IMG/VR virus record: IMGVR_UViG_3300046804_003469
Coordinates: 151,028 to 215,027 of that record
Strand: one strand, 5' to 3'
DNA length: 64,000 nucleotides
Position numbers and translations under genes: made by a program. Shown piece by piece: positions 1-64,000 of the stretch (positions within the stretch are counted from its first letter, which is position 1; every line of letters begins with the position of its first letter). The notes beneath the pieces were generated by a model. That model worked only from the letters and a program-made list of their open reading frames with translations, was not told the DNA's origin and made no database searches.

Positions 1-318
1 AGATCAAAAAATTATCTTATCACAAACAAAACAATTGGTGAAGAAGTAGAACTTGAAGAAGATTGGCAATCTGTAAATCGTAAAGATAAAACTGATGGAT
101 TAAGTCAAAAAGCAGTTAATGCTTATCGTCGTGAAAATCCTGGTTCCAAGTTACAAACTGCTGTAACTGAAAAAAAGCCTAAAGGGAAAAGGAAGAAAAG
201 ACGTAAGAGTTTTTGTAGTCGTATGAAAGGAATGAAATCAAAACTTACATCAGCAAAAACTGCTAGAGATCCAGATTCAAGAATTAACAAAGCACTTCGT
301 CGTTGGAATTGTAACTAA
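1..318 (+). CDS. 3' end of a Lys/Arg-rich phage protein (probable capsid-internal protein), truncated by window start
   Basis: Frame 1 is open from base 1 to TAA at 316-318: ...VELEEDWQSVNRKDKTDGLSQKAVNAYRRENPGSKL...RRKSFCSRMKGMK...DPDSRINKALRRWNCN; not in the ORF track. Confidence 0.75.
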   Translation, partial: RSKNYLITNKTIGEEVELEEDWQSVNRKDKTDGLSQKAVNAYRRENPGSKLQTAVTEKKPKGKRKKRRKSFCSRMKGMKSKLTSAKTARDPDSRINKALRRWNCN

Positions 319-334
319 TATATAAATTTTTATT

Positions 335-1984
335 ATGGCAAATGATAACATTTACTTAGGTAATCCTAATCTAAAAAAAGCAAATACACCGATTGAATTT
401 ACTCAAGAACAGATTCTTGAGTTTGTAAAATGTAAAAATGATCCTGTATATTTTTCAAAAAATTATGTAAAAATTGTGACTCTTGATCACGGTCTGCAAC
501 CATTTGAACCTTATGATTTTCAAGAAAAATTAATTAATAACTTCTATAAGAATAGATTTAATATTTGTAAGATGCCACGGCAAACTGGTAAATCTACCAC
601 CGTAGTATCTTTTCTTTTACATTATGCAGTATTCAATGACAGTGTAAATATTGGTATTCTTGCAAACAAAGCATCAACTGCAAGAGAACTTTTAAGTAGA
701 CTTCAAATTGCTTATGAAAACCTTCCTAAATGGATGCAGCAAGGCATTCTATCGTGGAATAAGGGTTCTCTTGAGTTAGAGAATGGTTCAAAGATTCTTG
801 CCGCTTCTACGTCAGCATCTGCTGTCAGAGGAATGTCATTTAATATTATCTTTTTGGATGAATTTGCGTTCGTTCCAAATCATATTGCTGATGACTTTTT
901 TAGTTCAGTATATCCAACTATTTCTTCAGGTAAATCCACAAAGGTAATTATTGTATCTACGCCCAAAGGTATGAATCATTTCTACCGAATGTGGCATGAT
1001 GCTGAACGAGGAAAAAATGAATATATTCCTACAGATGTTCATTGGTCTGAAGTTCCTGGAAGAGATTCTGCTTGGAAAGAGCAAACCATTAAAAATACTT
1101 CAGAACAACAATTTAAAGTTGAGTTTGAATGTGAATTCTTAGGATCTGTAGATACTTTAATTGCTCCTAGCAAATTAAGAAGTTTGATTTATGAGGCACC
1201 ACAAACAAGGAATGCTGGATTAGATGTCTATGAAGACTCTAAAGATAATCATGACTATGTTATTTCTGTAGACGTTGCTAGAGGAGTTGGGAACGACTAC
1301 TCAGCATTTGTTGTGGTGGATATTACAGAGTTCCCCCATAGAATGGTTGCAAAGTATCGAGATAACAATATAAAACCGATGCTATTTCCAAGTATAATTC
1401 AAGAGGTAGCAAAAAATTACAACAATGCTTATATCTTATGTGAGGTTAATGATATTGGAGATCAAGTAGCAAGTATTCTTCACTATGATTTAGAATATAC
1501 AAATATTCTTATGTGTTCTATGAGAGGTAGAGCAGGTCAAATTGTTGGACAAGGATTTTCTGGAAAGAAAACACAACTTGGTGTCAAAATGTCCAAAACT
1601 GTTAAAAAAGTTGGATGTTTAAATCTTAAAACACTTATAGAAGAAAGTAAACTGTTACTTTGTGATTATGATACAATTAGTGAATTAACAACATTTATCC
1701 AAAAGCATAATTCTTTTGAAGCAGAAGAAGGTTGTAATGACGATCTTGCTATGTGCTTAGTAATTTATGCTTGGTTAGTCGCTCAAGATTACTTTAAAGA
1801 ACTTACCGATCAAGATGTAAGAAAGCGTTTATATGAAGAACAAAAAAATCAAATAGAGCAGGATATGGCTCCATTTGGATTTATATCTGACGGATTAGAT
1901 GATGTTAGTTTTGTGGATGATGATGGTGATAGATGGTTCACAGATGAATATGGTGACCGTTCATATATGTGGCAATATATGTGA
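335..1984 (+). CDS. gp17: Terminase large subunit
   Basis: Walker A region PRQTGKST, Walker B IIFLDEFAF, C-terminal nuclease DVARGVG...DDLAM; T4-type gene order. Confidence 0.98.
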   Translation: MANDNIYLGNPNLKKANTPIEFTQEQILEFVKCKNDPVYFSKNYVKIVTLDHGLQPFEPYDFQEKLINNFYKNRFNICKMPRQTGKSTTVVSFLLHYAVFNDSVNIGILANKASTARELLSRLQIAYENLPKWMQQGILSWNKGSLELENGSKILAASTSASAVRGMSFNIIFLDEFAFVPNHIADDFFSSVYPTISSGKSTKVIIVSTPKGMNHFYRMWHDAERGKNEYIPTDVHWSEVPGRDSAWKEQTIKNTSEQQFKVEFECEFLGSVDTLIAPSKLRSLIYEAPQTRNAGLDVYEDSKDNHDYVISVDVARGVGNDYSAFVVVDITEFPHRMVAKYRDNNIKPMLFPSIIQEVAKNYNNAYILCEVNDIGDQVASILHYDLEYTNILMCSMRGRAGQIVGQGFSGKKTQLGVKMSKTVKKVGCLNLKTLIEESKLLLCDYDTISELTTFIQKHNSFEAEEGCNDDLAMCLVIYAWLVAQDYFKELTDQDVRKRLYEEQKNQIEQDMAPFGFISDGLDDVSFVDDDGDRWFTDEYGDRSYMWQYM

Positions 1985-2208
1985 TGGATTTAGATAATCA
2001 AATAACATTAGGTCATTTATTTTTCACAAATAGGAATTGTAGGACTTGTGGGAAACAAAAAAATTTACTAGAAGATTTTTATAGAATTAGAAAAGGATCT
2101 TTAGTATCTTCATATTCTTACGAATGTAAAGAATGCACCAAGGAAAGAATTATAAAAAATAGAAAAAATAAATTTTATCATTACAAAACAGAATATCCCG
2201 ATTGGTAG
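1984..2208 (+). CDS. Small Zn-finger protein (CxxC...CxxC)
   Basis: CRTCG...ECKEC; ATG at 1984 overlaps gp17 stop (TGATG). Confidence 0.7.
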   Translation: MDLDNQITLGHLFFTNRNCRTCGKQKNLLEDFYRIRKGSLVSSYSYECKECTKERIIKNRKNKFYHYKTEYPDW

Positions 2209-2288
2209 ATATTCATGCATTGTTTCCCCGATCAAAAGTTGCTTTTTAATAAATATTTTTTAGATACATAAATCATCAGGAGAAAAAC

Positions 2289-4490
2289 ATGGCGACTCCT
2301 CAATTATCTCCAGGCGTACTCGTCAGAGAAGTTGATTTAACTGTAGGGAGAGCTGATAATGTATTAGAAAATGTTGGAGCAATTGCAGGTCCTTTCGCAC
2401 TTGGTCCAGTTAATGAGATTGTAAATATTACTACAGAACAAGAACTTATTAATACTTTTGGAAAACCACTTTCAACAGATTCCCAGTATGAGTATTGGAT
2501 GAGTGCATCCTCATACCTTTCTTACGGTGGTGTTCTTAAAGTAATCAGAACAGATAGTGCTAACTTAAATTGTGCAAATGCTGGCGTAAATACTGTTAGT
2601 AATGCATCAACTAAAATTAAAAATTATGATGATTATGTAGCAAACTGGTCTTCAACAAATTCAACATATATTTTTGCTGCTAAAAATCCAGGAACTTGGG
2701 GTAATGGATTAAAAGTTTGCATGATTGATGATCTTGCAGATCAAATTGTAGCAATTAACACTTCCAATCCAGGCAATGTTGGAGCAATTGTTGGATATGG
2801 AATGACTTATGCAATTACCAATACGGTGCTTGCTGGAATTGGAACTACTACTCCATTTACTGGTTATCTTAAAGCAATTGTTACTGGTGTAACAACAGAT
2901 ACACAAACTTCAAATAGTTTAGTTTCTGTTAAAATTGTTTCCAGAGTATCTTCTGGTGGAACAGAATATCCTGTATCTTATGCAGAAGGATTTGTTGGTG
3001 CTGCATTTAGTTCATATAGTTCAAACGTTAATTTTATTAACAATAGTGGTACTCTTGCTGGAACTGTTACACTTGGAATTGCTTCAGATTGGTATGGACA
3101 GCAAACTTTAGGACTGACAAATACAACAATTTATTGGAAATCAATTGCACCAAAGCCAATCTCAAATAGTTTTACATTAAATAGATCTGGAAAAAATGAT
3201 GGTCTTCATGTTGTAGTTGTTGATGATAGAGGATCTATAACTGGAGTTACTGGTAATATTTTAGAAAAGCATCTGTTCTTATCAAAATCAGCAGATTCTG
3301 TTTCAACCAGAAATTCACCACAAAGAAACTATTGGAAGGATTACTTAGCATTAAGTTCTGATTATCTCTATGCTGGTGATAATCCATCAGTTGGAGCAGA
3401 TACTTATTGGAACACACAATATCGTGCTACAGGTTTCTCAACTGCTTTCAATCCATATTCTGAATCTCAAGGTGCATGGAATCAAAATGCACAAGGAGTT
3501 ACTTTCAGTGCATTAGGAAATCTAACATATACATTATCTGGAGGAAAAGATTATTATGGAACTGATAATGTATCGAACGGAATGGTTGCAAAATTAGGTG
3601 ATTTATATACTTCATACGACTTATTTGCAAGCAAAGAAAATTCTAAGGTTGACTTCTTAATCATGGGTCCTGGACTTGATAATAAATCTGAATCTCAAGC
3701 AAAAGCAAATCATCTGATTGCAATTGCCGATGGAAGAAAAGATTGTGTTGCAGTTATTTCTCCACACAGATCAGATCTGGTAAATGTAACTAATGCAGAA
3801 ACACAAACAAATAATGTAATTCAGTTCTTTAGTCCACTTTCCTCATCCTCATATGCAGTATTTGATAGTGGATATAAGTATACTTATGATAGATTTAATA
3901 ACCTGTTTAGATATATCCCATGTAATGCGGATATTGCTGGATTAATGTGCAGAACTGGAATTCAAGCCTATCCTTGGTTCTCACCTGCTGGTCAACAGCG
4001 TGGAATTTTAAATAATGCAATTAAACTTGCATATAATCCAAACCAAGCACAAAGAGATAGACTTTATCCATTGAGAATTAATTCAGTTATAAATCAACCT
4101 GGAATTGGTATTTTACTCTTTGGAGATAAAACTGCTCTTGGATATGATTCGGCATTTGATAGAATTAATGTTAGAAGATTGTTCTTAACTGTTGAGCAAG
4201 CACTTCAAAAGTCTGCACAAGCACAACTGTTCGAATTAAATGATCAAATTACAAGAGCAAACTTCGTAAATATTGTTGAACCTTATTTACGTGATGTTCA
4301 AGCTAAGAGAGGATTATATGATTTCAGAGTGATCTGCGATGAGACTAACAACACTCCTGATATTATTGATAATAATGAGTTTAGAGCAGATATCTATCTC
4401 AAACCAGCTAAGTCTATCAACTATGTAACTATTACATTTGTTGCTACGAGAACTGGAGTCTCGTTCGAAGAAGTTGCTGGTAGAGTTTAA
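2289..4490 (+). CDS. gp18: Tail sheath protein
   Basis: SPGVLVREVDLT N-terminus, PWFSPAG, FDRINVRRLF; AGGAG RBS. Confidence 0.98.
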   Translation: MATPQLSPGVLVREVDLTVGRADNVLENVGAIAGPFALGPVNEIVNITTEQELINTFGKPLSTDSQYEYWMSASSYLSYGGVLKVIRTDSANLNCANAGVNTVSNASTKIKNYDDYVANWSSTNSTYIFAAKNPGTWGNGLKVCMIDDLADQIVAINTSNPGNVGAIVGYGMTYAITNTVLAGIGTTTPFTGYLKAIVTGVTTDTQTSNSLVSVKIVSRVSSGGTEYPVSYAEGFVGAAFSSYSSNVNFINNSGTLAGTVTLGIASDWYGQQTLGLTNTTIYWKSIAPKPISNSFTLNRSGKNDGLHVVVVDDRGSITGVTGNILEKHLFLSKSADSVSTRNSPQRNYWKDYLALSSDYLYAGDNPSVGADTYWNTQYRATGFSTAFNPYSESQGAWNQNAQGVTFSALGNLTYTLSGGKDYYGTDNVSNGMVAKLGDLYTSYDLFASKENSKVDFLIMGPGLDNKSESQAKANHLIAIADGRKDCVAVISPHRSDLVNVTNAETQTNNVIQFFSPLSSSSYAVFDSGYKYTYDRFNNLFRYIPCNADIAGLMCRTGIQAYPWFSPAGQQRGILNNAIKLAYNPNQAQRDRLYPLRINSVINQPGIGILLFGDKTALGYDSAFDRINVRRLFLTVEQALQKSAQAQLFELNDQITRANFVNIVEPYLRDVQAKRGLYDFRVICDETNNTPDIIDNNEFRADIYLKPAKSINYVTITFVATRTGVSFEEVAGRV

Positions 4491-4528
4491 TTTAACTAGA
4501 TTATTAATTACAAAAGGAGGATCCTAAA

Positions 4529-5143
4529 ATGGCAACAATTCCAGTAAGAAACCTTTCTCAATTTAAATCAAAGTTAATTGGTGGTGGTGCTCGTCCTAAT
4601 TTATTTGAAGTGAACGTAACTTTCCCAACAGGAGTTAATTTAGGAATTCAGGCTGATGGTGGTGGAACATTTAACACAGATAATTTTAGATTCCTGTGTA
4701 AGGCTGCCGCATTACCTGCATCAAACGTTGCTCCAATTGATGTCCCATTCAGAGGACGTATTTTAAAAGTTGCTGGAGACAGAACTTTTGATACTTGGAC
4801 TGTAACCGTTATTAATGATGAAAACTTCCAACATAGAAGAGCATTTGAAGCATGGATGCAAAACGTTGCTCAATATGCTGACCATGCTGGTTTAACTAAC
4901 CCAGCTAGTTACATGGGTAATGCTAATGTTTATCAACTTGGAAGAACTAGATCAAATACTCAAACTCAAAGCAGCACTTCTGGTAATGCTGCTATATTAG
5001 CACAATATAAATTCATTGATATTTTCCCAACTAATGTTTCTGCAATTGAACTTTCTTATGAAAGCACTGATACTATTGAAGAGTTTACTGTTGAGTTCCA
5101 AGTTCAATACTTCTATCCTGAAAGAGCAGGTTCTGGTGCTTGA
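4529..5143 (+). CDS. gp19: Tail tube protein
   Basis: GGARPNLFEV, FRGRILKVAGDRTFDTW, IEEFTVEFQ; follows sheath. Confidence 0.97.
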   Translation: MATIPVRNLSQFKSKLIGGGARPNLFEVNVTFPTGVNLGIQADGGGTFNTDNFRFLCKAAALPASNVAPIDVPFRGRILKVAGDRTFDTWTVTVINDENFQHRRAFEAWMQNVAQYADHAGLTNPASYMGNANVYQLGRTRSNTQTQSSTSGNAAILAQYKFIDIFPTNVSAIELSYESTDTIEEFTVEFQVQYFYPERAGSGA

Positions 5144-5175
5144 TAAATAGAGCATAAGTAAGACGAATTTTAATA

Positions 5176-6852
5176 ATGGCAAAACTGTTTGGTTTTTCAA
5201 TTAATGATGATAACAAATTGCCCGCTAGTGCGGTCTCTCCCGTTCCTCCGAATACGGATGACGGGGCTGACTTTTACCTCACTAGCGGGTTTTTTGGATC
5301 TTATGTAGACCTTGAAGGAATTTATAGAACTGAATTTGATTTAATTAAAAGATATCGTGAGATGGCACTTCACCCAGAATGTGATGGTGCTATTGAAGAT
5401 ATTGTAAATGAAGCAATTGTTTCGGATACAAATGATGTTCCTGTTGAAATTGAATTATCAAACTTAAACGCCAGTGATGGTATAAAAAATAAAATAAGAC
5501 AAGAATTTAGATATATTTTAGATCTTTTAGATTTTGATAAAAAATGTCATGAAATTTATAGAAATTGGTATGTTGATGGAAGAATTCACTACCATAAGAT
5601 TATCGATTTAAAAAGACCTCAGGATGGCATACAAGAATTAAGATATATTGATGCCATGAAAATTAGGTATGTTAGACAAACCAAAAAGGAAAAGAAAGAT
5701 CAATATAGATTATCCAATATGAATCAGGATAATCCCATGCAATATGAGTTTCCTGAAATTGAGGAGTATTTTCTTTATACTCCTCAAGCAACATATCCAT
5801 CTTCAAATCCTTCAGCATTAGGAGATCAAAAAGGAATTAAGATTGCAAAAGATGCAATTACTTATTGCACTTCAGGACTTGTTGATAGAAATAAAGGATC
5901 CGTTCTTTCATATCTACATAAAGCAATTAAAGCACTCAATCAACTTCGTATGATTGAGGATAGTCTTGTTATTTACAGACTTTCTCGTGCTCCAGAAAGA
6001 AGAATTTTCTATATTGATGTAGGAAATCTTCCAAAAGTTAAAGCAGAACAATATCTTCGTGATGTTATGATGCGTTATCGTAACAAACTGGTATATGATG
6101 CAAATACTGGTGAAATTCGTGATGATCGCAAATTTATGTCTATGATGGAAGATTTTTGGCTTCCAAGAAGAGAAGGTGGTAGAGGAACTGAAATTACCAC
6201 TCTTCCTGGTGGACAAAATCTTGGAGAAATTACAGATATTAAATATTTCCAAGAAAAACTTTACAGATCTTTAAGTGTTCCACCTTCAAGAATTAGTGGA
6301 GATACTGGATTCAATCTTGGCAGATCTTCTGAAATCTTAAGAGATGAATTAAAGTTCACTAAATTTGTTGGTCGTCTCAGAAAAAGATTTTCAAACATGT
6401 TTAACGACATGTTAAAGACACAATTGATTTTAAAGAATATTATTACCCCAGAAGATTGGGAAGTAATGTCACAACATATACAATATGATTTCCTTTATGA
6501 CAATCATTTCTCGGAATTAAAAGAAGCCGAACTCTTAACTGAAAGATTAAATCTTCTTGTGACTGCAGAGCCTTATGTTGGTAAATATTTCTCCAAAGAT
6601 TATGTAAGAAGAAAAATTCTTCGTCAAACTGATGAAGAAATCATTGAACAAGATAAAATTATTAATAAAGAAATTAAAGATGGTATTATTCCAGATCCAA
6701 ATGCACCAATAGATCCAAATACTGGAATGCCAATGCAAGATACTGCTGGAATGAATCTTGGTCAACCAGTCATGGAACCAGATATTCAAAAACAAGCAGA
6801 TTCTGCAGTTGGAGTAAAGTCAGATTCTACTGCGCAAAAAGCAAATAAATAA
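5176..6852 (+). CDS. gp20: Portal vertex protein
   Basis: YRLSRAPERRIFYIDVGNLPK, EDFWLPRREGGRGTEITTLPGG. Confidence 0.98.
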   Translation: MAKLFGFSINDDNKLPASAVSPVPPNTDDGADFYLTSGFFGSYVDLEGIYRTEFDLIKRYREMALHPECDGAIEDIVNEAIVSDTNDVPVEIELSNLNASDGIKNKIRQEFRYILDLLDFDKKCHEIYRNWYVDGRIHYHKIIDLKRPQDGIQELRYIDAMKIRYVRQTKKEKKDQYRLSNMNQDNPMQYEFPEIEEYFLYTPQATYPSSNPSALGDQKGIKIAKDAITYCTSGLVDRNKGSVLSYLHKAIKALNQLRMIEDSLVIYRLSRAPERRIFYIDVGNLPKVKAEQYLRDVMMRYRNKLVYDANTGEIRDDRKFMSMMEDFWLPRREGGRGTEITTLPGGQNLGEITDIKYFQEKLYRSLSVPPSRISGDTGFNLGRSSEILRDELKFTKFVGRLRKRFSNMFNDMLKTQLILKNIITPEDWEVMSQHIQYDFLYDNHFSELKEAELLTERLNLLVTAEPYVGKYFSKDYVRRKILRQTDEEIIEQDKIINKEIKDGIIPDPNAPIDPNTGMPMQDTAGMNLGQPVMEPDIQKQADSAVGVKSDSTAQKANK

Positions 6853-6877
6853 AAACGATTACTTATTTTTAAAAATT

Positions 6878-7039
6878 ATGGAAGAATTAATGGATATGAT
6901 TGCTGCAGATGAAAGTCCTTCACAAATCAGCGATAAAATCAAAGATTTACTTTTTACAAAAGCGGCAGAAAAGATAGATGATTTTAAACCATCTGTGTCT
7001 TCTTCTTTATTTGGTCAATTCGATACCGACGAGGAATAA
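6878..7039 (+). CDS. Small acidic protein, positional analogue of T4 prohead core gp67
   Basis: Unannotated 53-aa ORF MEELMDMIAADESPSQISDKIKDLLFTKAAEKID...DTDEE directly after the portal gene. Confidence 0.7.
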   Translation: MEELMDMIAADESPSQISDKIKDLLFTKAAEKIDDFKPSVSSSLFGQFDTDEE

Positions 7040-7360
7040 ATGAAATCTTTCAAGCAATTTATCTCAGAATCAGTTAATATTGCTGGCGATTTCACAGGAA
7101 ATCTTTATATCAACTCGCAACCAGATCAACCACAGCAAGTTGGTGAGGAATATGTTGCTGATGTAATGTGGAATGGAAGTTTATATAGGTTGGAATTAAC
7201 AACTAGAAACGGAATTCCAACAAAACAAGAACTTGGTGAGCAATTACAATCAACTTATCCTGGTGTAGTTGTTCATCAAATTTATCCAATGATGGAAAAG
7301 AATTTAAATATCAAAGATGTAAAAAGATACCACCCATCAAAATTAGAATGGATTGATTGA
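7040..7360 (+). CDS. Hypothetical protein with capsid-targeting-like N-terminus
   Basis: Starts MKSFKQFISE, resembling the T4 internal-protein signal MKTYQEFIAE; lies in the head cluster. Confidence 0.7.
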   Translation: MKSFKQFISESVNIAGDFTGNLYINSQPDQPQQVGEEYVADVMWNGSLYRLELTTRNGIPTKQELGEQLQSTYPGVVVHQIYPMMEKNLNIKDVKRYHPSKLEWID

Positions 7361-7363
7361 TAA

Positions 7364-8794
7364 ATGGCTCAGTGGAATGTAACTACACAAGATTATTTAA
7401 ATCAAGAAAGAAGTTTATTTGAAGTCGTTGGTGTCGCTTCCAGTGATGGACAAATTATTAGTGCTCAAAATCCATTCCCAGTAACTGGAACAGTTGGAAT
7501 ATCATCAGAAACACTTGTAACAATCAATGCAGATACAAATTCCGTAGATGCTTTTGGAAGACAAAGAGTATCTGAACCCTTTACTCTTGGTGATTATAAA
7601 CATCTTTATGCAATTGATCCAAACTTTTTAGATAGTTATTCTGGTGCTGGATCTACAGTATCATTTTTATCAAACCAAGCGTGTGCAAGATTATCTACTG
7701 GTATTGGATCTACTGCATATTCAGTTCATCAAACTAAATTTTATCATCATTATCAACCAGGAAAATCACAATTAATTTTCAGTTCTTTTAATTTTTATGC
7801 ACCCCAACAAAATGCAACAAAAAGAACTGGATACTTTGATGATAGAGATGGAATATTTTTTGAACAAGTTGGACTTAGCACTTCAGATGGTATAAATGCT
7901 GGTATAGGAACTTATAACTGGGTTATAAGAAGTTATGTTACTGGAATTGCATCAGAAACAAGAATTCCAAGATCTCAATGGAATAGAGATAAATTTAATG
8001 GAACTGGGGCATCTGGTATAACTCTTGATTTTACAAAAACTCAACTTGCATTTATTGATTTTCAATGGTTAGGGGTAGGTAGAGTTCGTTGTGGTTTTGC
8101 TCACGATGGAAAATTAGTGACTGCACACGAATTTTATCACTCAAATAATTTACCTACAGTATATCTTGCAAATCCCAATCTTCCAGTTCGTTGCGAACTT
8201 AGAAACACTGGTGTTGGTATTGGAGCATCATTTGATCAAATTTGTGCCACCGTAATGTCTGAAGGTGGATATGTAGAAAGTGGAATTGATTTTTCTCATA
8301 CTATGCTTACCACAAGAACAACTCCAACCCCAGCAGGAACAGAGTTTCCTTTGATTGCTATTCGCCTTAAAAATAGTTTTCAAGGTTATCCAAATAGAAT
8401 GTCAGTCAGATTGAATAACTTATCAATTTATTGCGAAACGAATAGTATTTCATATAGAGTTGTTAAACTTCCAAGTTCCTCATTTTTAAGTAATGCAGGA
8501 ACTTTAACTTGGACTTCTGCAGCAAATGATAGTGGTGTGGAATACTGTATTGATGCAACAACTTATTCTGATGGAGATGAGTTTGCATCAGGATTTGTTC
8601 CTTCTGGAGCATCTCAAAACTCACTTTCTCCAGTTGCATCAGGGCAACTAAGTTCAGCAAAGAAAAATATTATTGTTCAGAATATTGACTCAACAAGTTC
8701 AGAAGTTTATGCAATTATTGTGAGAACAATTACAACGACTGGAAATGCAACCGCAAACGTTGCTTGTTCATTACAATGGAGAGAGATATATTAA
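7364..8794 (+). CDS. Uncharacterised beta-rich probable virion protein
   Basis: 476 aa, Ser/Thr/Gly-rich, motifs DAFGRQRVSEP, YQPGKSQ, FQWLGVGRVRCGF; between portal and protease. Confidence 0.7.
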   Translation: MAQWNVTTQDYLNQERSLFEVVGVASSDGQIISAQNPFPVTGTVGISSETLVTINADTNSVDAFGRQRVSEPFTLGDYKHLYAIDPNFLDSYSGAGSTVSFLSNQACARLSTGIGSTAYSVHQTKFYHHYQPGKSQLIFSSFNFYAPQQNATKRTGYFDDRDGIFFEQVGLSTSDGINAGIGTYNWVIRSYVTGIASETRIPRSQWNRDKFNGTGASGITLDFTKTQLAFIDFQWLGVGRVRCGFAHDGKLVTAHEFYHSNNLPTVYLANPNLPVRCELRNTGVGIGASFDQICATVMSEGGYVESGIDFSHTMLTTRTTPTPAGTEFPLIAIRLKNSFQGYPNRMSVRLNNLSIYCETNSISYRVVKLPSSSFLSNAGTLTWTSAANDSGVEYCIDATTYSDGDEFASGFVPSGASQNSLSPVASGQLSSAKKNIIVQNIDSTSSEVYAIIVRTITTTGNATANVACSLQWREIY

Positions 8795-8829
8795 TTTAAT
8801 AAATAACTAATAAGTGTATTATAAGAATA

Positions 8830-9381
8830 ATGACTCATAGACCAGTTGGAGCTGGTGTTTCAATCGCCACTTCCATAACTTCAGCACAATCAAGTGCATT
8901 TACATGCCAATCAAATGCAATTCGTTTAGTTGCATCTGGTGCTGGTGCATTTGTTGCGATTGGCACAAATCCAACTGCAACTACTTCAGATTATTATATT
9001 CCAGCAAATACTGCAGCAGTTCTCACTCTTGATATTGGTTCACAAAGAGTAGTTGGTGTTACTACTGGAACAACCACAATTATAGATTTTCCAGAAGGAA
9101 CTGGTTCACCATTTGATGTTGGAGAAACAGTAACTTTGACTGCATCAAGTCAAACATATTATAACTTCACTCATGCAACTGTTGCTTCAGTAAATAATTC
9201 TTCTGGGGTTGGTGGTTATTATTCCACAAGAATTGTAGTAAATGCCAATACTAGTGGGATTGTAACAGCATTTACTGATGCAGATACGACTTTAAGAAAA
9301 TCATTAAAAGTTGCAGCTAGAACCGATACTGGAACTGGTACACTTTATGCACAACAAATTCAAGTTACAGGACAGGCATAA
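8830..9381 (+). CDS. Thr/Ser/Gly-rich probable virion protein
   Basis: 183 aa ORF preceded by late-promoter-like AATAAATA. Confidence 0.7.
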   Translation: MTHRPVGAGVSIATSITSAQSSAFTCQSNAIRLVASGAGAFVAIGTNPTATTSDYYIPANTAAVLTLDIGSQRVVGVTTGTTTIIDFPEGTGSPFDVGETVTLTASSQTYYNFTHATVASVNNSSGVGGYYSTRIVVNANTSGIVTAFTDADTTLRKSLKVAARTDTGTGTLYAQQIQVTGQA

Positions 9382-9382
9382 A

Positions 9383-10030
9383 ATGAAACTTATCAGAGAA
9401 GAAATAGAAAAAGTAAAAGTTATTACCGAAGAAAAAAACGGTAAGAAAAATCTTTATATTCAAGGTGTGTTCCTCCAAAGTGAGTGTGTAAACCGCAATG
9501 GAAGGATGTATCCTTTTTCAATTATGGAAAGGGAAGTAAAAAGATATAATGAAAACTATGTTCAAAAAGGTAGAGCATTAGGTGAACTTGGACATCCTGA
9601 TGGTCCAACCGTCAATCTCGATAGAGTATCTCATAAAATTGTAGAACTCTATCAAAAAGGAAATAACTTTATTGGTAAAGCACAAATTTTATCCACTCCA
9701 ATGGGTAAAATTGCAGAAGCACTTTTAGGTGATGGTGTTACTTTGGGTGTTTCTTCTCGTGGTATTGGTTCTTTAAAAGAGAATCATAAAGGGTATAAAG
9801 AAGTTGGTGAAGATTTTATGCTTGCAACTGCAGCAGATATTGTTGCAGATCCTTCTGCTCCTGATGCTTTTGTTCAGGGAATCATGGAAGGAGTTGAGTG
9901 GGTTTGGAATAATGGAATTCTTGAGCAAAGAGTTCAAGGATTTAAAACAAAGATAGATAGATTAGCAAGATCAAGACAACTTGAAGAGAATAAATTAAAC
10001 CTCTTCAATGAATTTCTTGCAAATTTATAA
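9383..10030 (+). CDS. gp21: Prohead protease
   Basis: ALGELGHP, GVSSRGIGSL, DIVADPSAPDAFV; start trimmed to MKLIREE. Confidence 0.97.
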   Translation: MKLIREEIEKVKVITEEKNGKKNLYIQGVFLQSECVNRNGRMYPFSIMEREVKRYNENYVQKGRALGELGHPDGPTVNLDRVSHKIVELYQKGNNFIGKAQILSTPMGKIAEALLGDGVTLGVSSRGIGSLKENHKGYKEVGEDFMLATAADIVADPSAPDAFVQGIMEGVEWVWNNGILEQRVQGFKTKIDRLARSRQLEENKLNLFNEFLANL

Positions 10031-10033
10031 TTT

Positions 10034-10041
10034 ATAAATAA
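10034..10041 (+). promoter_or_regulatory. T4-type late promoter for gp22-gp23
   Basis: TATAAATA consensus; phage encodes gp55. Confidence 0.75.
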
Positions 10042-10078
10042 ATATAGATTAAATTACTAGGTTAATCGGAGAGTTCAA

Positions 10079-11308
10079 ATGTCTCGTGGAGATTTACAAG
10101 AAATGGAAGTAGGCACTAAGCAATCCAAAACCGCTGTCAATGCAAATGCTAAGGCAGGGGATGCAATGCCAAAATTATCAGGAAATCTTCCTGATGGACA
10201 AACAGGAAGTTGGGAAGATCTTGGTGGACCAGATCCTTCCAACTATCGTCCAGATGATGATTCAGCAAAACTGAAGACACCTGGAGCAACTCTGAAGCAA
10301 GTCAGAGATGTTGTTAACAAGGGTGCTAAGGGTGCTGATCCAATGAAAGGTCTTAAGAAAGAAGACGCTGATTATGATGAGGACGAAGAACTCTTAGAAG
10401 GTAAGTACGAAGAAGAGGAAGAGGAGGAAGAAGAGGAAGAGGAAGAAGAAGGTGGTAAGAAAAAAGGTAAGAAAAAAGTAGCAGAAGCTAAAGAGGAAGA
10501 GGAGGAAGAGGAGGAAGAAGAGGAAGAGGAGGAAGAAGAGGAAGAGGATGGTGAGAAGAAAGGTAAAAAGAAAATGGAAGAAGACTTCAACATCGATGAA
10601 GATGTTGATGCTCTCGTAGGTGGTGAAGATCTTTCCGAAGAATTTAAGGAAAGAGCAAAAGTTATTTTTGAGGCTGCATTAAGAAGCAAGGTTTCTGAAA
10701 TTCAAGAAGCACTTGAAGTGCAGTATGAAGAAAGACTCATCGAAGAAGTTTCTGAAATCAAAGCAGAACTTCAAGAAAGAGTCGATGCATACCTTGAGTA
10801 TGTTTCTGAAGAATGGATGTCAGAAAATGAACTGGCAGTTGAGCACGGACTCAAATCCGAAATGACCGAATCATTCCTTTCAGGAATGAAGGATCTTTTT
10901 GAAGCACATTATGTATCAATCCCTGAAGATAAATATGATGTTCTTGAGAGCATGGTAGAAAAACTTGATGACATGGAGACAAAACTCAACGAGCAAATCG
11001 AGAAAAATATCCATTTAAACAAGCGTCTCGCAGAGTCGGTTGCTGATGGAATCTTTGAACAAGTTTCTGAAGGTCTTGCGGCTACTCAGAAAGATAAGCT
11101 CGCTTCACTTGCCGAAAGTGTTGAGTTTGAAAGTGAAGAAGAATATCGTGAAAAACTGGAGACATTAAGGGAATCGTATTTCCCTTCAAGAGGAGCTTCT
11201 CCATCAACTAAAGCTGATACCCTTTCAGAGGGCGTAAGCATTGCTCCTGAGTCATACACAGGTTCAATGGCTGCTTATTTGAAAACTCTTTCAGCATTTA
11301 GTAAATAA
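10079..11308 (+). CDS. gp22: Prohead core scaffold protein
   Basis: Acidic coiled coil, LSEEFKERAKVIFEAA, YLEYVSEEWM; between gp21 and gp23. Confidence 0.95.
   Translation: MSRGDLQEMEVGTKQSKTAVNANAKAGDAMPKLSGNLPDGQTGSWEDLGGPDPSNYRPDDDSAKLKTPGATLKQVRDVVNKGAKGADPMKGLKKEDADYDEDEELLEGKYEEEEEEEEEEEEEEGGKKKGKKKVAEAKEEEEEEEEEEEEEEEEEEDGEKKGKKKMEEDFNIDEDVDALVGGEDLSEEFKERAKVIFEAALRSKVSEIQEALEVQYEERLIEEVSEIKAELQERVDAYLEYVSEEWMSENELAVEHGLKSEMTESFLSGMKDLFEAHYVSIPEDKYDVLESMVEKLDDMETKLNEQIEKNIHLNKRLAESVADGIFEQVSEGLAATQKDKLASLAESVEFESEEEYREKLETLRESYFPSRGASPSTKADTLSEGVSIAPESYTGSMAAYLKTLSAFSK
10408..10580 (+). repeat. (GAR)n poly-Glu tracts, duplicated E(n)-G-x-KKGKKK unit inside gp22
   Basis: Two GAA/GAG runs each followed by ggtaag/gagaag aaaggtaa encoding KKGKKK. 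Confidence 0.9.
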
Positions 11309-11367
11309 TTGAATTTAATATAATTCAAACCCAAAAAACAAACACTTAGTAAAAAAGGTAAAAGCAA

Positions 11368-12804
11368 ATGTTCCATTCCGAGCATCTGCAGGAAAAGTGG
11401 GCACCACTCTTAGACTATCAGGGTCTTGATCCAATCAAAGATTCTCATCGTAGAGCTGTAACCGCTGTCCTGCTCGAAAACCAAGAGAAATTCTTAAGAG
11501 AGCAATCTGCTTTCGATAACGGTTCCATGAGTATGCTCATGGAGTCCCCAACCAATAGTGCAAACGCTGCTGGCGCAACAGGTGGATTTGGCGGCGGCGC
11601 TGCTGCTGGCGGTCCTACTGCTGGTTTTGATCCAGTTCTGATTTCACTCATTCGTCGTTCAATGCCTAACTTGGTCGCTTATGACCTCGCTGGCGTTCAA
11701 CCAATGAGTGGTCCTACTGGACTCATCTTCGCAATGCGTTCACGTTATACCAATCAAAACGGTACTGAGACATTCTTCAACGAAGTAGATACTGCATTCT
11801 CAGGTCAGAATGCTGGTGGTACTCTTGTTGGATTTGCTGACACTAGTGCTGGTATTGGTACAACTGCACAGTCTGGTTCTAACCCATCAATTCTGAACCC
11901 AACTGCTAGTGCATCACAAACCGATTATAACGTCGGTGAAGGTATGCTCACTGGCGATTCAGAAAATCTTGATGGTAACAGCACTGGTGCTTTCAACCAG
12001 ATGGCATTCTCAATCGAGAAAGTCACTGTTACTGCACGTTCAAGAGCACTGAAAGCCGAGTATTCATTAGAACTCGCACAAGACCTCAAGGCAATCCATG
12101 GTCTGAACGCTGAGGCTGAGTTAGCAAACATTCTCTCAACCGAGATTCTTGCTGAAATCAACCGTGAAGTTATCAGAACCATCTACAAGATTGCTGAACA
12201 GGGTGCTGTAGAAAATACCGCAACTGCTGGTGTATTCGACCTCGACGTTGATTCAAACGGTCGTTGGTCAGTTGAGAAGTTCAAGGGTCTTCTGTTCCAG
12301 ATCGAAAGAGACGCAAACAGAATCGCTCAGAGAACTCGTAGAGGAAAGGGTAACATCATCATGTGCTCTGCTGACGTTGCTTCAGCACTGACCATGGCTG
12401 GTGTTCTCGATTACACCCCTGCGCTCAATGCTAACCTCAATGTTGATGACACTGGTAACACCTTCGCTGGTGTTCTCCAAGGTCGTTACAGAGTTTATAT
12501 CGACCCATATGCTGCAAACCTTGCTGCTGATAACAGCGGTCTCGCACAGGGCACCAACCAATACTACGTTGTTGGTTATAAGGGTTCCAGCCCATATGAT
12601 GCTGGTCTCTTCTATTGCCCATATGTTCCTCTCCAAATGGTACGTGCCGTTGGTGAGAACTCCTTCCAGCCCAAGATTGGCTTCAAGACCCGTTACGGTA
12701 TTGTTGCTAACCCATTTGCTGAAGGTACAACCCAAGGTCTCGGCAGACTCAAAGTTAACGCAAACCGTTACTACAGAAGAGTTGCTATCAAGAACCTCAT
12801 GTGA
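11368..12804 (+). CDS. gp23: Major capsid protein
   Basis: GVQPMSGPTGLIFAMR, RALKAEYSLELAQDLKAIHGL, FQPKIGFKTRYG. Confidence 0.99.
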   Translation: MFHSEHLQEKWAPLLDYQGLDPIKDSHRRAVTAVLLENQEKFLREQSAFDNGSMSMLMESPTNSANAAGATGGFGGGAAAGGPTAGFDPVLISLIRRSMPNLVAYDLAGVQPMSGPTGLIFAMRSRYTNQNGTETFFNEVDTAFSGQNAGGTLVGFADTSAGIGTTAQSGSNPSILNPTASASQTDYNVGEGMLTGDSENLDGNSTGAFNQMAFSIEKVTVTARSRALKAEYSLELAQDLKAIHGLNAEAELANILSTEILAEINREVIRTIYKIAEQGAVENTATAGVFDLDVDSNGRWSVEKFKGLLFQIERDANRIAQRTRRGKGNIIMCSADVASALTMAGVLDYTPALNANLNVDDTGNTFAGVLQGRYRVYIDPYAANLAADNSGLAQGTNQYYVVGYKGSSPYDAGLFYCPYVPLQMVRAVGENSFQPKIGFKTRYGIVANPFAEGTTQGLGRLKVNANRYYRRVAIKNLM

Positions 12805-12825
12805 TTCATCACACAAAGGTCTCTG

Positions 12826-12852
12826 GGGTGCCGAAAGGCACCCTTTTTTTTA
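12826..12852 (+). terminator. Intrinsic terminator after gp23
   Basis: GGGTGCC-GAAA-GGCACCC followed by T run. Confidence 0.9.
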
Positions 12853-12869
12853 TCTAAATATTTAAAAAA

Positions 12870-13433
12870 ATGGCAACGAGTAACGCATTTAAAAATCAGA
12901 TACAAAATAGAAACTTTCTTTCCCCAGTTGGATTTAAGTTTTTATTGAATAGAGCACCTAAAGTTGCATTCTTTAGCAATTCAGCAAATGTTCCTGGAAT
13001 GACTCTTGGAACAGCAATTCAACCAACATATTTAAAAGATATTGATGTTCCTGGTGATAAAATTACATTTCAAGATTTTTCTTTAAGATTTTTAGTTGAT
13101 GAAAATCTTGAGAATTATTTGGAAATACAACATTGGATGAGAGGTCTTGGATATCCAGAATCTTTAGAAGAAATTTATAATTTACAATCAGAAAATAAAA
13201 TTGGAACTACCAGTTCAAAATTAATGGATATATTTTCTGACGGAACTTTGCAAATTTTAACAAGTAGTAATAATTTAAATTTTCAAGTAAAATTCAAAGA
13301 TTTATTTCCAGTAGATTTGTCAAATCTCGAATTTGATGCTACGGATACTGATATTGAATACTTTACAGCACAAGTCACTTTCAAGTATACTATTTACAAT
13401 ATAACTGATTTAAATGGAAATGTTTTAGCATGA
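12870..13433 (+). CDS. gp3: Tail completion / tube terminator protein
   Basis: NRNFLSPVGFKF, RFLVDENLENY, FKDLFPVDLS; usual position after gp23 in cyanophages. Confidence 0.85.
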   Translation: MATSNAFKNQIQNRNFLSPVGFKFLLNRAPKVAFFSNSANVPGMTLGTAIQPTYLKDIDVPGDKITFQDFSLRFLVDENLENYLEIQHWMRGLGYPESLEEIYNLQSENKIGTTSSKLMDIFSDGTLQILTSSNNLNFQVKFKDLFPVDLSNLEFDATDTDIEYFTAQVTFKYTIYNITDLNGNVLA

Positions 13434-13867
13434 GTATTGATCTTGATACTATTCAAAAAATGTGGGAAAAAGATTCCCAAATTGATCCAGATAATTTACA
13501 CACAGAATCTTTAAATATTCCAGTTTTACACGCAAAATATTTTGATTTGTATAATACACTGGTTCTTTTGAGAAAGAGAGCAGAACAACAAAGAAAAAAT
13601 ATTCGCCATGAAAGATATGAATATTATACAGGAAAAGCAGATCCAGAAGTTTATGTAGAAGATCCTTTTCCTAAAAAAATTAGAGATAAAGATACACTTC
13701 AAAAATATCTTGATGCAGATAATAAATTATCTCAGGTTAATCTTAAAATAGAGTATTATGAAACTATGATAAATTACTTAGAGAGTATTCTTAAAGTAAT
13801 TCAAAATAGAACTTACCAAATTAAGAATGCTGTTGAATTCATTAAATTCCAGGCAGGATATGGTTGA
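13430..13867 (+). CDS. uvsY: Recombination mediator UvsY
   Basis: ESLNIPVLHAKY, NRTYQIKNAVEF; precedes uvsW. Confidence 0.9.
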   Translation: MSIDLDTIQKMWEKDSQIDPDNLHTESLNIPVLHAKYFDLYNTLVLLRKRAEQQRKNIRHERYEYYTGKADPEVYVEDPFPKKIRDKDTLQKYLDADNKLSQVNLKIEYYETMINYLESILKVIQNRTYQIKNAVEFIKFQAGYG

Positions 13868-15359
13868 TACAGTTAACTTAGTTATCAGTAAATCTAACGA
13901 AGTTTTTTTAAAGATAAAAACAGAACCTCATATTGAATATGAATTAAGAGATCACTTCAAATTTGAAGTTCCTAATGCAAAGTTTATGCCTCAATATAGA
14001 GGTAGAAATTGGAATGGAGAAATACATTTATTTGATATGAGATCCAAGCAAATTTATGTGGGTCTCTTAGATAAAATTGTAAATTTTTGCGAGCAATATG
14101 GTTATTCATATAAATTTGAAGATAATAAATTTTATGGACAACCTTTTGAAATTAATGAGAATATCTCATACGAGGGTGTAAAAGATTACATGCAATCTAT
14201 TTGTACTCATTCTCCACGGCAGTATCAAATAGAGGGAGTATACGACGCTCTACGACATAACCGAAAATTATTGATATCACCCACAGCCTCAGGAAAATCC
14301 TTGATGATTTATTCCCTCGTAAGGTATTATGTAGATAAAGGACAAAAAATTCTTCTAGTTGTTCCAACGACATCTTTGGTAGAACAGATGTACAAGGATT
14401 TCCAAGATTATAGTTGGGATGCTGAGTCATATTGTCATCGTATTTACTCTGGTAGAGAGAAAACAAATGAACATTCTGTAACTATTACAACGTGGCAATC
14501 TGTATATAAGTTAGAACGTTCATTCTTTGAAGATTATAATGTGATTATAGGAGATGAAGCACATTTATTCAAGAGTAAGTCTCTGATTGAGATTATGACT
14601 AAGTTGCATCATGCAAAATATAGATTTGGATTTACAGGAACTCTTGATGGTACACAAACCCATAAATGGGTGCTTGAAGGATTATTTGGTCCTTCATATA
14701 AAGTTACTAAGACTGCTGAATTGATGGAACAAGGACATCTTTCTCAATTAGACATTAGATGTTTAGTTCTTAAACATTCACCTCAAAAATTTGAAACTTA
14801 TGAAGATGAAATTCAATATCTAATTTCCCATGATCAAAGAAATAAATTTATTACTAATTTAACTCTTGATTTGAAAGGTAATACTCTTGTTTTATTTTCA
14901 AGAGTAGAGTCTCATGGAGCAATACTTTTTGAAAGAATAAATAACAATAAGCGAGATGATCGTAAAGTATTTTTCATTCATGGAAAAGTGGATGCTGAAG
15001 AAAGAGAATTGGTAAGAGAAATTACTGAAAAAGAAAATAATGCAATTATTGTTGCATCATATGGGACATTCAGTACTGGTGTCAATATTAAAAATTTACA
15101 TAATGTTATTTTTGCATCACCAAGTAAATCAAGAATTAGAAATCTACAAAGCATTGGAAGAGTTTTAAGAAAAGGAAAAAATAAAACTAAAGCAATGCTA
15201 TATGATATTTCTGATGATTGTTCATATAACTCAAGAAAAAATTATACATTAAATCATTTTATAGAAAGAATCAAAATTTATAACGAAGAAAATTTTAACT
15301 ATGAAATTATTACTATTCAATTAAAAAGTAAGTTGGAGGGTATGTTAAATGGGAATTGA
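13860..15359 (+). CDS. uvsW: SF2 helicase UvsW
   Basis: SPTASGKS, GDEAH, QSIGRVLR; start trimmed to ATG 13860. Confidence 0.96.
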   Translation: MVDTVNLVISKSNEVFLKIKTEPHIEYELRDHFKFEVPNAKFMPQYRGRNWNGEIHLFDMRSKQIYVGLLDKIVNFCEQYGYSYKFEDNKFYGQPFEINENISYEGVKDYMQSICTHSPRQYQIEGVYDALRHNRKLLISPTASGKSLMIYSLVRYYVDKGQKILLVVPTTSLVEQMYKDFQDYSWDAESYCHRIYSGREKTNEHSVTITTWQSVYKLERSFFEDYNVIIGDEAHLFKSKSLIEIMTKLHHAKYRFGFTGTLDGTQTHKWVLEGLFGPSYKVTKTAELMEQGHLSQLDIRCLVLKHSPQKFETYEDEIQYLISHDQRNKFITNLTLDLKGNTLVLFSRVESHGAILFERINNNKRDDRKVFFIHGKVDAEERELVREITEKENNAIIVASYGTFSTGVNIKNLHNVIFASPSKSRIRNLQSIGRVLRKGKNKTKAMLYDISDDCSYNSRKNYTLNHFIERIKIYNEENFNYEIITIQLKSKLEGMLNGN

Positions 15360-15741
15360 AGATGATTTTTATGCTACAGTTAAATTAAAGACAGGTGAAG
15401 AAATATTTGCTAAAGTTGCTGCATCTGAAGAGGAAGATAGAACTTTACTGATTGTATCTAATCCTATTATGATTTCTGAAATTAAAACAAGAAATGGAAT
15501 TGGATACAAAGTAGAACCTTGGTTGAAAACAACTAATGACGATATGTTTGTTATTAATTTAGATGATGTTCTTACTATGAGTGAATCATCAGATATAGAA
15601 ATAATTTCAATGTATCAATCTTATCTAAGACAAACTTATAAACTTAGAAATAAAGAAGCGAAGCTTGATAGAAGAATGGGATATATCTCTAATATAAATG
15701 ATGCTAAAGAGATCTTAGAGAAACTTTATAAGAGTAACTAA
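15349..15741 (+). CDS. Conserved cyanophage hypothetical (Sm-like fold suspected)
   Basis: VKLKTGEEIFAKV...PWLK...; between uvsW and gp55. Confidence 0.7.
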   Translation: MGIEDDFYATVKLKTGEEIFAKVAASEEEDRTLLIVSNPIMISEIKTRNGIGYKVEPWLKTTNDDMFVINLDDVLTMSESSDIEIISMYQSYLRQTYKLRNKEAKLDRRMGYISNINDAKEILEKLYKSN

Positions 15742-15800
15742 AGCTCTTAAGCTGTTCCCTCAAAGCCAGACAAACCTAGTCTACAGTATTTGTAAAGGTC

Positions 15801-15829
15801 TTGTCAAGCGTTCATCTCAGTGTTATAAT
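15801..15829 (+). promoter_or_regulatory. Sigma70-type promoter for gp55
   Basis: TTGTCA-17 nt-TATAAT with TG extended -10. Confidence 0.7.
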
Positions 15830-15856
15830 TCCTACATTATAAATTAAATAATATAG

Positions 15857-16351
15857 ATGATCACAACAACAGTTATGACCAAAAGAAAGAGGTCAGAGCA
15901 TTACGTCAACAACAAAGAGTTTTTAGCAGCACTTATTGCTTATCGTGAAAGTGTTGATCTTGCTGCCATTCGTGGAGAACCAAAACCACGTATTACAAAT
16001 TATATTGGTGAATGCTTTCTTAAGATTGCAACACATCTTTCCTTTAAACCAAATTTTGTGAATTACATGTTTAAGGAAGATATGATTTGTGATGGTATTG
16101 AAAATTGTATCCAATACATTCATAATTTTAATCCAGAGAAATCTCAGAATCCCTTTGCTTACTTTACTCAAATTATCAACTATGCTTTTTTGAGAAGAAT
16201 TCAAAAAGAGAAAAAGCAATTAGAAATCAAAAATAAAATTCTTGAAAGAACTGGATTTGATCAGGTCTTTGATGACTCATCGGTTGACGGATCTAACTAT
16301 TCAGATTATAATTCAATCAAGGATGCCATCTATTCTAAACTTCGGTACTGA
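15857..16351 (+). CDS. gp55: Late-transcription sigma factor
   Basis: HYVNNKEFL, NPFAYFTQII, AFLRRIQKEKKQ. Confidence 0.96.
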   Translation: MITTTVMTKRKRSEHYVNNKEFLAALIAYRESVDLAAIRGEPKPRITNYIGECFLKIATHLSFKPNFVNYMFKEDMICDGIENCIQYIHNFNPEKSQNPFAYFTQIINYAFLRRIQKEKKQLEIKNKILERTGFDQVFDDSSVDGSNYSDYNSIKDAIYSKLRY

Positions 16352-17392
16352 ATGAAAATAGCAATTATCACAGACCAACATTTTGGTGCTAGAAAAAATT
16401 CAAAACTTTTTCACGATTATTTTTTACAATTTTATAATGACATATTTTTTCCTACTTTAGAAAAGGAAGGAATTACTACTGTCGTTGATATGGGTGATAC
16501 ATTTGATAGTCGTAAAGGAATTGATTTTTCTGCTCTTGCTTGGGCAAAAGATAATTACTACGATAAACTTAAATCTTTAGGATGTAAAGTTTATACAATT
16601 GTTGGAAATCATACGGCGTATTATAAAAACACAAACGACGTAAATGCTGTAGACCTGTTGTTGAGAGAATATAAAAATGTAGAGATAGTTTCTCATCCAT
16701 CTGAGTTTATTCTTGATAATCTTAAAGTTCTTTTCATTCCATGGATTAATCAAGAAAATGAGCAGAAGACAATGCAACTGATTAGAAATACAGAATCAAC
16801 AGTTGCTATGGGTCATTTGGAGTTAAATGGATTTTCTCCTTATCGTGGTCATACTATGGATGGAGGAATGGATCCAACTATTTTTGATAGATTTGAAAGA
16901 GTTTTTTCTGGTCATTATCATACTCGATCAACAAATGGTAAGATTTTTTATCTGGGTAATCCATATGAGATATATTGGAACGACGTAAATGATACTCGGG
17001 GATTTACTATTTTTGATACGGATACGTTAGAACATACTTCAGTAGATAATCCATATCAAATGTTTCATAACATTTATTATGAAGATACTCCGTATCAGAT
17101 GTTTGATACAAGATCTTATCAAAATAAAATTATTAGAGTTATTGTTAGAAAAAAATCAGATAGTAAAAAATTTGAAAAATTTATAGATAAACTCTATAGT
17201 GCAAACGTTTTTGAGTTAAAGGTAGTAGAAAATTTTCAAGTTAAAGAATCTGAAGAATTTGAAGCATTTGAAAGTGAAGATACTATCTCTATTTTGAATA
17301 GATATATAAAAGAGTCTGAAATTGAATTGGATAAATCAATTATTCAAGATATCATTCAAGAAGTTTATAAGGAAGCATGTGAGATGGTATAA
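16352..17392 (+). CDS. gp47: Recombination endonuclease subunit (Mre11/SbcD-like)
   Basis: TDQHFG, GDTFD, GNH, SGHYH metallophosphoesterase motifs. Confidence 0.96.
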   Translation: MKIAIITDQHFGARKNSKLFHDYFLQFYNDIFFPTLEKEGITTVVDMGDTFDSRKGIDFSALAWAKDNYYDKLKSLGCKVYTIVGNHTAYYKNTNDVNAVDLLLREYKNVEIVSHPSEFILDNLKVLFIPWINQENEQKTMQLIRNTESTVAMGHLELNGFSPYRGHTMDGGMDPTIFDRFERVFSGHYHTRSTNGKIFYLGNPYEIYWNDVNDTRGFTIFDTDTLEHTSVDNPYQMFHNIYYEDTPYQMFDTRSYQNKIIRVIVRKKSDSKKFEKFIDKLYSANVFELKVVENFQVKESEEFEAFESEDTISILNRYIKESEIELDKSIIQDIIQEVYKEACEMV

Positions 17393-17662
17393 ATGTACAT
17401 ACTAACTATCAATGGTAAAGAAACAGAAGGTGCATATTCAGTAACTGATGAAGAGGGAGATAATATTCTTTATATCTTCCAAGAAGAGGATGATGCAGTT
17501 CGTTTTGCCATGATGTTAGAAGAAGATGGATTTCCAGAAATGCATGTAATTGAAGTAGAAGATCATATCATGATGAAGACATGTGAAATCCAAAATTACA
17601 GATATAGTATAATTACTAAAGATGATATTGTGATACCCCCAGAAGACCATGATTTTATTTGA
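17393..17662 (+). CDS. Hypothetical protein
   Basis: 89 aa acidic ORF between gp47 and gp46. Confidence 0.7.
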   Translation: MYILTINGKETEGAYSVTDEEGDNILYIFQEEDDAVRFAMMLEEDGFPEMHVIEVEDHIMMKTCEIQNYRYSIITKDDIVIPPEDHDFI

Positions 17663-19361
17663 AAAAATTCGTTGGAAAAACTTTTTAAGCACTGGAAATC
17701 AGTTTACGGAAGTCATTCTCAACAAGACAGATAACACTCTTATTATAGGATCAAATGGTGCTGGAAAGAGTACAATTCTTGATGCATTGACTTTTTCACT
17801 TTTTGGAAAACCTTTTCGTAAAATTAATAAACCACAACTTATAAATTCTACGAATGAAAAGGATTGTTTAGTTGAGGTTGAATTATCTATTGGTTCTACT
17901 TCTTGGAAAGTTGTGCGTGGAATTAAACCAGCAATATTTGAAATTTATAGAAATGGTAAACTTTTAGATCAATCTGCTGCTGCTTTAGACCAACAAAAAT
18001 GGTTAGAGCAAACTGTATTAAAAATGAATTACAAATCTTTCACTCAGATTGTAATTCTTGGATCAAGTACATTTGTCCCCTTTATGCAACTTCCTGCTGC
18101 TCATAGGAGAGAAGTTATTGAAGATCTTTTGGATATTAAAATATTTTCTTCAATGACTTCAATTATTAAGGATAAAATACGTCAAATTAAAGATGATATC
18201 AAAGTTTTGAATCTTAAAAAAGATTCTTTAAAAGATAAAGTTGATATGCAACAAAATTTTATTGAAGAATTGGAAAATCGTGGAAATGCCAAAATAAATG
18301 CCAATAAAGAAAAGATTGCAAATTTAGATCAAGAAGTTGGTGTTTATATGGTGGATAACTCTGCTATTGAAGAAGGAATTTATAAACTTCAAAAAGAACA
18401 AGAGGGAGTTATTAGTTCTGTAGAAAAAATAAAAAAACTTAATAATCTTAAAGGTAAAGTATCTCAAAAAGTAGTATCAGTAACAAGAGAGCATAAGTTT
18501 TTTAAAGAAAATACGGTATGCCCTACTTGTACTCAAACAATTGAAGAAGAATTTCGGTTAAATAAAGTTGCAGATGCTCAAAATAAAGCAAAAGAACTCC
18601 AAAAAGGTTATCAAGAACTTGAGGAGACTATAAAAAATGAACAGGAAAGAGAGCGTCAATTTATTGAACTTTCCAAAGAAATTACAAAACTAAACCATGA
18701 GATTTCGCAGAATAATACTCGCATTTCCTTCAACCAAAGACAAATTCAAGATCTTGAATCTGAAATTCAAACTATTACCGAACAGATTAAGAATAAAAAT
18801 ACTGAACATGAAAAATTAGAAGAATTTAAAAAAAATCTAACGGAAACTTTTTCTGAACTAGCAGAGAAAAAAGACAAAATTAATTATTATGATTTTTCAT
18901 ATAGTTTACTTAAAGATGGTGGAGTAAAAACTAAAATCATCAAGAAGTATCTACCGCTGATAAATCAGCAAGTTAATCGTTATCTTCAAATGATGGATTT
19001 TTATATCAATTTTACTCTTGATGAAGAGTTTGATGAAACTATTCAATCTCCCATTCATGAAGATTTTTCTTATGCTTCTTTTAGTGAGGGTGAAAAAATG
19101 AGAATTGATTTGTCTCTTTTGTTTACTTGGAGAGAAGTTGCCAGATATAAAAATTCAGTAAATACGAATCTTTTAATCCTTGATGAAGTATTTGATTCTT
19201 CTTTAGATGGATTTGGTACTGATGAATTTTTAAAAATTATTCGGTATGTTATAAAAGATGCTAATATCTTTGTTATTTCGCATAAAACGGGAATGGAAGA
19301 TAAATTTAGAAGTGTAGTAAAATTTGAAAAAATTAAAGGTTTTAGTAGGATGGTTTCTTAA
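17649..19361 (+). CDS. gp46: Recombination ATPase subunit (Rad50/SbcC-like)
   Basis: GSNGAGKST, CPTC hook, FSEGEK, LILDEVFD. Confidence 0.97.
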   Translation: MILFEKIRWKNFLSTGNQFTEVILNKTDNTLIIGSNGAGKSTILDALTFSLFGKPFRKINKPQLINSTNEKDCLVEVELSIGSTSWKVVRGIKPAIFEIYRNGKLLDQSAAALDQQKWLEQTVLKMNYKSFTQIVILGSSTFVPFMQLPAAHRREVIEDLLDIKIFSSMTSIIKDKIRQIKDDIKVLNLKKDSLKDKVDMQQNFIEELENRGNAKINANKEKIANLDQEVGVYMVDNSAIEEGIYKLQKEQEGVISSVEKIKKLNNLKGKVSQKVVSVTREHKFFKENTVCPTCTQTIEEEFRLNKVADAQNKAKELQKGYQELEETIKNEQERERQFIELSKEITKLNHEISQNNTRISFNQRQIQDLESEIQTITEQIKNKNTEHEKLEEFKKNLTETFSELAEKKDKINYYDFSYSLLKDGGVKTKIIKKYLPLINQQVNRYLQMMDFYINFTLDEEFDETIQSPIHEDFSYASFSEGEKMRIDLSLLFTWREVARYKNSVNTNLLILDEVFDSSLDGFGTDEFLKIIRYVIKDANIFVISHKTGMEDKFRSVVKFEKIKGFSRMVS

Positions 19362-19437
19362 GTGGCACATGAAGAAGATTGGGCAGATCGTTTGGTAAAT
19401 AGGATATGGGACTTCATAGATAGGATCTGTTACCCTG

Positions 19438-19623
19438 ATGGCAAACCACAAGATCTGGGAAAGTGGTCGCAATCCTCACAGGAGGAACGACAAGGGGAAA
19501 AAGAAACCCCAAGCACTCCGACAAGCAAAAGCACGACTGAACCACTTTAAAAAGTGTCACAAGACCTCCCCCAAAAAGGGAGGTTCTTCTTTATTGTACG
19601 TTCATACGATTCAAATCAAATGA
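19438..19623 (+). CDS. Small basic hypothetical protein
   Basis: KKKPQALRQAKARL; stop overlaps next ATG (ATGA); competes with overlapping ORF 19362-19550. Confidence 0.45.
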   Translation: MANHKIWESGRNPHRRNDKGKKKPQALRQAKARLNHFKKCHKTSPKKGGSSLLYVHTIQIK

Positions 19624-21770
19624 CCGTCCGCCACGAAATCAAGTCTCAACTCGCCAAACTTCTTGCTACTGAAGACCTTGTGGTTGAGCACAAGAAAGTA
19701 GAGACCGCTTGCTTCAACGTCCATACTCGTGTGCTGACTCTTCCAATGTGGGAGAAGGCAAGCAACACCGTCTATGACCTGCTGGTTGGTCACGAAGTTG
19801 GTCACGCTCTTTATACTCCAGATGAAGATTGGTTGAAAGAATATAAGATTCCACCTCAGTTTGTGAATGTGGTGGAGGATGCTCGTATTGAGAAACTGAT
19901 GAAGCGTCGTTATGCTGGTCTGGCGAAGACTTTCTTCAACGGATACAAGGAACTTGCCGACGATGATTTCTTTCAAATCAAAGACGACAACCTGGAAACT
20001 TATAATCTTGCCGACCGTGCAAACCTGTGGTTCAAGATTGGTAATTATACTCAGGTGCCGATTGAGCATGGTGAAGAGACTGATATTATCAATCTGATTG
20101 CCGAAACTGAAACTTTTGCCGATGTGCTGATTGCCGCAGAGGCACTCTACAAGTATTGTAAGCACAAGCAAGAAGAAGAAACAAAGACTTCTCTGGATAA
20201 TCTTGAGTCCCAACAGAGTGGTTCTAATCAACCTGCTTCTGACTTTAGTGATCAACAAGAAGGTGAAAACGATCAACCAGAATCTGGTGCTAGTGATGGT
20301 TCTTCTTCTGATGAATCTACTCAACAACCTACTCAACAAACTCCCCAAGAAATGGGTGGTGAAAAGGATGAAGATCCAGAAGTAAAGACGATGGATTCTC
20401 TGGAAGAGTCTCTAAAAGAACTTGTGAATAATAGCACTCCTGAAAATGTTTATTTGGAACTTCCTCAACTTGACTTAAAAAAAGTCATTGTTCCAAATGA
20501 TATTATTCATTCTAAGTGTGAACAAGAATGGGATAACTATATTCAAGTGCGAGAATGTACATATGATCAAATTTTTGGTGTAGTTGATAAGTCATTTATC
20601 GAGTTCAAGCGTTCTGCTCAGAAAGAAGTCAACTATCTGGTGAAAGAGTTTGAGTGTCGCAAGGCAGCAGATTCCTATGCCCGTGCATCAACTGCCCGTA
20701 CTGGTGTTCTGGACTGCTCCAAACTTCATACCTACAAGTACAACGAAGACCTGTTTAAAAAAGTCACTACTTTTGCCGATGGTAAAAATCATGGTCTAGT
20801 GTTTGTTCTGGATTGGTCTGGATCTATGAATGAGGTGATGTTGGATACTGTCAAGCAACTCTTCAATCTTGTATGGTTCTGTAAGAAAGTTGCAATTCCG
20901 TTTGAGGTTTATGCTTTCACTTCGGATTATCCTTTAGTATCTTACGATGAAAATGGTCGATCTAATTTGAGGCAACTTTCTTATAAAAAACGTGATGGTT
21001 TGATTCAAGTTGGGGAATGGTTTTCTATGATGAATCTGTTGACTAGTAATACTAATAATAAAGTTCTTGATCAACAGATGAAAAATCTCTATCGTATTGC
21101 ATATTCTTTTGGTAGAAATTGTTATACTTCTTATTCAATTCCAAATGGACTTTCTCTTTCTGGAACTCCTTTGAATGAAGCAATTATTTCTCTTCATCAA
21201 ATTCTCCCTAAATTTCAGAAAGAAAACAAACTTCAAAAAGTTCAGTGTGTGGTTTTAACTGATGGTGAAGCATGTGGTATCAAATATCATCGTGAAGTAA
21301 AACGTCATTGGGAGCAAGAACCTTTTCTTGGAACTTTTCATATTGGAAGGGATGCTATTCTTCGTGACCGCAAAACGGGAAATACTTATTCTTTGGATTG
21401 TGAATGGCATCAATTTACTGATATTCTTCTTCGCAATATTCGTGATCGTTTTGTCGATATTAACTTTATCGGTATTCGTGTTCTCGAATCCCGTGATGCT
21501 GGTAGTTTTATTCGCCGTTATTGTGGATTTTATGGTGAAGAACATGATAAAGTGATGGGTGCTTGGCGTAAAGAAAAAGCATTTTCTATTAAAAAGTCTG
21601 GATACCATACTTACTTTGGTCTTTCTGCAACTGCTCTTTCTCAAGATACTGAATTTGAAGTTGCTGAATGTGCTACTAAATCTCAAATCAAATCTGCATT
21701 TGTAAAAAGTTTAAAATCGAAAAAAATGAACAAAAAAATTCTGGGTGAGTTTGTGGAACTGGTTGCCTGA
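19620..21770 (+). CDS. CobT-like protein: N-terminal HExxH metallopeptidase-like domain, acidic linker, vWA domain
   Basis: HEVGH...NVVEDARIE; MIDAS motifs DWSGSM, GTP, LTDGE; adjacent to CobS-type ATPase. Confidence 0.85.
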   Translation: MTVRHEIKSQLAKLLATEDLVVEHKKVETACFNVHTRVLTLPMWEKASNTVYDLLVGHEVGHALYTPDEDWLKEYKIPPQFVNVVEDARIEKLMKRRYAGLAKTFFNGYKELADDDFFQIKDDNLETYNLADRANLWFKIGNYTQVPIEHGEETDIINLIAETETFADVLIAAEALYKYCKHKQEEETKTSLDNLESQQSGSNQPASDFSDQQEGENDQPESGASDGSSSDESTQQPTQQTPQEMGGEKDEDPEVKTMDSLEESLKELVNNSTPENVYLELPQLDLKKVIVPNDIIHSKCEQEWDNYIQVRECTYDQIFGVVDKSFIEFKRSAQKEVNYLVKEFECRKAADSYARASTARTGVLDCSKLHTYKYNEDLFKKVTTFADGKNHGLVFVLDWSGSMNEVMLDTVKQLFNLVWFCKKVAIPFEVYAFTSDYPLVSYDENGRSNLRQLSYKKRDGLIQVGEWFSMMNLLTSNTNNKVLDQQMKNLYRIAYSFGRNCYTSYSIPNGLSLSGTPLNEAIISLHQILPKFQKENKLQKVQCVVLTDGEACGIKYHREVKRHWEQEPFLGTFHIGRDAILRDRKTGNTYSLDCEWHQFTDILLRNIRDRFVDINFIGIRVLESRDAGSFIRRYCGFYGEEHDKVMGAWRKEKAFSIKKSGYHTYFGLSATALSQDTEFEVAECATKSQIKSAFVKSLKSKKMNKKILGEFVELVA

Positions 21771-21859
21771 TCCACTTTTCAAACTGTCACAAGAGTCATC
21801 TCTATGCCCCTTGTGTGCCCCTATAATTACTTTGTTGAAACAATTCCACTTAACTCATC

Positions 21860-22972
21860 ATGCCCCGTAAAATTTCTGTGACTGACGACCAACTGATTAC
21901 TGATCTTCGTTCTGTGTTTGGTAGTGAAGTAATTGCTGCCGATATTCGTGGATTTTGTGCCTCTCGTGGTCTTAACTATCAAACTGTGACTCGTCGCCTT
22001 GATAACTATAAGACTGGTCGTGGTCGTTGGAATCTTGAGGTAACTCAAGAACGTGTTGAAGAAATTGAACGTTCTTACCAATCTCCTGCAGTTCTTCCTG
22101 TCGTGGAACAAAACCTTATTCCTGATAAAGATGATACCTTCGTCAAGTTTGGTAATTTTAACGATATTAAAAAAATTATTCAGTCCCGTCTTTTTTATCC
22201 TACGTTTATTACGGGTCTTTCGGGTAATGGTAAAACGTTCAGTGTGGAGCAAGCATGTGCTCAATTGGGTCGGGAACTGATTCGTGTCAACATCACCATT
22301 GAGACCGATGAGGATGATCTGATTGGTGGTTTCCGTCTTGTGAATGGTGAAACTGCATGGCATAACGGTCCTGTGATTGAAGCATTAGAGCGTGGTGCAA
22401 TTCTTCTTCTGGATGAGATTGATCTTGCTTCTAACAAGATTCTGTGTCTCCAATCTGTTCTTGAAGGTAAGGGCGTCTTCCTCAAAAAAATTGGTCGATT
22501 CGTGAAACCCGCTGCTGGATTCAACGTGATTGCCACTGCAAATACCAAGGGTAAGGGTTCTGATGATGGTCGTTTCATTGGCACCAACGTGCTCAACGAA
22601 GCATTCCTTGAACGCTTCCCCGTGACCTTTGAGCAGTCCTACCCTGCTCCCGCAACGGAGCAGAAGATCCTGGAAGGCATCGCTCTGGACCTTGGCGTGG
22701 AAGACCGCGACTTCTGCAAGCAATTGGTAAATTGGTCTGATATTATTAGGAAAACTTTCTATGATGGTGGTATTGAAGAAATCATTAGCACCCGACGACT
22801 GGTTCATATCATTCGTGCATATAGTATTTTTGGTGATAAGGCAAAGGCAATCCAAGTTTGCATTAACCGCTTTGACGATGAAACCAAAACCGCATTCCTT
22901 GAACTTTATGATAAAATTGATGTCAATTTTGAACTTCCAAAAGAAGAGAGTGGCGAGACTCCTACTTTCTAA
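21860..22972 (+). CDS. cobS: CobS/MoxR-family AAA+ ATPase
   Basis: GLSGNGKT, LLLDEID, TANTKG, NEAFLERF. Confidence 0.92.
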   Translation: MPRKISVTDDQLITDLRSVFGSEVIAADIRGFCASRGLNYQTVTRRLDNYKTGRGRWNLEVTQERVEEIERSYQSPAVLPVVEQNLIPDKDDTFVKFGNFNDIKKIIQSRLFYPTFITGLSGNGKTFSVEQACAQLGRELIRVNITIETDEDDLIGGFRLVNGETAWHNGPVIEALERGAILLLDEIDLASNKILCLQSVLEGKGVFLKKIGRFVKPAAGFNVIATANTKGKGSDDGRFIGTNVLNEAFLERFPVTFEQSYPAPATEQKILEGIALDLGVEDRDFCKQLVNWSDIIRKTFYDGGIEEIISTRRLVHIIRAYSIFGDKAKAIQVCINRFDDETKTAFLELYDKIDVNFELPKEESGETPTF

Positions 22973-22993
22973 TTTCTAATAAAACTTTTTTAC

Positions 22994-23033
22994 TGAAAAG
23001 TGTTATTCGTATAAATAGTAATAGCACTTTTCA
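22994..23033 (+). promoter_or_regulatory. Late promoter in the loop of a hairpin upstream of HNH gene
   Basis: TGAAAAGTGTTATT / AATAGCACTTTTCA arms; TATAAATA at 23010-23017. Confidence 0.75.
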
Positions 23034-23040
23034 CCAACTT

Positions 23041-23538
23041 ATGTCATATACAAAAGAACAAAGAATTGAGTATAATAAAAAATACTATGAAAATAGGAGT
23101 GATGAGCAAAAAGAACTAAAACGCCTTGCTGATAGGGAATATTATTACAAAAATAAAGAAAAATGCAATAAAAGGCATTTAGAATATTATGAAACCAATA
23201 AAGAAAAACTAAAAAAACAGAATACTGAAAACAATAACAAAAGACGACAAAAACTAAAAGAGGAAGCAAAACAAAAACTTGGTGGAAAATGTGTATGGTG
23301 TGGAGCAACTGAAAACCTTGAATTTGACCATATAGACCCAGCACAAAAACAATTTACCATAAGTGCCTTTCCTTGCTCTCTTGAATTATGGTGGAAAGAG
23401 GTTGAAAAATGTCGCCTATTATGCAAAACCTGCCACAAAAAACATAGTGATGCTGAAATGGCAGCAAAACATCTTTATTGGGTAAATCTTTCTTTTGATG
23501 AACGACAAAAACTCATTCAGCAGCAACTTGACCAATAA
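23041..23538 (+). CDS. Free-standing HNH homing endonuclease
   Basis: CVWCG...LEFDHIDP...CRLLCKTCHKKH; charged helical N-terminus. Confidence 0.88.
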   Translation: MSYTKEQRIEYNKKYYENRSDEQKELKRLADREYYYKNKEKCNKRHLEYYETNKEKLKKQNTENNNKRRQKLKEEAKQKLGGKCVWCGATENLEFDHIDPAQKQFTISAFPCSLELWWKEVEKCRLLCKTCHKKHSDAEMAAKHLYWVNLSFDERQKLIQQQLDQ

Positions 23539-23556
23539 CCTCAATCCTGATATAAT
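23528..23556 (+). promoter_or_regulatory. Sigma70-type promoter
   Basis: TTGACC-17 nt-TATAAT. Confidence 0.7.
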
Positions 23557-23591
23557 TGGGGGAGGTAAAAAATACACCTTCCCTTTTCATT

Positions 23592-24092
23592 ATGGATAAT
23601 AAAAACACTGATTACATTTCACTAAACAACCCTCAATATTTTATGGGTGGTGATGGTTGTAGTGACGATTATGCACATTTGAATTTAAGTAACTTGTATA
23701 CTTATAATCTCAATAATGAAGATAAAATTGAAATTAAAAAAACTCCAGGTGAATCTTCCGCAACTATGAATGAGACTAAAAATCATCTTTGGAAATACAA
23801 CGAAGACAAAATCTTGAAAGATATTCAGGATTATGTGACTAGCACTTATGGAAGTCACTATTGCGGACATCAACAAGAATATCAAGGTGTCCAAACGATT
23901 GATTTGATGGCAGCAAAGGAACTTGCTTCAGATTTCTGTCAAGCAAATATTATTAAATACGGTTCTCGTTATGGTGATAAAGACGGACGTAGCAAGCGTG
24001 ATTTGATGAAAGTCATTCACTATGCTATGCTTCTACTTCACTTCGATGGTCATTATTCACGCAAGGATAATGGTCTTACAGAATTCCGTTGA
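23592..24092 (+). CDS. DUF3310-like (T7 gp1.7-type nucleotide kinase-like) protein
   Basis: HY...QTIDL...FCQANIIKYGSRYGDKDG...DLMKVIHY pattern. Confidence 0.6.
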   Translation: MDNKNTDYISLNNPQYFMGGDGCSDDYAHLNLSNLYTYNLNNEDKIEIKKTPGESSATMNETKNHLWKYNEDKILKDIQDYVTSTYGSHYCGHQQEYQGVQTIDLMAAKELASDFCQANIIKYGSRYGDKDGRSKRDLMKVIHYAMLLLHFDGHYSRKDNGLTEFR

Positions 24093-24094
24093 TT

Positions 24095-24781
24095 ATGAAA
24101 CTCAGACAAGATACTATGAAATTTTCTGATAAAACTTTAACTCTTCTTAAAAATTTTTCTTCGATTAATCAATCAATTCTTTTTAAGAAGGGAAATTCGC
24201 TTCGCACCATTTCGGTAATGAAAAACATTCTTGCTGAAGCAACTATTGATGAAGATCTCCCTAAAGATTTTGGAATTTATGATTTAAACCAATTTCTAAA
24301 TGGTCTTTCACTTCACAATGATGCTGAACTGGACTTTACAAATGACAAGTACACAATCATTAAAGAAGGTAAAAGTAGGTCGAAATACTTCTTTGCTGAT
24401 CCAAATGTAATTGTAACTCCTCCCGATAAATCTATTGTTCTTCCTAGTGAAGATGTTTGCTTTCTTCTTGATACTAAAGAATTAGATAAACTGAAAAAAG
24501 CATCAGCAGTTTATGAACTTGATGATCTTTCGGTAATCGGTGAAAATGGAGTTGTAAAACTTCTTGTTCGTGATAAGAAGAATGAAACATCTAATGACTT
24601 CTCCGTAATTGTTGGTGAAACGGATGATACTTTTGTTTTTAACTTTAAAGTTGAAAATCTTAAGATTCTTCCTGGTTCTTATGAAGTAGTAATTTCTAAG
24701 CAACTTCTTTCTAGGTTCAAGAGTACTACCTATAGTGTAACGTATTACATCGCAATGGAACCAGACTCATCTTTCAACTGA
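24095..24781 (+). CDS. gp45: DNA polymerase sliding clamp
   Basis: LKNFSSINQSI, FGIYDLNQFL, YYIAMEPDS; start may be 24116. Confidence 0.95.
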   Translation: MKLRQDTMKFSDKTLTLLKNFSSINQSILFKKGNSLRTISVMKNILAEATIDEDLPKDFGIYDLNQFLNGLSLHNDAELDFTNDKYTIIKEGKSRSKYFFADPNVIVTPPDKSIVLPSEDVCFLLDTKELDKLKKASAVYELDDLSVIGENGVVKLLVRDKKNETSNDFSVIVGETDDTFVFNFKVENLKILPGSYEVVISKQLLSRFKSTTYSVTYYIAMEPDSSFN

Positions 24782-24809
24782 TATACTAAGGATATCAACA
24801 ACTTACATT

Positions 24810-25319
24810 ATGAACATCTTTGCCACTCATCCCTTTCCTGCTGAGTCTGCTATTTGTCTTCCCGATAAACATATTGTTAAAATGCCACTTGAGTGCTGCC
24901 AAATGCTTTCCATTGTAGCATCCAAGTGGTATCATAATTATGGAGCAATTCATAAAGCAGATGGAAATCCTTATGCAACTGAGAAAGGTGCATTCCGCAA
25001 CCATCCATGTACTCAATGGGCATCACAAACAATTGATAATGCATATTGGTTGATTAAGTGGGGAATGAATTTATGTGATGAATATGCTATTCGTTATGAT
25101 AAGATTCATGCTTGTTATAACACTCTAGTTGAAGCATATTATTTGTTTCCTAAAGGTAAACTGGATAACGTAACTCCTTTTGCTCGTGCGATGCCAGATG
25201 AGTATAAACTTGATGGCAGTATTGACACTTTTACTGCTTACAAGATGTATATCGCATCCAAACCTTGGGTTGCATCTAATTATCTTCGTATGCCGCAACG
25301 AAAACCTGATTGGGTCTAA
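24810..25319 (+). CDS. Pyrimidine-dimer DNA glycosylase (DenV)-related protein
   Basis: MNIF...DKHIVKMPLECCQML, NHPCTQW, FARAMPDEYK. Confidence 0.65.
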   Translation: MNIFATHPFPAESAICLPDKHIVKMPLECCQMLSIVASKWYHNYGAIHKADGNPYATEKGAFRNHPCTQWASQTIDNAYWLIKWGMNLCDEYAIRYDKIHACYNTLVEAYYLFPKGKLDNVTPFARAMPDEYKLDGSIDTFTAYKMYIASKPWVASNYLRMPQRKPDWV

Positions 25320-25322
25320 ATT

Positions 25323-25499
25323 ATGAAACTCTCTGATGATGAAGTTCTGTGGATTTCTGCTATACTTCATAAATCTAAATCAAAAGTTCTTTCGGAATAT
25401 CCTGAAGCACAATTGATTATGGATAAGATTTGTAACGAATCTGGAAAAATAGTTGCAAATAAAGCACGGAAACTCTTAAAACTTGGTAAGTGGTCTTAA
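25323..25499 (+). CDS. Small hypothetical protein
   Basis: Unannotated 58-aa ORF MKLSDDEVLWISAILHK...KLGKWS filling the gap exactly. Confidence 0.65.
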   Translation: MKLSDDEVLWISAILHKSKSKVLSEYPEAQLIMDKICNESGKIVANKARKLLKLGKWS

Positions 25500-25502
25500 A
25501 TT

Positions 25503-26447
25503 ATGACAAGTGAATTCTTATTCTGTGAGAAGTATCGTCCTCAAGTGATTGAAGATTGTATTCTCCCCGATGATACTAAAAAAACATTCAAGGAGTTTGT
25601 AGAAAAAGGAGAGATTCCAAATCTTCTTCTTGCTGGTCCTCCTGGTATTGGTAAAACAACAATCGCAAAAGCACTTTGCAATGAACTAGGAGCAGATTAT
25701 TATGTTATCAATGGATCCGACGAAGGACGTTTCTTGGATACTGTACGAAACCAAGCAAAGAACTTTGCTTCGACCGTCTCACTTACGGGATCTTCTAAAC
25801 ATAAAGTCATCATCATCGATGAGGCGGATAACACAGGAAACGACGTACAACTCCTTCTACGGGCGAATATTGAGACATTTTATAGCAACTGCAGATTCAT
25901 CTTCACCTGCAACTATAAAAACAAAATTATTGAACCTCTTCACTCTCGATGTGCAGTCATCGACTTCACAATCAAGGGGAAACAAAAGGCACAACTTGCG
26001 GGATCATTTTTCAAGCGTCTCCAAATTATCTTGGATCAGGAAAAAATTGAATATGATCAAAAAGTCGTTGCAGAACTTGTATCCAAACATTTTCCTGATT
26101 TTCGACGTGTCCTCAACGAATGTCAACGATATTCTACAGGAGGAAAAATCGACTCAGGCATTCTTGCATCTTTCTCAGACGTTTCAGTAAATGATCTCAT
26201 TAAACATCTCAAAACTAAAAACTTCACAGAAGTACGAAAGTGGGTGGTCTCCAACTTGGACAACGATCCTTCTATCCTTTTTCGCAGGATTTATGACGCC
26301 TGTTATACTTGCCTTTCACCTCAAACTATTCCCGCTGCCATTCTTGTTATTGCTAAGTATCAATACCAATGTGCGTTCGTGGCTGATCAAGAAATTAACT
26401 TTTTAGCAGCATTGACTGAAATTATGTGTGAGTGTGAGTTTCTATGA
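25503..26447 (+). CDS. gp44: Clamp loader large subunit
   Basis: EKYRP, GPPGIGKTT, IIDEAD, PLHSRC. Confidence 0.97.
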   Translation: MTSEFLFCEKYRPQVIEDCILPDDTKKTFKEFVEKGEIPNLLLAGPPGIGKTTIAKALCNELGADYYVINGSDEGRFLDTVRNQAKNFASTVSLTGSSKHKVIIIDEADNTGNDVQLLLRANIETFYSNCRFIFTCNYKNKIIEPLHSRCAVIDFTIKGKQKAQLAGSFFKRLQIILDQEKIEYDQKVVAELVSKHFPDFRRVLNECQRYSTGGKIDSGILASFSDVSVNDLIKHLKTKNFTEVRKWVVSNLDNDPSILFRRIYDACYTCLSPQTIPAAILVIAKYQYQCAFVADQEINFLAALTEIMCECEFL

Positions 26448-26659
26448 ATCCTTATAAAATAGATCGCTCAAAACTATATGAGCATCCAGTTAAGACTACT
26501 CCCGAAAATGTGAAAGAGGCAAATGAAGGTCTTTTTCGTGCTAAAATGACTCTTCCTGCTGCTGCAAAACATTGTGGTATGACGCAGAAAGAAATGAAAC
26601 TCACCTTTTTTGAATACCTAAAGTATAACAAACCTGATTATGAAAACAAAGGTCACTAA
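26444..26659 (+). CDS. Small protein, possible helix-turn-helix
   Basis: MTLPAAAKHCGMTQKEMK; ATGA overlap with gp44. Confidence 0.65.
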   Translation: MNPYKIDRSKLYEHPVKTTPENVKEANEGLFRAKMTLPAAAKHCGMTQKEMKLTFFEYLKYNKPDYENKGH

Positions 26660-27194
26660 ACCTCACAAAAAAAATTGGAAGGCATATTGTGAAACTGCCT
26701 TTAATAATTGTAAAGGTAGTTTGTATAACTGGGGGAAACCAGATTATTTTAGACCAATTACTCGCACCTTCTACATTAATGTATTTGATTGTGCTGGAGC
26801 AAATCATACTGGTCTTATTAGTAAAGATGCGATTGATAGTCCTAAAGATAGAACACTTGATCACTGTCTTTCGCCGCAGTTTATTGGTAGGATGATTATG
26901 GATAATCCAGAAAAGTTTTTGAATGATTATGAAACATTTGAAAATCTTTTTTGGTTGGCATGTTCTACAATCACAGTAACTAAAAAAGAAAATACAGCAT
27001 TGAGTTTATTGACTATCAATGATGGTTATGAATATAAAGTTTCTGTTCCAACAAACTTGAAATATAATCATCTTGGAATTCAACTGTATATGAAAGTTGG
27101 AAATCGCTGGAGGGATTCTGCTCCTGTAGAATCGAATATTATTGATGCTCCAGAAGAATTGTTGGAATATGAAAAAAACTTTTTAATTTTGTAA
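26640..27194 (+). CDS. Hypothetical protein, possible His-Me (HNH-like) nuclease
   Basis: TLDHCLSP...TITVTKKEN spacing resembles a DH...N betabetaalpha-metal core. Confidence 0.55.
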   Translation: MKTKVTKPHKKNWKAYCETAFNNCKGSLYNWGKPDYFRPITRTFYINVFDCAGANHTGLISKDAIDSPKDRTLDHCLSPQFIGRMIMDNPEKFLNDYETFENLFWLACSTITVTKKENTALSLLTINDGYEYKVSVPTNLKYNHLGIQLYMKVGNRWRDSAPVESNIIDAPEELLEYEKNFLIL

Positions 27195-28255
27195 TGTTAT
27201 TAACCGAAGAGAATGCCATTTGGGCAGCAAATCAATTCATACAATATTATTCTGATTTTAATCGTATTGACGATTATATGAGGTTTGTTAAAAAGAGTAG
27301 AATTGAAAATTCTGTTGGAAAATTATTTGGACCTCATGATGAAATCTTTTCAGATTTTTCTTTAGATCCAAATAATATGTCATTTGCAATTCATGAAGTT
27401 GACACAAGTTCAAAACCAAAATCAAAGTATAACCAAGAATTATACTCTGAAATTTTGAACATGACTGCATCAAATGCTATTGAAGAAGCAATTCCAGGTA
27501 GAACTATTAAATGGATTGTTACTGAAGAAACAACTAAAAAAATTGTCGGAGTTGTTCGTTTTGGGTCTCCTACAATTAACTCAAAACCAAGAAATGATTA
27601 TTTTGGTGAAGTTCTTCCTCTTTCCACAATTAATCAGCAGTTTGTAATGGGATTTAACATTGTTCCCGTCCAACCATTTGGATATAATTATCTTGGCGGA
27701 AAACTTCTTGCTCTTTTAGCATCATCAAATTATCTTAAAAGACAATTTGATTTGAAGTATGGAACTGATCTTCAGTATTTTGAAACTACTTCATTGTATG
27801 GAACAACAAAAGGTGTATCCATGTATGATGGTCTTAAACCTTACATCAAACATATTGGAGATACTGAAAGCAAATTTCTTCCTTTGTTTCATGATGATTA
27901 TTTTAGAGATTTATTCTGGTGGTTTAATAATAATGCTAATGGCGGAGAAAGATTAATCTCTGCAGATAAGTCTTCTAAAAAATTAAAAATACAAGTGAAA
28001 ATGATTTCAATTATTCGCCATTCTCTTAAGGACGAAAATAAATTAAATGAGTTTAATGCGTGTATTGAAAAAGCAAAATCATTAACTGAAAAGAAAAGAT
28101 ACTATCTTTCAAAATTTGGTTATGAACCAGAAGATGTTATTGCTTGGTGGAAAGTTAAGGCATCTAAAAGATATAATAAATTAATTCTGGAGAATAAGTT
28201 AAGAACAAAAATTGAATTATGGGAACCTGGAGTTGATTTGGAGATTATTCGATGA
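27194..28255 (+). CDS. DUF4338 / DruA-like protein
   Basis: GVVRFGSP, PVQPFGYNYLGGKLLALLASS, ETTSLYG...SMYDGL motifs. Confidence 0.65.
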   Translation: MLLTEENAIWAANQFIQYYSDFNRIDDYMRFVKKSRIENSVGKLFGPHDEIFSDFSLDPNNMSFAIHEVDTSSKPKSKYNQELYSEILNMTASNAIEEAIPGRTIKWIVTEETTKKIVGVVRFGSPTINSKPRNDYFGEVLPLSTINQQFVMGFNIVPVQPFGYNYLGGKLLALLASSNYLKRQFDLKYGTDLQYFETTSLYGTTKGVSMYDGLKPYIKHIGDTESKFLPLFHDDYFRDLFWWFNNNANGGERLISADKSSKKLKIQVKMISIIRHSLKDENKLNEFNACIEKAKSLTEKKRYYLSKFGYEPEDVIAWWKVKASKRYNKLILENKLRTKIELWEPGVDLEIIR

Positions 28256-28395
28256 AATGTGAAGTCCAACTCTATGTTGCTGGTACGGTTTTTTATGAAA
28301 CCGTAATTGCCAGAGATTATAAAGAAGCAAAGGAAGTTGCCCTTGCTCGTAATCCTAATGCTAAAGTAATTGCTGTCACTGCGAAGTTTAAATAA
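28252..28395 (+). CDS. Small hypothetical protein
   Basis: Unannotated 47-aa ORF MKCEVQLYVAGTVFYETVIARDYKEAKEVALARNPNAKV..., coupled by ATGA and TAATG overlaps. Confidence 0.75.
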   Translation: MKCEVQLYVAGTVFYETVIARDYKEAKEVALARNPNAKVIAVTAKFK

Positions 28396-28775
28396 TGGAA
28401 CTGAAAGATTGGTTGAATTCGATAAATCAAACAAAAGTAAATTTAATTGATGATGATTTATCTTTAGAAAAAGAATATGCTCCATTCATCATCAATAGGT
28501 GTCTTTCTGGTCATATTGATTGTATTATGTATGCAAATGAGATGAACAGGTATAATTTTTTGCCAAAAAAGATGCAGTATGATTTTTTTATAAATAGTCT
28601 GAGGAAAAAAAAGAGATTCTCTCCTTGGCTCCGAAAAGATCAAATCAAAGACTTAGAATGTGTTAAACAATACTATGGATATAGTAATGAAAAAGCACTA
28701 CAATCTTTGAAGATTTTAAACAAAGAACAAATCAACTTTATTAAACAACGACTTGAAATTGGCGGAAAGAAATGA
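28395..28775 (+). CDS. gp62: Clamp loader small subunit
   Basis: YAPFIINRCLS, ANEMN, YYGYSNEKA; precedes regA. Confidence 0.93.
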   Translation: MELKDWLNSINQTKVNLIDDDLSLEKEYAPFIINRCLSGHIDCIMYANEMNRYNFLPKKMQYDFFINSLRKKKRFSPWLRKDQIKDLECVKQYYGYSNEKALQSLKILNKEQINFIKQRLEIGGKK

Positions 28776-29212
28776 CTAATCAAACTATTGAACCACAAGT
28801 AAATTGGTCTCCTGAGATGATGGTGGAAGTTATTCTGAATGAACCAGATGACTTTCTTAAAGTTCGTGAAACTTTGACTCGAATCGGAGTTGCATCGAGA
28901 AAGGAGAAAAAACTCTATCAGAGTTGCCACATTCTTCATAAGCAAGGTAGATATTATCTTGTTCACTTTAAGGAACTGTTTGCTCTGGATGGTAAACATG
29001 CAAACCTGACTGTGAATGATGTTCAGCGTCGCAATCGTATTACTCGCCTTCTTTCTGATTGGGGGTTAATTACTGTTGTAAAAGAAGAATCTATTGCAGA
29101 TATTGCTCCCCTCAATCAAATTAAAGTTCTTTCTTATAAAGATAAAGGTGATTGGATTTTAGAGCAAAAATACAATATTGGTAAAAAAGGAAAAGGTCAG
29201 GAAACCGAATGA
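28772..29212 (+). CDS. regA: Translational repressor RegA
   Basis: DDFLKVRETLTRIG, LYQSCHILHKQGRYYLVHFKELFALDG. Confidence 0.97.
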   Translation: MTNQTIEPQVNWSPEMMVEVILNEPDDFLKVRETLTRIGVASRKEKKLYQSCHILHKQGRYYLVHFKELFALDGKHANLTVNDVQRRNRITRLLSDWGLITVVKEESIADIAPLNQIKVLSYKDKGDWILEQKYNIGKKGKGQETE

Positions 29213-29218
29213 TTTTGT

Positions 29219-29243
29219 AGGGAGGTCAACACCTCCCTTTTTT
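29219..29243 (+). terminator. Intrinsic terminator after regA
   Basis: AGGGAGGT-CAAC-ACCTCCCT + T run. Confidence 0.85.
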
Positions 29244-29352
29244 AATGAATTTTGATATATATTAGTGATGGGATTGGAAATTCCACCCATACGCTAAAGC
29301 GGAGTCTTCGGATCCGTAAGTCAAAACACTCGCTTATTCAAGGAGAACTCAA

Positions 29353-29799
29353 ATGTTTAACACTTCAGTTACCAAATACTATACATCTAATAATGGAATT
29401 GAAAAGTTGTTTCAAGATTTAGAAAAAAATTCAATTGGTATGGATGAATGGTTCCATAGAATTGGAACTCTCCACGAATCATCTGCCAATTACCCTCCAT
29501 ATAATTTAATTAAAGAAAGTTCTACAGAGTTTACTTTAGAAATTGCTCTGGCAGGATATAAAAAAGAAGATATTGAAGTGACAACAGAATGGAACAAACT
29601 TTTTGTAGAAGTTAAAAAAGCAAAGACTGAATATGAATATATGCATAATGGAATTGCTCGTAGAGCATTTACTAGAACATGGACTTTATCTGATGATGTA
29701 GTTGTTGGTGATGTTTCTTTTGTAGATGGATTACTCACTATTAAACTAAATAGAGTTATTCCAGATCATCAAAAGAAAAAAGTATATGATATCTTTTAA
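29353..29799 (+). CDS. hsp20: Small heat-shock protein
   Basis: NYPPYNL, EIALAG, GIARRAFTRTWTL, DGLLTI. Confidence 0.95.
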   Translation: MFNTSVTKYYTSNNGIEKLFQDLEKNSIGMDEWFHRIGTLHESSANYPPYNLIKESSTEFTLEIALAGYKKEDIEVTTEWNKLFVEVKKAKTEYEYMHNGIARRAFTRTWTLSDDVVVGDVSFVDGLLTIKLNRVIPDHQKKKVYDIF

Positions 29800-29944
29800 A
29801 GAGTTTATGGAAATCATTCAAGAAAAGGTTGGAGATTTTGGAAATCCACCTTTACCAACTCCAGTAAACTGTTATGGAAAAACTGTGAAATATGCCATGG
29901 CTCCTGGAAAGAAAGTTTGTGCTTTTAAAAGAAAAAGAGAATAA
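29786..29944 (+). CDS. Small protein with capsid-targeting-like N-terminus
   Basis: Unannotated 52-aa ORF MISFKEFMEIIQEKVGDFGNPP...CAFKRKRE. Confidence 0.6.
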   Translation: MISFKEFMEIIQEKVGDFGNPPLPTPVNCYGKTVKYAMAPGKKVCAFKRKRE

Positions 29945-29976
29945 ATAATACGGGTTATCCAAATATCGTCGGCGCG

Positions 29977-30028
29977 GAGGGGAAACTGGCACAATCCAGT
30001 TGACTCCCCTCTTTTTTCATGGTAAAAT
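29977..30028 (+). promoter_or_regulatory. Terminator-like hairpin with embedded sigma70 promoter
   Basis: GAGGGGA..AACTGG/CCAGTT..TCCCCTC + T6; TTGACT(30000)-17 nt-TAAAAT(30023). Confidence 0.7.
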
Positions 30029-30049
30029 TAAAAGAGGTATGAAATTCTT

Positions 30050-30391
30050 ATGACTATAAAACTTGCAATTTTAAAATCTGGGGAAAGTATAATTACTGAT
30101 ATTAAAGAAGGAATTGTAGATGATAAAGTAGTTGCTTACATTTTCAATAGTCCTTGTACAGTTTCTGTAAATGGAACATATAAAATTTTAGATGATAATG
30201 AAGATACTGCTGAGAAATTAAGTCTTAAATTGCAACCATGGCCTTATCTTTCTGTAGATAAAGTTGTAACTGTAGTTTTGGATTGGGTAATTACAATTGT
30301 TGAACCTAATCCAGAACTTAAAGAAATGTACGAAAAAGAGGTATTAAAAAATGGAACAACAGAACATCAAACTACTGATACTGCACAATAA
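30050..30391 (+). CDS. Conserved cyanophage hypothetical (Sm-like fold suspected)
   Basis: IKLAILKSGESII...PW...DWVITIVEP. Confidence 0.75.
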   Translation: MTIKLAILKSGESIITDIKEGIVDDKVVAYIFNSPCTVSVNGTYKILDDNEDTAEKLSLKLQPWPYLSVDKVVTVVLDWVITIVEPNPELKEMYEKEVLKNGTTEHQTTDTAQ

Positions 30392-30626
30392 TGTTATTCT
30401 AATAACTCAAATTGAAGAAGTAGGTTCAGAACTTGGAGAACCTGATTGTAAATTAATTGAACCTTTTGTGGTCAACAAAAATGATCTAACAAACTCAATA
30501 ATTCTTGAACCATGGTTAATTGATGTTACATCACAAAACACATACATGATTCATTCAGATAAAATTCTGACAATCGCTGATCCTAAACCAACCCTCCTTG
30601 AAAAATACCAAAATTTGATTAAATGA
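30351..30626 (+). CDS. Conserved cyanophage hypothetical
   Basis: GEPDCKLIEPF...PWL...SDKILTIADP; ATGA-like coupling to gp43. Confidence 0.75.
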   Translation: MEQQNIKLLILHNNVILITQIEEVGSELGEPDCKLIEPFVVNKNDLTNSIILEPWLIDVTSQNTYMIHSDKILTIADPKPTLLEKYQNLIK

Positions 30627-33118
30627 GATTTTATACCAATGTGCAAATGATCGGGAATCAATTCCTGGTTCGTGGTTATGACAATGGAAAACATGTAATG
30701 TTTAAGGAGGAATATACTCCAACTTTATTCATTAGATCAAATAGACAATCAAAATATAAAACTCTTGATGGGGAAAATGTAGAACCAATTCAACCTGGAC
30801 TAGTAAAAGATTGTCGAGAGTTTTATAAAAAATATGATGATGTCGAAGGATTCAAAATCTATGGAAATGACAAATATGTATCTCAGTATATTTCTGACAA
30901 GTATCCAGAAGATGAAATTAAATTCGATATCAGTAAAATTAAATTAACTACAATTGATATTGAAGTTGCATCTGAAAATGGATTCCCAGATACTGAATCA
31001 TGTTCAGAAGAAATTCTTACAATTACAATTCAAGACTATACAACTAAAAAGATTATTACATGGGGTGTCAAACCATTTAATAATAAACAAGAAAATGTAA
31101 CTTACATTGAATGTTCCAGTGAGCATAATTTGTTATCCAGATTTATCGATTATTGGGATGCAAATATTCCAGAAGTAATTACTGGATGGAACATTCAATT
31201 TTATGACGTTCCATATATCTGTGGTCGTCTTAATAAAGTTGTCAGTGAAAAGCAAATGAAAAGATTTTCACCTTGGGGTCTGATTACAAGAAACGAAATT
31301 TTTATCAAAGGTCGCAAAGAAATTTGTTATGATGTTGGTGGAATTACTCAGTTAGATTATCTAGATCTTTATAAGAAATTTACTTATACCAATCAGGAAT
31401 CTTATCGTCTGGATCACATTGCTGAAGTGGAACTTGGGCAGAAGAAACTGGATCACTCTGAGTTTGATACGTTCAAAGATTTTTACACCAAAGGTTGGCA
31501 GAAATTTGTAGAGTACAATATTGTTGACGTAGAACTTGTTGACCGTTTGGAAGACAAGATGAAACTCATTGAACTTGCAATTACAATGGCATATGACGCC
31601 AAGGTAAACTTTGCAGATGTTTTTTCCCAAGTTAGAATGTGGGATAGCATTATCTACAATTATCTTAAGAAAAGGAATATTGTAATTCCTCCAAAAGTAA
31701 AAACTGAAAAGGATGAAAAATATGCTGGAGCATATGTAAAAGAACCTATTCCAGGAAAATATGACTGGGTTGTATCGTTTGACTTGAATAGTCTTTATCC
31801 GCATTTAATTATGCAATACAATATTAGTCCTGAAACTCTTTTGGAAGAAAGACATCCAACGGTAAATGTGGATAAAATTTTAACCAAAAAAATTAACTTT
31901 GAAGATTGTAAAGATAAAGCAGTTTGTGCTAATGGTGCAATGTACCGCAAAGATGTTCGTGGATTTCTTCCAGAACTTATGGAAAAAATTTATAATGAAC
32001 GTGTAATCTTTAAGAAAAAAATGATTACGGCAGAGCAAGAATATGTCAAGAAAAAAACAAAAGAATTAGAAAAAGAAATTGCTCGATGTAATAACATTCA
32101 GATGGCACGAAAGATCCAACTTAATTCTGCCTATGGTGCAATTGGTAATCAGTATTTTCGTTATTATAAACTTGAAAATGCTGAAGCAATTACGCTTTCT
32201 GGACAAGTTTCCATTCAATGGATTATGGATAAGATGAATTCTTATTTAAATAAAATTCTTAAAACTGGAGATGTAGATTATGTTATTGCTTCTGATACTG
32301 ATTCTTTGTACATCAATATGGGTCCTTTGGTTGAAAGTGTATTCAAGGAAAGAGAGAAAACTACTCAAGGCATTGTTTCATTCCTTGATAAGGTCTGTAA
32401 AATGGAATTTGAAAAGTATATTGAAAGTTCTTATCAAGAATTGGCGGATTATGTAAATGCTTATGAGCAAAAAATGTTCATGAAGCGTGAATGTATTTCT
32501 GAACGTGGAATCTGGACTGCCAAGAAAAGATACATTTTGAGTGTATGGGATAGTGAAGGTGTTCGTTATGAAGAACCTAAACTTAAAATCAAGGGTATTG
32601 AAGCAATTAAATCTTCAACTCCTGCTCCTTGTCGTAAGATGCTCAAAGAGTCATTTAAAATTATGATGAGTGGTACTGAATCAAATATGATTGATTTTAT
32701 TGAGGGGTGTCGTAAAAAATTTAAATCTCTTTCTCCAGCAGAAATCTCTTTTCCTCGTTCAGTAAATGACATTAAGAAGTATCATTCTAGTTCTACAATT
32801 TATGCACATAAAACACCAATCCAAGTAAGAGGTGCTTTATTGTTTAACTACTATGTTAAAGAAAATAAACTAACAAATAAATATTCACTCATTCAAAACG
32901 GTGAAAAAATTAAATTTTGCTATCTTAAAAAACCAAATCCAATTCATGAAAATGTGATTTCCTTTATTCAAGATTTTCCTAAAGAATTTGGAATTGACAA
33001 GTATGTAGATTATGACCTACAATTTGAGAAGGCATTTTTAGAACCACTTAAAACAATTCTTGATGTTATTGGGTGGAATGTAGAAAAAACTGTAAACCTT
33101 GAATCATTTTTCTTCTAA
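30623..33118 (+). CDS. gp43: Family B DNA polymerase
   Basis: Exo [26 protein letters not shown]; no intein. Confidence 0.99.
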
Positions 33119-34122
33119 TGGATTTTTTAAAAGATATTGTAAAAGAGATTGGCGATGACTATACAAAAGTAGCATCAGACATTGATGAAACAGAAACTTA
33201 TGTTGACACAGGTTCGTACATTTTTAATGCACTGGTTTCAGGTAGTATATTTGGTGGTGTATCTGGGAATAAGATTACTGCTATTGCTGGAGAGTCTTCT
33301 ACTGGAAAGACTTTCTTTTCTCTCGCTGTGGTTAAGAATTTTCTTGATACTCACCCCGATGGTTATTGTCTCTACTTTGATACTGAGGCTGCCATTACTA
33401 AGTCACTCTTGGAGTCACGCGGCATCGACACATCTCGTCTTGTCGTGGTTAATGTTGTCACAGTAGAAGAGTTTCGTACTAAGGCACTTAAGGCAGTAGA
33501 TCTCTATATGAAGAAACCTGAAGAAGAACGCAAACCCTGCATGTTTGTGTTAGACTCCTTAGGAATGCTTTCCACGGAGAAAGAAATTACTGATGCACTG
33601 AATGATAAGCAAGTTCGTGATATGACTAAATCACAACTTATCAAAGGTGCTTTTAGAATGTTAACCCTCAAATTAGGACAGGCAAATGTTCCACTCTTGG
33701 TCACAAATCATACATACGATGTCATCGGAGCTTATGTACCAACGAAAGAAATGGGAGGAGGTTCTGGACTCAAATATGCAGCGAGCACAATCATTTATCT
33801 CAGCAAAAAGAAAGAAAAGGATGGAACAGAAGTGGTCGGCAATATTATCAAGGCTAAGACTGCTAAATCGCGTTTGAGTAAGGAAAATAAAGATGTTGAA
33901 ATCCGTCTGTATTATGATGAGCGCGGCCTTGATCGTTACTATGGTCTTTTGGAACTTGGTGAGATTGGTGGACTCTGGAAGAATGTAGCGGGACGCTATG
34001 AGATTGATGGTAAGAAAATCTATGGTAAACAAATTCTTGCAAATCCAGAAGATTACTTTACTGAAGAAGTGATGCAAAAACTTGATGAGATTGCAAAAGA
34101 AGAGTTTAGTTATGGGCATTGA
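33118..34122 (+). CDS. uvsX: RecA-like recombinase
   Basis: [23 protein letters not shown]. Confidence 0.96.
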
Positions 34123-34672
34123 ACTAAATGATTTTGTTCATGTTTATGATGATGCTTTAGAACCAAATATATGTCAATTTTTAATTGATTTTTTTGAAGC
34201 ATGTCCAGATAAACATGAACGAATAGATCAAAATCAAAAACCAAATTTTACTCAGTTTAATTTAACTGAAAATCACAAATACTCAGAAGATGTAGAAAAA
34301 GTTCATAATCATCTGATTGCAAAAGTATTTGAATATAAAAAGAAATATTATGAATTTGTAGATGAACGTTGTTTCCCAGAACAACATAATTTTGAACAAT
34401 TCAGAATTAAAAAATATAACAATGATGGTAATGATTTATTTGATACACATGTAGATGTAATGGATCATGAATCATCTAGAAGATTTTTATCTTTTTTCTG
34501 GTACTTAAATGACGTTGAAACTGGTGGTGAAACAATCTTTCAGGATTTGGTAATTGCGCCAAAAACTGGTAAGATGGTAGTGTTCCCACCGCTATGGATG
34601 TTCCCTCATAAAGGGTGCATTCCAATTAGCAACACAAAATACTTGTTAAGCACTTACTTACATTATAAATGA
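34112..34672 (+). CDS. 2OG-Fe(II) oxygenase
   Basis: HVD...[12 protein letters not shown]...FPPLWMFPH...KY facial triad pattern. Confidence 0.88.
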
Positions 34673-36048
34673 TGGACAAAATAGAATTTTTGATTTTAAG
34701 GAATTTATTGCACAATGATGAATATGTTAGGAAAGTAATTCCTTTTATCAAAGATGAATATTTTGAAGATGTGCAACAGAAAATAGTTTTTCAAGAAATT
34801 TTTAAGTTTATTCAAGAATACAATCAATTAGCAACAAAAGAAGTTCTTAGTATTGAAATTGAAAAACGAAAAGATATTGATGAAAAATCATTTCAAGAAA
34901 TAAAACACCTAATCAGTTGTCTTGAAGATATTCCTGTAGAGTTAAATTGGTTGATCAATATCACTGAAAAATGGTGTCGTGATCGTGCAATTTATATTGC
35001 ACTCATGGAATCAATCTATATTGCTGATGGTAAAGATGAGAAGAAGAATCGTGATAGTATTCCTTCTATTTTATCTGATGCTCTTGCAGTAAGTTTTGAT
35101 ACTCACGTTGGACATGATTATCTTGAAGATTATGAACAAAGATATGAATCATACCATAAAAAGGAGGATAAAATTGAATTTGATCTTGAATACTTTAATA
35201 AAATCACGAAAGGTGGTCTCCCTAACAAAACTCTTAACATCGCTCTTGCTGGTACGGGTGTCGGGAAATCTCTATTCATGTGCCATGTGGCTAGCTCCGT
35301 CTTGCTCCAAGGACGGAACGTTTTGTACATTACGTTGGAAATGGCAGAAGAACGCATTGCTGAAAGAATTGACGCAAATCTCTTGAATGTCCCTATTCAA
35401 GATATTATCGATCTTCCAAAATCTATTTTTGAAAATAAAGTTACTAATCTTGCGAAGAAAACTCAGGGAACACTTATAATTAAAGAATATCCAACGGCAT
35501 CTGCCCATGCTGGACATTTTAAAGCACTTCTTAATGAACTTTCACTTAAGAAGTCATTTAGACCTGATATTATTTTCATTGATTACCTTAATATTTGTTC
35601 TTCCTCTAGGTATCGCGGAAACAGCAATATCAATTCTTATACATTTGTTAAAGCAATTGCAGAAGAACTTAGAGGACTCGCAGTTGAATTTAATGTTCCA
35701 ATTGTTTCCGCTACTCAGACTACTCGTTCAGGTTTTGGTAGTTCTGATGTTGAACTTACTGATACTTCTGAATCCTTTGGTCTCCCTGCTACTGCTGATC
35801 TTATGTTTGCCCTTATTAGCACTGAAGAGTTGGAGGGACTTGGACAAATTCTAGTGAAGCAACTTAAGAATCGTTATAATGATCCTACAATCTACAAAAG
35901 ATTTGTGGTTGGAATTGATAGGGCAAAAATGCGTCTATATGATTGCGAACAATCTGCTCAAAATGATATTCTTGACAATCGACAAGAAGAAGAGTATGAT
36001 TATGAAGAAAGAAAACCTAAAAAATCATTTGAGGGATTTAAGTTTTAA
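34669..36048 (+). CDS. gp41: Replicative DnaB-like helicase
   Basis: AGTGVGKS, IDYLNI, SATQTTR, QLKNRY. Confidence 0.97.
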   Translation: MMDKIEFLILRNLLHNDEYVRKVIPFIKDEYFEDVQQKIVFQEIFKFIQEYNQLATKEVLSIEIEKRKDIDEKSFQEIKHLISCLEDIPVELNWLINITEKWCRDRAIYIALMESIYIADGKDEKKNRDSIPSILSDALAVSFDTHVGHDYLEDYEQRYESYHKKEDKIEFDLEYFNKITKGGLPNKTLNIALAGTGVGKSLFMCHVASSVLLQGRNVLYITLEMAEERIAERIDANLLNVPIQDIIDLPKSIFENKVTNLAKKTQGTLIIKEYPTASAHAGHFKALLNELSLKKSFRPDIIFIDYLNICSSSRYRGNSNINSYTFVKAIAEELRGLAVEFNVPIVSATQTTRSGFGSSDVELTDTSESFGLPATADLMFALISTEELEGLGQILVKQLKNRYNDPTIYKRFVVGIDRAKMRLYDCEQSAQNDILDNRQEEEYDYEERKPKKSFEGFKF

Positions 36049-36050
36049 AT

Positions 36051-36461
36051 ATGGCACAAGTTATTGATACAAACAAATATATTGAATTCGTTCGTCAAAC
36101 TACGAGTCCTGCAAGCACTGACTATGCTTCTCTTTTGACTCGCTTAAATGAACTTGAAGTACAAGATACTGATGTTCCTCGTCTTTTGACTGCTGCTCTT
36201 GGGATTAGTGCAGAAGCAGGAGAATTTACTGAGGTTGTGAAAAAGATTTTCCTTCAAGGCAAACCCTACAACGAAGAAAGTGTTTTTCATATGAAGCGTG
36301 AACTTGGTGATATTTGCTGGTATCTTTCACAAGCATTTATGGCACTTGATACTAATTTTGAAGAGATTCTTCAAATGAACTTTGAGAAACTGAGTGCTCG
36401 TTATCCTGAAGGTACATTTGATGTTTATCGTTCTGAAAATCGTGTGGAGGGAGACCTGTGA
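36051..36461 (+). CDS. mazG: MazG-like NTP pyrophosphohydrolase
   Basis: EAGEFTEVVKK...RELGDICWY. Confidence 0.92.
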   Translation: MAQVIDTNKYIEFVRQTTSPASTDYASLLTRLNELEVQDTDVPRLLTAALGISAEAGEFTEVVKKIFLQGKPYNEESVFHMKRELGDICWYLSQAFMALDTNFEEILQMNFEKLSARYPEGTFDVYRSENRVEGDL

Positions 36462-36634
36462 GCAAAGAAAAACAAGTAACGATTAAAATGAATGTGAATT
36501 CAGCAATTCGAGTTCTTGAAGTTCTTGATAATGCTACTGCTGGATATAGTAAAGAACATATTCCAGAAAGAATTGTACTTCTACGTGAAGTTATTGAACA
36601 ACTTGATAAAGAACTTGAAAAAGTAGTTCTCTGA
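36458..36634 (+). CDS. Small hypothetical protein
   Basis: Unannotated 58-aa GTG-start ORF MSKEKQVTIKM...YSKEHIPERIVLLREVI; GGAGG RBS, GTGA overlap with mazG. Confidence 0.7.
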   Translation: MSKEKQVTIKMNVNSAIRVLEVLDNATAGYSKEHIPERIVLLREVIEQLDKELEKVVL

Positions 36635-36652
36635 CCCCGTGAGGGGTTTTTT
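36634..36652 (+). terminator. Intrinsic terminator
   Basis: ACCCC-GTGA-GGGGT + T run; CATAAATA late promoter follows. Confidence 0.75.
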
Positions 36653-36674
36653 CATAAATATTTAAAAAAAAGCA

Positions 36675-37187
36675 ATGTATTTTTCTGAATGGAGAAAGCA
36701 GCAACGTTTAAAAGAAACTTATAATTTTTTTAAAGTTCCTGCAAATAAAATTACTGATGTTCAATTTGCAACAATTATTCATGCTTTTATAAAGTTTGCA
36801 AAAAAATATTTAAAGATAAAATCTAATCCAAAAATTAAATTTGTAAAAGATTCTAAATTTGCCCAAAAGATAGGTGCATTTGGACAAATTACTGGAAAGA
36901 ATGAGATTAAGATTGATATATTAAATAGACATCCAATGGATATACTGAGAACTGTAGCGCATGAATTAGTTCATTTGCAACAACATGAAACTGGAATAAA
37001 AGGATCAGGACACGCTGGAAGTGAAACTGAAAATAAAGCAAATTTAATCGCTGGAAAAATGTTGAGAGAATTTGGAAGTTCTCACTCTGAATTATTTGAA
37101 TTTCCTTCTATTGGTGAAGAAAAGAAAAAAAGAAAAAAAACTTTAGAAATTAATAATGACGAACATTATCCTACTGAACTTTTTTGA
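36675..37187 (+). CDS. HExxH zincin-like protein, late-expressed
   Basis: LRTVAHELVH...ENKAN; late promoter upstream. Confidence 0.7.
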   Translation: MYFSEWRKQQRLKETYNFFKVPANKITDVQFATIIHAFIKFAKKYLKIKSNPKIKFVKDSKFAQKIGAFGQITGKNEIKIDILNRHPMDILRTVAHELVHLQQHETGIKGSGHAGSETENKANLIAGKMLREFGSSHSELFEFPSIGEEKKKRKKTLEINNDEHYPTELF

Positions 37188-37223
37188 ACAATAAATAAAA
37201 AAAGAAGAATTGTTTTTTTAAAG

Positions 37224-38315
37224 ATGGATCCAAAAATTCTTAGAGGACTTACCGAAGCTTACACTGCTGTTTATAATGAAGAACTCAGAGATGAGTTAGA
37301 AGAAATGGCAGATGATTTTGCTGGCATCGAAGATCTTTCCGATGAAGAAATTGATGCAATTGTTGAAGAAACAATTGATGAAATGATTGTTGAGGGATAT
37401 GATTTTGAAGATGTAGAAGAGATCTTTGAAGAGGTTCTTTCAGAAGCAACTGTTACAACTGGTCGTGGTGGATATACTAAACTTAGTTCTGATAAGAGAT
37501 CTGCACCAGTAACCACTGGTTCTGGAAGCAGAATGGCTGCTTCATCAAGATTATCTGCAGCAAAAGCAGCAAAGAGAGAAGCAAAAGTTGCTCAGGTAAA
37601 AGCATCTGTCAAGAAAAAAGTTGCTCAAGTCAAAGCAGCTCCTGCTCAAGCAAAAGCAGCAGCACAGAAGAAAGTTAAAGATGTTAAACAACAATCACAC
37701 GTTGCAGCTGCTAAGTATGCATCTTCTCGTAAATTAATGCCAGGTGCTGGTCTTAAAACTCAGTCAAGCAAAGGTAGAAGAGAACTTCGTGCTGCAGTTG
37801 CTAAGGACATTAAAGGAAGAATTAAGCATAAAATTGCAAAGGCGCAAGTAGGTGCTTATGCTGCTGCAAGAAAAGCAGGACAAGCAGCATCTGATGTTGC
37901 AGGTAGAGCAAAGCAAAGTGCTAAAAATATTGGTGCAAGAACTAAAAGAGGTATCAAAGGTGCAATTAAAGGTGCTGCAGAAAAAGTAGCATCTGGTGCT
38001 ACGAAGGTTGCTCAAAGAATGTCCGAAGATATGGACATGTTTGATGTTATGCTTGAATATTTAATTGATGAAGGTTATGCTGAAACTAATCAAGATGCAA
38101 TTGTTATTATGGCAAATATGAGTGAAGAATGGAGAGAAGAGATTATTCAACAACTTGATGAAATTTCTGCAGATCTTGCTCTCAGAGCATCAAAGGCAGC
38201 AGATGTACAAAGAGGTAAACTTGCTCATGCTGGAGATACTCAAGGTGCATCATCAAAAGCAGCACAGGCAAAAAGACTTTATGATAAGCAAGCAGCAAAA
38301 AGATTAGGTAGATAA
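37224..38315 (+). CDS. Ala/Lys-rich protein with acidic flanking modules (probable capsid-internal protein)
   Basis: LTEAYTAVY N-terminus; basic core; YLIDEGYA...IMANMSEEW module. Confidence 0.75.
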   Translation: MDPKILRGLTEAYTAVYNEELRDELEEMADDFAGIEDLSDEEIDAIVEETIDEMIVEGYDFEDVEEIFEEVLSEATVTTGRGGYTKLSSDKRSAPVTTGSGSRMAASSRLSAAKAAKREAKVAQVKASVKKKVAQVKAAPAQAKAAAQKKVKDVKQQSHVAAAKYASSRKLMPGAGLKTQSSKGRRELRAAVAKDIKGRIKHKIAKAQVGAYAAARKAGQAASDVAGRAKQSAKNIGARTKRGIKGAIKGAAEKVASGATKVAQRMSEDMDMFDVMLEYLIDEGYAETNQDAIVIMANMSEEWREEIIQQLDEISADLALRASKAADVQRGKLAHAGDTQGASSKAAQAKRLYDKQAAKRLGR

Positions 38316-38343
38316 TTTTATAAATACCACGGAAGGTTGCTCT

Positions 38344-38379
38344 AACCCACTTGACTTTCAGTTGAGTGGGTTTTATAAT
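38344..38379 (+). promoter_or_regulatory. Hairpin with embedded sigma70 promoter upstream of tRNA-Ala
   Basis: AACCCACTTGAC/GTTGAGTGGGTT arms; TTGACT(38351)-17 nt-TATAAT(38374). Confidence 0.7.
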
Positions 38380-38440
38380 ATATAATGATAGAGGGTAAGT
38401 CTCTGTTATATCCTTGAGGTATATCACATTTACTCCATCT

Positions 38441-38513
38441 GGGGAATTAGCTCATTTGGTAGAGCACTGCTTTTGCACGGCAGGGGTGAGGGGTTCGAGT
38501 CCCCTATTCTCCA
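38441..38513 (+). tRNA. tRNA-Ala(UGC)
   Basis: Acceptor GGGGAAT/ATTCTCC with G3:U70, anticodon arm CTGCT-TTTGCAC-GGCAG, GTTCGAG T-loop; no encoded CCA. Confidence 0.93.
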
Positions 38514-38560
38514 TAAATAAAAAAACGGAAAAAATAAATAAAGGTATAATAGAAAACAAT

Positions 38561-39166
38561 ATGAAGAAATTTTCCGACTTTATAAACGAAGCAATCATTA
38601 AACCTAAAATTCAAGCACAAAGATTAGGATTAATTGATGATGGTCATGGTGGAAAATACAATACATCTGGAGAACTAGTAGCAAAAACTAGTGGAGACCG
38701 TTTAAAATTTTATAATCAAGGACAACGCTTTGGTAGGGATCCAAAGCAAATAAGAACCCAAAATAATCAACAAGTTGTAGCAACTCAAACTTCTGTAAGA
38801 GAAGAGCAGGATTTGAGAGAAAAATATATTTCTGGTGAGATATTCAAGGAAGGTGAAATTGTTGAAAGTTTACTTAATGGAATGGTTGGTAAAATCATTC
38901 GTAGAGGAACTAATCATTTGATTTGTGTAACTGAAGATAATGTAATGTTTAAATCGTGGATTAAAGATGTAATGGAATATACTGAAGTTAAAATGGATAG
39001 TTCTATGAGAGATAAAACACATCCAAATACTTTAGTTGGAACTTTGGGTGCTTTTAAACATTATGCAAATATGACTCCAGGTGCCGTTGGAACAGGAAAA
39101 GAAAATTTGGCAGCAGGTCAAAAAGCGTATGCAGTTAATTTCATAAATAAGTATAAGAAGAAATAG
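38561..39166 (+). CDS. Hypothetical protein with capsid-targeting-like N-terminus
   Basis: True start MKKFSDFINE (track start overlaps the tRNA); GDGHGG-like motif, GKIIRRGTNHLICVTE. Confidence 0.75.
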   Translation: MKKFSDFINEAIIKPKIQAQRLGLIDDGHGGKYNTSGELVAKTSGDRLKFYNQGQRFGRDPKQIRTQNNQQVVATQTSVREEQDLREKYISGEIFKEGEIVESLLNGMVGKIIRRGTNHLICVTEDNVMFKSWIKDVMEYTEVKMDSSMRDKTHPNTLVGTLGAFKHYANMTPGAVGTGKENLAAGQKAYAVNFINKYKKK

Positions 39167-39183
39167 TATCAAAATTTTTTACA

Positions 39184-41271
39184 ATGTCTACAAATCCTCT
39201 TAACGATATTTCTGCCGTTTACCTTCAGGAGGTATTAGAACCTCAAATTGGTAAAAAGCAATCTGCTCCTTCTGGTGGTAAAAAAGTTGAAAAGGGACAG
39301 ACTGGCGAAGAAGCATCTGCTAAAAGAATTCGTCAAGCAGTTTATGATATTCGCTATCGCGCTAGAAGAGAAGGTATTGAACTTCAACAGGCGTATAATC
39401 AATACATGTCTCATACGACAATGACTGGATTAGAAAAAACTGCAGTCAAAGAAAAACTTGGAATTGGACCTGGAGGAGGATCGGTCAGTGAAGAATTTTC
39501 TAGTAAAAAATATCAAGTAAGAGTAGTTCCAAAGGCAGGAACTGGAAAAACATATACACGTTATGCTACTAGAGAAAAAATCAGTCAATTAAGATCTAAT
39601 CCTAATATTTCTTCAGTTGAAATGACAAAGTATGGTACTCCTTATGAAGGAGAAAAAACAAAAGGAGAATATACTGCAAAAGCATTAAATCCTGGCGCTG
39701 GAGAAAAATATGAAAAGAAATATGGTAAGGGCGGAAAAAATACAGTAGGGGATCTTGATCGTGATGGAACTAAAGAACCAAACAAGCATGAGTATGCTGG
39801 TGTGAAAGATAATGCAATCAAGGCAGCAATGGCAAAAAGAAAGACTCAAAAAGAATCTTTTTCAAATTGGAGACAAGATTTAGTTGAGGCGGGAAAAATT
39901 GAAGATCCAAATGCAACTCAATATCAACCAAAAATTAAAGAGAAATCAGTAAATAATTATGCTGGAGGAAAAGACGCTGTAGTTCAAATTAATCCAGTAA
40001 TGAGAGAAGCAGTTGAAAGTCTTGGTGGTGAATTACTCGAAATGGTTGAACTTGGTGAAGATTTTATTATCGAATCATCAGAAGTTGCTGCAGATTATTT
40101 CTGTGAGCATGGGTTAAACGAAGAAGGACTTGATATCTTAATTGAAGATATGGGTCTTGAGAATTTTGTTGACTTTGTATTTGAAATTGGACAAGAATAT
40201 AATTTGACTGAAGCAAGAACTTTAGTTGGTAAAAAGAAAACACCAGCAACTGGAAAGCAACTTGGAGTTTCCAGAAAAGCTGCTCCAGGTAAAACTACAA
40301 AGGCAGCAGTTGAGAAATATGGAACAACCAGAAAAATCTCAGCAAGTCCATCTTCTACAGTTAAAAAGAAAACAGTTGCTGTTAAGAAAGCAGTAGAAAA
40401 GCAACCAGAAAAAACAGCATCTAAAAAACCAGTAAGAGATGCAATTGCTAGAGGAATTTTTGGTGCTGTTAAGGCATACCAACAAGGTATGGAACGTCAT
40501 AGAGCAGCAACTAAAACTGCAGGTAAGGCGGCAAAAGTTGCTGGTAAAGCAGCAAGAGAAATTGGTAAAGGAGTTGTATCTGGTGTTAAAACCACTGCAA
40601 AAGTTGCAAAAGATGTTCATGGCGTTCTCAGCAAAGAAGAAATTGAACTTGATGAAAAACTCACTTCAAAAACATCAGTTGGAAGTGTAATTAGTGATTT
40701 TGTTCATTCAAAAGATCCTAAGTTTTCTGGTGATACTAAGAAGGAAAGAATTCAAAGAGCATTGGGTGCATACTATAAAATGCATCCATCTAAGTCTAGA
40801 AAGAATATGGAAGAGGCAGCACCAGTTACAACACAGCAGACACAACAACCTCAGCAACAAAAACCTGATCCAAAAACAAAACAGTTAATTAATATACAAA
40901 AAAAGAGAACACTTGATACCTTGGCACAACTTAACAAAGGATTTCCTGTTCAAGCAGAGGAAGTTGAAAATATTGAGGAATTAACTCGTTATGCAAAAGA
41001 AACTGGTAAATCGTTTAGAACTAAAAAACCAACTTCTAAAGGTGGAAAATATGGTGGAAGTGATGTTCAGTCTCAAGCAATGAGATCTGTTTTAAAGAGT
41101 ATGGGTGCTGGTAGAGCTGGTGTTGCTTCAAGAGGTAAGAAAAAAGTTCCAGGTAAAAAACCACCAGCAGCAGGTGAGTATGGTGCTCCAGCATCACCAG
41201 CACAAAAAGTTGCAAAACGTCGTGCTGATGCTCAAAGAGCACAAGACATGATGCATTCAAGGTTTGATTGA
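39184..41271 (+). CDS. Large mosaic basic/acidic protein (probable capsid-internal protein)
   Basis: 695 aa; Lys/Ala-rich blocks separated by acidic segments with many L/I/V-x-E sites; CATAAATA upstream. Confidence 0.75.
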   Translation: MSTNPLNDISAVYLQEVLEPQIGKKQSAPSGGKKVEKGQTGEEASAKRIRQAVYDIRYRARREGIELQQAYNQYMSHTTMTGLEKTAVKEKLGIGPGGGSVSEEFSSKKYQVRVVPKAGTGKTYTRYATREKISQLRSNPNISSVEMTKYGTPYEGEKTKGEYTAKALNPGAGEKYEKKYGKGGKNTVGDLDRDGTKEPNKHEYAGVKDNAIKAAMAKRKTQKESFSNWRQDLVEAGKIEDPNATQYQPKIKEKSVNNYAGGKDAVVQINPVMREAVESLGGELLEMVELGEDFIIESSEVAADYFCEHGLNEEGLDILIEDMGLENFVDFVFEIGQEYNLTEARTLVGKKKTPATGKQLGVSRKAAPGKTTKAAVEKYGTTRKISASPSSTVKKKTVAVKKAVEKQPEKTASKKPVRDAIARGIFGAVKAYQQGMERHRAATKTAGKAAKVAGKAAREIGKGVVSGVKTTAKVAKDVHGVLSKEEIELDEKLTSKTSVGSVISDFVHSKDPKFSGDTKKERIQRALGAYYKMHPSKSRKNMEEAAPVTTQQTQQPQQQKPDPKTKQLINIQKKRTLDTLAQLNKGFPVQAEEVENIEELTRYAKETGKSFRTKKPTSKGGKYGGSDVQSQAMRSVLKSMGAGRAGVASRGKKKVPGKKPPAAGEYGAPASPAQKVAKRRADAQRAQDMMHSRFD

Positions 41272-41309
41272 TTCTAAATAGGACAGGATACTCTTACACG
41301 GAGGTTATT

Positions 41310-41483
41310 ATGTCTGCATTCATCGCTTGGTGTCTTGCTAATCAAGCTTTAATCGCAACAGTTCTTCTTGCTGTTTCGGAAGCAATGGGAGCAAACCCAA
41401 AAATCAAATCAAATGGAATTCTTTCACTTGTTTTACTTCAAGCACAGAAAGTTTTAAAAGATAAAGGAGCAAAAGAACTTTGA
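41310..41483 (+). CDS. Small membrane protein (holin-like possible)
   Basis: 57 aa, two hydrophobic stretches, basic C-terminus; GGAGG RBS. Confidence 0.6.
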   Translation: MSAFIAWCLANQALIATVLLAVSEAMGANPKIKSNGILSLVLLQAQKVLKDKGAKEL

Positions 41484-41498
41484 TTCTTTTGTTTAATT

Positions 41499-41533
41499 AA
41501 ATGAGATCCTTTTTTTCGGGATCTCATTTTTTT
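41499..41533 (+). terminator. Intrinsic terminator followed by late promoter
   Basis: AAATGAGATCC..GGATCTCATTT + T run; TATAAATA at 41533-41540. Confidence 0.8.
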
Positions 41534-41573
41534 ATAAATATTTCTACGAAACAAATTAGTATAGGTAAAAAGA

Positions 41574-42311
41574 ATGGCACTCTGGGGCATTTCCACAACC
41601 ACTGAAACATCAGCAAATAATTATGCTATCCCTAAGTATAATCATGAGGTAGATCGTAATAGAAGCCCTTGGAATACTTTTGCAGATGTGCGTGGTTGGA
41701 TTCAAAGAAGATATAAGACTTCTGAGCATTCTGGTTTATCAACCAAGTATTATGATGAAGTTTTAGTTCCAGTTGCTGGATTAAACACTGCAGGCGCAGG
41801 TGCTAATTCAACAGGTCTTGGAGCAGCAACTCCAGTTGCAGTCTTTTTTGCTGATCCAAATAACGCTTCTCCAATTAGCACTGGTGCTGGCGGAACCACA
41901 GGAATTGGTACTGGAAGAACTGGTTATGTTCATGTTGTTTGGAACGAAAATGTATATTGTTCTGCAGGTGCAACTATAAGAATTCTTCGTTCTACTGGAA
42001 CAGCACTTATTGGAACTGCAGCATCAACTGGAGGCCCAGTAACAAATTATACAAATGATGTTGGATATAAAGTAGAGACATTCAACGGTCAGATTAGTAA
42101 TAGAATTGCATTCTCTTTCACTGCTCCAAATACTGGAATTGGAACAGTTCTTTCAGTTGACATGGTTGCTGGAGTTGTTGGAACCGTTACTGATTTTTCT
42201 AATGGATCTGCTACAAAAACATTTACATCAGATATTATCCATAATGTTGGAGGAGCAGGAATTAATGCTTCTGTAGGACTTGGAAGAACCACATTAACAA
42301 TCACTGCTTGA
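41574..42311 (+). CDS. Gly/Thr-rich probable virion structural protein
   Basis: MALWG N-terminus, late promoter, beta-rich composition. Confidence 0.7.
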   Translation: MALWGISTTTETSANNYAIPKYNHEVDRNRSPWNTFADVRGWIQRRYKTSEHSGLSTKYYDEVLVPVAGLNTAGAGANSTGLGAATPVAVFFADPNNASPISTGAGGTTGIGTGRTGYVHVVWNENVYCSAGATIRILRSTGTALIGTAASTGGPVTNYTNDVGYKVETFNGQISNRIAFSFTAPNTGIGTVLSVDMVAGVVGTVTDFSNGSATKTFTSDIIHNVGGAGINASVGLGRTTLTITA

Positions 42312-42317
42312 TACTAT

Positions 42318-42710
42318 ATGATTTTTAATGAATTGAATGAAGATAATTTTATTTTATTTGCAATTAAACATTATCAAAATCCTCAAGCAGTCAGTAAAGA
42401 TGATTTTGAGAAAGATTTGAATCATTTCAAATATATTAAAAGATTGCTTAAAAAATATAAAAATACAGGTGAGTTAAAAACTCACCTTTTACTTAATCAC
42501 TTTATCATCCTTTATAATATTTTTGGAGATGCTACAACACCTATGTTGTTTCATAAAATTGAAAGAGAATTGTGGTCTCCAATGAAAACATTTGTTATGA
42601 TTTTAAATAAACTTCCACAATATCCAAAGTGTTATCTTCACGATATACCTGTTGATATAGATTGCCTATCACAAATACAAAAAATTTATAACAAAGATGG
42701 AAAAGATTGA
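42318..42710 (+). CDS. Conserved T4-like phage hypothetical
   Basis: FAIKHYQNP...DLNHFKYIKRLL...LLLNHFIILYNIFG. Confidence 0.8.
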   Translation: MIFNELNEDNFILFAIKHYQNPQAVSKDDFEKDLNHFKYIKRLLKKYKNTGELKTHLLLNHFIILYNIFGDATTPMLFHKIERELWSPMKTFVMILNKLPQYPKCYLHDIPVDIDCLSQIQKIYNKDGKD

Positions 42711-42912
42711 TAGGATAATACAAATTATTAGAGAGGAAATGATGACTGCAAATGCTCCTTCATCTCAAGGAGGATTTGGTGCCGATTCTCCTGCTGTAGG
42801 TCCAAGAGCAGGAACTTCACCTCTAATTAAATTTATGAGGAGAGGTAAAATAGATTATCGAACAGTAAAACCAACTTATAAAAAGTGGGTAAAAGATTTA
42901 GAAAATAAATAG
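42697..42912 (+). CDS. Hypothetical protein
   Basis: 71 aa ORF overlapping upstream gene. Confidence 0.65.
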   Translation: MEKIDRIIQIIREEMMTANAPSSQGGFGADSPAVGPRAGTSPLIKFMRRGKIDYRTVKPTYKKWVKDLENK

Positions 42913-42956
42913 TATTGAAAGTATGGCAGAGTGGATATAAATTAACTTTGCTTAAA

Positions 42957-43367
42957 ATGGCAGACGATATTAAAGTAGCAGTATTAGAACAAAAGTTATT
43001 GGATTTTAATAACGTAGTAGAAAAACTTGATGCGGCTATTAGTAAAATAAGTGAAGTAAATTCGAATATTTCAAGAATGCTTGCTGTTCATGAAGAAAGA
43101 ATAGAACAGTGCAATAAATCTGATGATTTACTTGTTAAAATGATCGATGATGTTAAAAAAGAAAATGCAGAAGATCATAAAAAATCGAATGATAGAATTA
43201 CTGTTTTAGAAAAAGAAGTTGAAGATGTTTCTAGAATTAAATGGATGACCATTGGGTGTGGCATTGTATTGACAGTACTAGCAGCATCAATGTCAACTTT
43301 GGCATCTGGATGGTGGACACCAGCAGGAATGCAAGACGCACAAAATATAATACAACGCTCTAAATAA
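42957..43367 (+). CDS. Coiled-coil protein with C-terminal transmembrane helix
   Basis: MLAVHEERI coiled coil; KWMTIGCGIVLTVLAA TM; start trimmed to MADDIK. Confidence 0.7.
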   Translation: MADDIKVAVLEQKLLDFNNVVEKLDAAISKISEVNSNISRMLAVHEERIEQCNKSDDLLVKMIDDVKKENAEDHKKSNDRITVLEKEVEDVSRIKWMTIGCGIVLTVLAASMSTLASGWWTPAGMQDAQNIIQRSK

Positions 43368-43390
43368 ATCAGAATTGGCATAAGGATGCC

Positions 43391-43507
43391 ATGAAAATTA
43401 AATATAAAAAAAAGGAAGTGACAACTTACTCATTACATAAGATAACAAATTCTGTCATCAAGTGGACTGGGATTTTGACCGCACTGTGCCTTGACAAAGG
43501 AAGATAG
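43391..43507 (+). CDS. Possible 38-aa peptide
   Basis: MKIKYKKKEVTTYSLHKITNSVIKWTGILTALCLDKGR; AAGGA RBS sits in TGGCAT/ATGCCA hairpin. Confidence 0.35.
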   Translation: MKIKYKKKEVTTYSLHKITNSVIKWTGILTALCLDKGR

Positions 43508-43542
43508 TGTGTTAGACTGAATCAAATGATTAACGATTGATT

Positions 43543-44517
43543 ATGGATTTTGTTGATGTTAAGTACATCAATCTAATTTCTGGCAGATTAGAAAAATTTA
43601 AAAAAGTAAAAAGTAGTCTTTATAATTTTAGGTGTCCTCTTTGCGGAGACTCTAAGAAAAACAAAAATAAAGCAAGAGGATATCTATACCAAGTTAAAAA
43701 TAATACAAATTATAAGTGTCACAATTGTGGGGTTAATGTATCATTAAATAATTTCTTAAAAGAATTAGATGCAACTGTTCATAAACAATATACTTTAGAA
43801 AAATTTAAAGAAGGATTCACTGGTAAAAATTTTGTGGTTGAAGAACCAAAAGTTAAATTTGAAAAACCAGTTTTTAAAACAAAACTAGATCTACCAAAAG
43901 CATCGGAAATTTCTACAGCAAAGGAATATCTTGAAAGAAGAAAATTAGATCCCGAAAAATTTTATTTTTCTAAAACATTTAAAGAATGGACTAATTCATT
44001 AATTCCTACATTTGGTAGTAAAAGTTTATTTTATGAAGAAGAAAGAATAATTATTCCTCTTTTTTATAATAAAAAACTTGTAGGATTTCAAGGAAGATCC
44101 CTGGATTCAAACAAGATTAAATATATTACTATTATGATTGATGATGAATCACCAAAAATATACAATCTCGATGAAGTTCAAAAAGACAAAACTGTGTACA
44201 TCACAGAAGGTCCATTCGATTCAACATTCATTTGCAATTCAATTGCTATGTGTGGAGCTGATGGTGATGTTGACAAGTGGGGTATTGGCGATCGTGTGTG
44301 GATCTATGATAACGAACCACGTAATGCAGAAATCCATCGTAGAATCGAAAAATGTATTGATAATGGAGAAAAGGTAGTTATTTGGCCTAATACAATTCGT
44401 GAAAAAGACATAAATGATATGGTATTGTCTGGACATGATGTTCAAAAAGTGATAGAATCTAATACCTATTGTGGTCTAGAAGCAAAACTTAAATTTAACA
44501 ACTGGAAAAAAATATGA
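43543..44517 (+). CDS. gp61: DNA primase
   Basis: CPLCGDS...CHNC Zn finger, TEGPFDS, DNEPRN, KDINDM toprim motifs; TTGACA promoter at 43491. Confidence 0.96.
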   Translation: MDFVDVKYINLISGRLEKFKKVKSSLYNFRCPLCGDSKKNKNKARGYLYQVKNNTNYKCHNCGVNVSLNNFLKELDATVHKQYTLEKFKEGFTGKNFVVEEPKVKFEKPVFKTKLDLPKASEISTAKEYLERRKLDPEKFYFSKTFKEWTNSLIPTFGSKSLFYEEERIIIPLFYNKKLVGFQGRSLDSNKIKYITIMIDDESPKIYNLDEVQKDKTVYITEGPFDSTFICNSIAMCGADGDVDKWGIGDRVWIYDNEPRNAEIHRRIEKCIDNGEKVVIWPNTIREKDINDMVLSGHDVQKVIESNTYCGLEAKLKFNNWKKI

Positions 44518-46814
44518 GCAACGGAACAAAAGTTTTAAAGAGAAATGGATCAATTGAATCTCTTGATCTAGATAAGATGCATGTTATGGTTGAAGAGGCA
44601 TGTAGAGGTCTTGCAGGAGTTTCTGCAAGTCAAGTTGAGATGACTTCTGGTATTCAATTTTACGATGGTATTACTACTGCAGAGATTCAGGAAATTCTGA
44701 TTCGTTCTGCTTCAGATTTGATTGATTTGGATCATCCAAATTATCAGTATGTTGCTGCTCGTCTTCTTCTTTTTGCAGTTCGTAAGCAACTTTATGGTAA
44801 GATGAAAGAACTTCCTCATCTTGAAGATCATATCTATTCATGTGTGAATGCTGAAGTATATGATTCTAGCATTTTTACAAAATATTCAAAAGAAGAAATT
44901 GATAAAGCAAATTCTTATATTGATCACGATAGAGATTATCTCTTTACTTACGCTGGACTTCGCCAAGTTGTTGATAAGTATTTGGTACAAGATCGTAGTT
45001 CAGGTGGAGTATATGAAACTCCGCAATTTATGTACATGATGATTGCTTTAACTATTTTTGCGGAATATCCCAAAGATACAAAAATGTCATATGTTAAGAG
45101 GTATTATGACGCAATCTCCAAACACAAAATCAACATTCCTACGCCAATCATGGCAGGCGTTAGAACCCCACTTCGCCAATTTGCAAGTTGCGTTCTTGTT
45201 GATGTTGATGACACCCTTGATAGCATCTTCAGCTCTGATATGGCAATTGGTCGCTATGTTGCACAAAGAGCAGGAATTGGTATCAATGCAGGTAGAATCC
45301 GTGGCATCAACAGTAAAATTAGAGGCGGAGAAGTACAACATACAGGTGTTGTACCTTTTCTCAAGAAGTTTGAAGCGACTGTCCGATGCTGTACGCAAAA
45401 TGGCATACGAGGTGGATCCGCGACAGTACACTTCCCCATCTGGCATCAAGAAATAGAAGACATTATTGTTCTCAAAAATAATAAAGGTACTGAAGATAAT
45501 CGTGTTCGTAAACTAGACTATTCTATTCAAATTAGTAAGTTATTCTATGAAAGATTTATTCAAGACGGTGAGATCACGCTTTTCTCCCCACACGATGTCC
45601 CTGGACTTTATGATTCTTTCGGAACAATTGAGTTTGACTCTCTCTATATTGGATACGAGAACAATCCGTCCGTTCCGAAGAAAACTGTTAAGGCGCAGGA
45701 ACTTATTCTTAACCTCCTTAAAGAACGGGCTGAGACAGGTCGCATTTATCTTATGAATATTGACCATTGCAATTCTCATTCATCTTTCAAAGATAAAATT
45801 GAAATGAGTAATCTTTGTCAAGAAATTACTTTACCAACTTATCCAATTAATGATATTAATGATGAGAATGGAGAAATTGCATTATGCATTCTTTCTGCAA
45901 TTAATGTTGGTAAAGTGAAGTCTGATGAAGAACTTGAAGAACTTTGTGACCTTTCTGTACGTGGATTGGATGAATTGATTGACTATCAGAAGTATCCTGT
46001 AAAGGCAGCAGAACGCGCTACAAAGGCACGTAGATCCCTTGGAGTAGGTTTTATTGGGTTAGCACATTATTTGGCGAAACTTGGATTTAATTATGATTCT
46101 CAAGAGGCATGGGATGCAGTTCATGGACTTTCTGAATCCTTCCAATATTATCTTTTAAAAGCATCCAATCAACTTTCTAAAGAAAAGGGACATTGTGAAG
46201 ATTTTGGTCGTACTAAGTATGCAGATGGTATTCTTCCAATTGATACTTACAAAAAAGATGTAGACGAAATTTCTTCTATTAAACTGCAGCATGACTGGGA
46301 ATCTCTTAGAGCATCAATCATGGAATATGGTCTCAGGCACTCAACACTGTCCGCACAGATGCCATCGGAGAGCAGTTCCGTTGTGTCAAATGCAACAAAT
46401 GGAATTGAACCACCTAGAGGGTTCTTGTCCGTTAAGAAAAGTAAGAAGGGTCCGCTTAAGCAAATTGTTCCCCAGTATCATACGCTTAAGAATAATTATA
46501 CGCTTCTTTGGGATATGCCTAGCAATCGTGGGTATATTAATATTGTTGCAGTTATGCAGAAGTTCTTCGATCAAGCAATTTCTGGAAACTGGTCGTATAA
46601 TCCAGAAAATTATCCCGATAATGAAGTTCCTGTTAGCGTAATGGCAAATGACTTCTTGACTACATACAAGTACGGGTGGAAAACTTCCTATTATCAAAAT
46701 ACTTATGATATTAAAACTGATGAAGTGATGGAAGATAAGAAATCCGAGTTACAAAATTTAATTAATGAGTTAAGTTCAGTAGAGGAGGGAGAGTGTGAAT
46801 CCTGTGCAGTTTAA
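44514..46814 (+). CDS. nrdA: Class I ribonucleotide reductase alpha subunit
   Basis: ATP cone, QFASCVL, SNLCQEI, C-terminal CESC; uninterrupted. Confidence 0.98.
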   Translation: MSNGTKVLKRNGSIESLDLDKMHVMVEEACRGLAGVSASQVEMTSGIQFYDGITTAEIQEILIRSASDLIDLDHPNYQYVAARLLLFAVRKQLYGKMKELPHLEDHIYSCVNAEVYDSSIFTKYSKEEIDKANSYIDHDRDYLFTYAGLRQVVDKYLVQDRSSGGVYETPQFMYMMIALTIFAEYPKDTKMSYVKRYYDAISKHKINIPTPIMAGVRTPLRQFASCVLVDVDDTLDSIFSSDMAIGRYVAQRAGIGINAGRIRGINSKIRGGEVQHTGVVPFLKKFEATVRCCTQNGIRGGSATVHFPIWHQEIEDIIVLKNNKGTEDNRVRKLDYSIQISKLFYERFIQDGEITLFSPHDVPGLYDSFGTIEFDSLYIGYENNPSVPKKTVKAQELILNLLKERAETGRIYLMNIDHCNSHSSFKDKIEMSNLCQEITLPTYPINDINDENGEIALCILSAINVGKVKSDEELEELCDLSVRGLDELIDYQKYPVKAAERATKARRSLGVGFIGLAHYLAKLGFNYDSQEAWDAVHGLSESFQYYLLKASNQLSKEKGHCEDFGRTKYADGILPIDTYKKDVDEISSIKLQHDWESLRASIMEYGLRHSTLSAQMPSESSSVVSNATNGIEPPRGFLSVKKSKKGPLKQIVPQYHTLKNNYTLLWDMPSNRGYINIVAVMQKFFDQAISGNWSYNPENYPDNEVPVSVMANDFLTTYKYGWKTSYYQNTYDIKTDEVMEDKKSELQNLINELSSVEEGECESCAV

Positions 46815-47985
46815 AATTTCTTCCACAGAAGAACCCCAAACAAATATTAAAGGAATGACTGTTTTTAATACTGAGAAAGTTGATACCAAAAAACAACCAA
46901 TGTTTTTTGGTCAACCTTTGGGAATTCAAAGATATGATTCATACAAATACCCAATCTTCGACAAACTAACAACCCAGCAACTTGGATACTTCTGGAGACC
47001 TGAAGAGGTTTCTCTTCAGAAGGATCGTGGAGATTATCAAACTCTTCGCCCTGAACAAAAGCATATTTATACTTCTAATCTGAAGTATCAAATCATGCTT
47101 GACTCTGTTCAGGGTCGTGGTCCTGGTATGGCATTCATTCCTTATTGCTCTCTTCCAGAACTGGAAGCATGTATGGAAGTGTGGGGATTTATGGAGATGA
47201 TCCATAGTCGCTCATACACATATATCATTAAAAATGTTTATTCTGATCCTACCGAGGTGTTTGATACTATCATTGGTGATGAGCGTATTCTAGAACGTGC
47301 TAAGAGCGTTACAGAGTCTTATGATGATTTTATTCAATCAGCACAAAATTATGGAACATCTAATGATTGGATGTTTAGACTTGAAGGAGTAAGCAACGCA
47401 AAAGAAACACTCAACGATGTCAAACGGAAACTGTACAGAGCAGTCGCAAACGTTAATATTCTTGAAGGTATTCGCTTCTACGTTAGTTTTGCTTGTAGTT
47501 TCGCTTTTGGTGAACTTAAGCTTATGGAAGGATCCGCTAAGATCATTAGTCTCATCGCAAGAGACGAAAATCAACACTTAGCAATCACTCAGAATATTTT
47601 AAACAAATGGCGTGACGGTGATGATCCAGAAATGAAGCAAATTATGAAGGAAGAAGAAGAATGGACATATAAGATGTTTGACCGTGCAGTAAATGAAGAA
47701 AAACGTTGGGCAGATTATCTGTTCAAAAATGGAAGCATGATTGGTCTTAACGATAAACTTCTTCAGCAATATGTTGAATGGATTGCGAACCGTAGATTAA
47801 AGGCAATAGGTCTTAAACCACAATACGATATTTCTGCAAACAACAATCCGCTACCTTGGACACAGCACTGGATTTCTTCCAAAGGTCTTCAGGTTGCTCC
47901 CCAGGAAACGGAGGTAGAATCCTACGTTGTAGGAGGAATTAAACAAGATGTTACCAAAAATACTTTCTCAGGATTCAAATTATGA
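46795..47985 (+). CDS. nrdB: Ribonucleotide reductase beta subunit
   Basis: FWRPEEV, EMIHSRSY, LEGIRFY, RDENQH, APQETE. Confidence 0.98.
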   Translation: MNPVQFKISSTEEPQTNIKGMTVFNTEKVDTKKQPMFFGQPLGIQRYDSYKYPIFDKLTTQQLGYFWRPEEVSLQKDRGDYQTLRPEQKHIYTSNLKYQIMLDSVQGRGPGMAFIPYCSLPELEACMEVWGFMEMIHSRSYTYIIKNVYSDPTEVFDTIIGDERILERAKSVTESYDDFIQSAQNYGTSNDWMFRLEGVSNAKETLNDVKRKLYRAVANVNILEGIRFYVSFACSFAFGELKLMEGSAKIISLIARDENQHLAITQNILNKWRDGDDPEMKQIMKEEEEWTYKMFDRAVNEEKRWADYLFKNGSMIGLNDKLLQQYVEWIANRRLKAIGLKPQYDISANNNPLPWTQHWISSKGLQVAPQETEVESYVVGGIKQDVTKNTFSGFKL

Positions 47986-48109
47986 TGACTGGTGTGAACA
48001 AGAAATCTTGAATGCATACCGAACAGCAGCTGAATGTGATGAATTTTTATTTGGTGATTATGATTATGAAAAAGAATGGTTAGGTAAAAAACATGATGAT
48101 GTTGTCTAG
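47948..48109 (+). CDS. Small acidic hypothetical protein overlapping nrdB end
   Basis: Unannotated 53-aa ORF MLPKILSQDSNYDDWCEQEILNAY...; ends just before a terminator. Confidence 0.5.
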   Translation: MLPKILSQDSNYDDWCEQEILNAYRTAAECDEFLFGDYDYEKEWLGKKHDDVV

Positions 48110-48111
48110 AT

Positions 48112-48137
48112 AGAGGAGGTCACACTCCTCTTTTTTT
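48112..48137 (+). terminator. Intrinsic terminator
   Basis: AGAGGAG-GTCACA-CTCCTCT + T run. Confidence 0.8.
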
Positions 48138-48299
48138 ATGTCTAAAAATCAACTGACTAAAGATGAATTAAAAGTCCGTATTTTAAAATTAAAAAATAAT
48201 CTTTACGGAGAACATATCAGACATGATATGGATATGAAAGGTCTTGCTCATAAATACCTGAACGAAGTTCTTGATATTATTGATGAGTACAGATATTGA
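48138..48299 (+). CDS. Small hypothetical protein
   Basis: Unannotated 53-aa ORF MSKNQLTKDELKVRILKLK...AHKYLNEVLDIIDEYRY. Confidence 0.7.
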   Translation: MSKNQLTKDELKVRILKLKNNLYGEHIRHDMDMKGLAHKYLNEVLDIIDEYRY

Positions 48300-48726
48300 C
48301 TATGAAAATCCTTGGATTTATAATGGAGTACCTTTTGCTTCGTCCGATATTCAAAGTTACTTTGGTTTTGTTTATCTTATTGAAAACACTATCAATAGTA
48401 GGAGATATATTGGAAGGAAGTATTTTTGGAGTTTTAGAACTCCTAAAGGTAAAAAAAGAAAAGTAAAATCCGAATCTGATTGGAAAAAATACTATGGGTC
48501 TTGTCCAGAACTTAAAGAAGATATTGAAAAATACGGCAGAGAAAATTTTAGTCGAACTATCATATCATTACATAAAACAAAGGGCAAAACAAACTACGAA
48601 GAGACGAGGCAACTCTTCACGAATAACGTACTCACGGAATCCCTTGACAGCGGAGAACCAGCCTTCTACAATAGCAACATTCTCTCAAGGTACTACCGAA
48701 AAGATTATTATGGAAACTCAGATTGA
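48283..48726 (+). CDS. GIY-YIG family nuclease
   Basis: GFVYLIEN...YIGRK, YYGS, FYNSNI. Confidence 0.8.
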   Translation: MSTDIDYENPWIYNGVPFASSDIQSYFGFVYLIENTINSRRYIGRKYFWSFRTPKGKKRKVKSESDWKKYYGSCPELKEDIEKYGRENFSRTIISLHKTKGKTNYEETRQLFTNNVLTESLDSGEPAFYNSNILSRYYRKDYYGNSD

Positions 48727-48922
48727 ACCCGTAGTTCATATTCGTGAATGGGCAATGGAAAAAATTGATCTTTTGCATGAAGCGGATCGACATCGAAATG
48801 CAAAAGCACTTCTTGCTGAGTTTGATGAATGGATCAATCTTCCTGATGGAGTAGATGAAATTGAGTATTTTTGTTTAGAAGATCAAAGTTGGATAGATGA
48901 AGAAGAAATTGATGTTCGGTAA
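48710..48922 (+). CDS. Acidic hypothetical protein
   Basis: METQIEPVVHIREWAMEK...; ATG 48710 preferred over track start. Confidence 0.65.
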   Translation: METQIEPVVHIREWAMEKIDLLHEADRHRNAKALLAEFDEWINLPDGVDEIEYFCLEDQSWIDEEEIDVR

Positions 48923-48931
48923 TCCCAATCA

Positions 48932-49003
48932 TTGACAAAATCTAAATAATCACTTATTATGTTAAAAATCCAGTTGGATTCCCTGTTATGAGCAGGGTTT
49001 TTT
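48932..49003 (+). promoter_or_regulatory. Sigma70 promoter followed by two hairpins and T run
   Basis: TTGACA-17 nt-TATTAT; AATCC/GGATT; CCCTG..CAGGG-TTTTTT. Confidence 0.6.
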
Positions 49004-49014
49004 ATTATGAGTCC

Positions 49015-49098
49015 TTGATTTTGATTTAGAGCCGTGGGGTCTGCCTCCTGAGAAGGAGGAAGTGCGCTTTCCCTATACGGATGTAGAGTTCAATCGAT
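49015..49098 (+). ncRNA. Candidate structured 5' leader RNA
   Basis: GC-rich island with CCGT/ACGG, GGG/CCT and CTCCT-GAGA-AGGAG stems directly upstream of 49103. Confidence 0.5.
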
Positions 49099-49102
49099 TT
49101 TA

Positions 49103-49744
49103 ATGCAGAACATCTTTACTGTAGCCCTGCCTCTTCTGGCAACGGTTACAACCACAACGGCATCCCTGCCTTCAGTGTTTCCTCCTCCCCCAGTAAATGG
49201 TCCTCCACCGTTTTCTATTATTAAAGAGGAGCCTACATCAAAGACAGCAATCCGAGAGGTTGCTCCCGAAAAACCTAAAGAGAAAAGGCTAATTTGTAAA
49301 GGGTGTAATGAAAATGAAAATGTTGCCCTGGATTATTTCCAGGACATTGGAGTTAAAGACAGAAACGCCCTTGCTACTATCATGGGCAATATTAGACAGG
49401 AATCAACATTCGTGCCTAATATTTGTGAAGGTGGTAGCAGAACCAGTTGGGGTAACTGCTACGGCGGTTATGGACTGATTCAATGGACATCTTCCAATAG
49501 ATATTATGGATTGGGTGATTTTGCTAAGAAGTTTGGTGGTTCACCATCATCTCTTCATACGCAACTTCGTTATCTAACAAATGAAGTCCAGTGGAAAGAA
49601 ATTGAGGAGAAGATGAAAACTCCTGGTAAATCAATTTCTCGTTATATGGACTATGCATATAGTTGGATTGGTTGGGGGCATCATGGCGCCCGTACATCTT
49701 ATGCCTATGATTATGCGTCCCGACTAACTATGGTAGAAGTTTGA
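49103..49744 (+). CDS. Phage tail-type lysozyme / cell wall hydrolase with signal-like N-terminus
   Basis: IMGNIRQES...GYGLIQWT...R...QLRYL. Confidence 0.8.
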   Translation: MQNIFTVALPLLATVTTTTASLPSVFPPPPVNGPPPFSIIKEEPTSKTAIREVAPEKPKEKRLICKGCNENENVALDYFQDIGVKDRNALATIMGNIRQESTFVPNICEGGSRTSWGNCYGGYGLIQWTSSNRYYGLGDFAKKFGGSPSSLHTQLRYLTNEVQWKEIEEKMKTPGKSISRYMDYAYSWIGWGHHGARTSYAYDYASRLTMVEV

Positions 49745-49764
49745 TACAATAGAATACTAAAATT

Positions 49765-49796
49765 ATCGGGGAGAAATCCCCGATTTTTTATAAATA
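49765..49796 (+). terminator. Terminator fused to late promoter
   Basis: ATCGGGGA-GAAA-TCCCCGAT + T run; TATAAATA 49789-49796. Confidence 0.85.
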
Positions 49797-49815
49797 TTTT
49801 AAAATAATTATAAAA

Positions 49816-50448
49816 ATGAATTTAAAAGAACTTCAAAATTTGCATGAAGCATATCTGGAGGTTTATAAACCCATATTAAATGAAAGAGAAGAATCTACTA
49901 TTTCTAGAGCAAGTAGAAAATTAGTAGATGTTGCAGTGAAGCAACCATTAAAAAGAGCAATAAAAAAAAGTGTTAAAACTGGACTTGGTGCTGCAAAAGA
50001 AGTTGCAAAGGCTCCAGTAAGAGCAGTAATGAAGCATGGTTCTGAACAACCAGAAGGAACTAAAAGAAGAGCAGTATCTGATTTTTTACATAAAGTTCGT
50101 CACGCAACATTATCTCCAAAAGAAAGAAAGAGAAGAGAAAAAGAACAAGATAAGAAAAATAAGGAATTGGAAAAATTTAGAAGAAAAAGAGAAAGAGCAA
50201 GAGCAGCAGCAAGAAGACAACATCAAAGAACTAGACATCTTACTGGAAAATATAGAAACGTTGGTGTGGGATCTAGAGAATCTGTGAGAGAGAAATATGA
50301 TGTGTATGATATTATTCTTACATATCTTCTTGAAGAAGAATATGCTAGTACAATAAAAGAAGCAGAAATTATTATGATAAATATGGATGAAGAATTAAGA
50401 AACGATATCCTTCAAGAGGTATTCGATTCTTATGCAATTCAATTTTAA
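49816..50448 (+). CDS. Arg/Lys-rich protein, paralogous architecture to 37224-38315
   Basis: LHEAYLEVY N-terminus; YLLEEEYA...IMINMDEEL C-terminal module. Confidence 0.75.
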   Translation: MNLKELQNLHEAYLEVYKPILNEREESTISRASRKLVDVAVKQPLKRAIKKSVKTGLGAAKEVAKAPVRAVMKHGSEQPEGTKRRAVSDFLHKVRHATLSPKERKRREKEQDKKNKELEKFRRKRERARAAARRQHQRTRHLTGKYRNVGVGSRESVREKYDVYDIILTYLLEEEYASTIKEAEIIMINMDEELRNDILQEVFDSYAIQF

Positions 50449-50851
50449 TTTTGGCAAGAAAAAACCAACAATAATTCAATATGCAATTATAGGAGTGGTA
50501 TTGTCATCATTGATTGGTGGATTATCTCAATGTACTCATATTCAAGAAGATGATTTTTGGTATTTGTTGGATCAAATACAAAGAAGGTTTTTTCCTCAAA
50601 GTCCGATCAATGATTTTATTATTTCAGATCCTAAGTTATTAAATCGCAGAATCAAAGGAGATGTTGATGATGCAATTCGACAGGTGACATCAGAGTATGA
50701 TAGAATTATCAAAGAAGCAAATAAAAAGTTTCAACCACGTTATGAAGACTTGCCAAACGATGAAAGCGTGTGTTACACTGATAAATGTAAAGCACTCGCA
50801 CCACCTATGAGAATCTGTGCCCCATGGGTTGACAACTGCCTTAAGGACTGA
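50432..50851 (+). CDS. Membrane-anchored hypothetical protein
   Basis: N-terminal TM, C-terminal Cys cluster CYTDKC...CAPWVDNC. Confidence 0.7.
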   Translation: MQFNFNFGKKKPTIIQYAIIGVVLSSLIGGLSQCTHIQEDDFWYLLDQIQRRFFPQSPINDFIISDPKLLNRRIKGDVDDAIRQVTSEYDRIIKEANKKFQPRYEDLPNDESVCYTDKCKALAPPMRICAPWVDNCLKD

Positions 50852-50866
50852 TAAGATAATTTGGTT

Positions 50867-50948
50867 GGGTAGGTTTCCGAGTGGTTAAAGGAATCTGACT
50901 GTAAATCAGACGGCTCTGCCTTCACTGGTTCAAATCCAGTCCTGCCCA
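50867..50948 (+). tRNA. tRNA-Tyr(GUA)
   Basis: GGGTAGG/CCTGCCC acceptor, TCTGA-CTGTAAA-TCAGA, long variable arm. Confidence 0.95.
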
Positions 50949-50949
50949 C

Positions 50950-50978
50950 TTGACAATCAAATCCTGAACTGGTATGAT
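50950..50978 (+). promoter_or_regulatory. Sigma70-type promoter
   Basis: TTGACA-17 nt-TATGAT with TGn. Confidence 0.75.
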
Positions 50979-51064
50979 TGTTTTATGGGTTTCAGAAGTC
51001 CAAATTCTGAGTAATTCCCACCCCTTCCATGCCTCTCAACGATGCACAAACAGGAAGGTCTCTT

Positions 51065-51138
51065 GGGCTAGTAACTCAGTGGAATAGAGTAACGCTCTTC
51101 TAAAGCGTGAGTCGTTGGTTCGAATCCAACCTAGCCCG
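51065..51138 (+). tRNA. tRNA-Arg(UCU)
   Basis: GGGCTAG/CTAGCCC, ACGCT-CTTCTAA-AGCGT, GTTCGAATC. Confidence 0.95.
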
Positions 51139-51155
51139 TTGTCCTTTTTTCTTTT

Positions 51156-51356
51156 ATGGACAAATACACCTTTGGTGGACAACAACCATCATCCGTTAAT
51201 CTTCTTAGACTCATTAGTGAGTTGGAAGGATCTTATCAAATGCTACACTATATGGCTTTTGAAGAAGATCGTGATATAATAGATGAAATGAAGAAGAGAT
51301 ATTATAAACTCTACTTCAAAACCGTAAAAGAAGAAAAGGCAAACATTCCCTTATAG
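51156..51356 (+). CDS. Small hypothetical protein
   Basis: 66 aa LRLISELEGSYQ...MKKRYYKLYFK. Confidence 0.7.
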   Translation: MDKYTFGGQQPSSVNLLRLISELEGSYQMLHYMAFEEDRDIIDEMKKRYYKLYFKTVKEEKANIPL

Positions 51357-51695
51357 ATTACGAATTTCGTGATGAATTTCTGAATGGCAGTTTGAACATA
51401 CTAGGATACATTTATCTAATTCTTCTTTGACTTTTTCCCAACTTCTAGTATGACCACCTTTAGACAAATAAAAATCTTTTTCTTTTGGATTTAAGTGGTG
51501 AAATTCTAATGCCCAGTGAGAACGATTATAACCACAACATTGACAAGCACCGCCTTTATACGCTATGCTATCTCTTTTAAGGTTCTTTCTTCTCTGGTCT
51601 ACATAATATTTGTTCTTGCATTGTTTAGAGCAAAATTTACCTCTACCATTGTAAATAACTGCTTCTTCTAAACATAAGTGCCAAGCACATTTCAT
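51351..51695 (-). CDS. Free-standing HNH homing endonuclease inserted in tRNA cluster
   Basis: CQCCGY...LEFHHLNP...CILVCSNCHSEIH; N-terminal Cys-rich FCSKQC; only convincing minus-strand gene; TATAAATA on minus strand at 51720-51727. Confidence 0.9.
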   Translation of the reverse strand: MKCAWHLCLEEAVIYNGRGKFCSKQCKNKYYVDQRRKNLKRDSIAYKGGACQCCGYNRSHWALEFHHLNPKEKDFYLSKGGHTRSWEKVKEELDKCILVCSNCHSEIHHEIRNL

Positions 51696-51738
51696 AAGAT
51701 TAACACGAATTGCTAATCTTATTTATAAAGTAAAACAT

Positions 51739-51811
51739 TGGGGTGTAGCTCAGCGGTAGTAGCGGGATGCTGTTAACATCTAGGTCGCAGGTTCGATCCC
51801 TGCCGCCCCAG
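51739..51811 (+). tRNA. tRNA-Asn(GUU)
   Basis: TGGGGTG/CGCCCCA, GGATG-CTGTTAA-CATCT, GTTCGATC; discriminator G. Confidence 0.92.
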
Positions 51812-51892
51812 TCGGAAGATCTGGAAATGTTCGGGTCTTCCTTGCTAAAACCTAGAGTTTTTCTAGGTCAGGGGGATGGCCTCCCCTGTTTC

Positions 51893-51964
51893 GGGAGATT
51901 AACTCAGCGGTAGAGTGGCTGCCTTACAAGCAGTAAGTCATTGGTTCGAATCCGATATTTCCCA
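51893..51964 (+). tRNA. tRNA-Val(UAC)
   Basis: GGGAGAT/ATTTCCC, GCTGC-CTTACAA-GCAGT. Confidence 0.93.
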
Positions 51965-51991
51965 CTTGCATAAATACTTTTAAAAAGTATA

Positions 51992-52435
51992 ATGGAAAAA
52001 CTGTTCAAACTATTAAGTGATGCTCAGGCATCTCTTTTTGTTTTATTTCAAAAAACTTGGATTTATCATTGGGATGTAGTTGGTCCTAATTTTCAACAAC
52101 TACACACTCTTTTTGGTGGACAGTATGAAACTATGTTTGAAGAGATTGATACTCTTACTGAACATATGAGATACTTAGGGATGAAACCTGTAAGTACTCT
52201 TACAAGAATTACTGAGGTGACACAGATTGAGCAGGCATCAAATAGTGCTCAAGATGTTGATGCAATGGAAATGGTTAGACAACTTCGTGATGATAATAAA
52301 AAGATTGTAGAAATTTTTGCAGATATTTCTGAAGAAGCAGATAACCAAAAACAATATGCTACTTCAAATCTTGTTCAAAGTTTAATGGAAACTCATGGTA
52401 AATTCCATTGGATGTTGAGATCTGTATTAGAATAA
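51992..52435 (+). CDS. dps: Dps / ferritin-like DNA protection protein
   Basis: YHWDVVGPNFQQLHTLF...IDTLTEH...HGKFHWML. Confidence 0.92.
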   Translation: MEKLFKLLSDAQASLFVLFQKTWIYHWDVVGPNFQQLHTLFGGQYETMFEEIDTLTEHMRYLGMKPVSTLTRITEVTQIEQASNSAQDVDAMEMVRQLRDDNKKIVEIFADISEEADNQKQYATSNLVQSLMETHGKFHWMLRSVLE

Positions 52436-52449
52436 AATGGTAATGAAAA

Positions 52450-52707
52450 ATGGAAAATGTAAAAATCAGATGTCGTTCCTGTGGAAAAGAACTTGAAGGA
52501 CATTCAACTAAAACTATAACATGTGGTTGTTCAAATATGGCAACTATTCGCGGTGGAGTTATTTCAGCTGTTGACTTATCTAAGATAGTTATGTTAAACT
52601 CTATAAATACAAAACAAAAATCTAGTGTTTTAACAAACGAAGATATTGCTTGGCAAGAAGCAAGGCGTCAACGTAAGGTAAAACGTTTAGATTTTGAAGT
52701 CCGTTGA
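52450..52707 (+). CDS. Zn-binding hypothetical protein
   Basis: CRSCG...CGCSN; C-terminal RKVKRLDFEVR. Confidence 0.75.
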   Translation: MENVKIRCRSCGKELEGHSTKTITCGCSNMATIRGGVISAVDLSKIVMLNSINTKQKSSVLTNEDIAWQEARRQRKVKRLDFEVR

Positions 52708-52717
52708 GGACTTTTTT

Positions 52718-52801
52718 GGAAAGGTGACCGAGTGGTTTAAGGTAACAGTCTTGAAAACTGTCGTGTTAGTAGCACCGTGGGTTCGAATCCCACCCTTTCC
52801 G
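52718..52801 (+). tRNA. tRNA-Ser(UGA)
   Basis: GGAAAGG/CCTTTCC, ACAGT-CTTGAAA-ACTGT, long variable arm, discriminator G. Confidence 0.95.
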
Positions 52802-52914
52802 TTTAGAAATATTACAAAATTTAAGAATGTCTTAATGAGTGTGTCGTAATGAACACATAGTTGACGAAGTAGAAGTACTCACTATCATAACTAGTAGTAC
52901 GCATCTAAAAACCT

Positions 52915-53064
52915 ATGGATCAACATACCTACGATAATTGGGTAAAGATCAAGGAGACATTCGAAAAGTCTGGTAATACGGACAATATGTTTTACAAAAG
53001 AGCATGTGAAATAGTTAAAACTAAAAGAGATCCTCTGGCAAAATTTTTCGGAGATGAGCAGTGA
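52915..53064 (+). CDS. Small hypothetical protein
   Basis: Unannotated 49-aa ORF MDQHTYDNWVKIKETFEKSGNTDNMFYKRA...; TTGACG-16-TATCAT promoter at 52861. Confidence 0.75.
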   Translation: MDQHTYDNWVKIKETFEKSGNTDNMFYKRACEIVKTKRDPLAKFFGDEQ

Positions 53065-53267
53065 TGCAACCATATGACGATGATTATGCGACACATTCTG
53101 AAGTTCAGGAGATGATTGATGCAGCAATACGACGACACAACCGTAATGCTTCTATCATTAGTATGTGCGTCGGTTGGGTGGTTCTTGCTTTATTTGCTGA
53201 GGGACTTTTGAGATTAATTGGAGTCATTCCACCTCTACTTCCATGGTTAAAAATCACACTAAATTAA
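53064..53267 (+). CDS. Small membrane protein
   Basis: HNRNASIISMCVGWVVLALFAEGLLRLIGVIPP; TGATG coupling. Confidence 0.7.
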   Translation: MQPYDDDYATHSEVQEMIDAAIRRHNRNASIISMCVGWVVLALFAEGLLRLIGVIPPLLPWLKITLN

Positions 53268-53271
53268 ACTA

Positions 53272-53397
53272 ATGATTAGAACCATATTTACAGCGATCAC
53301 TCTTTTTGGTGCAATTGCACTCTTTATTATTTGGGGATTAAATAACGCATATCCACAAACGGAGTTATTACATGAAGATTTTTTTAGACACGGCTGA
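53272..53397 (+). CDS. Single-TM peptide, NdhQ-like candidate
   Basis: Unannotated 41-aa ORF MIRTIFTAITLFGAIALFIIWGLNNAYPQ... overlapping talC start. Confidence 0.55.
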   Translation: MIRTIFTAITLFGAIALFIIWGLNNAYPQTELLHEDFFRHG

Positions 53398-54040
53398 CGT
53401 TTCTTTTATTCAACCAGCGTATGAGACAGGGTTAATTGATGGAGTCACTACGAACCCATCACTCATTCTCAAAAGCGGTAGACAACTTCTAGAAGTCATT
53501 AGAGAACTTGCTAAGTTTGAAAACTTACAAAGTATCTCTGCAGAAGTTGTTGCAGATACTGCAGAAGAAATGCTCACAGAAGCACAAAAGTATTATTCAA
53601 TTGCACCTGCAGTTACCATCAAGGTTCCATGCACGGTAGAAGGTCTTAAGGCTTGTAAGTTTCTAACTAATGTTGGTGTTCAAGTCAATGTCACATTAGT
53701 ATTCTCAGTGGCACAAGCAATCCTTGCGTCCAAAGCGGGAGCAACATTCATCTCTCCTTTCGTAGGAAGATGGATGGATAATTCGATTGATGGTGTGGAG
53801 ATCATCAGAAACATCCGTCAGGCATTTGATTACTCAAGAACAAAAACTCAGATCCTTGCTGCATCTATTCGTGATGTCAGACAGGTAGAACAGGCTGCAC
53901 TCAATGGTGCAGATGTGGTTACAATTCCACCAGTCGTTTTTTGGGGAATGTATAAGAATATTCTGACCGATAGGGGAATTGAATTGTTTCAAAAAGATTG
54001 GGAGGAAGTGCTTAGGGGTATTAATGATGAAAAAGTTTAA
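53372..54040 (+). CDS. talC: Transaldolase (TalC type)
   Basis: IFLDTAD, GVTTNPSL, IKVP, NVTLVFS, SPFVGR, LAASIR. Confidence 0.97.
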   Translation: MKIFLDTADVSFIQPAYETGLIDGVTTNPSLILKSGRQLLEVIRELAKFENLQSISAEVVADTAEEMLTEAQKYYSIAPAVTIKVPCTVEGLKACKFLTNVGVQVNVTLVFSVAQAILASKAGATFISPFVGRWMDNSIDGVEIIRNIRQAFDYSRTKTQILAASIRDVRQVEQAALNGADVVTIPPVVFWGMYKNILTDRGIELFQKDWEEVLRGINDEKV

Positions 54041-54527
54041 TGATATTGTTTTATTAATTACAGTATCAATTATTGATTTTCTTTATGAAAATTATCCAAT
54101 ACAAAGATTTTGGATTTTGGAAACAATTGCCAGAGCACCTTATTTTTCATTTTTAAGTGTTCTTCATTTGAGAGAATCATTAGGATTGCGTGGAGAAGAC
54201 CACTTATATCTTATGAAAGAACACTTTTCTCAGACTTTAAATGAAACTGAACATCTGGAATATATGGAAAGCATCGGTGGTGCTGATCGTTGGATTGATC
54301 GTTTATTTGCTTGGCACTTGGTTTTGGTCTATTACTGGATTATGGTTGGTTACTATCTCATTAATCCTGTGGATGCTTATCATTTAAATGCTGGTATTGA
54401 ACTACATGCAACTGAAACTTACCTTGATTATCTTTGGGACCATCCTGAGGATCAAAAGATTTCTGAGATTGCTGTAGATGAAATGAATCATTATATTGAA
54501 CTTACAAGAGCGATGGAGTTGATATGA
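54024..54527 (+). CDS. ptox: Plastoquinol terminal oxidase
   Basis: RFWILETIARAPYF, NETEHL, ELHATETY, DEMNH di-iron motifs. Confidence 0.93.
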   Translation: MMKKFNDIVLLITVSIIDFLYENYPIQRFWILETIARAPYFSFLSVLHLRESLGLRGEDHLYLMKEHFSQTLNETEHLEYMESIGGADRWIDRLFAWHLVLVYYWIMVGYYLINPVDAYHLNAGIELHATETYLDYLWDHPEDQKISEIAVDEMNHYIELTRAMELI

Positions 54528-55855
54528 AAGTGTTAGTTATATTTGGTGCGACAGGCGACCTATGCCGTAAAAAATTGATACCAGCACTCTATACTCTTCA
54601 TAAGAAAGGTCTTTTACCAAAAGGTCTGAAGATTATAGGTGCCTCTAGAACTCAACATACTAAGGAGAGTTGGGTTGAAGTTCTTGGCAGTTATTCCCAA
54701 GAGTTTATCAAGAGACTTGAATATGTTCCTTGTGACTTGAGTGATGCAGAGTCTCTTAAATCATTAGAATCCTCTGAAGATATGACTTATTTTCTTTCTG
54801 TACCACCAGAAAGATATGCCGATGCCGTTACAAATCTAAAAGAAGCAGGTAAGTTAGATGACGCAGAAAAATCTAGAGTCATTATTGAGAAACCTTTTGG
54901 CACCGATCTTCAATCTGCTAATTATTTACAATCTGTGGTTTCTGGATATCTACGCGAGAAACAAGTATATCGCATTGACCATTATCTCGGTAAAGATACT
55001 GTTAATAATATCCTTGCCACCCGCTTTAGCAATATACTTCTGGAGCCACTCTGGAACAGGAACTTCATAGAAGAAGTTCAGATCTTTGCAACTGAAACAA
55101 TCGGTTGTGAAGGTCGTGCTCAGTATTATGATACTGCTGGTGCTGTGAGAGATATGTTACAGAACCATATGCTTCAGGTGCTTGCTCTGATTGCAATGGA
55201 ACCACCTTGTAAGAATGATGCGAGGGAAATCCGTAGAGAGAAGGTTAAGGTTCTTGCTGCGACAAGACTTGGTGATAATGTAGTTCTTGGGCAATATGAT
55301 GGATACAAGAACGAGGATGGTGTAAAACCAGAATCACAGACACCAACCTTTGTTGCTGGTGAATTGTATGTTGATAATTGGAGATGGAAAGGTGTTCCTT
55401 TTTACTTTATGACTGGTAAGAAAATGCCTGTCAATTGTGTAGAAGTTGTGATTAAATTTAAGTCACCACCACAACAACTTTTTGATGGTCATGAGTGTAA
55501 TGACCGAATAGTAATGAGATTGCAACCAGATCCCCATCTGGATATGCGTATTGATATTAAGTCGCCTGGACTCAATGATATGGTAGAACCAGCACTTCTT
55601 CAGTATCATTATCCAGTAGAGAAAGCGATTGATGGTTATGTAAAACTCTTTTATGATGCAATCAATGAAGACCAGTCACACTTCGTCCACGCAGATGAAG
55701 TGTTGGAGTCCTGGAGAATTGTTGATGACCTCCTTTGTACTGGAGATTCTTGCCGTATTATGACGATGCCATATCTTTATAATGAAGGTATTTGGGGACC
55801 ACTAACTAAAACAGAACTTATTACAAAGTGGGACTATCCACTTAAACTCAAGTAG
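54524..55855 (+). CDS. zwf: Glucose-6-phosphate dehydrogenase
   Basis: GATGDL, EKPFG, RIDHYLGK, RDMLQNH, RWKGVPF. Confidence 0.98.
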   Translation: MKVLVIFGATGDLCRKKLIPALYTLHKKGLLPKGLKIIGASRTQHTKESWVEVLGSYSQEFIKRLEYVPCDLSDAESLKSLESSEDMTYFLSVPPERYADAVTNLKEAGKLDDAEKSRVIIEKPFGTDLQSANYLQSVVSGYLREKQVYRIDHYLGKDTVNNILATRFSNILLEPLWNRNFIEEVQIFATETIGCEGRAQYYDTAGAVRDMLQNHMLQVLALIAMEPPCKNDAREIRREKVKVLAATRLGDNVVLGQYDGYKNEDGVKPESQTPTFVAGELYVDNWRWKGVPFYFMTGKKMPVNCVEVVIKFKSPPQQLFDGHECNDRIVMRLQPDPHLDMRIDIKSPGLNDMVEPALLQYHYPVEKAIDGYVKLFYDAINEDQSHFVHADEVLESWRIVDDLLCTGDSCRIMTMPYLYNEGIWGPLTKTELITKWDYPLKLK

Positions 55856-55865
55856 GAGAGAAGAA

Positions 55866-56900
55866 ATGAAAGTAGGACTAATCGGACTGGGAAGAATGGG
55901 AGAAGGAATGTCTCGCCGTATGATGAAATCTGGAATCGAGGTCTGGGGTTATCGAAGGAGTTATGAAAAAGCAAATGAAGCATTTGAAAAAGGATATGTT
56001 AATGGAATTACAACTGATATTGAAAATCTTGTTAGAGTAGTTAAACAAAATAAAAATGGTGGAACGCAACCAGGAATTTTCCAAATGGTTGTTCCAGCAG
56101 AAACAGTAGAGGAGACAATCAATGAGTTACTACGATATTGTGGTGAAGGAGATATTATTATTGATCATGGCAATAGCAATTTTAAGGACAGTCGGAAAAG
56201 AGCAGAACGCCTGGCAAAACTTGGTATCCAATATATTGATTGTGGCACTAGCGGTGGTGTCTACGGTTTGGATCGTGGATACTGTCTTATGGTTGGTGGC
56301 GGAGATACTGCAGTCGCCACTTGTTCGCGCATTTTTAATGCCCTCGCTCCAGGAATTGACGCTGCCCCGAGGACTCAGTTTGACTCAGACATAACCTCTG
56401 CAGAGTATGGATGGTTGCATTGCGGTGGTCCTGGTGCTGGTCACTTTGTAAAGATGGTTCACAATGGAATCGAATATGGTATCATGCAGGCATACGCTGA
56501 AGGATTCAATATCATCAAGAATGCTAACAACGGAGCACAGTATGTCAGAGAAGGAGACGCAGAGGTTGCCCCTATGGCAGATCCAGAATCTTACTGCTAT
56601 GATATTGATGTTGCTGAGGTTGCTGAGTTATGGCGTCGTGGTAGCGTTGTTGGTTCTTGGTTACTTGATCTTACTGCTGATGTGCTTCGGGGCAATCGTG
56701 AGCTTAAACAATTCTCTGGTGGGGTATCAGACAGTGGTGAGGGTCGTTGGACTGTTTCTGCCGCTGTGGATTTGGGGATTCCCGCTCCTGTCATTACTAC
56801 TGCCTTATTTGAAAGATTTAACTCACGTAATCTTGGATCATTCGGAGCAAGAATTCTGAATGGTATGCGTTATATGTTCGGAGGACATCACGTAAGATAA
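55866..56900 (+). CDS. gnd: 6-phosphogluconate dehydrogenase (short form)
   Basis: GLGRMG, GHFVKMVHNGIEY, SGEGRWT, MRYMFGGH. Confidence 0.98.
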   Translation: MKVGLIGLGRMGEGMSRRMMKSGIEVWGYRRSYEKANEAFEKGYVNGITTDIENLVRVVKQNKNGGTQPGIFQMVVPAETVEETINELLRYCGEGDIIIDHGNSNFKDSRKRAERLAKLGIQYIDCGTSGGVYGLDRGYCLMVGGGDTAVATCSRIFNALAPGIDAAPRTQFDSDITSAEYGWLHCGGPGAGHFVKMVHNGIEYGIMQAYAEGFNIIKNANNGAQYVREGDAEVAPMADPESYCYDIDVAEVAELWRRGSVVGSWLLDLTADVLRGNRELKQFSGGVSDSGEGRWTVSAAVDLGIPAPVITTALFERFNSRNLGSFGARILNGMRYMFGGHHVR

Positions 56901-56904
56901 AAAA

Positions 56905-57048
56905 ATGGAATTTGTTTTTAGGTTTGTAGAATTTGTGCTAAATAATCCCACATCACTTTTTATAATTGGTGTGGGGTTGACAGTCGTTCCCACAATGGGT
57001 ATAATGTATGTACATTCAATAAAAGATGAGAAAAACAACGGGGCGTAG
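56905..57048 (+). CDS. Small membrane peptide whose stop codon lies inside tRNA-Pro
   Basis: Unannotated 47-aa ORF MEFVFRFVEFVLNNPTSLFIIGVGLTVVPTMGIMYVH...GA*. Confidence 0.6.
   Translation: MEFVFRFVEFVLNNPTSLFIIGVGLTVVPTMGIMYVHSIKDEKNNGA
56977..57005 (+). promoter_or_regulatory. Perfect-consensus sigma70 promoter for tRNA-Pro block
   Basis: TTGACA-17 nt-TATAAT. Confidence 0.85.
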
Positions 57049-57110
57049 TTCAGCGGTAGAATGCTGGTTTTGGGAACCAGAGGTCACAGGTTCGATCCCT
57101 GTCGCCCCGA
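57039..57110 (+). tRNA. tRNA-Pro(UGG)
   Basis: CGGGGCG/CGCCCCG, CTGGT-TTTGGGA-ACCAG. Confidence 0.95.
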
Positions 57111-57126
57111 CTCATAAAATCACTTT

Positions 57127-57360
57127 ATGAAAATGAATCAAGAAATCGAAAAACTTCCATCCTTTACAATTGAAGAGTTTCAGGCAGACTTTGACAATCT
57201 TATGGAAAGAGTAGAAAACGGAGAAACACTACTCATTAAAAGTCAACATGGTAATGCATTAATGGTTCCTTACAAAGAAGTGGTTAGTATATGTAACGAA
57301 GCAACTATAGATTTTGATGAAATAGTTAAAATCCATACAGACCACGAAGAAGGTTCTTGA
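57127..57360 (+). CDS. Phd/YefM antitoxin-like protein
   Basis: FTIEEFQADFDNLMERVENGETLLIK...ALMVPY pattern. Confidence 0.6.
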   Translation: MKMNQEIEKLPSFTIEEFQADFDNLMERVENGETLLIKSQHGNALMVPYKEVVSICNEATIDFDEIVKIHTDHEEGS

Positions 57361-57399
57361 CGAAGCGTTCCAGATCCGCTACTATAGATCTGGTCTTAA

Positions 57400-57471
57400 G
57401 GGACTGTCGCCTATTGGTTAAGGCCCACTGCTTATAACGGTGTGAAGAGAGTTCAATTCTCTCCAGTCCTA
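57400..57471 (+). tRNA. tRNA-Ile(UAU)
   Basis: GGGACTG/CAGTCCT, CACTG-CTTATAA-CGGTG, GAGAG-TTCAATT-CTCTC. Confidence 0.85.
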
Positions 57472-57603
57472 TTGGTAGTCCTTAGCGATTAACTAAGTAG
57501 ACGCCAACTTCTACTACGGGTATCTTCCGTAGCGTCGTATGGGGATGGTTTGGCAGGGTCTTAAGGACTTTGCCTTCTGGGTGAAGTCCGATCATCCCCA
57601 CCT
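57472..57603 (+). ncRNA. Candidate structured RNA(s) between tRNA-Ile and tRNA(CAU)
   Basis: Three GC-rich folded domains, last a 3-way junction closed by TGGGGATGGTT/GATCATCCCCA. Confidence 0.5.
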
Positions 57604-57676
57604 GCTCCTTTAGCTATCTGGTGAAAGCAATCGACTCATAATCGATCTCAGGTGGGTTCGATCCCCTCAAGGAGCA
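57604..57676 (+). tRNA. tRNA with CAU anticodon (elongator Met or Ile2)
   Basis: GCTCCTT/AAGGAGC, ATCGA-CTCATAA-TCGAT; G1:C72 and no GGG/CCC anticodon stem, so not initiator. Confidence 0.88.
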
Positions 57677-57677
57677 C

Positions 57678-57707
57678 TTGACAGAAACCCTGTCAAACCT
57701 GTATAAT
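57678..57707 (+). promoter_or_regulatory. Sigma70 promoter with inverted repeat over -35
   Basis: TTGACAG-AAACC-CTGTCAA; TTGACA-18 nt-TATAAT. Confidence 0.65.
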
Positions 57708-57729
57708 ACATAGGTCAACAATCAAAACA

Positions 57730-57945
57730 ATGACTCTTACAGCAAAATTCAAGAAAGACATCCAAACCCTTCGTGGTGCAGCAAACGGCGAATTCTATCT
57801 CGACGTAAAGAATCCGAAACTTTACAAAAAAGTTCGTCGTTACTATGAAAACGAAGGTGTAGTATTCTCTGGTGATCCTATGGATGATTATGAGATGCTT
57901 ATGGAATATGTCTACAACGATCTTGAAACTGCGGACGTTGCATGA
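57730..57945 (+). CDS. Conserved cyanophage hypothetical
   Basis: KFKKDIQTLRGAANGEFYLDVKNPKLYKKVRRYYENEG. Confidence 0.8.
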   Translation: MTLTAKFKKDIQTLRGAANGEFYLDVKNPKLYKKVRRYYENEGVVFSGDPMDDYEMLMEYVYNDLETADVA

Positions 57946-57996
57946 GTAAATAGTCACGGATGGACTTAAACAGCACTGGTCGGGAGCAAACCCCTA

Positions 57997-58224
57997 ATGT
58001 CAAAGACAAGTATCTTAAGATATCTTGGCAATCTTCTCCTCATTATTGGTTATCAAACTATGTTATGGGGAGATTTTAAATATGGTTTGATGATTAAATG
58101 TGTTGGAGGTTTACTCACAGTACCTTTTGCAATCAAACTTAAACTTTGGGATGTATTATTCCTATGTGCTTTCTTTGGTATTTCCGAGATATCGAAGGTT
58201 GTACAACTTTTCTCAGTTAGTTAA
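57997..58224 (+). CDS. Small multi-TM protein nested in structured RNA region
   Basis: 75 aa, three hydrophobic segments. Confidence 0.7.
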   Translation: MSKTSILRYLGNLLLIIGYQTMLWGDFKYGLMIKCVGGLLTVPFAIKLKLWDVLFLCAFFGISEISKVVQLFSVS

Positions 58225-58351
58225 AACTGAGTGGTGGAGTCAAATGACCCATTTGGTTTCTTGCCTTTCCATTAAAAGGCAAGTGGTGCGGATGGGATAA
58301 CTCCCGCCTGGTTTCTTGTTTCCAGTCAAAGAACAAGTGGCGAGCCTGAGC
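58205..58351 (+). ncRNA. manA/wcaG-like cis-regulatory RNA (three tandem pseudoknot-TGGYG modules)
   Basis: Repeated stem + TGGYG units; UGGYG repeats and position upstream of sugar-nucleotide genes match my recollection of the cyanophage wcaG/manA motifs. Confidence 0.75.
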
Positions 58352-58358
58352 ATTTTTT

Positions 58359-58394
58359 AAGTGGGTTGCATAAACCCACTTTTTTTATTATAAT
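58359..58394 (+). terminator. Terminator hairpin with embedded sigma70 promoter
   Basis: AAGTGGGTT-GCATA-AACCCACTT + T run; TTGCAT-17 nt-TATAAT. Confidence 0.75.
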
Positions 58395-58423
58395 ATATAC
58401 TCTAGTCGATATTACAATAAACA

Positions 58424-58630
58424 ATGACTGAACAACAACTTCATTTACAACAATTAATTAAACAGCAAAGTGAAATTGCTCAAGAGATTCAAAGTTTAAA
58501 TACTTTACTTCTTTCGAAAAGGGAAATTCTTTTGAAGGTACAAGGAGCAATTGAATATCTTCAGCAAACTGGTGTAACTCTTCCTGAAGCAACAGAAGAA
58601 GTTGAAACTAGTCAAGAAGTAGAATCGTAA
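58424..58630 (+). CDS. Small coiled-coil protein
   Basis: LKVQGAIEYLQQ motif, 68 aa. Confidence 0.7.
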   Translation: MTEQQLHLQQLIKQQSEIAQEIQSLNTLLLSKREILLKVQGAIEYLQQTGVTLPEATEEVETSQEVES

Positions 58631-58648
58631 TATTCTTATAACTTTGTT

Positions 58649-59518
58649 ATGTATAAAGGTATTATTCTTGCTGGAGGGCAAGGGACAAGACTTTATCCTT
58701 CATCATTAGTTGTTTCTAAACAGTTGATGAATGTTTATGATAAACCTTTAATTTATTATCCAATAAGCACATTGATGATTGCTGGAATTAGAGAAATATT
58801 GATCATTACAAATTCATATGATTTGGATCAATATCAAAAACTTCTTGGAGATGGATCTCAATGGGGAATTTCTCTATCTTACCAAACTCAAGATAAACCC
58901 AATGGTATATGTGAAGCATTTATCATTGGGGAAAATTTTATAGGTGATGATAATGTATGTTTAATATTGGGTGATAACATTCTTTATGGGAATAATTTAG
59001 AATCGATATTGAAAGAATGTCAAAGAAAAAATGGGTCAACTATTCTTTCTTACCCAGTTAAAGATCCAGAAAGATTTGGTATAGTTGAATTTGAAGGAAA
59101 CACGGTTTATTCTATTGAAGAAAAACCAACCAATCCAAAATCAAATTCTGCAATTATCGGAATGTATTTTTTTGATAATAATGTGATTAATTATGCAAAG
59201 GAAGTGGTTCCTTCTCCAAGAGGAGAATTGGAAATAACTGATTTATTGGAAAAATATTTGCAACAAAAAAGTCTTAAAGTTAAGACTCTTCTTAGAGGAA
59301 TTACTTGGATTGATGCTGGAACATTTGATTCATTATTATTAGCATCAAATTTTATTTCAACTGTGGAAAAAATTCAATCATATAAAATTTCTTGTCCAGA
59401 AGAGATAGCATTTAGGAATAAATGGATTGATACAAATCAATTTAAATCTCTTGCAGAATCACTAATTAAAAGTGATTATGGGAAATATCTTTACACAATA
59501 TATCAACAAAATGTATGA
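58649..59518 (+). CDS. rfbA: Glucose-1-phosphate thymidylyltransferase
   Basis: GIILAGGQGTRLYP, SKQLMNVYDKP, LILGDN, RGELEITD, WIDAGT. Confidence 0.96.
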   Translation: MYKGIILAGGQGTRLYPSSLVVSKQLMNVYDKPLIYYPISTLMIAGIREILIITNSYDLDQYQKLLGDGSQWGISLSYQTQDKPNGICEAFIIGENFIGDDNVCLILGDNILYGNNLESILKECQRKNGSTILSYPVKDPERFGIVEFEGNTVYSIEEKPTNPKSNSAIIGMYFFDNNVINYAKEVVPSPRGELEITDLLEKYLQQKSLKVKTLLRGITWIDAGTFDSLLLASNFISTVEKIQSYKISCPEEIAFRNKWIDTNQFKSLAESLIKSDYGKYLYTIYQQNV

Positions 59519-60438
59519 CTATTTTAGTTACTGGAGGGGCAGGATTTATCGGAAGTAATTTTCTTCATCACTTAGTTTCTAATATGAATGAAGAAGTTAT
59601 TTGTATTGATAAATTAACTTATGCTTCTGATTGGAATAATATTCCAGATCCTGTTAAATTTTATACAACTGATATTGCTGATGAGCATAATTGTGAATAT
59701 GTTTTTAAGAAACATAAACCATCAACTGTGTTTCATTTTGCAGCAGAAACACATGTTGACAATTCAATTAAAGATTGTTCACAGTTTATACATACCAACA
59801 TTATTGGAACAGTTAATTTATTAAATCTTTCAGTAAAATATAACGTAGAGAAATTCATACATATTTCTACTGATGAAGTTTATGGATCTATTGATAAAGA
59901 TTATTTTACTGAGCAATCAAATTATAATCCTAAAAATCCTTATTCAGCATCTAAAGCATCTAGTGAGCATTTTGTAAATGCATTTAATAATACTTATGGA
60001 TTGCCAACAATTATTACAAACTGCTCTAATAATTATGGACCAAGACAACATACGGAAAAATTAATACCTCAAACAATAACAAACTTATTGTCTGGAAAAA
60101 AGGTTCCTGTATATGGTGATGGAAAACAAATAAGAGATTGGTTATACGTTCAAGATCATTGTGAAGCATTATTTGAAATTTTTCTCAACGGAAAAGTAGG
60201 AGAAAAATACAATATTGGTGGTGAATGTGAAATTAAAAATATAGATTTAATACGAATGATTCTTGATCGTATGAATATGAAGGAAAATATGATAGAATAT
60301 ATTGAAGATAGACCTGGACATGATCGTAGATATTCTACAGACATTACAAAAATCCGTCATGAATTAAAATGGTTTCCAAGATTTAACTTGGATGATGGAT
60401 TAGATAAAACAATTGCTTGGTACTCAAAACAACATTAA
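59515..60438 (+). CDS. rfbB: dTDP-glucose 4,6-dehydratase
   Basis: TGGAGFIG, AAETHVD, STDEVYG, YSASK, NCSNNYGP, DRPGHDRRY. Confidence 0.96.
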   Translation: MTILVTGGAGFIGSNFLHHLVSNMNEEVICIDKLTYASDWNNIPDPVKFYTTDIADEHNCEYVFKKHKPSTVFHFAAETHVDNSIKDCSQFIHTNIIGTVNLLNLSVKYNVEKFIHISTDEVYGSIDKDYFTEQSNYNPKNPYSASKASSEHFVNAFNNTYGLPTIITNCSNNYGPRQHTEKLIPQTITNLLSGKKVPVYGDGKQIRDWLYVQDHCEALFEIFLNGKVGEKYNIGGECEIKNIDLIRMILDRMNMKENMIEYIEDRPGHDRRYSTDITKIRHELKWFPRFNLDDGLDKTIAWYSKQH

Positions 60439-60448
60439 TTTTTCAATT

Positions 60449-62386
60449 ATGACTGATTTAAATTCTTCTTACATTGTATACAAACCTTGGGGTAAAGAGG
60501 TATGGTTAGAACTTAATGATAAGTATTGTTATAAAAGACTTTATATTAATTCTGGAACAAAAACTAGTTTTCAATATCATGAAAAAAAGTTAGAAACTAA
60601 TTTTATTATTGAAGGAACCGCCGAAGTTTGGTTGGAAAATGATGAAGGTGTTGTTGAGAAAAAAATAATGCACTCTGGTGAGTTTTTTACAGTTCAACCA
60701 CCAAGAAAACATAGAGTCATTGCAATTACAGACCTTATATTGCAGGAAGTATCTACTCCAGAAGTTGATGATGTGATTAGAATTTCAGATGATGCTTCTC
60801 GGGGTAATGGAAAAATTGAACATGAACATTTTAAACCAGCATTATGCATCTTGACTGCTGGAGTTGGAAAGAGGTTAGAAGATCTGTCGCAACATATTAA
60901 TAAGTGTTTATTACCTTTAGATAACAAAGCAATCATATCTCATATTATTGATAAGACTCCAAAAGAATATGAGATTGTTGTTGCTCTTGGATATAAAGGA
61001 GATATGGTTCAAGAGTATTGTGAAGCAGCACATCCAGATAGAACATTCAAATTTGTAAAGGTTGATAAGTATGTGGGTGAAGGATCTGGCCCTGCTTATT
61101 CAATTAGTAAGTGTAAAGAGCATTTACAGAGACCTTTTATATGGGTTACTGGAGATACAATTGTTACTAATGATCTTCCTCCCGTAAATGAAAACTGGTT
61201 AGGAATTTATCCAACAAGTATTCCTCAACTTTATTCTACTGTTAATATTGATAGTAATATCGACAGTGATACTGTTATTGGGTTTAAAAATAAAGATGAA
61301 AATGGATACGATTATGCATTTATTGGACTATCTGGTGTTTATGAATTTGAAAAATTCTGGGAACAACTTGATGTTGAAAGTGGTGAAATAGTTAGTGCAT
61401 ATTATGATATCAATCAATATTCTTCAATTAAAGCTAAAAAGTTTGATTGGTATGATGTAGGAACAATTGATAATTATTTGAGATCTCAAAAATTATTTGA
61501 AGATTCTAAACAGTATAGTATTCCTAAAACAAATGGAGAGTTTTTATATAAGTTAGAGAATCGTTTTATAAAATTATCTTCAGATGATAGTTTTATTAGT
61601 GGAAGAATAAAAAGGTCTGATGATTTGGATTCTTTAGTACCAAAATTAAATTACAAAGGAACACATTTATATTCTTATGAATGGGTTGATGGAGACACTC
61701 TTTATGATTGTAATAATACGAATGTTTGGAAAAGGTTTTTAGAATTTTCTAATCAAAAATTATGGGAAAGAGTGGATACTGATAGTACGTTTAATCAAAC
61801 GTGTAAAAAGTTTTACTATGATAAGTCTATTGATAGATTAAAATTGTTTTTAGATAGAAGAGATTCTTCATTTGCTGGAAACCATATTGTAAATGGTTTA
61901 CCAACAAAATCAATTTATGAGTTGTTAGAAAAATTTAATTGGGAAACTTTATATACTGGAATTCCAACAAAAATTTTCCACGGAGATCTTCAATTTGATA
62001 ATGTTGTTTATGGAAAAGATAACAAGTTTTATCTTTTAGATTGGAGACAAGATTTTGCTGGTAATAATATTGGTGATGTATACTATGATCTTTCCAAAAT
62101 GTATGGTGGCATATTGATGTCTTACAAATTAATGAAAGATGATAATAATTTTTCATGTTTCATTGACAACGAAATTGTAAATTATCAGTATACTACAAGT
62201 AATGAACTTGAAGAGTTTAAATATATTTACGAAGACTGGGTGATTAACAGTTGCTATGATTTGAATAAAGTAAAATCAATAACCTCTTTAATCTTTTTAA
62301 ATATGGCTGCTTTGCATGAAGAAGTGTTTGGAAATCTTTTATTCTTTAAATCCAAACAAATGTTGCAAGAACTAAATGATAAATAA
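60449..62386 (+). CDS. Tri-domain protein: cupin (type II M6P isomerase-like) + nucleotidyltransferase + choline/aminoglycoside-kinase-like domain
   Basis: KPWG...SFQYHEKKLET...H...EVSTPEVDDVIR; TAGVGKRL...NKCLLP...WYDVGT; HGDLQFDN...LLDWR...YYDLSK. Confidence 0.85.
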   Translation: MTDLNSSYIVYKPWGKEVWLELNDKYCYKRLYINSGTKTSFQYHEKKLETNFIIEGTAEVWLENDEGVVEKKIMHSGEFFTVQPPRKHRVIAITDLILQEVSTPEVDDVIRISDDASRGNGKIEHEHFKPALCILTAGVGKRLEDLSQHINKCLLPLDNKAIISHIIDKTPKEYEIVVALGYKGDMVQEYCEAAHPDRTFKFVKVDKYVGEGSGPAYSISKCKEHLQRPFIWVTGDTIVTNDLPPVNENWLGIYPTSIPQLYSTVNIDSNIDSDTVIGFKNKDENGYDYAFIGLSGVYEFEKFWEQLDVESGEIVSAYYDINQYSSIKAKKFDWYDVGTIDNYLRSQKLFEDSKQYSIPKTNGEFLYKLENRFIKLSSDDSFISGRIKRSDDLDSLVPKLNYKGTHLYSYEWVDGDTLYDCNNTNVWKRFLEFSNQKLWERVDTDSTFNQTCKKFYYDKSIDRLKLFLDRRDSSFAGNHIVNGLPTKSIYELLEKFNWETLYTGIPTKIFHGDLQFDNVVYGKDNKFYLLDWRQDFAGNNIGDVYYDLSKMYGGILMSYKLMKDDNNFSCFIDNEIVNYQYTTSNELEEFKYIYEDWVINSCYDLNKVKSITSLIFLNMAALHEEVFGNLLFFKSKQMLQELNDK

Positions 62387-63008
62387 GGACACAAAAATAT
62401 ATTGCTCATTTTCTTCAAATCCAGGAAACAATGGATGTATATTTTTTAATAATGCTTTTACTGAAAAAAATATAAATGCCATTTATAAGTCCTTTCACTC
62501 TAATGACATTCAAAAATCAATAGATGCGGTTAGGACTTTGAATATTTCTGGATTTGCAATTAGTATGCCATTTAAAGTAGAATGTTTGCGATATTTGGAT
62601 CAAATTACTGATGAGGTAAATGAAATAGGAGCATGTAACACGGTTATAAATGAAAATGGTAATCTTATTGGATATAATACTGATTACTTTGGAGTTAAAA
62701 CTTACATTGAACAATTAAACCTTAATATTAATTTTCTTTATATACTTGGTAATGGTGGGTTTAGTAAATCAATACAGTATGCATGTAAGTTATTAAATTT
62801 AAAATATGAAGTAATTGATAGGAAAAATTGGGATAAGATAAAACACTTAAAAAATCAATGGTTATTTAATGCAACTCCTATTGATATTGATACTGAAAAT
62901 AAAATAATAGATGGAAGACCATTTACTCAAGAAGGAAAACAGATAGCACTAAATCAAGCTATAAGACAATTTAAACTGTACACTGGAATTGATTATGAAA
63001 TCAGATAG
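62376..63008 (+). CDS. Shikimate-dehydrogenase-like protein (SdhL subfamily-like)
   Basis: SMPFK, NTV, NTDY, GNGG, NATP; MINKDT...PGNNG N-terminus in place of AroE SxSP. Confidence 0.85.
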   Translation: MINKDTKIYCSFSSNPGNNGCIFFNNAFTEKNINAIYKSFHSNDIQKSIDAVRTLNISGFAISMPFKVECLRYLDQITDEVNEIGACNTVINENGNLIGYNTDYFGVKTYIEQLNLNINFLYILGNGGFSKSIQYACKLLNLKYEVIDRKNWDKIKHLKNQWLFNATPIDIDTENKIIDGRPFTQEGKQIALNQAIRQFKLYTGIDYEIR

Positions 63009-64000
63009 ACCTTTAAATGAAATAAAATTTTTCATTGGTCCAATGAGTAAAAATGTTGTGGATTCTGTGATAGAGTTTTCGAACAAATATGGAAACAAGA
63101 TAGGATTCATACCATCAAGAAGACAACTTGATTACTCTGGAGGTTATGTTAATAACTGGTGTACAGAAAATTTTTGCAATTACGTCAGAAAAAATAATTC
63201 AAATATTCTTATATGTAGAGATCATGGTGGAGAAAATCAAGGGCAAAAAATTGATGATGGAATGCAATCATTTATTGTAGATTGTCAACATTTAGATTTA
63301 ATTCATGTAGATCCTTTTAGAGTATCTGAAGATATAAAACAAGCAGCGGAGAAAACAAAAACTATAATACAAAAATTATTTAAAATTAATCCAACTGTAA
63401 TGTATGAAGTTGGAACTGAAGAGGCAATATTTAAATACAGTCCTGAAGATTTGAAATGGTTTCTTGATTATTTGAAAAATGGTTTAACGATTAATCAATT
63501 CAATCAAATTAAATATGCAGTTGTTCAATCTGGAACTGGATTGAATCTTTCTACCAGAACTAACACGGGTAAGTTTAATAAAACTAAATTAAAGAGTTTT
63601 ATTGATGTTGTTAAAAAATTTAATTTGATGAGTAAAGAACATAATGGTGATTACTTAATTGATTCTTTTGATATTGAAACTAGATTTGAATTGGGATTAG
63701 ATGCAATTAATATTGCTCCAGAATTTGGACAAATAGAATCTGAATATTATTTGGAAGCATGTAAAAAAGACAAAACTTTGTTTGACACGTTATATAAAAT
63801 ATGTTACAATTCTGGGAAATGGAAAAAATGGATACGTGATATTGAAATAATAAGAAAAGATCAATTGATCATGACATGTTGCCATTATGTTTTATCTGAT
63901 AAAGAGTTCTTAGAAAATATAAAATCTAAATTTCCAGAATCAGACAAAATGATATGTGAAAAAATAAACACAAAATTAAGATTTCTATATGAACAAACAA
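62995..64000 (+). CDS. GatZ/KbaZ-like (tagatose-6-P epimerase/aldolase-associated) TIM-barrel protein, runs off window end
   Basis: Not in ORF track; open frame with SRRQLD..GGY, RDHGG, IHVDP, YEVGTEE, VVQSG, KEHNGDY, NIAPEFG. Confidence 0.8.
   Translation, partial: MKSDRPLNEIKFFIGPMSKNVVDSVIEFSNKYGNKIGFIPSRRQLDYSGGYVNNWCTENFCNYVRKNNSNILICRDHGGENQGQKIDDGMQSFIVDCQHLDLIHVDPFRVSEDIKQAAEKTKTIIQKLFKINPTVMYEVGTEEAIFKYSPEDLKWFLDYLKNGLTINQFNQIKYAVVQSGTGLNLSTRTNTGKFNKTKLKSFIDVVKKFNLMSKEHNGDYLIDSFDIETRFELGLDAINIAPEFGQIESEYYLEACKKDKTLFDTLYKICYNSGKWKKWIRDIEIIRKDQLIMTCCHYVLSDKEFLENIKSKFPESDKMICEKINTKLRFLYEQT

What the first reader, a model, noticed from the sequence alone, without database searches (positions are those of the whole stretch)
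51341..51811. HNH cassette appears to have truncated a tRNA gene and delivered a replacement tRNA-Asn
Seen: left of the minus-strand HNH is AAACAT-TCCCTTA-TAG (51341-51356); right of it is AAACAT-TGGGGTG-TAG-CTCAG (51733 on), the start of the intact tRNA-Asn. Both have the same 6-nt lead-in, a 7-nt segment starting with T, then TAG at tRNA positions 8-10. Known: bacterial tRNA-Asn genes commonly begin TCC; T4 SegB homes in the tRNA region. Inference: TCCCTTATAG is the surviving first 10 nt of the ancestral tRNA-Asn, kept because its TAG is the stop of ORF 51156-51356 and its TTA is the HNH stop on the other strand. The element would carry a cleavage-resistant tRNA-Asn with a different acceptor stem.
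Basis: partly seen in the sequence, partly recalled or inferred. Interest (0 to 1): 0.7.

Follow-up and report, generated by a model that had tools for sequence, protein, structure and literature searches.

The report
HNH cassette replaced a phage tRNA-Asn
In this freshwater cyanophage, a selfish HNH nuclease gene and its linked, unusually invariant tRNA-Asn gene sit where related phages carry a different tRNA-Asn, of which only the first 10 bases remain.

Summary
The letters are as described, but the 16-nt repeat (AAACATT-N6-TAG) alone is not beyond chance: 2 matches against 0.49 expected.

In 43 DUF7212-anchored cyanophage contigs, including all the closest ones, the homologue of ORF 51156-51356 (DUF7212) ends inside a TCC-type tRNA-Asn. 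Its TAG stop is tRNA positions 8-10. The window matches them through TAG (51356), then switches to the 3' end of a minus-strand HNH gene.

The new tRNA-Asn (acceptor TGGGGTG/CGCCCCA) is a phage-only allele. It is almost invariant in 76 viral contigs with very different flanks. In 34 of 77 loci an HNH lies within 500 nt, against 0 of 55 TCC-type loci. All HNH relatives of at least 52% identity lie beside a tRNA-Asn.

Caveats:
- The same kind of 10-mer sits at the left edge of HNH cassettes in other contexts, so it may have travelled with the cassette.
- Some HNH-less loci have DUF7212 fused directly to the TGGGGTG tRNA.
- The cassette is old (HNH dS 0.7-1.2).
- Cleavage specificity is untested.

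Verdict: a free-standing homing endonuclease with a linked replacement tRNA, working like T4 SegB. The ultra-conserved tRNA allele is unexplained.

The parts
51064..51139 (+). tRNA-Arg(TCT). It lies upstream of DUF7212 at the same spacing (-292) as in the TCC-type relatives (-285 to -311 in most).
   Evidence: ARAGORN; Rfam; synteny
51156..51356 (+). DUF7212 gene (66 aa, a syn9 gp25 homologue). Its last codons and TAG stop lie in the remnant of the old tRNA-Asn.
   Evidence: Pfam PF23848 4e-33; PHROG 741; alignment A1
51347..51356 (+). TCCCTTATAG, the remnant of positions 1-10 of a TCC-type tRNA-Asn. TTATA(G) is shared with the HNH 3' end and is the probable microhomology joint.
   Evidence: Collinear with the tRNA-Asn 5' ends of relatives up to TAG, then unrelated. 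No 3' part of the old tRNA is left nearby.
51351..51695 (-). HNH endonuclease gene, 114 aa: an N-terminal Cys-rich segment followed by CxxC...HH...N...CxxCH..HH. It is intact and under purifying selection.
   Evidence: PHROG 2255 2e-31. Pfam HNH scores 20.9 bits against a cut-off of 21.4. dN/dS is 0.03-0.06 against L126, L136 and L139.
51694..51738 (-). HNH leader. A late-promoter-like TATAAATA (51727-51720) overlaps the 5' arm of a 12-bp hairpin (51722-51694) that pairs with the A and U of the AUG. On the + strand this same stretch is the leader of the tRNA.
   Evidence: -15 kcal/mol, z = -2.9. The leader is 88-97% identical in L126, L129, L136 and L139.
51739..51811 (+). tRNA-Asn(GTT) of the TGGGGTG/CGCCCCA type (called Asn* in this report), a phage-only and almost invariant allele.
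51814..51841 (+). 12-bp hairpin with an AAUG loop directly after the tRNA. It travels with the TGGGGTG allele in 41 of 76 loci, and its outer stem covaries.
   Evidence: no Rfam family
51851..51886 (+). Two further short hairpins (51851-51867 and 51871-51886) of the same downstream module, ending just before tRNA-Val.
   Evidence: Read from the sequence. The module matches only TGGGGTG-set loci, at 82-96%.
51893..51965 (+). tRNA-Val(TAC), the first gene to the right of the block. In several TCC-type relatives it follows tRNA-Asn within 1-3 nt.
   Evidence: L019, L030, L047, L075

Best explanation
SHOWN. In the lineage of this DUF7212 gene, the ORF ended inside a TCC-type tRNA-Asn gene, with its TAG stop at tRNA positions 8-10. 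In this phage, everything after position 10 of that tRNA has been replaced by a block of about 536 bp (51357-51892). The block holds four things: a minus-strand HNH endonuclease gene with its own late-type promoter and a start-sequestering hairpin; a 12-nt leader; a different tRNA-Asn whose acceptor pairs 2-5 are flipped (TGGGGTG/CGCCCCA); and a conserved hairpin module. HNH genes of this clade sit beside tRNA-Asn genes in many unrelated phages.

INFERRED. The HNH is a free-standing homing endonuclease. During co-infection it cuts the 5' part of TCC-type tRNA-Asn genes. The break is repaired from the donor, copying the HNH gene together with the linked tRNA-Asn allele, which is presumed uncut. 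The right side is anchored by tRNA and downstream homology. The left side is joined at a TATA microhomology between tRNA positions 6-9 and the end of the HNH ORF. That joint leaves a 10-nt stub which supplies the stop codons of both convergent ORFs. Later loss of the HNH leaves the new tRNA behind.
For: 1; 43 DUF7212 loci, including all the closest (66-78% aa), have the ORF stop at positions 8-10 of a TCC/TGC-type tRNA-Asn. The window is collinear through TAG and unrelated afterwards.
2; on the DUF7212 tree the window is sister to an all-TCC-type clade (support 93/82). The TGGGGTG label needs at least 2 independent changes.
3; 76 contigs carry the TGGGGTG allele in at least 8 different flank contexts.
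4; an HNH lies within 500 nt in 34 of 77 TGGGGTG loci, against 0 of 55 TCC-type loci from the DUF7212 set.
5; all 13 loci whose HNH is at least 52% identical lie within about 100 nt of a tRNA-Asn, often with the HNH stop inside it. Searches show the same for Aeromonas phage 4_4572, a Hafnia phage and Lak-A2.
6; cassettes of both orientations are joined at TATA to 5-10-nt stubs that vary like real acceptor stems (TCCCT, TCCAT, TCCCC, TGCCT). HNH-less loci look like footprints of this: L084 has TTCCTTATAA directly before TGGGG, and L087 equals L095 minus the segment between GTAAT repeats.
7. HNH dN/dS is 0.03-0.06, so the protein is functional.
8. TATAAATA plus a hairpin over the AUG is the layout described for T4 homing endonuclease genes (PMC2330249).
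9; the new allele shares its D and T arms with the L020-type TCC allele but has acceptor pairs 2-5 flipped.
10; the allele is absent from 185,579 prokaryote species genomes.
11; the junction is seen in two independent metagenome assemblies.
Against: - No biochemical data exist on cleavage or resistance.
- The 10-mer also borders cassettes in contexts without DUF7212: L136 has TCCATTATAA, identical to L095, and L088 has TCCCTTATAA. The stub may therefore have been imported with the cassette rather than made here.
- The insert is flanked by an ACATT direct repeat. Deleting between the repeats would give an in-frame fusion of DUF7212 to the TGGGGTG tRNA, like L087.
- The window's other flanks (o50432, Dps, o52450) resemble genomes that already carry the TGGGGTG allele. 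Which parent was the 'recipient' is therefore ambiguous.
- HNH-filled and HNH-empty sites that both hold the TGGGGTG tRNA exist (L126 against L099 and L108).
- HNH synonymous divergence of 0.7-1.2 shows the cassette is old, not a recent invader.
- No isogenic HNH-less relative was found.
Confidence: 0.6

Rival explanations
1. An imported stub. The ancestor already had DUF7212 fused to the TGGGGTG-type tRNA-Asn, as in L087 and L097. An HNH(-) cassette that already carried an old TCC stub at its left end, as in L136, then inserted at the tRNA's 5' edge. The right side recombined by tRNA homology and the left side through the ACAT(T) microhomology. On this reading no tRNA was truncated in this genome.
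For: An ACATT direct repeat flanks the insert in the window (51343-47 and 51735-39), and an ACAT repeat flanks it in L136. The window and L136 share ACATTCCNTTATA, although L136 lies in a tRNA-Ala spacer. HNH-less DUF7212-TGGGGTG fusions exist. The window's flanks are closest to TGGGGTG-set genomes.
Against: The window's DUF7212 is 77% identical to the TCC-type clade but only 60-62% to the DUF7212 genes that abut TGGGGTG tRNAs, and it groups with the TCC clade on the tree. The tRNA-Arg(TCT)-DUF7212 synteny and spacing match the TCC clade, not L087 and L097, which have tRNA-Gly upstream. The ORF length and the -PL* ending equal those of the TCC relatives, which would be a coincidence unless the stub itself arose in a DUF7212 context.
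Confidence: 0.2
2. Recombination without homing. The tRNA cluster is a hyperplastic region shuffled by illegitimate and tRNA-homology recombination. The TGGGGTG tRNA-Asn spread because it benefits the phage, for example through decoding or escape from a host tRNA-targeting defence. The HNH is a neighbour or a domesticated nuclease, not the driver of this replacement.
For: Every segment of the locus has a different best relative. 43 of 77 TGGGGTG loci have no HNH within 500 nt. The tRNA is far more conserved than the HNH next to it, which points to selection on the tRNA itself. Phage tRNAs that defeat tRNA-cleaving defences, and a SegB role in amplifying them, are documented (PMC11555353, PMC13096335).
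Against: The association between the HNH clade and tRNA-Asn holds across unrelated phages. Joints recur at the same tRNA position with cassettes of both orientations. The count of 0 of 55 against 34 of 77 is hard to explain by neighbourhood alone.
Confidence: 0.15
3. Chance resemblance. TCCCTTATAG is simply the end of the DUF7212 ORF and never belonged to a tRNA.
For: The 16-nt pattern alone is not significant.
Against: In 43 relatives exactly these 10 positions are the start of an intact tRNA-Asn. The Pfam DUF7212 profile ends at residue 61, before these codons.
Confidence: 0.03

Closest known systems
T4 SegB, a free-standing homing endonuclease in the T4 tRNA gene cluster (PMC2330249)
   Same: The nuclease gene is embedded among phage tRNA genes. 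SegB targets tRNA gene sequence, and its preferred site is in the T2L tRNA-Asn gene. It drives inheritance of itself and neighbouring tRNA genes with loss of the recipient's markers. Its stop codon lies next to a tRNA, and translation is controlled by a hairpin.
   Different: SegB is GIY-YIG, not HNH. It recognises the conserved T-arm at the 3' end of many tRNA genes. Here the joints lie at the 5' end, around positions 6-10, of one isotype. No invariant linked tRNA allele has been described for SegB.
T5 F-TflI, F-TflII and F-TflIV, HNH endonucleases in the T5 tRNA region (cited in PMC2330249; otherwise from my own knowledge)
   Same: HNH-family genes lie between tRNA genes of a lytic phage.
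   Different: They are described as nicking enzymes. I know of no link to one tRNA isotype or to truncated tRNA stubs. Sequence relatedness was not tested here.
Intronless homing and marker exclusion by T4 MobE and SegG (PMC2790892, PMC2988022), and nuclease genes at exchange boundaries (PMC10448857)
   Same: A free-standing nuclease cuts the allele of a neighbouring gene in HEG-less phages. The donor allele differs in sequence and is co-converted.
   Different: In those cases a homologous allele is converted. Here the target gene is truncated and a complete second copy with a recoded acceptor stem takes over.
Cyanophage F-CphI at psbA (from my own knowledge, Zeng et al. 2009; not read here)
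   Same: A free-standing homing endonuclease in T4-like cyanophages.
   Different: A different target (the psbA intron-insertion site), and no tRNA is involved.

Membership tests
HNH (beta-beta-alpha-Me) endonucleases | Profile match to HNH families | tested here: met
   PHROG 2255 'HNH endonuclease' 2.2e-31, and four further HNH PHROGs. Pfam PF01844 scores 20.9 bits, just under its cut-off of 21.4. Weak PDB matches cover only the HNH modules of group II intron proteins and McrA.
HNH (beta-beta-alpha-Me) endonucleases | Catalytic His/Asn/His and two CxxC zinc pairs are present and conserved | tested here: met
   CQCCGYN...EFHH...CSNCHSEIHH is invariant in the window, L126, L136 and L139. It aligns with the HNH motif of chain 6me0_C.
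Free-standing phage homing endonuclease genes (seg/mob type) | The nuclease ORF is present or absent between conserved neighbours in related genomes | tested here: met
   The HNH is absent from all 80 DUF7212 loci. Filled and empty pairs exist: L126 against L099 and L108, and L095 against L087.
Free-standing phage homing endonuclease genes (seg/mob type) | Site-specific cleavage of the HEG-less allele, with the donor allele resistant | not testable with these tools
   Only indirect evidence: recurrent joints at tRNA positions 6-10, and flipped acceptor pairs 2-5 in the linked allele.
Free-standing phage homing endonuclease genes (seg/mob type) | Co-inheritance (co-conversion) of flanking markers with the nuclease gene | tested here: inconclusive
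   The HNH is linked to the TGGGGTG allele: 34 of 77 loci against 0 of 55. The right flank is constant while the left joints vary. However, the tRNA also occurs without an HNH, and no cross data exist.
Free-standing phage homing endonuclease genes (seg/mob type) | A late promoter overlapping a hairpin that occludes the start codon (the T4 pattern) | tested here: met
   TATAAATA at 51727-51720 and a 12-bp hairpin over the AUG. HNH(+) cassettes have TATAAATA, a hairpin and then ATG. This is sequence-level evidence only.
T4 SegB / GIY-YIG family | GIY-YIG catalytic domain | tested here: not met
   No GIY-YIG match in Pfam or PHROGs; the protein is HNH. It works like SegB but is not a member.
tRNA (Rfam RF00005), isotype Asn | Cloverleaf above the gathering score, a GTT anticodon and a G73 discriminator | tested here: met
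   55.3 bits against a cut-off of 29. ARAGORN calls Asn(gtt). The discriminator G at 51811 is read from the sequence. Rare variants are compensatory: L179, and the S-WAM2 anticodon stem.
DUF7212 (PF23848) | Full-length profile match above the cut-off | tested here: met
   113.5 bits against a cut-off of 27, covering profile positions 1-61 of 61.

The most novel reading that the evidence does not exclude
The HNH clade and the TGGGGTG tRNA-Asn form a natural 'cleave and replace' drive that polices one exact tRNA sequence. On this reading, three HNH lineages only 45-55% identical, whose own synonymous sites are near saturation, keep a single 73-nt tRNA-Asn allele identical across divergent cyanophage genomes. 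They would do so by cutting every other tRNA-Asn allele in co-infections and replacing it. The tRNA sequence would then act as the immunity mark of the element. It might also serve as a defence-resistant tRNA that pays for the element's upkeep.
Probability: 0.25. Interest if true: 0.8.

Novelty: new variant of a known kind. Interest (0 to 1): 0.6.

Why it matters
Free-standing homing endonucleases in phage tRNA clusters are known (SegB and the T5 HNH enzymes). What they do to individual tRNA genes in natural populations is poorly documented.

This locus and its relatives appear to give a series of natural snapshots of one process:
- an intact old tRNA-Asn;
- a stub plus HNH plus a new tRNA-Asn;
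- a stub plus the new tRNA after HNH loss.

They also show a single tRNA-Asn allele that stays identical while its neighbours diverge by 20-30%.

If the nuclease really selects for that allele, it would be a natural counterpart of engineered cleave-and-rescue drives. It would also explain how phage tRNA repertoires are homogenised across lineages. The system can be tested directly with a 114-aa protein and two short DNA substrates.

Tried and rejected
1. My first idea, from syn9, was that the truncated gene was a tRNA-Thr (GGCAAAC against GCCAAAC). I rejected it. Only the syn9 clade has tRNA-Thr after DUF7212, and the window's closest relatives have tRNA-Asn.
2. A 'recent sweep' as the sole cause of the tRNA's invariance is rejected. 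The neighbouring HNH orthologues have dS of 0.7-1.2.
3. A host origin for the TGGGGTG allele finds no support. The 25-mer is absent from 185,579 species genomes.
4. A search of the metagenome collection for the exact junction 19-mer gave three unrelated chance hits.
5. Intact tRNA-Asn genes starting TCCCTTATAG exist (L180, L183 and others), but not after DUF7212. They show only that this acceptor strand is natural.
6. Rfam has no family for the hairpin module after the tRNA.
7. The PDB sequence search gave only marginal HNH-module hits.
8. Laying contigs of four metagenome runs showed no HNH-less joint from 51356 to 51739. Contigs drop rare variants, so this is not evidence of absence.
9. Blastn against isolate phages found no close relative of the locus; the best match was about 70% over the Dps gene.

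Full report
WHAT IS THERE

The window is the last 64 kb of a 215-kb IMG/VR virus record rated complete. It is a T4-like cyanophage found mainly in freshwater metagenomes.

The finding lies in a tRNA cluster. The gene order is:
- tRNA-Tyr 50867-50949
- tRNA-Arg(TCT) 51064-51139
- ORF 51156-51356 (+)
- an HNH ORF 51351-51695 (-)
- tRNA-Asn(GTT) 51739-51811
- tRNA-Val(TAC) 51893-51965
- a Dps/ferritin-like gene, a small ORF and tRNA-Ser(TGA)

ORF 51156-51356 is a full-length DUF7212 protein (Pfam 4e-33), a homologue of syn9 gp25. The minus-strand ORF matches HNH endonuclease PHROGs (2e-31) and has an intact CxxC/HH/N/CxxCH..HH motif.

The 16-nt pattern occurs only at those two places, but chance alone gives 2 or more matches in 9 of 100 shuffles. 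Contigs from two different metagenome studies bridge the junction.

I fetched 80 viral contigs encoding DUF7212 and mapped their tRNAs.
- In 43 of them the ORF runs into a tRNA-Asn(GTT) that starts 9-10 nt before the end of the ORF. The TAG stop is therefore tRNA positions 8-10. These include every close relative (66-78% aa identity).
- These tRNAs begin TCCTCTA, TCCCCTG, TCCTCTG, TCCCAAG, TGCTCCA and similar.
- Most have tRNA-Arg(TCT) about 290 nt upstream, as the window does.
- None has an HNH gene within 500 nt (0 of 55 TCC-type tRNA-Asn genes).

Alignment A1 shows the window collinear with them through ...GAAGAAAAGGCAAACA(T/A)TCC..TA-TAG. It is unrelated from the next base on: relatives continue CTCAG..., while the window continues with the reverse-strand end of the HNH gene. 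No 3' piece of the old tRNA survives nearby.

On a DUF7212 tree the window is sister to an all-TCC-type clade (support 93/82). The few DUF7212 genes that abut the other tRNA type form a separate clade. The tree rests on only 70 alignment columns and the window sits on a long branch, so it is supporting evidence rather than decisive.

THE REPLACEMENT tRNA

I call the window's tRNA-Asn 'Asn*' below. Its acceptor stem is TGGGGTG/CGCCCCA.
- Its first 25 nt occur in 76 viral contigs. A search with its central 30 nt returns the same set plus one compensatory variant, TGGAGTG/CACTCCA.
- The 73-nt gene is identical in almost all of them, although the flanks fall into at least eight different contexts.
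- For the 48 nt not used in the search, mean pairwise identity is 0.96. The figure is 0.70-0.81 for twenty other tRNA isotypes in the same loci.
- The 25-mer is absent from one genome each of 185,579 prokaryote species, so this is a phage allele.
- Compared with the L020-type TCC allele, it keeps the D and T arms but has acceptor pairs 2:71 to 5:68 flipped from C-G to G-C. It also has another anticodon stem.

LINKAGE TO HNH GENES

34 of 77 TGGGGTG loci have an HNH gene within 500 nt. There are three arrangements:
- About 23 loci have a plus-strand HNH whose last codons and TAG stop are the first 10 nt of the tRNA.
- Four loci (L126, L129, L136, L139) have the window's minus-strand HNH (86-95% aa identity) with the same leader.
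- In the S-WAM2 type, the HNH lies before or after the tRNA.

The association extends outside cyanophages.
- All 13 loci whose HNH is at least 52% identical to the window's lie within about 100 nt of a tRNA-Asn, often overlapping it.
- Among isolates with nucleotide-level similarity to the HNH core, Aeromonas phage 4_4572, a Hafnia phage and Prevotella megaphage Lak-A2 have a tRNA-Asn within about 150 nt.
- Bacillus phage Anthony and E. coli phage WPEC5 have the HNH among other tRNAs.
- Lak-B1 has only one tRNA (Glu) within the 800-nt flanks, and it is not adjacent.

ANATOMY OF THE JOINTS

The right side of the minus-strand cassette is constant in all five copies: late-promoter-like TATAAATA, a hairpin over the AUG, a 12-nt leader, then the tRNA. 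The left joint differs in each.

Two pairs of filled and empty sites are informative:
- L126 against L099 and L108 (a tRNA-Ala to tRNA-Asn* spacer) differ by the HNH gene alone.
- L095 against L087 differ by a segment flanked by GTAAT repeats. That segment begins TCCATTATAA and contains a plus-strand HNH.

The plus-strand cassette begins with TATAAATA. In four of seven contexts it is preceded by TCCCT, TCCAT, TCCCC or TGCCT. These read as the first five bases of TCC-type tRNA-Asn genes fused at TATA. Some HNH-less loci keep such stubs directly before Asn*, such as L084 with TTCCTTATAA before TGGGG.

In the window, TTATA belongs both to the stub and to the native end of the HNH ORF. L136 ends TTATAA and L126 ends TTATAC. 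The joint is therefore best read as a TATA microhomology. That the stub supplies both stop codons then follows from the joint, and need not be the reason the stub was kept.

INTERPRETATION

The simplest reading is a homing-type event.
- The HNH, made by a co-infecting donor, breaks TCC-type tRNA-Asn genes near their 5' end.
- Repair copies the HNH and its linked, presumably uncut, Asn* allele.
- The HNH may later be lost.

Several observations fit this reading:
- The leader has the T4 homing-endonuclease layout: a late promoter overlapping a start-occluding hairpin (compare PMC2330249).
- The protein is under strong purifying selection (dN/dS 0.03-0.06).
- The closest characterised analogue is T4 SegB. 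It homes in the tRNA cluster, prefers a site in the T2L tRNA-Asn gene, and drives inheritance of neighbouring tRNA genes. SegB is GIY-YIG and recognises the T-arm, so this element works like SegB but is not a member of its family.
- I found no description of a tRNA-Asn-linked HNH clade in the literature searched.

WHAT REMAINS OPEN

1. Direction and place of the event.
   - The same 10-mer class borders cassettes in contexts without DUF7212. L136 and L095 share TCCATTATAA exactly.
   - The insert is flanked by an ACATT repeat.
   - DUF7212-Asn* fusions without an HNH exist.
   - The window's other flanks resemble genomes that already carry Asn*.
   - The stub may therefore have been imported with the cassette (rival 1), or the recombinant may have inherited only DUF7212 from the TCC-type parent.
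2. Age. Synonymous divergence between HNH orthologues is 0.7-1.2 while the adjacent tRNA is identical. A recent sweep cannot explain that. Three possibilities remain: every base of the tRNA is constrained, the allele is continually re-homogenised by nuclease-driven conversion, or the tRNA moves more often than the HNH. L158 may show conversion tracts ending inside the gene: it has TGGGGTG-type acceptor, D and T arms with a syn9-like anticodon arm.
3. Cleavage specificity is untested.

VERDICT

The element is a new variant of a known kind, a free-standing homing endonuclease in a phage tRNA cluster. The invariant tRNA allele is its most unusual feature.

Noticed in passing
window 51023-51059 (+): An Rfam abiF RNA motif hit (51.7 bits against a gathering score of 37) lies between tRNA-Tyr and tRNA-Arg(TCT). 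It is just downstream of a sigma70-like TTGACA-N17-TATGAT at about 50950-50985. The same spacer is 80-89% conserved in several related contigs (L147, L102, L095, L097).
   Followed up: partly
window 51814-51841 (+), and 41 of 76 TGGGGTG-type loci: A 12-bp hairpin with an AAUG/AAUA loop directly follows the tRNA-Asn. Its outer stem covaries (GGAAG/CUUCC, GAUAG/CUAUC, GAAAG/CUUUC) and its G-U pairs exist only on the + strand, so it is an RNA-level element. It matches no Rfam family. Two more hairpins follow at 51851-51886.
   Followed up: partly
L004-L083 (DUF7212 loci): In 55 of the DUF7212 loci examined, the ORF ends inside the 5' end of whichever tRNA follows: Asn, Thr, Tyr, Ala or Arg, and also Ser (L081, L082). 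The stop is often the TAG at tRNA positions 8-10. This is a recurring overlap between a protein gene and a tRNA gene.
   Followed up: partly
window 23041-23538 (+): A second HNH-like ORF (165 aa, 36% identical to the tRNA-linked one over the HNH core) has a TATAAATA 24 nt upstream, at 23010-23017. A third copy lies outside the window, at genome positions 95310-95507.
   Followed up: no
L095, L112, L116, L125, L148 (between tRNA-Arg(TCT) and tRNA-Leu(TAG)): A further HNH paralogue (48-53% identical to the window's) sits between tRNA-Arg(TCT) and tRNA-Leu(TAG), not beside tRNA-Asn. The family may have diversified onto other tRNA genes.
   Followed up: no
L158 and L179: L158 carries a chimeric tRNA-Asn: TGGGGTG-type acceptor, D and T arms with a syn9-like anticodon arm. 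L179 carries the only acceptor-stem variant found, TGGAGTG/CACTCCA, which is compensatory.
   Followed up: partly
one search hits H7-H25 (Prevotella Lak megaphages): The HNH core is 70-75% identical at the nucleotide level over about 200 nt to sequences in gut Lak megaphages, and in Aeromonas, Hafnia, Bacillus and E. coli phages. That is an unusually wide spread for one nuclease gene.
   Followed up: partly

What the first reader, a model, noticed from the sequence alone, without database searches (positions are those of the whole stretch)
53272..53397. Unannotated NdhQ-like membrane peptide at the head of the talC-PTOX-zwf-gnd block
Seen: a 41-aa ORF missed by the track, TM segment TAITLFGAIALFIIWGLNNAYP, overlapping the talC start. 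From memory, the cyanobacterial NDH-1L subunit NdhQ ends in a helix like SAVLILGFIAGLIWWALHTAYA, which aligns without gaps (A, G, IA, I, W, L, AY shared); the N-terminal soluble part of NdhQ is absent here. Inference: a phage mimic or competitor of an NDH-1 small subunit, which with PTOX and oxidative pentose phosphate genes would form a coherent electron-flow rewiring module. The match is short and hydrophobic, so it could be chance.
Basis: inference. Interest (0 to 1): 0.65.

Follow-up and report, generated by a model that had tools for sequence, protein, structure and literature searches.

The report
Phage-encoded truncated NdhQ subunit gene
A tiny gene in this freshwater cyanophage is a shortened copy of the host's NdhQ, a one-helix subunit that holds the photosynthetic NDH-1L complex together, so phages seem to carry NdhQ as well as the already known NdhP.

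Summary
The 41-codon ORF at 53272..53397 (+) is real and overlaps the talC start by 26 nt. Its first 29 codons belong to a conserved cyanomyovirus peptide family. The family has a fixed start, one transmembrane helix, the ending F-[IV]-x-W-G-L-[NHT]-[NH]-A-Y-P-Q, and dN/dS 0.25.

The link to NdhQ is not chance.
- A family profile hits only T. elongatus NdhQ and PetM in the whole PDB, and those hits are weak.
- Picocyanobacterial genomes encode a 38-40 aa NdhQ that keeps the canonical SDSP motif and ends in FI-x-WGLTNAYP. This bridges phage and canonical forms.
- hhalign gives phage vs picocyanobacterial NdhQ E 7.6e-14 and phage vs canonical NdhQ E 9.5e-9. Shuffled controls never came close.
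- The phage profile's best six-frame hit in whole host genomes is ndhQ (E 1.5e-8).

The phage form lacks the cytoplasmic N-terminal segment.

Two features are specific to this window. The family's TAG stop reads ACG, which adds 12 residues. No Shine-Dalgarno sequence precedes the ATG.

In relatives the gene follows orf49-orf68 and precedes a variable talC/PTOX/zwf/gnd/ndhP cassette.

Function is inferred: it probably occupies the NdhQ site on NdhD1 to keep NDH-1L assembled. Translation and binding are untested. I found no paper reporting a phage ndhQ.

The parts
53272..53358 (+). Conserved 29-codon core of the phage ndhQ-like gene: Met, a short basic N-terminus, one transmembrane helix, and the C-terminal motif F-I-I-W-G-L-N-N-A-Y-P-Q.
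   Evidence: family alignment A2; hhalign with controls; best hit in host genomes is ndhQ; dN/dS 0.25.
53359..53361 (+). ACG codon at the position where all eight aligned relatives have the family's stop codon (TAG in seven, TAA in L040). In those with TAG it forms part of the talC ribosome-binding site TAGGAG. Its loss here causes read-through.
   Evidence: DNA alignment A8. Contigs of co-occurring relatives diverge after 53358 with TGA... (table 7). Identical 296-nt contigs confirm ACG (table 8).
53359..53397 (+). Window-specific 12-codon C-terminal extension (TELLHEDFFRHG) plus TGA stop. It overlaps the talC start, and by the positive-inside rule would lie on the lumenal side.
   Evidence: In relatives the tails after A-Y-P are 0-6 residues.
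53061..53267 (+). orf68: a conserved 68-aa cyanophage protein with a C-terminal hydrophobic helix (phrog_1096). It is the nearly constant upstream neighbour. Its TAA stop lies 4 nt before the ndhQ-like ATG, and no Shine-Dalgarno sequence lies between them, so translational coupling is plausible.
   Evidence: phrog_1096 E 9e-38; upstream neighbour in 65 of 67 non-identical loci; relatives have GAGGA/GGAGG before the ATG; the window does not.
52915..53064 (+). orf49: a conserved 49-aa protein that always precedes orf68. A weak sigma-70-like site lies at 52861..52888, just after tRNA-Ser.
53372..54040 (+). talC transaldolase, first gene of the variable metabolic cassette downstream.
   Evidence: PF00923 E 2.3e-55.
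54024..54527 (+). PTOX (plastoquinol terminal oxidase, AOX family). The start is approximate (first internal Met of the ORF 53979..54527).
   Evidence: (PF01786 E 1.2e-13).
54524..55855 (+). zwf (glucose-6-phosphate dehydrogenase).
   Evidence: homologues labelled zwf in relatives.
55866..56900 (+). gnd (6-phosphogluconate dehydrogenase).
56905..57048 (+). orf47: a second conserved single-helix phage peptide that closes the cassette. In phages without the cassette it directly follows the ndhQ-like gene. It is not NdhP, and its function is unknown.

Best explanation
The ORF is a phage copy of ndhQ, the gene for the roughly 45-aa single-helix subunit Q of the cyanobacterial NDH-1L complex. The phage version keeps the transmembrane helix and the lumen-side W-G-L-x-x-A-Y-P end in the form found in picocyanobacteria (the Synechococcus/Cyanobium type). 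It has lost the cytoplasmic N-terminal segment. Shown here: homology, conservation under purifying selection, and gene context. Established by others: NdhQ and NdhP sandwich NdhD1, contact NdhF1, lipids and a beta-carotene, and keep the NdhD1/NdhF1 module attached to NDH-1M; loss of either dissociates about half of NDH-1L (PMC6992706, PMC7021789, PMC11794437). Inferred: during infection the peptide inserts into the thylakoid membrane with its N-terminus in the cytoplasm and occupies the NdhQ site on host NdhD1. This would keep NDH-1L assembled, and with it cyclic and respiratory electron flow into plastoquinone with proton pumping for ATP, while host protein synthesis declines. On this view it works alongside phage NdhP (in relatives), PTOX as the plastoquinol outlet, and talC/zwf/gnd as the source of reductant. 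In this phage the gene is probably translated by coupling to orf68, and it carries a 12-residue lumenal tail because its stop codon mutated.
For: (1) Family: 147 IMG/VR stretches (80 loci kept) and 75 GenBank cyanophage records (no other phages, even at E<=10) encode the peptide. 39 unique variants share a fixed start, a Shine-Dalgarno sequence and a stop. dN/dS is 0.25. (2) The phage profile against all PDB chains hits only NdhQ (E 0.15-0.26), with PetM next at 0.83. (3) A canonical NdhQ profile searched in 301 Cyanobacteriota genomes found, in small genomes, ORFs with ..SDSP..FI-x-WGLT[NH]AYP. That form occurs in 135 of 201 genomes of that order, with one strong copy each. Its profile hits PDB NdhQ at E 4.5e-7. 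(4) hhalign: phage vs picocyanobacterial NdhQ 98.1%, E 7.6e-14; phage vs canonical NdhQ 95.7%, E 9.5e-9; picocyanobacterial vs canonical 97.9%, E 3.3e-13. Shuffled and reversed controls scored at most 19.6 against real scores of 36.5 and 55. (5) The phage profile against whole host genomes in six frames gives ndhQ as top hit: E 1.5e-8 to 4e-7 in the four picocyanobacterial genomes, about 2.5e-6 in five further genomes, and still the top hit in Thermosynechococcus (E 0.14). (6) BLASTP of the window peptide against one host NdhQ gives 14/27 identities, E 5e-10. (7) Context: genuine ndhP and PTOX lie in the same cassette in relatives. (8) Predicted complex with host NdhD1: weak support, ipSAE 0.33 (median of 3 runs) against 0.00 for the best of 3 controls, runs agreeing in at least 73% of contacts, partner pLDDT at least 65. 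In the tool's calibration the mark was reached by 58 of 80 solved complexes and 2 of 110 mismatched pairs, but scores of 0.60 or below by only 7 of those 80 solved complexes and by both passing mismatches. A solved NdhQ-NdhD1 complex exists, so this may reflect likeness only.
Against: There is no evidence of translation or of membrane or complex association. RNA-library contigs covered only the orf68 and talC parts, not the peptide. The cytoplasmic RGIMKF-x-GADSP segment that defines canonical NdhQ is absent, so binding could be weaker or different. This copy lacks a Shine-Dalgarno sequence, has lost its stop codon, and its genome has no ndhP, which could mean decay. The direct phage-to-T. elongatus NdhQ match is not significant on its own (E 0.14-0.26); the case rests on the picocyanobacterial bridge and on profile-profile scores over 25-27 columns. 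Some marine-type genomes carry a second NdhQ-like paralogue of unknown role that the phage profile scores almost equally (28 vs 29 bits). The complex prediction gives only weak support.
Confidence: 0.6

Rival explanations
1. Dominant-negative or remodelling variant. The truncated phage NdhQ displaces host NdhQ but, lacking the cytoplasmic segment, weakens or alters the NdhD1/NdhF1 attachment. That would down-tune or re-purpose NDH-1L rather than maintain it.
For: The N-terminal segment conserved in all 25 canonical NdhQ sequences, and partly in the host form (SDSP), is missing from every phage copy. The consistent truncation to 29 aa suggests selection for a different property.
Against: The most conserved and most constrained part is exactly the part shared with the host (dN/dS 0.10). 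Host NdhQ in picocyanobacteria is itself already shortened. Relatives carry a full-length, highly conserved ndhP beside it, which fits support of the complex better than sabotage. Cyanophage auxiliary genes with known roles mostly replace host subunits (established knowledge, for example psbA).
Confidence: 0.17
2. In this particular phage the gene is a decaying remnant. It is homologous to ndhQ but no longer expressed or functional, and the ORF survives by chance.
For: The Shine-Dalgarno sequence present in relatives is absent. The stop codon is lost (TAG to ACG), giving the longest tail seen in the family. The 37-aa acidic ORF that usually precedes it is deleted, and the genome has no ndhP.
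Against: All 29 core codons are intact, with every invariant residue (F18, W21, G22, A26, Y27), and are 76-79% identical to the closest relatives. The ATG lies 4 nt after the orf68 stop, a typical coupling arrangement. Tails of 1-6 residues are tolerated elsewhere in the family. The talC GGAG site is preserved despite the change.
Confidence: 0.15
3. The peptide is an unrelated phage membrane protein (for example a holin-like or regulatory peptide), or it mimics another one-helix subunit such as PetM or PetN. On this view the NdhQ resemblance is a by-product of hydrophobic composition.
For: The match is short. PetM scores E 0.83 with the phage profile. An Mnh/antiporter-F model scores E 0.005-0.018. 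Pfam and PHROGs give nothing.
Against: Column-shuffled and reversed NdhQ profiles never exceed 19.6 against 36.5 and 55 for the real ones. The best genome-wide hit in hosts is ndhQ at E 1.5e-8. The PetM match stops before the A-Y-P motif and needs a gap. The antiporter hit is 15 bits against a 136-bit cut-off. Another phage one-helix family hits no small subunit.
Confidence: 0.04

Closest known systems
NdhQ, subunit Q of cyanobacterial NDH-1L (T. elongatus, PDB 6KHI/6L7O/6NBY/6HUM chain Q; Synechocystis Norf6)
   Same: One transmembrane helix followed at once by the W-x-L-x-x-A-Y end, with a small G-x-I-[GA] patch in the helix. There is significant profile similarity, and it is the reciprocal best match in genomes.
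   Different: 29 aa (41 here) instead of 45-47. It lacks the R-G-I-M-K-F-x-G-A-D-S-P cytoplasmic segment. It has W-G-L-N-N-A-Y-P-Q instead of W-W-A-L-[HQ]-x-A-Y. It is encoded by a virus.
Picocyanobacterial NdhQ form (38-40 aa; alignment A6, found in 135 of 201 genomes of the order)
   Same: F-I-x-W-G-L-[TN]-N-A-Y-P is almost letter for letter the phage motif (10 of 11 residues with one host). The helix length is the same. This is the likely donor lineage.
   Different: The host keeps about 10 extra N-terminal residues including S-D-S-P. The phage ORF begins within one residue of the host's conserved internal Met.
Phage-encoded NdhP (reported in P-TIM68 and S-SCSM2R; PMC12801897)
   Same: It is another one-helix, NDH-1L-specific subunit that binds NdhD1, is carried by cyanomyoviruses in the same cassette near PTOX/zwf/gnd, and is often unannotated.
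   Different: It is a different protein family, and phage NdhP is full length. It is present in 370 GenBank phage records (E<=1e-3) against 75 for the ndhQ-like gene (E<=10). It is absent from this phage.
Other cyanophage copies of small thylakoid subunits and electron carriers (psbA/psbD, hli, petE, petF, PTOX)
   Same: These are host-derived genes thought to sustain or redirect photosynthetic electron flow during infection.
   Different: Those are larger and well annotated. This one falls below most gene-callers' length limits and is unannotated under the match in the ACG-2014e/h/i/j, S-CAM4 and S-SCSM2R records listed.

Membership tests
NdhQ (NDH-1L subunit Q) | Significant sequence or profile similarity to established NdhQ | tested here: met
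   hhalign phage vs canonical: 95.7%, E 9.5e-9, with shuffle controls at most 18.7 against 36.5. The bridge via host NdhQ gives E 7.6e-14 and 3.3e-13. The direct HMM hit to PDB NdhQ is only E 0.15-0.26.
NdhQ (NDH-1L subunit Q) | Single transmembrane helix ending in W-x-L-x-x-A-Y close to the C-terminus | tested here: met
   W21, A26 and Y27 are invariant and L23 is present in at least 90% of 33 phage sequences. I15, W21, L23, A26 and Y27 are invariant across phage, host and canonical sequences. In this window the motif is followed by 14 further residues (P28, Q29 and the 12-residue tail) rather than 2.
NdhQ (NDH-1L subunit Q) | Cytoplasmic N-terminal segment R-G-I-M-K-F-x-G-A-D-S-P | tested here: not met
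   It is absent from all phage copies. It is reduced to S-D-S-P in picocyanobacterial NdhQ. It is invariant or nearly so in 25 canonical sequences.
NdhQ (NDH-1L subunit Q) | Length about 45 aa | tested here: not met
   The family norm is 29 aa and this window has 41 aa, but through a non-homologous C-terminal tail.
NdhQ (NDH-1L subunit Q) | Physical subunit of NDH-1L, contacting NdhD1/NdhF1 | tested here: inconclusive
   The predicted complex with host NdhD1 (L162, an NdhD1 orthologue at E 1.5e-249) gives weak support: 0.33 against 0.00 for the best control. The tool's caveats are that low-score passes are more often wrong than right unless the guess was likely beforehand, and that the score may reflect memory of solved complexes. 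No biochemical data exist.
NdhQ (NDH-1L subunit Q) | Needed for NDH-1L stability | not testable with these tools
   This requires complementation of an ndhQ deletion mutant or a phage gene knockout.
Cyanophage auxiliary metabolic gene (host-derived) | Closest cellular relative lies in the host lineage, and the gene sits in a phage genome among other host-like metabolic genes | tested here: met
   The best six-frame hit in picocyanobacterial genomes is ndhQ. The gene is flanked by talC, PTOX, zwf and gnd, and by ndhP in relatives. The window is part of a 215-kb virus record that CheckV estimates to be 100% complete.
PetM (cytochrome b6f subunit 7) | Profile similarity over the helix and its flanks | tested here: not met
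   E 0.83. The alignment covers only 18-20 residues with a gap and ends before the A-Y-P motif.

The most novel reading that the evidence does not exclude
Cyanomyoviruses carry a matched pair of NDH-1L-specific clamp peptides: a full-length NdhP and an N-terminally trimmed NdhQ. Together these would lock the shared NDH-1M core onto NdhD1/NdhF1. That would pull the core away from the CO2-uptake forms (NDH-1MS), so that one small-peptide switch both raises cyclic and respiratory ATP supply and helps shut down carbon fixation during infection. The trimmed N-terminus would be an adaptation for fast insertion, or for out-competing host NdhQ.
Probability: 0.15. Interest if true: 0.8.

Novelty: new member of a known kind. 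Interest (0 to 1): 0.62.

Why it matters
Phage genes copied from the host's photosynthetic machinery show which steps limit phage production. NDH-1 subunits in phages have so far been reported as ndhP, ndhI and ndhD; I found no paper that reports a phage ndhQ. NdhQ and NdhP are the two peptides that clamp the NdhD1/NdhF1 module onto the NDH-1 core. Finding both in cyanomyoviruses, next to PTOX and the pentose-phosphate genes, points to NDH-1L stability as a target of infection. That would mean cyclic or respiratory electron flow and ATP supply are being protected or redirected, and it gives a directly testable hypothesis. The gene is present in freshwater and marine phages yet is unannotated or labelled 'hypothetical' because it has only 29 codons. 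This is a reminder that auxiliary-gene catalogues miss very small proteins. As a by-product, the work defines the shortened NdhQ form of picocyanobacteria and shows that phage ndhP is far more common (370 GenBank records) than recently stated.

Tried and rejected
- Pfam, NCBIfam and PHROGs scans of the peptide gave nothing meaningful. The only NCBIfam hit, an antiporter subunit F model, scored 15 bits against a 136-bit cut-off.
- Megablast and blastn of the region showed that DNA similarity to known phages stops at the end of orf68 and resumes in talC, so nucleotide searches miss the gene.
- A scan of 185,579 species genomes for the strict phage motif F[IV][INQ]WGL[NH][NH]A found no relative. 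The host form differs by one or two residues and was found only through the NdhQ profile.
- I tested whether orf47 (56905..57048) is NdhP and rejected it. The NdhP annotated in S-SCSM2R is a different protein, and orf47 has no PDB or family match.
- I recalled PetN and PetM as alternative models from memory. PetN gave no hit and PetM a weak partial one.
- For expression, two metatranscriptome runs held contigs only over the orf68 and talC parts, none over the peptide. Contigs cannot show absence, so the result is uninformative.
- The homologous-protein search returned only unnamed 29-57 aa metagenomic peptides of the same family plus one host-like 38-aa sequence, with no named relatives.
I rebuilt the alignment without them, as the tool instructs.
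- The paper by Nowaczyk et al. 2011 (PMC3040284) is not held, so what it says about distribution could not be checked.
- With only 29 residues, no tree was attempted. The phage family scores about equally against the main host ndhQ and against a second host paralogue where one exists, so the exact donor gene is unresolved.

Full report
**What is at the coordinates.**

The window belongs to a 215,027-bp virus record (CheckV completeness 100%) from a freshwater metagenome. Its gene content and nearest relatives place it among T4-like cyanomyoviruses (Kyanoviridae). The closest GenBank relatives are Synechococcus phages S-SRM01 and DSL-LC03.

An ATG-started ORF runs from 53272 to 53397 on the + strand and encodes 41 aa. 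It begins 4 nt after the TAA stop of a 68-aa ORF (53061..53267; phrog_1096, E 9e-38). It overlaps the first 26 nt of talC (53372..54040). Downstream follow PTOX, zwf, gnd and a 47-aa hydrophobic ORF.

**It is a real, conserved gene, but of 29 codons.**

- tblastn found weak matches in 75 GenBank phage records. All were Synechococcus phages or cyanophages, even at E<=10 among 50,697 phage records.
- A pattern-plus-tblastn scan of IMG/VR confirmed 147 stretches, of which 80 loci were kept.
- Reading the ORFs gave 39 unique peptides besides the window's. Nearly all are 29 aa. The ATG sits exactly 20 codons before an invariant Trp, a GAGGA/GGAGG site lies 6-10 nt upstream, and most end in F-[IV]-x-W-G-L-[NHT]-[NH]-A-Y-P-Q followed by a stop.
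- Among 40 unique 87-nt genes, entropy at codon positions 1, 2 and 3 is 0.68, 0.48 and 1.11.
- Pairwise dN/dS is 0.25 overall. It is 0.49 for codons 2-17 and 0.10 for codons 18-29.
- The other two sense frames are closed in 39 and 40 of the 40 genes.
- A search of 5.8 billion predicted proteins returned only unnamed or 'hypothetical' peptides of this family, 29-57 aa long, plus one host-like 38-aa sequence.

**What is peculiar to this window.**

A DNA alignment with eight relatives shows the family stop codon immediately after ...TAT CCA CAA (TAG in seven, TAA in one). Where it is TAG, it doubles as part of the talC ribosome-binding site (TAGGAG), about 10 nt before the talC ATG.

The window reads ACG GAG at that point. 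The frame therefore runs on for 12 codons (TELLHEDFFRHG) to a TGA inside talC. This explains the 'overlap with talC'.

Elsewhere in the family, tails after A-Y-P are 0-6 residues long.

The window copy also lacks the Shine-Dalgarno sequence of its relatives. It lacks the 37-aa acidic ORF that usually separates it from orf68.

Logan contigs from two runs of one freshwater sample, possibly the source sample, match 53187..53482 without a difference. Contigs of co-occurring relatives match up to 53358 and then continue with TGA.... The read-through allele is therefore real, and relatives with the normal stop exist in the same sample.

**Is it NdhQ? Direct test.**

A profile of the phage family was searched against all 177,635 distinct PDB chain sequences.

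| Profile | Hits at E<=10 |
|---|---|
| First alignment, 4 sequences | Two T. elongatus NdhQ sequences only (6khi_Q and 6l7o_Q): E 0.15 and 0.41 |
| 33-sequence alignment A2 | The same two (E 0.26 and 0.76) plus PetM (E 0.83) |

The NdhQ alignment is gap-free and ends one residue before the NdhQ C-terminus. On its own this is suggestive but not significant.

**Is it NdhQ? The bridge.**

I recovered canonical ndhQ genes from cyanobacterial genomes and searched their profile in 301 Cyanobacteriota genomes.

- 117 genomes had a match. Most were at E 1e-19 to 1e-30.
- A few small genomes (2.4-2.7 Mb) matched at only E 1e-7 to 4e-4.
- Those weak hits are ORFs of the type M-x-N-G-G-S-D-S-P-M-x-V-L-I-S-G-I-L-L-L-G-G-I-G-A-F-I-x-W-G-L-T-N-A-Y-P-x-x.

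These ORFs keep the canonical A/S-D-S-P motif and end in the phage motif.

- A profile of this form finds one strong copy in 135 of 201 genomes of that order. The genomes listed without a match were mostly 1.6-1.7 Mb.
- Searched against PDB, its top hit is NdhQ at E 4.5e-7 over 35 columns.

The small genomes therefore have a shortened NdhQ.

Profile-profile comparisons:

| Comparison | Probability | E-value | Score |
|---|---|---|---|
| Phage vs picocyanobacterial NdhQ | 98.1% | 7.6e-14 | 55.0 |
| Phage vs canonical NdhQ | 95.7% | 9.5e-9 | 36.5 |
| Picocyanobacterial vs canonical NdhQ | 97.9% | 3.3e-13 | 56.7 |

Controls were run against both the canonical and the picocyanobacterial NdhQ profiles.

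- With 200 random column permutations of each target, scores were 8.8-8.9 +/- 2.4-2.5, with a maximum of 19.6.
- No control reached 90% probability.
- Reversed profiles scored 11.

Further tests of specificity:

- The phage profile was searched in six frames through whole genomes. The ndhQ locus was the top hit in all four picocyanobacterial genomes (E 1.5e-8 to 4e-7) and in five more (about 2.5e-6). It was the top hit even in Thermosynechococcus (E 0.14).
- BLASTP of the window peptide against one host NdhQ gives 14 of 27 identities at E 5e-10.
- A joint alignment shows I15, W21, L23, A26 and Y27 invariant from phage to T. elongatus.
- As a negative control, the profile of another phage one-helix family (orf47) hits no small thylakoid subunit.

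I conclude that the peptide is a homologue of NdhQ. It was most likely captured from a picocyanobacterial host and has lost its first ten or so codons. The phage start lies within one residue of the host's conserved internal Met.

**Context.**

In 67 non-identical IMG/VR loci the nearest recognisable upstream gene is orf68 in 65.

| Next gene downstream | Loci |
|---|---|
| talC | 30 |
| orf47 | 15 |
| PTOX | 6 |
| zwf | 2 |
| gnd | 1 |
| other, or none within 400 nt | 12 |
| contig ends | 1 |

The ndhQ-like gene therefore marks the upstream edge of a variable cassette inserted between it and orf47. It is not tied to talC.

That cassette contains a genuine ndhP in 17 of the fetched loci (11 of the 67 non-identical ones). 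The match to 6khi_P is E 1.7e-9.

In GenBank, phage ndhP occurs in 370 records, mostly labelled hypothetical and next to zwf, gnd or PTOX.

- In S-CAM9 the order is PTOX, ndhP, two small ORFs, ndhQ-like, orf47-like.
- In ACG-2014f, ndhP and the ndhQ-like gene are about 200 nt apart.
- In ACG-2014e the gene follows petE by one gene and abuts the orf47 homologue.
- In S-SCSM2R it sits unannotated just before TalC.

The window's own genome has one copy of the ndhQ-like gene and no ndhP.

**How it probably works.**

The following is established knowledge. NdhQ and NdhP are single helices that sandwich NdhD1 at the distal membrane arm of NDH-1L. They contact NdhF1, lipids and a beta-carotene. They stabilise the attachment of the NdhD1/NdhF1 module to the NDH-1M core. 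Deleting either disassembles about half of NDH-1L, and the double deletion almost all of it. [quoted passage not shown]

The following is inference. The phage peptide has a short basic N-terminus and the aromatic W-G-L-N-N-A-Y-P end. It would insert with its N-terminus in the cytoplasm and take the Q position on NdhD1. This would keep NDH-1L intact while host synthesis is shut off. Reductant from the phage-boosted pentose-phosphate pathway, and from PSI through ferredoxin, could then keep entering the plastoquinone pool with proton pumping, with PTOX as the overflow.

A predicted complex of the window peptide with the NdhD1 orthologue of a host-type genome gave weak support. The NdhD1 is L162, which matches 6hum_D at E 1.5e-249.

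- ipSAE was 0.33 (median of three runs) against 0.00 for the best of three controls.
- The runs agreed in at least 73% of contacts.
- Partner pLDDT was at least 65.
- In the tool's calibration the mark was reached by 58 of 80 solved complexes and 2 of 110 mismatched pairs.
- Passes at or below 0.60 came from only 7 of those 80 solved complexes and from both of the passing mismatches.
- A similar complex is already solved, so the score may reflect likeness only.

Whether the missing cytoplasmic segment makes the phage form a weaker binder, an equal one or a competitor is open. For this window it is also open whether the copy without a Shine-Dalgarno sequence and with a 12-residue lumenal tail still works. 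RNA-library contigs did not cover the ORF, so expression is untested.

**Comparison with what is known, and novelty.**

Phage ndhP, ndhI and ndhD have been described (PMC10452541, PMC12801897, PMC6596454). Of 28 papers in the library that mention NdhQ, the only one also ranked for phage or virus terms cites it solely in a reference title. I found no report of a phage ndhQ.

The finding is therefore a new member of a known kind: a host-derived auxiliary gene for a small photosynthetic-complex subunit. It fails two formal NdhQ features, length and the N-terminal motif. I file it as a truncated NdhQ homologue rather than a canonical NdhQ.

**Scores.**

- Confidence that it is an NdhQ homologue: about 0.9.
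- Confidence in the full mechanism (binds the Q site and stabilises NDH-1L): about 0.6.
- Interest: 0.62.

Noticed in passing
window 56905..57048 (+); homologues e.g. L003:2575-2730, L044:2013-2126: orf47 is a second conserved cyanophage single-helix peptide (motif ..N-[NS]-P..G.G L.[IV].P..G I..[IV]H). In phages lacking the metabolic cassette it directly follows the ndhQ-like gene, sometimes with an ATGA overlap. It has no Pfam, NCBIfam or PDB match, and it is not NdhP.
   Followed up: partly
GenBank phages; L168:2771-2899, L169:2767-2898; IMG/VR loci such as L035:3462-3581: Genuine ndhP (6khi_P E 1.7e-9) occurs in 370 phage records. It is mostly annotated as hypothetical, or lies under mis-extended 'dehydrogenase' calls, beside zwf, gnd or PTOX. 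That is far more common than the recent statement that it is rare in cyanophages. It is absent from this window's genome.
   Followed up: partly
L170:165-299 and L171:101-229 (picocyanobacterial genomes G337, G314): Some 2.1-2.9 Mb picocyanobacterial genomes carry a second NdhQ-like paralogue of 42-44 aa (ending ..VIWGLLNAYPNLL or ..ICWGVMSAYPAL) in addition to the main ndhQ. The phage profile scores it almost as high as the main copy (28 vs 29 bits). Its role is unknown.
   Followed up: partly
genomes searched: The picocyanobacterial NdhQ profile found no match in 66 of 201 genomes of the order. The 20 that the tool listed were mostly 1.6-1.7 Mb, a size typical of streamlined Prochlorococcus. 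Either ndhQ is lost there or it has diverged beyond detection.
   Followed up: no
window 53061..53267 (+): orf68 (phrog_1096) is 76-98% identical across relatives and has a C-terminal hydrophobic helix. Its only Pfam hint is a sub-threshold match to the N-terminal domain of OpcA, the G6PDH assembly protein (E 0.14). This is curious given zwf nearby, but it may be chance.
   Followed up: no
relatives, e.g. L001:2395-2508, L002:2395-2508: A 37-aa strongly acidic ORF (..EELFEEPSTYEDE..DD) lies between orf68 and the ndhQ-like gene in many relatives and overlaps its start. It is deleted in the window.
   Followed up: no
window 50867..57677: Eight tRNA genes (Tyr, Arg, Asn, Val, Ser, Pro, Ile, Met) are interleaved with the small ORFs and metabolic genes. 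tRNA-Ser ends about 110 nt before orf49.
   Followed up: no
window 51992..52435 (+): A Dps/ferritin-like gene (PF00210 E 2.4e-22) lies upstream and is followed by an 85-aa Cys-rich ORF (52450..52707). Both are conserved upstream of orf49-orf68 in most relatives.
   Followed up: no
L001:2574-2774, L002:2580-2765, L003:2295-2498, L169:2780-3100: A 61-106 aa ORF family with the motif F-A-M-S-[SC]-F-[VA]-R-x-Y-G moves around the ndhQ-like gene. It lies after the gene in freshwater phages, and before it or between ndhP and it in marine phages. Its function is unknown.
   Followed up: no

What the first reader, a model, noticed from the sequence alone, without database searches (positions are those of the whole stretch)
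57951..58351. Three tandem covarying pseudoknot modules (manA/wcaG-like RNA) with a protein gene nested inside
Seen: a unit [P1 5' arm]-TTT-[P2 5' arm]-[loop containing P1 3' arm]-[P2 3' arm]-TGGYG occurs three times. Unit 1 (58205-58236): AACT/AGTT with CTCAGTT/AACTGAG. Unit 2 (58254-58288): TGG/CCA with CTTGCCTTT/AAAGGCAAG. Unit 3 (58308-58342): CTGG/CCAG with CTTGTT/AACAAG. Both helices change sequence yet keep pairing, while the TTT linker and TGGYG are invariant. Units 1 and 2 are each followed by a small hairpin. A fourth related element (AGTC-ACGGATG-GACT hairpin, then TGGTCGGGA..ACCCC) sits at 57951-57996, and the 75-aa membrane ORF lies between it and unit 1, with its stop codon in the loop of unit 1. 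Known: wcaG and manA RNA motifs are orphan riboswitch candidates of cyanophages upstream of sugar-metabolism genes. Inference: a multimeric ligand- or protein-binding RNA controlling the rfbA island through the terminator at 58359, with translation of the nested ORF able to unfold unit 1.
Basis: partly seen in the sequence, partly recalled or inferred. Interest (0 to 1): 0.78.

Follow-up and report, generated by a model that had tools for sequence, protein, structure and literature searches.

The report
Four-module wcaG RNA with nested gene
This is a cyanophage copy of the already catalogued but functionally unexplained wcaG RNA, seen here in a fuller form than the database model: four small repeated RNA modules with a real 75-residue membrane-protein gene between the first and second.

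Summary
Unit 1, the "fourth element" and the ORF lie outside the model.

In 86 related phage contigs the RNA usually has three or four modules, and Rfam models only the last two. There are two module types:
- **Type A:** an H-type pseudoknot.
- **Type B:** a hairpin plus one covarying long-range pair.

Both end in UGGY followed by a G-rich hairpin with a bulged A. Covariation is strong for the pseudoknots of units 3 and 2 and for the type-B hairpin. Unit 1's claimed P1 (AACU/AGUU) is not conserved in homologues.

The 75-aa ORF (phrog_2318) is a real gene. In 18 of 18 contigs it sits between module 1 and module 2.

At least 56 of 77 arrays end at an intrinsic terminator that also looks like an early promoter. 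About ten run into tRNA genes instead. The first downstream gene is a nucleotide-sugar enzyme in at least 34 of 56 cases.

Function is untested. I favour a multivalent factor-binding 3' RNA domain.

Verdict: a known family in a new architectural variant, of moderate interest.

The parts
57678..57707 (+). Sigma-70-type promoter (TTGACA, 18 nt, TATAAT; 12 of 12). It is the likely start of the early transcript that carries the two small ORFs and the RNA modules.
   Evidence: a consensus match only, function not tested
57730..57945 (+). 71-aa ORF, phrog_552, function unknown. Its stop codon lies 6 nt before module 1.
   Evidence: E 1e-26; homologues in many cyanophages; high contig depth in metatranscriptomes
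57952..57981 (+). Module 1, type B. Hairpin AGUC 57952-55 / GACU 57963-66 with heptaloop ACGGAUG, an A-rich linker, a long-range pair C57957:G57973, then UGGUC 57977-81.
   Evidence: Alignment A6 of 65 homologous modules: all 4 hairpin pairs have changes on both sides, 98.8% of cells paired, 0 of 500 shuffles reach the observed score. The long-range pair is C:G 49, U:A 15, other 1.
57982..57994 (+). Spacer hairpin GGG/CCC holding a Shine-Dalgarno-like GGAG (57983-86), 3 nt before the ORF's AUG.
   Evidence: the block GGGAGCAAACCCC(U)U-AUG recurs, with small variations, in the contigs that have the ORF
57997..58224 (+). 75-aa ORF with three hydrophobic segments, phrog_2318, nested between module 1 and module 2. 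Its last codons form the UUU linker and the 5' arm of module 2.
   Evidence: E 5e-20; 16 homologues, 52-89% identity; 63 Synechococcus phage records. No Pfam, NCBIfam or PDB match.
58205..58236 (+). UUU 58209-11, hairpin 58212-18 / 58225-31, UGGUG 58232-36. The possible P1 (AACU 58205-08 / AGUU 58219-22) is not conserved.
   Evidence: (28 homologous modules; the hairpin covaries although its 5' arm is coding). A model built from terminal modules gives only 11.1 bits, E 2.1.
58236..58250 (+). Spacer hairpin GG-A(bulge)-GUC / GACCC.
   Evidence: the same GAGUC...GACCC follows 'alpha' modules in the other loci
58254..58288 (+). P1 UGG 58254-56 / CCA 58269-71, UUU, hairpin 58260-68 / 58275-83, UGGUG 58284-88. 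This is the first hairpin of Rfam wcaG.
   Evidence: P1 pair types GAG/CUC, AGG/CCU and UGG/CCA; 44 of 62 modules pair, against 35.4 +/- 2.7 after permutation. 29.3 bits with model R1.
58289..58308 (+). Spacer hairpin CGGAUGGGA..UCCCGCC, the middle hairpin of Rfam wcaG.
   Evidence: alignment
58308..58348 (+). P1 CUGG 58308-11 / CCAG 58322-25, UUU, hairpin 58315-21 / 58331-37, UGGCG 58338-42, tail AGCCUG 58343-48.
   Evidence: all 4 P1 pairs have changes on both sides, 91.7% paired, covariation score 0.573 against 0.230 in shuffles, 0 of 500. This pseudoknot is already annotated in Weinberg's alignment.
58359..58394 (+). Intrinsic terminator (stem 58359-67 / 58373-81, T run to 58386) overlapping a promoter-like pair: TTGCAT 58366-71 in the loop, 17 nt, TATAAT 58389-94. 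It resembles a PeSL.
   Evidence: at least 56 of 77 arrays have a terminator, 49 have a -10-like box after the T run, and 31 have a TTGMMW box in the hairpin at 17-nt spacing. PeSLs: PMC2839356, PMC4122927.
58424..60438 (+). Downstream genes: 68-aa ORF (phrog_20934), rfbA-like nucleotidyltransferase 58649-59518, dTDP-glucose/GDP-mannose dehydratase-like gene 59515-60438.

Best explanation
The locus is the full, four-module form of the cyanophage wcaG RNA. Host RNA polymerase probably makes it from the sigma-70 promoter at 57678 as part of an early transcript that also encodes a 71-aa and a 75-aa protein. The transcript would end at the terminator at 58359-58386.

Each module is a small fold. 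Type A is an H-type pseudoknot. Type B is a hairpin with one long-range pair. Both hold out the bases UGGY next to a G-rich hairpin with a bulged A.

I propose that the UGGY sites, about 53 nt apart where the modules are contiguous, together bind a multimeric factor, more likely a protein than a metabolite. On this view the RNA works as a stable 3'-terminal domain of the early transcript, acting as a decoy or scaffold. In other phages it would be cut out of tRNA-cluster transcripts. It would not be a classical 5'-leader riboswitch. Translation of the nested ORF would transiently unfold module 2.

- **Shown:** family membership, module structures and covariation, the usual count of 3-4 modules, the nested gene, and the terminator, promoter-like or tRNA context.
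- **Inferred:** transcript ends, factor binding, and any decoy or scaffold role.
For: - **Family:** Rfam wcaG, 101 bits.
- **Module census:** 86 loci have mostly 3 (31 loci) or 4 (48 loci) modules. The architectures B-gap-AAA, BBAA, BB-gap-AA and BAAA recur. Spacing between contiguous UGGY sites has a median of 53 nt, IQR 50-55.
- **Shared invariant:** UGGY plus the following hairpin is what both module types have in common.
- **Published view:** Weinberg et al. themselves note that a duplicated UGGYG suggests a dimeric protein.
- **3' end:** at least 56 of 77 arrays end 9-28 nt before an intrinsic terminator. In about 10 others a GC hairpin and then a same-strand tRNA gene follow within about 35-60 nt. 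Either would give a 3' hairpin after termination or RNase P cleavage.
- **Position:** a -35/-10 pair sits in or after the terminator. In Syn9 a TTGACA-17-TATATAAT promoter follows the array. The RNA therefore lies upstream of the next promoter, not between that promoter and its gene.
- **Downstream genes vary:** sugar enzymes, hli, tRNAs, porins and large proteins.
- **RNA libraries:** contigs of four metatranscriptomes are piled on units 2-3 and stop at the terminator (weak evidence).
Against: - No binding factor is known or predicted.
- At least 34 of 56 first downstream genes are nucleotide-sugar or polysaccharide enzymes. That is the classical signature of a cis-regulator, although shared synteny could also produce it.
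- The high conservation of unpaired bases and the pseudoknots also fit a metabolite aptamer.
- There are no 5'/3'-end data. The contigs come from relatives, carry no strand information, may include DNA, and map best where the sequence is conserved.
- No promoter lies directly upstream of the RNA, so it would have to be a 3'-UTR-derived species.
- All loci were collected through the 'beta' spacer pattern, so the census is biased towards arrays that contain it.
Confidence: 0.35

Rival explanations
1. Cis-acting control of termination, the reader's and the literature's view. The folded array binds a metabolite such as an NDP-sugar, or a protein, or RNA polymerase itself as the put and EAR RNAs do. 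This changes read-through of the terminator at 58359 into the rfbA/rfbB island.
For: - The terminator lies 9-28 nt after the last module in at least 56 of 77 arrays.
- At least 34 of 56 distinct first downstream genes are GDP-mannose dehydratase/epimerase, cytidylyltransferase, rfbA, mannose-6-P isomerase or glycosyltransferase genes. Upstream genes vary.
- The structure is complex, conserved and pseudoknotted.
- Weinberg et al. rate the motif as a probable cis-regulator and possible riboswitch.
- From general knowledge, polysaccharide operons often use processive antitermination (ops/RfaH, EAR).
Against: - By eye I saw no conserved pairing between the last module and the terminator's 5' arm. 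The stems vary freely.
- The terminator hairpin and T run carry a -35/-10 at 17-nt spacing in 31 arrays, so downstream genes could be transcribed without the RNA.
- About 10 arrays are followed by tRNA genes, and Syn9's is followed by a promoter.
- In this window a separate 68-aa ORF lies between the terminator and rfbA.
- ORF insertions between modules are unusual for an aptamer.
Confidence: 0.3
2. A structural 3'-end or intercistronic element that protects the early mRNA from ribonucleases or directs its processing, with no ligand involved.
For: - Modules sit at stop codons, between cistrons and before terminators.
- Each is a compact pseudoknot or hairpin.
- The region folds better than shuffles, z = -3.6.
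Against: - A terminator hairpin already protects the 3' end.
- Strict conservation of the single-stranded UGGY and of the loop GG points to recognition rather than bulk stability.
- The module number is held at 3-4.
Confidence: 0.15
3. A receptor for tRNA 3' ends. Each UGGY would pair with the RCCA end of a tRNA, as the UGGN bulge of T-box leaders does, so the array would sense or hold tRNAs.
For: - UGGU and UGGC are complementary to ACCA and GCCA (seen directly in the sequence; T-box pairing is general knowledge).
- Arrays lie in or next to phage tRNA clusters on the same strand.
Against: - Four bases of complementarity are weak evidence.
- No T-box or other tRNA-binding family matches.
- No specifier-like element was seen.
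- tRNA clusters and this RNA may simply share the early hyperplastic region of the genome.
Confidence: 0.04

Closest known systems
wcaG RNA motif (Rfam RF01761; Weinberg et al. 2010, PMC2864571)
   Same: 58252-58351 matches the whole 98-position model at 101 bits. It has the three hairpins, both UGGYG motifs and the published pseudoknot of the 3' hairpin. The host type (T4-like cyanophage) and the polysaccharide genes downstream also agree.
   Different: - The model covers only the last two of the usual three or four modules.
- Not described there: the pseudoknot of the first hairpin, the 'alpha' module, the type-B module, the nested ORFs, the terminator/promoter-like element and the tRNA context.
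- The flanks of Weinberg's own alignment do show extra units, but they are not annotated.
manA RNA motif (RF01745)
   Same: An orphan riboswitch candidate of cyanophages near sugar genes.
   Different: No match in 57700-58700 even at E<=10 and none in the window at gathering score. This RNA is not a relative by this test.
PeSL promoter-terminator cassettes of T4-like phages (PMC2839356, PMC4122927)
   Same: A stem-loop terminator fused to a sigma-70-like early promoter, lying between small genes of a variable region.
   Different: - PeSLs were described in coliphages and vibriophages.
- Here the -35-like box lies in the hairpin loop.
- Function is untested.
- A cyanophage study found few PeSLs in S-PM2.
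Protein-sponge RNAs with repeated sites (CsrB/RsmZ type; general knowledge)
   Same: A short single-stranded motif is displayed repeatedly by repeated small folds, and the RNA ends in a terminator hairpin.
   Different: The motif is UGGY, not GGA. The modules are pseudoknots, usually only four. No partner protein is known. The RNA is part of an mRNA.
Processive antitermination RNAs (HK022 put; EAR/epsC of Bacillus; general knowledge, epsC)
   Same: A structured RNA lies just upstream of terminators, and for EAR this is in exopolysaccharide operons.
   Different: There is no sequence or model similarity, and action on RNA polymerase is untested.
Tandem aptamers (glycine, preQ1-I; general knowledge)
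   Same: Repeated homologous small folds, some of them H-type pseudoknots.
   Different: Those have a proven ligand and lie in 5' leaders with an expression platform. Neither is shown here.

Membership tests
wcaG RNA (RF01761) | Covariance-model score at or above the gathering score of 42 bits over the whole model | tested here: met
   101.1 bits, model positions 1-98 of 98, at 58252-58351
wcaG RNA (RF01761) | Three hairpins with UGGYG after the first and the third | tested here: met
   alignment; UGGUG 58284-88 and UGGCG 58338-42
wcaG RNA (RF01761) | Pseudoknot between the bases 5' of the third hairpin and its loop (SS_cons_1 in Weinberg's alignment) | tested here: met
   CUGG 58308-11 / CCAG 58322-25. 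In 48 homologues all 4 pairs covary and 0 of 500 shuffles reach the score.
wcaG RNA (RF01761) | Found in T4-like cyanophages or marine samples, upstream of exopolysaccharide or high-light genes | tested here: met
   Relatives are Synechococcus and Prochlorococcus phages. zwf, gnd and tRNA genes lie upstream and rfbA/rfbB-like genes downstream.
manA RNA (RF01745) | Match to the covariance model | tested here: not met
   no hit at E<=10 in 57700-58700 and none at gathering score in the window
Riboswitch (as a functional class) | Specific binding of a small molecule by the RNA | not testable with these tools
   No experimental paper on wcaG was found in the library searched.
Riboswitch (as a functional class) | An expression platform whose pairing competes with the aptamer (terminator/antiterminator or SD sequestration) | tested here: inconclusive
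   The terminator follows 9-28 nt after the last module, but I saw no conserved competing pairing by eye in 56 sequences. This was not scored formally. The GGAG before the nested ORF lies in the spacer hairpin of module 1.
PeSL (promoter-early stem-loop) | A sigma-70-like -35/-10 combined with a terminator stem-loop in an intergenic spacer | tested here: met
   In this window the -35-like TTGCAT shares only 3 of 6 bases with TTGACA. It is followed by a 17-nt spacer, TATAAT and the hairpin at 58359-81. The same layout recurs in 31 of 56 terminators. Promoter and terminator activity are not tested.
H-type pseudoknot (structural class) | Two helices in the order S1 5', S2 5', S1 3', S2 3', each supported by covariation | tested here: met
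   Met for modules 3 and 4. Not met for module 2 of this window, whose P1 is not conserved. For module 1, S1 is supported and S2 is a single covarying pair.

The most novel reading that the evidence does not exclude
The wcaG 'riboswitch candidate' would really be the 3' half of a four-site RNA. T4-like cyanophages would make it early, as the tail of small mRNAs or within tRNA transcripts. It would tolerate whole genes inserted between its modules, and it would act by binding a multimeric protein through four UGGY sites, as a sponge or scaffold, rather than by sensing a metabolite.
Probability: 0.3. Interest if true: 0.7.

Novelty: new variant of a known kind. Interest (0 to 1): 0.5.

Why it matters
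wcaG has been an orphan riboswitch candidate since 2010, and I found no experimental paper on it in the library searched.

- **Size of the unit:** the functional unit is usually three or four modules of two interchangeable types, not the 98 nt in Rfam. This changes which construct should be probed and which ligands or proteins are worth seeking.
- **Context:** genes nest between modules, and the array sits before a terminator/promoter-like element or before tRNA genes. These facts bear on whether it is a riboswitch at all.
- **Annotation:** the RNA is miscalled as a protein (Syn9 gp208), and the real 75-aa gene is missed in many deposited phage genomes.

Tried and rejected
- **manA kinship:** rejected, no Rfam hit.
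- **Unit 1 as a clear copy of the terminal module:** a covariance model built from 48 terminal-type modules gives unit 1 only 11.1 bits, E 2.1, equal to the best random hit. Its homology rests instead on the 'alpha' module alignment.
- **P1 of unit 1:** rejected as a conserved feature.
- **A three-pair second helix for type-B modules (YGG with CUG of CUGG):** all its positions are invariant or change on one side only, so there is no evidence for it. The single pair of columns 13:32 covaries instead.
- **Antiterminator pairing with the terminator:** none seen by eye.
- **Transcript ends from public RNA runs:** only assembled contigs of relatives were available. They show presence in RNA libraries, not ends or strand.
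- **Function of the 75-aa protein:** no Pfam, NCBIfam or PDB match. The Atlas gives only weak leads (DUF6552, CBU_0592, NMN_transporter).
- **Syn9 transcriptome literature:** not in the searchable library.

Full report
**What is there**

The window is the last 64 kb of a 215,027-base virus record rated complete. The region carries zwf, gnd, nine tRNA genes, an abiF RNA and nucleotide-sugar genes. Its relatives are Synechococcus and Prochlorococcus myoviruses, so this is a T4-like cyanophage.

Rfam's wcaG model (RF01761) matches 58252-58351 end to end at 101.1 bits against a gathering score of 42. Nothing in Rfam covers unit 1, the element at 57951-57996 or the ORF, and manA does not match even at E<=10.

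A mechanical scan for TTT, a hairpin, then TGGYG finds the three tandem units, while shuffled windows give 1.26 hits over both strands. The whole phage genome has only this one array.

**What was already published**

Weinberg et al. 2010 describe wcaG as a probable cis-regulator and possible riboswitch of marine samples and cyanophages, upstream of exopolysaccharide or high-light genes. Their supplement notes the two UGGYG motifs and suggests a dimeric protein. Their alignment annotates three hairpins and one pseudoknot, that of the 3' hairpin.

The flanks of their alignment already show three or four tandem units, left unannotated. Later papers only list the motif in new phage genomes, and I found no experiment on it.

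**Comparative data**

A pattern for the middle spacer brought in 119 IMG/VR contigs, of which 88 are real wcaG loci. The rest are GC-rich chance matches and serve as negative controls.

Two kinds of module emerge.

- **Type A.**
  - Terminal modules (48 sequences): all four pseudoknot pairs and six of seven hairpin pairs change on both sides. 95% of cells pair, and no shuffle of 500 reaches the observed score.
  - 'Beta' modules (unit 2 type): the 5' triplet pairs with the start of the loop in 44 of 62 distinct modules, against 35.4 +/- 2.7 after permutation. The pair types are GAG/CUC, AGG/CCU and UGG/CCA. This second pseudoknot is not in the published model.
- 'Alpha' modules (unit 1 type): those not overlapped by a gene covary (AAG/CUU, GCG/CGU, GGG/CCU, GAG/CUC). 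In the ORF-overlapped form found in this window the 5' arm is fixed as AACU by the codons for Gln-Leu, and the loop matches it in only about 5 of 17 homologues. The hairpin itself does covary, although its 5' arm is coding.
- **Type B.**
  - In 65 distinct modules all four hairpin pairs change on both sides and 98.8% of cells pair.
  - The second loop base and a base four positions before UGG form C:G in 49 sequences, U:A in 15 and something else in 1. In the window this pair is C57957:G57973.

Both module types are followed by a G-rich hairpin with a bulged A. UGGY plus this hairpin is the invariant that all modules share.

**Architecture**

Counting both types, 79 of 86 loci have three or four modules (31 and 48 loci). 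The commonest layouts are B-gap-AAA (13 loci, the window's layout), BBAA (13), AAA (10) and BB-gap-AA (8). Contiguous UGGY sites are a median of 53 nt apart, and the gaps cluster near 255 nt.

The gaps are genes. In the window the gap is the 75-aa ORF, which matches phrog_2318 over its whole length. It is 52-89% identical to 15 homologues and occurs in 63 Synechococcus phage records, often unannotated.

In all 18 contigs that carry this ORF, a type-B module with the spacer GGGAGCAAACCCC(U)U ends just before its AUG. The Shine-Dalgarno-like GGAG lies in the small spacer hairpin. An 'alpha' module overlaps the ORF's stop codon.

In other phages a different small ORF lies between modules 2 and 3. 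The Rfam model represents only the 3' half of the usual unit.

**Context**

A perfect sigma-70 promoter lies at 57678-57707, followed by the 71-aa ORF (phrog_552), module 1, the 75-aa ORF and modules 2-4. A strong terminator follows at 58359-81 with a T run.

Across loci:
- At least 56 of 77 distinct arrays have such a terminator 9-28 nt after the last module.
- 49 of these have a TATAAT-like box just after the T run.
- 31 have a TTGMMW box (TTGACA, TTGCAT and similar) in the hairpin, exactly 17 nt upstream of that box.
- In the window these are TTGCAT 58366-71 and TATAAT 58389-94.

This layout resembles the composite promoter-terminator cassettes (PeSLs) of other T4-like phages.

In about ten other arrays the last module is followed by a GC hairpin without a T run. 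A tRNA gene on the same strand follows within about 35-60 nt, often tRNA-Gly(UCC). In Syn9 the array is followed by a TTGACA-17-TATATAAT promoter for hli, and the annotated gp208 simply overlies the RNA.

On the other hand, the first downstream gene is a GDP-mannose dehydratase/epimerase (16), a cytidylyltransferase (10), rfbA, mannose-6-P isomerase or a glycosyltransferase in at least 34 of 56 distinct cases.

Contigs of four metatranscriptomes pile up on the 71-aa ORF and on units 2-3 and fall away after 58363. They come from relatives, have no strand and may include DNA. They show presence in RNA libraries and nothing more.

**Mechanism**

Nothing here tests function, so the following is argument from position and form. 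These features fit a multivalent binding platform, more likely for a multimeric protein than a single metabolite pocket:
- a fairly constant set of three or four sites,
- interchangeable module types,
- one shared single-stranded motif,
- tolerance of whole genes between modules.

Three positional facts fit a stable 3' domain (3'-UTR-derived or RNase-P-released) better than a 5' leader. The RNA lies after coding regions. It lies before a terminator hairpin or a tRNA. It lies upstream of the next promoter-like site. I give this reading 0.35.

In it the array governs read-through of the adjacent terminator into the sugar genes, as a riboswitch, through a protein, or by modifying RNA polymerase as put and EAR RNAs do. 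The enrichment for sugar genes and the tight spacing to the terminator support it. The lack of an evident competing pairing, the overlapping promoter-like site and the tRNA and hli contexts weigh against it.

A purely protective or processing role (0.15) and a T-box-like pairing of UGGY with tRNA RCCA ends (0.04) are not excluded.

Translation of the nested ORF must open module 2, because its last codons are the UUU linker and the 5' arm. That much follows from the sequence. Whether it matters is unknown.

**Verdict**

This is a genuine member of a known family, in an extended architecture that neither the Rfam model nor the papers I could search describe. Interest is moderate.

Noticed in passing
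window 58359-58394, and the same position in L003-L117: The terminator after the RNA doubles as a promoter-like element, with a -35-like box in the hairpin loop, the T run, then TATAAT at 17-nt spacing. The stems covary while the loop sequence is conserved. It looks like the PeSL cassettes of other T4-like phages, which I did not find described for cyanophages in the library searched.
   Followed up: partly
window 51023-51059: An abiF RNA (RF03085, 51.7 bits against a cutoff of 37) lies 5 nt upstream of a tRNA gene (51065-51138) inside the tRNA cluster.
   Followed up: no
window 57127-57360: A 77-aa ORF between two tRNA genes matches the Phd-like antitoxin family (phrog_375, E 2e-12; Pfam PhdYeFM below its cutoff). 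No toxin partner was looked for.
   Followed up: no
L121 829-987 (Syn9 NC_008296 163128-163286, gp208): The annotated protein gp208 of Syn9 lies over the wcaG modules and is probably not a gene. Conversely, the homologue of the 75-aa ORF has no annotated feature in the listed ACG-2014f records.
   Followed up: partly
window 57960-58079: A 39-aa ORF starts inside module 1 (MDLNSTGR...). In four related contigs an in-frame ATG at the same place extends the 75-aa ORF by 13-15 residues. These are most likely artefacts of reading through the RNA module.
   Followed up: partly
window 58203-58218: The invariant C-terminal Gln-Leu-Phe of the 75-aa protein is encoded by the bases that form the conserved UUU linker and the start of the hairpin. 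This stretch is under both protein and RNA constraint.
   Followed up: partly
L013, L052, L059, L060, L063, L084: In six contigs the tRNA gene that follows the array is tRNA-Gly(UCC). Whether this pairing means anything is unknown.
   Followed up: no
window 60413-62386: A 657-aa ORF combines a cupin / mannose-6-P isomerase-like N-terminus with a nucleotidyltransferase domain and a long unassigned C-terminal part.
   Followed up: no
window 57718-57921: The 71-aa ORF (phrog_552) has the highest summed contig depth of the stretch in one aquatic metatranscriptome (up to about 8900, against about 100 for the 75-aa ORF). It is basic at the N-terminus and acidic at the C-terminus. Its function is unknown, and it precedes module 1 in several phages.
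   Followed up: no
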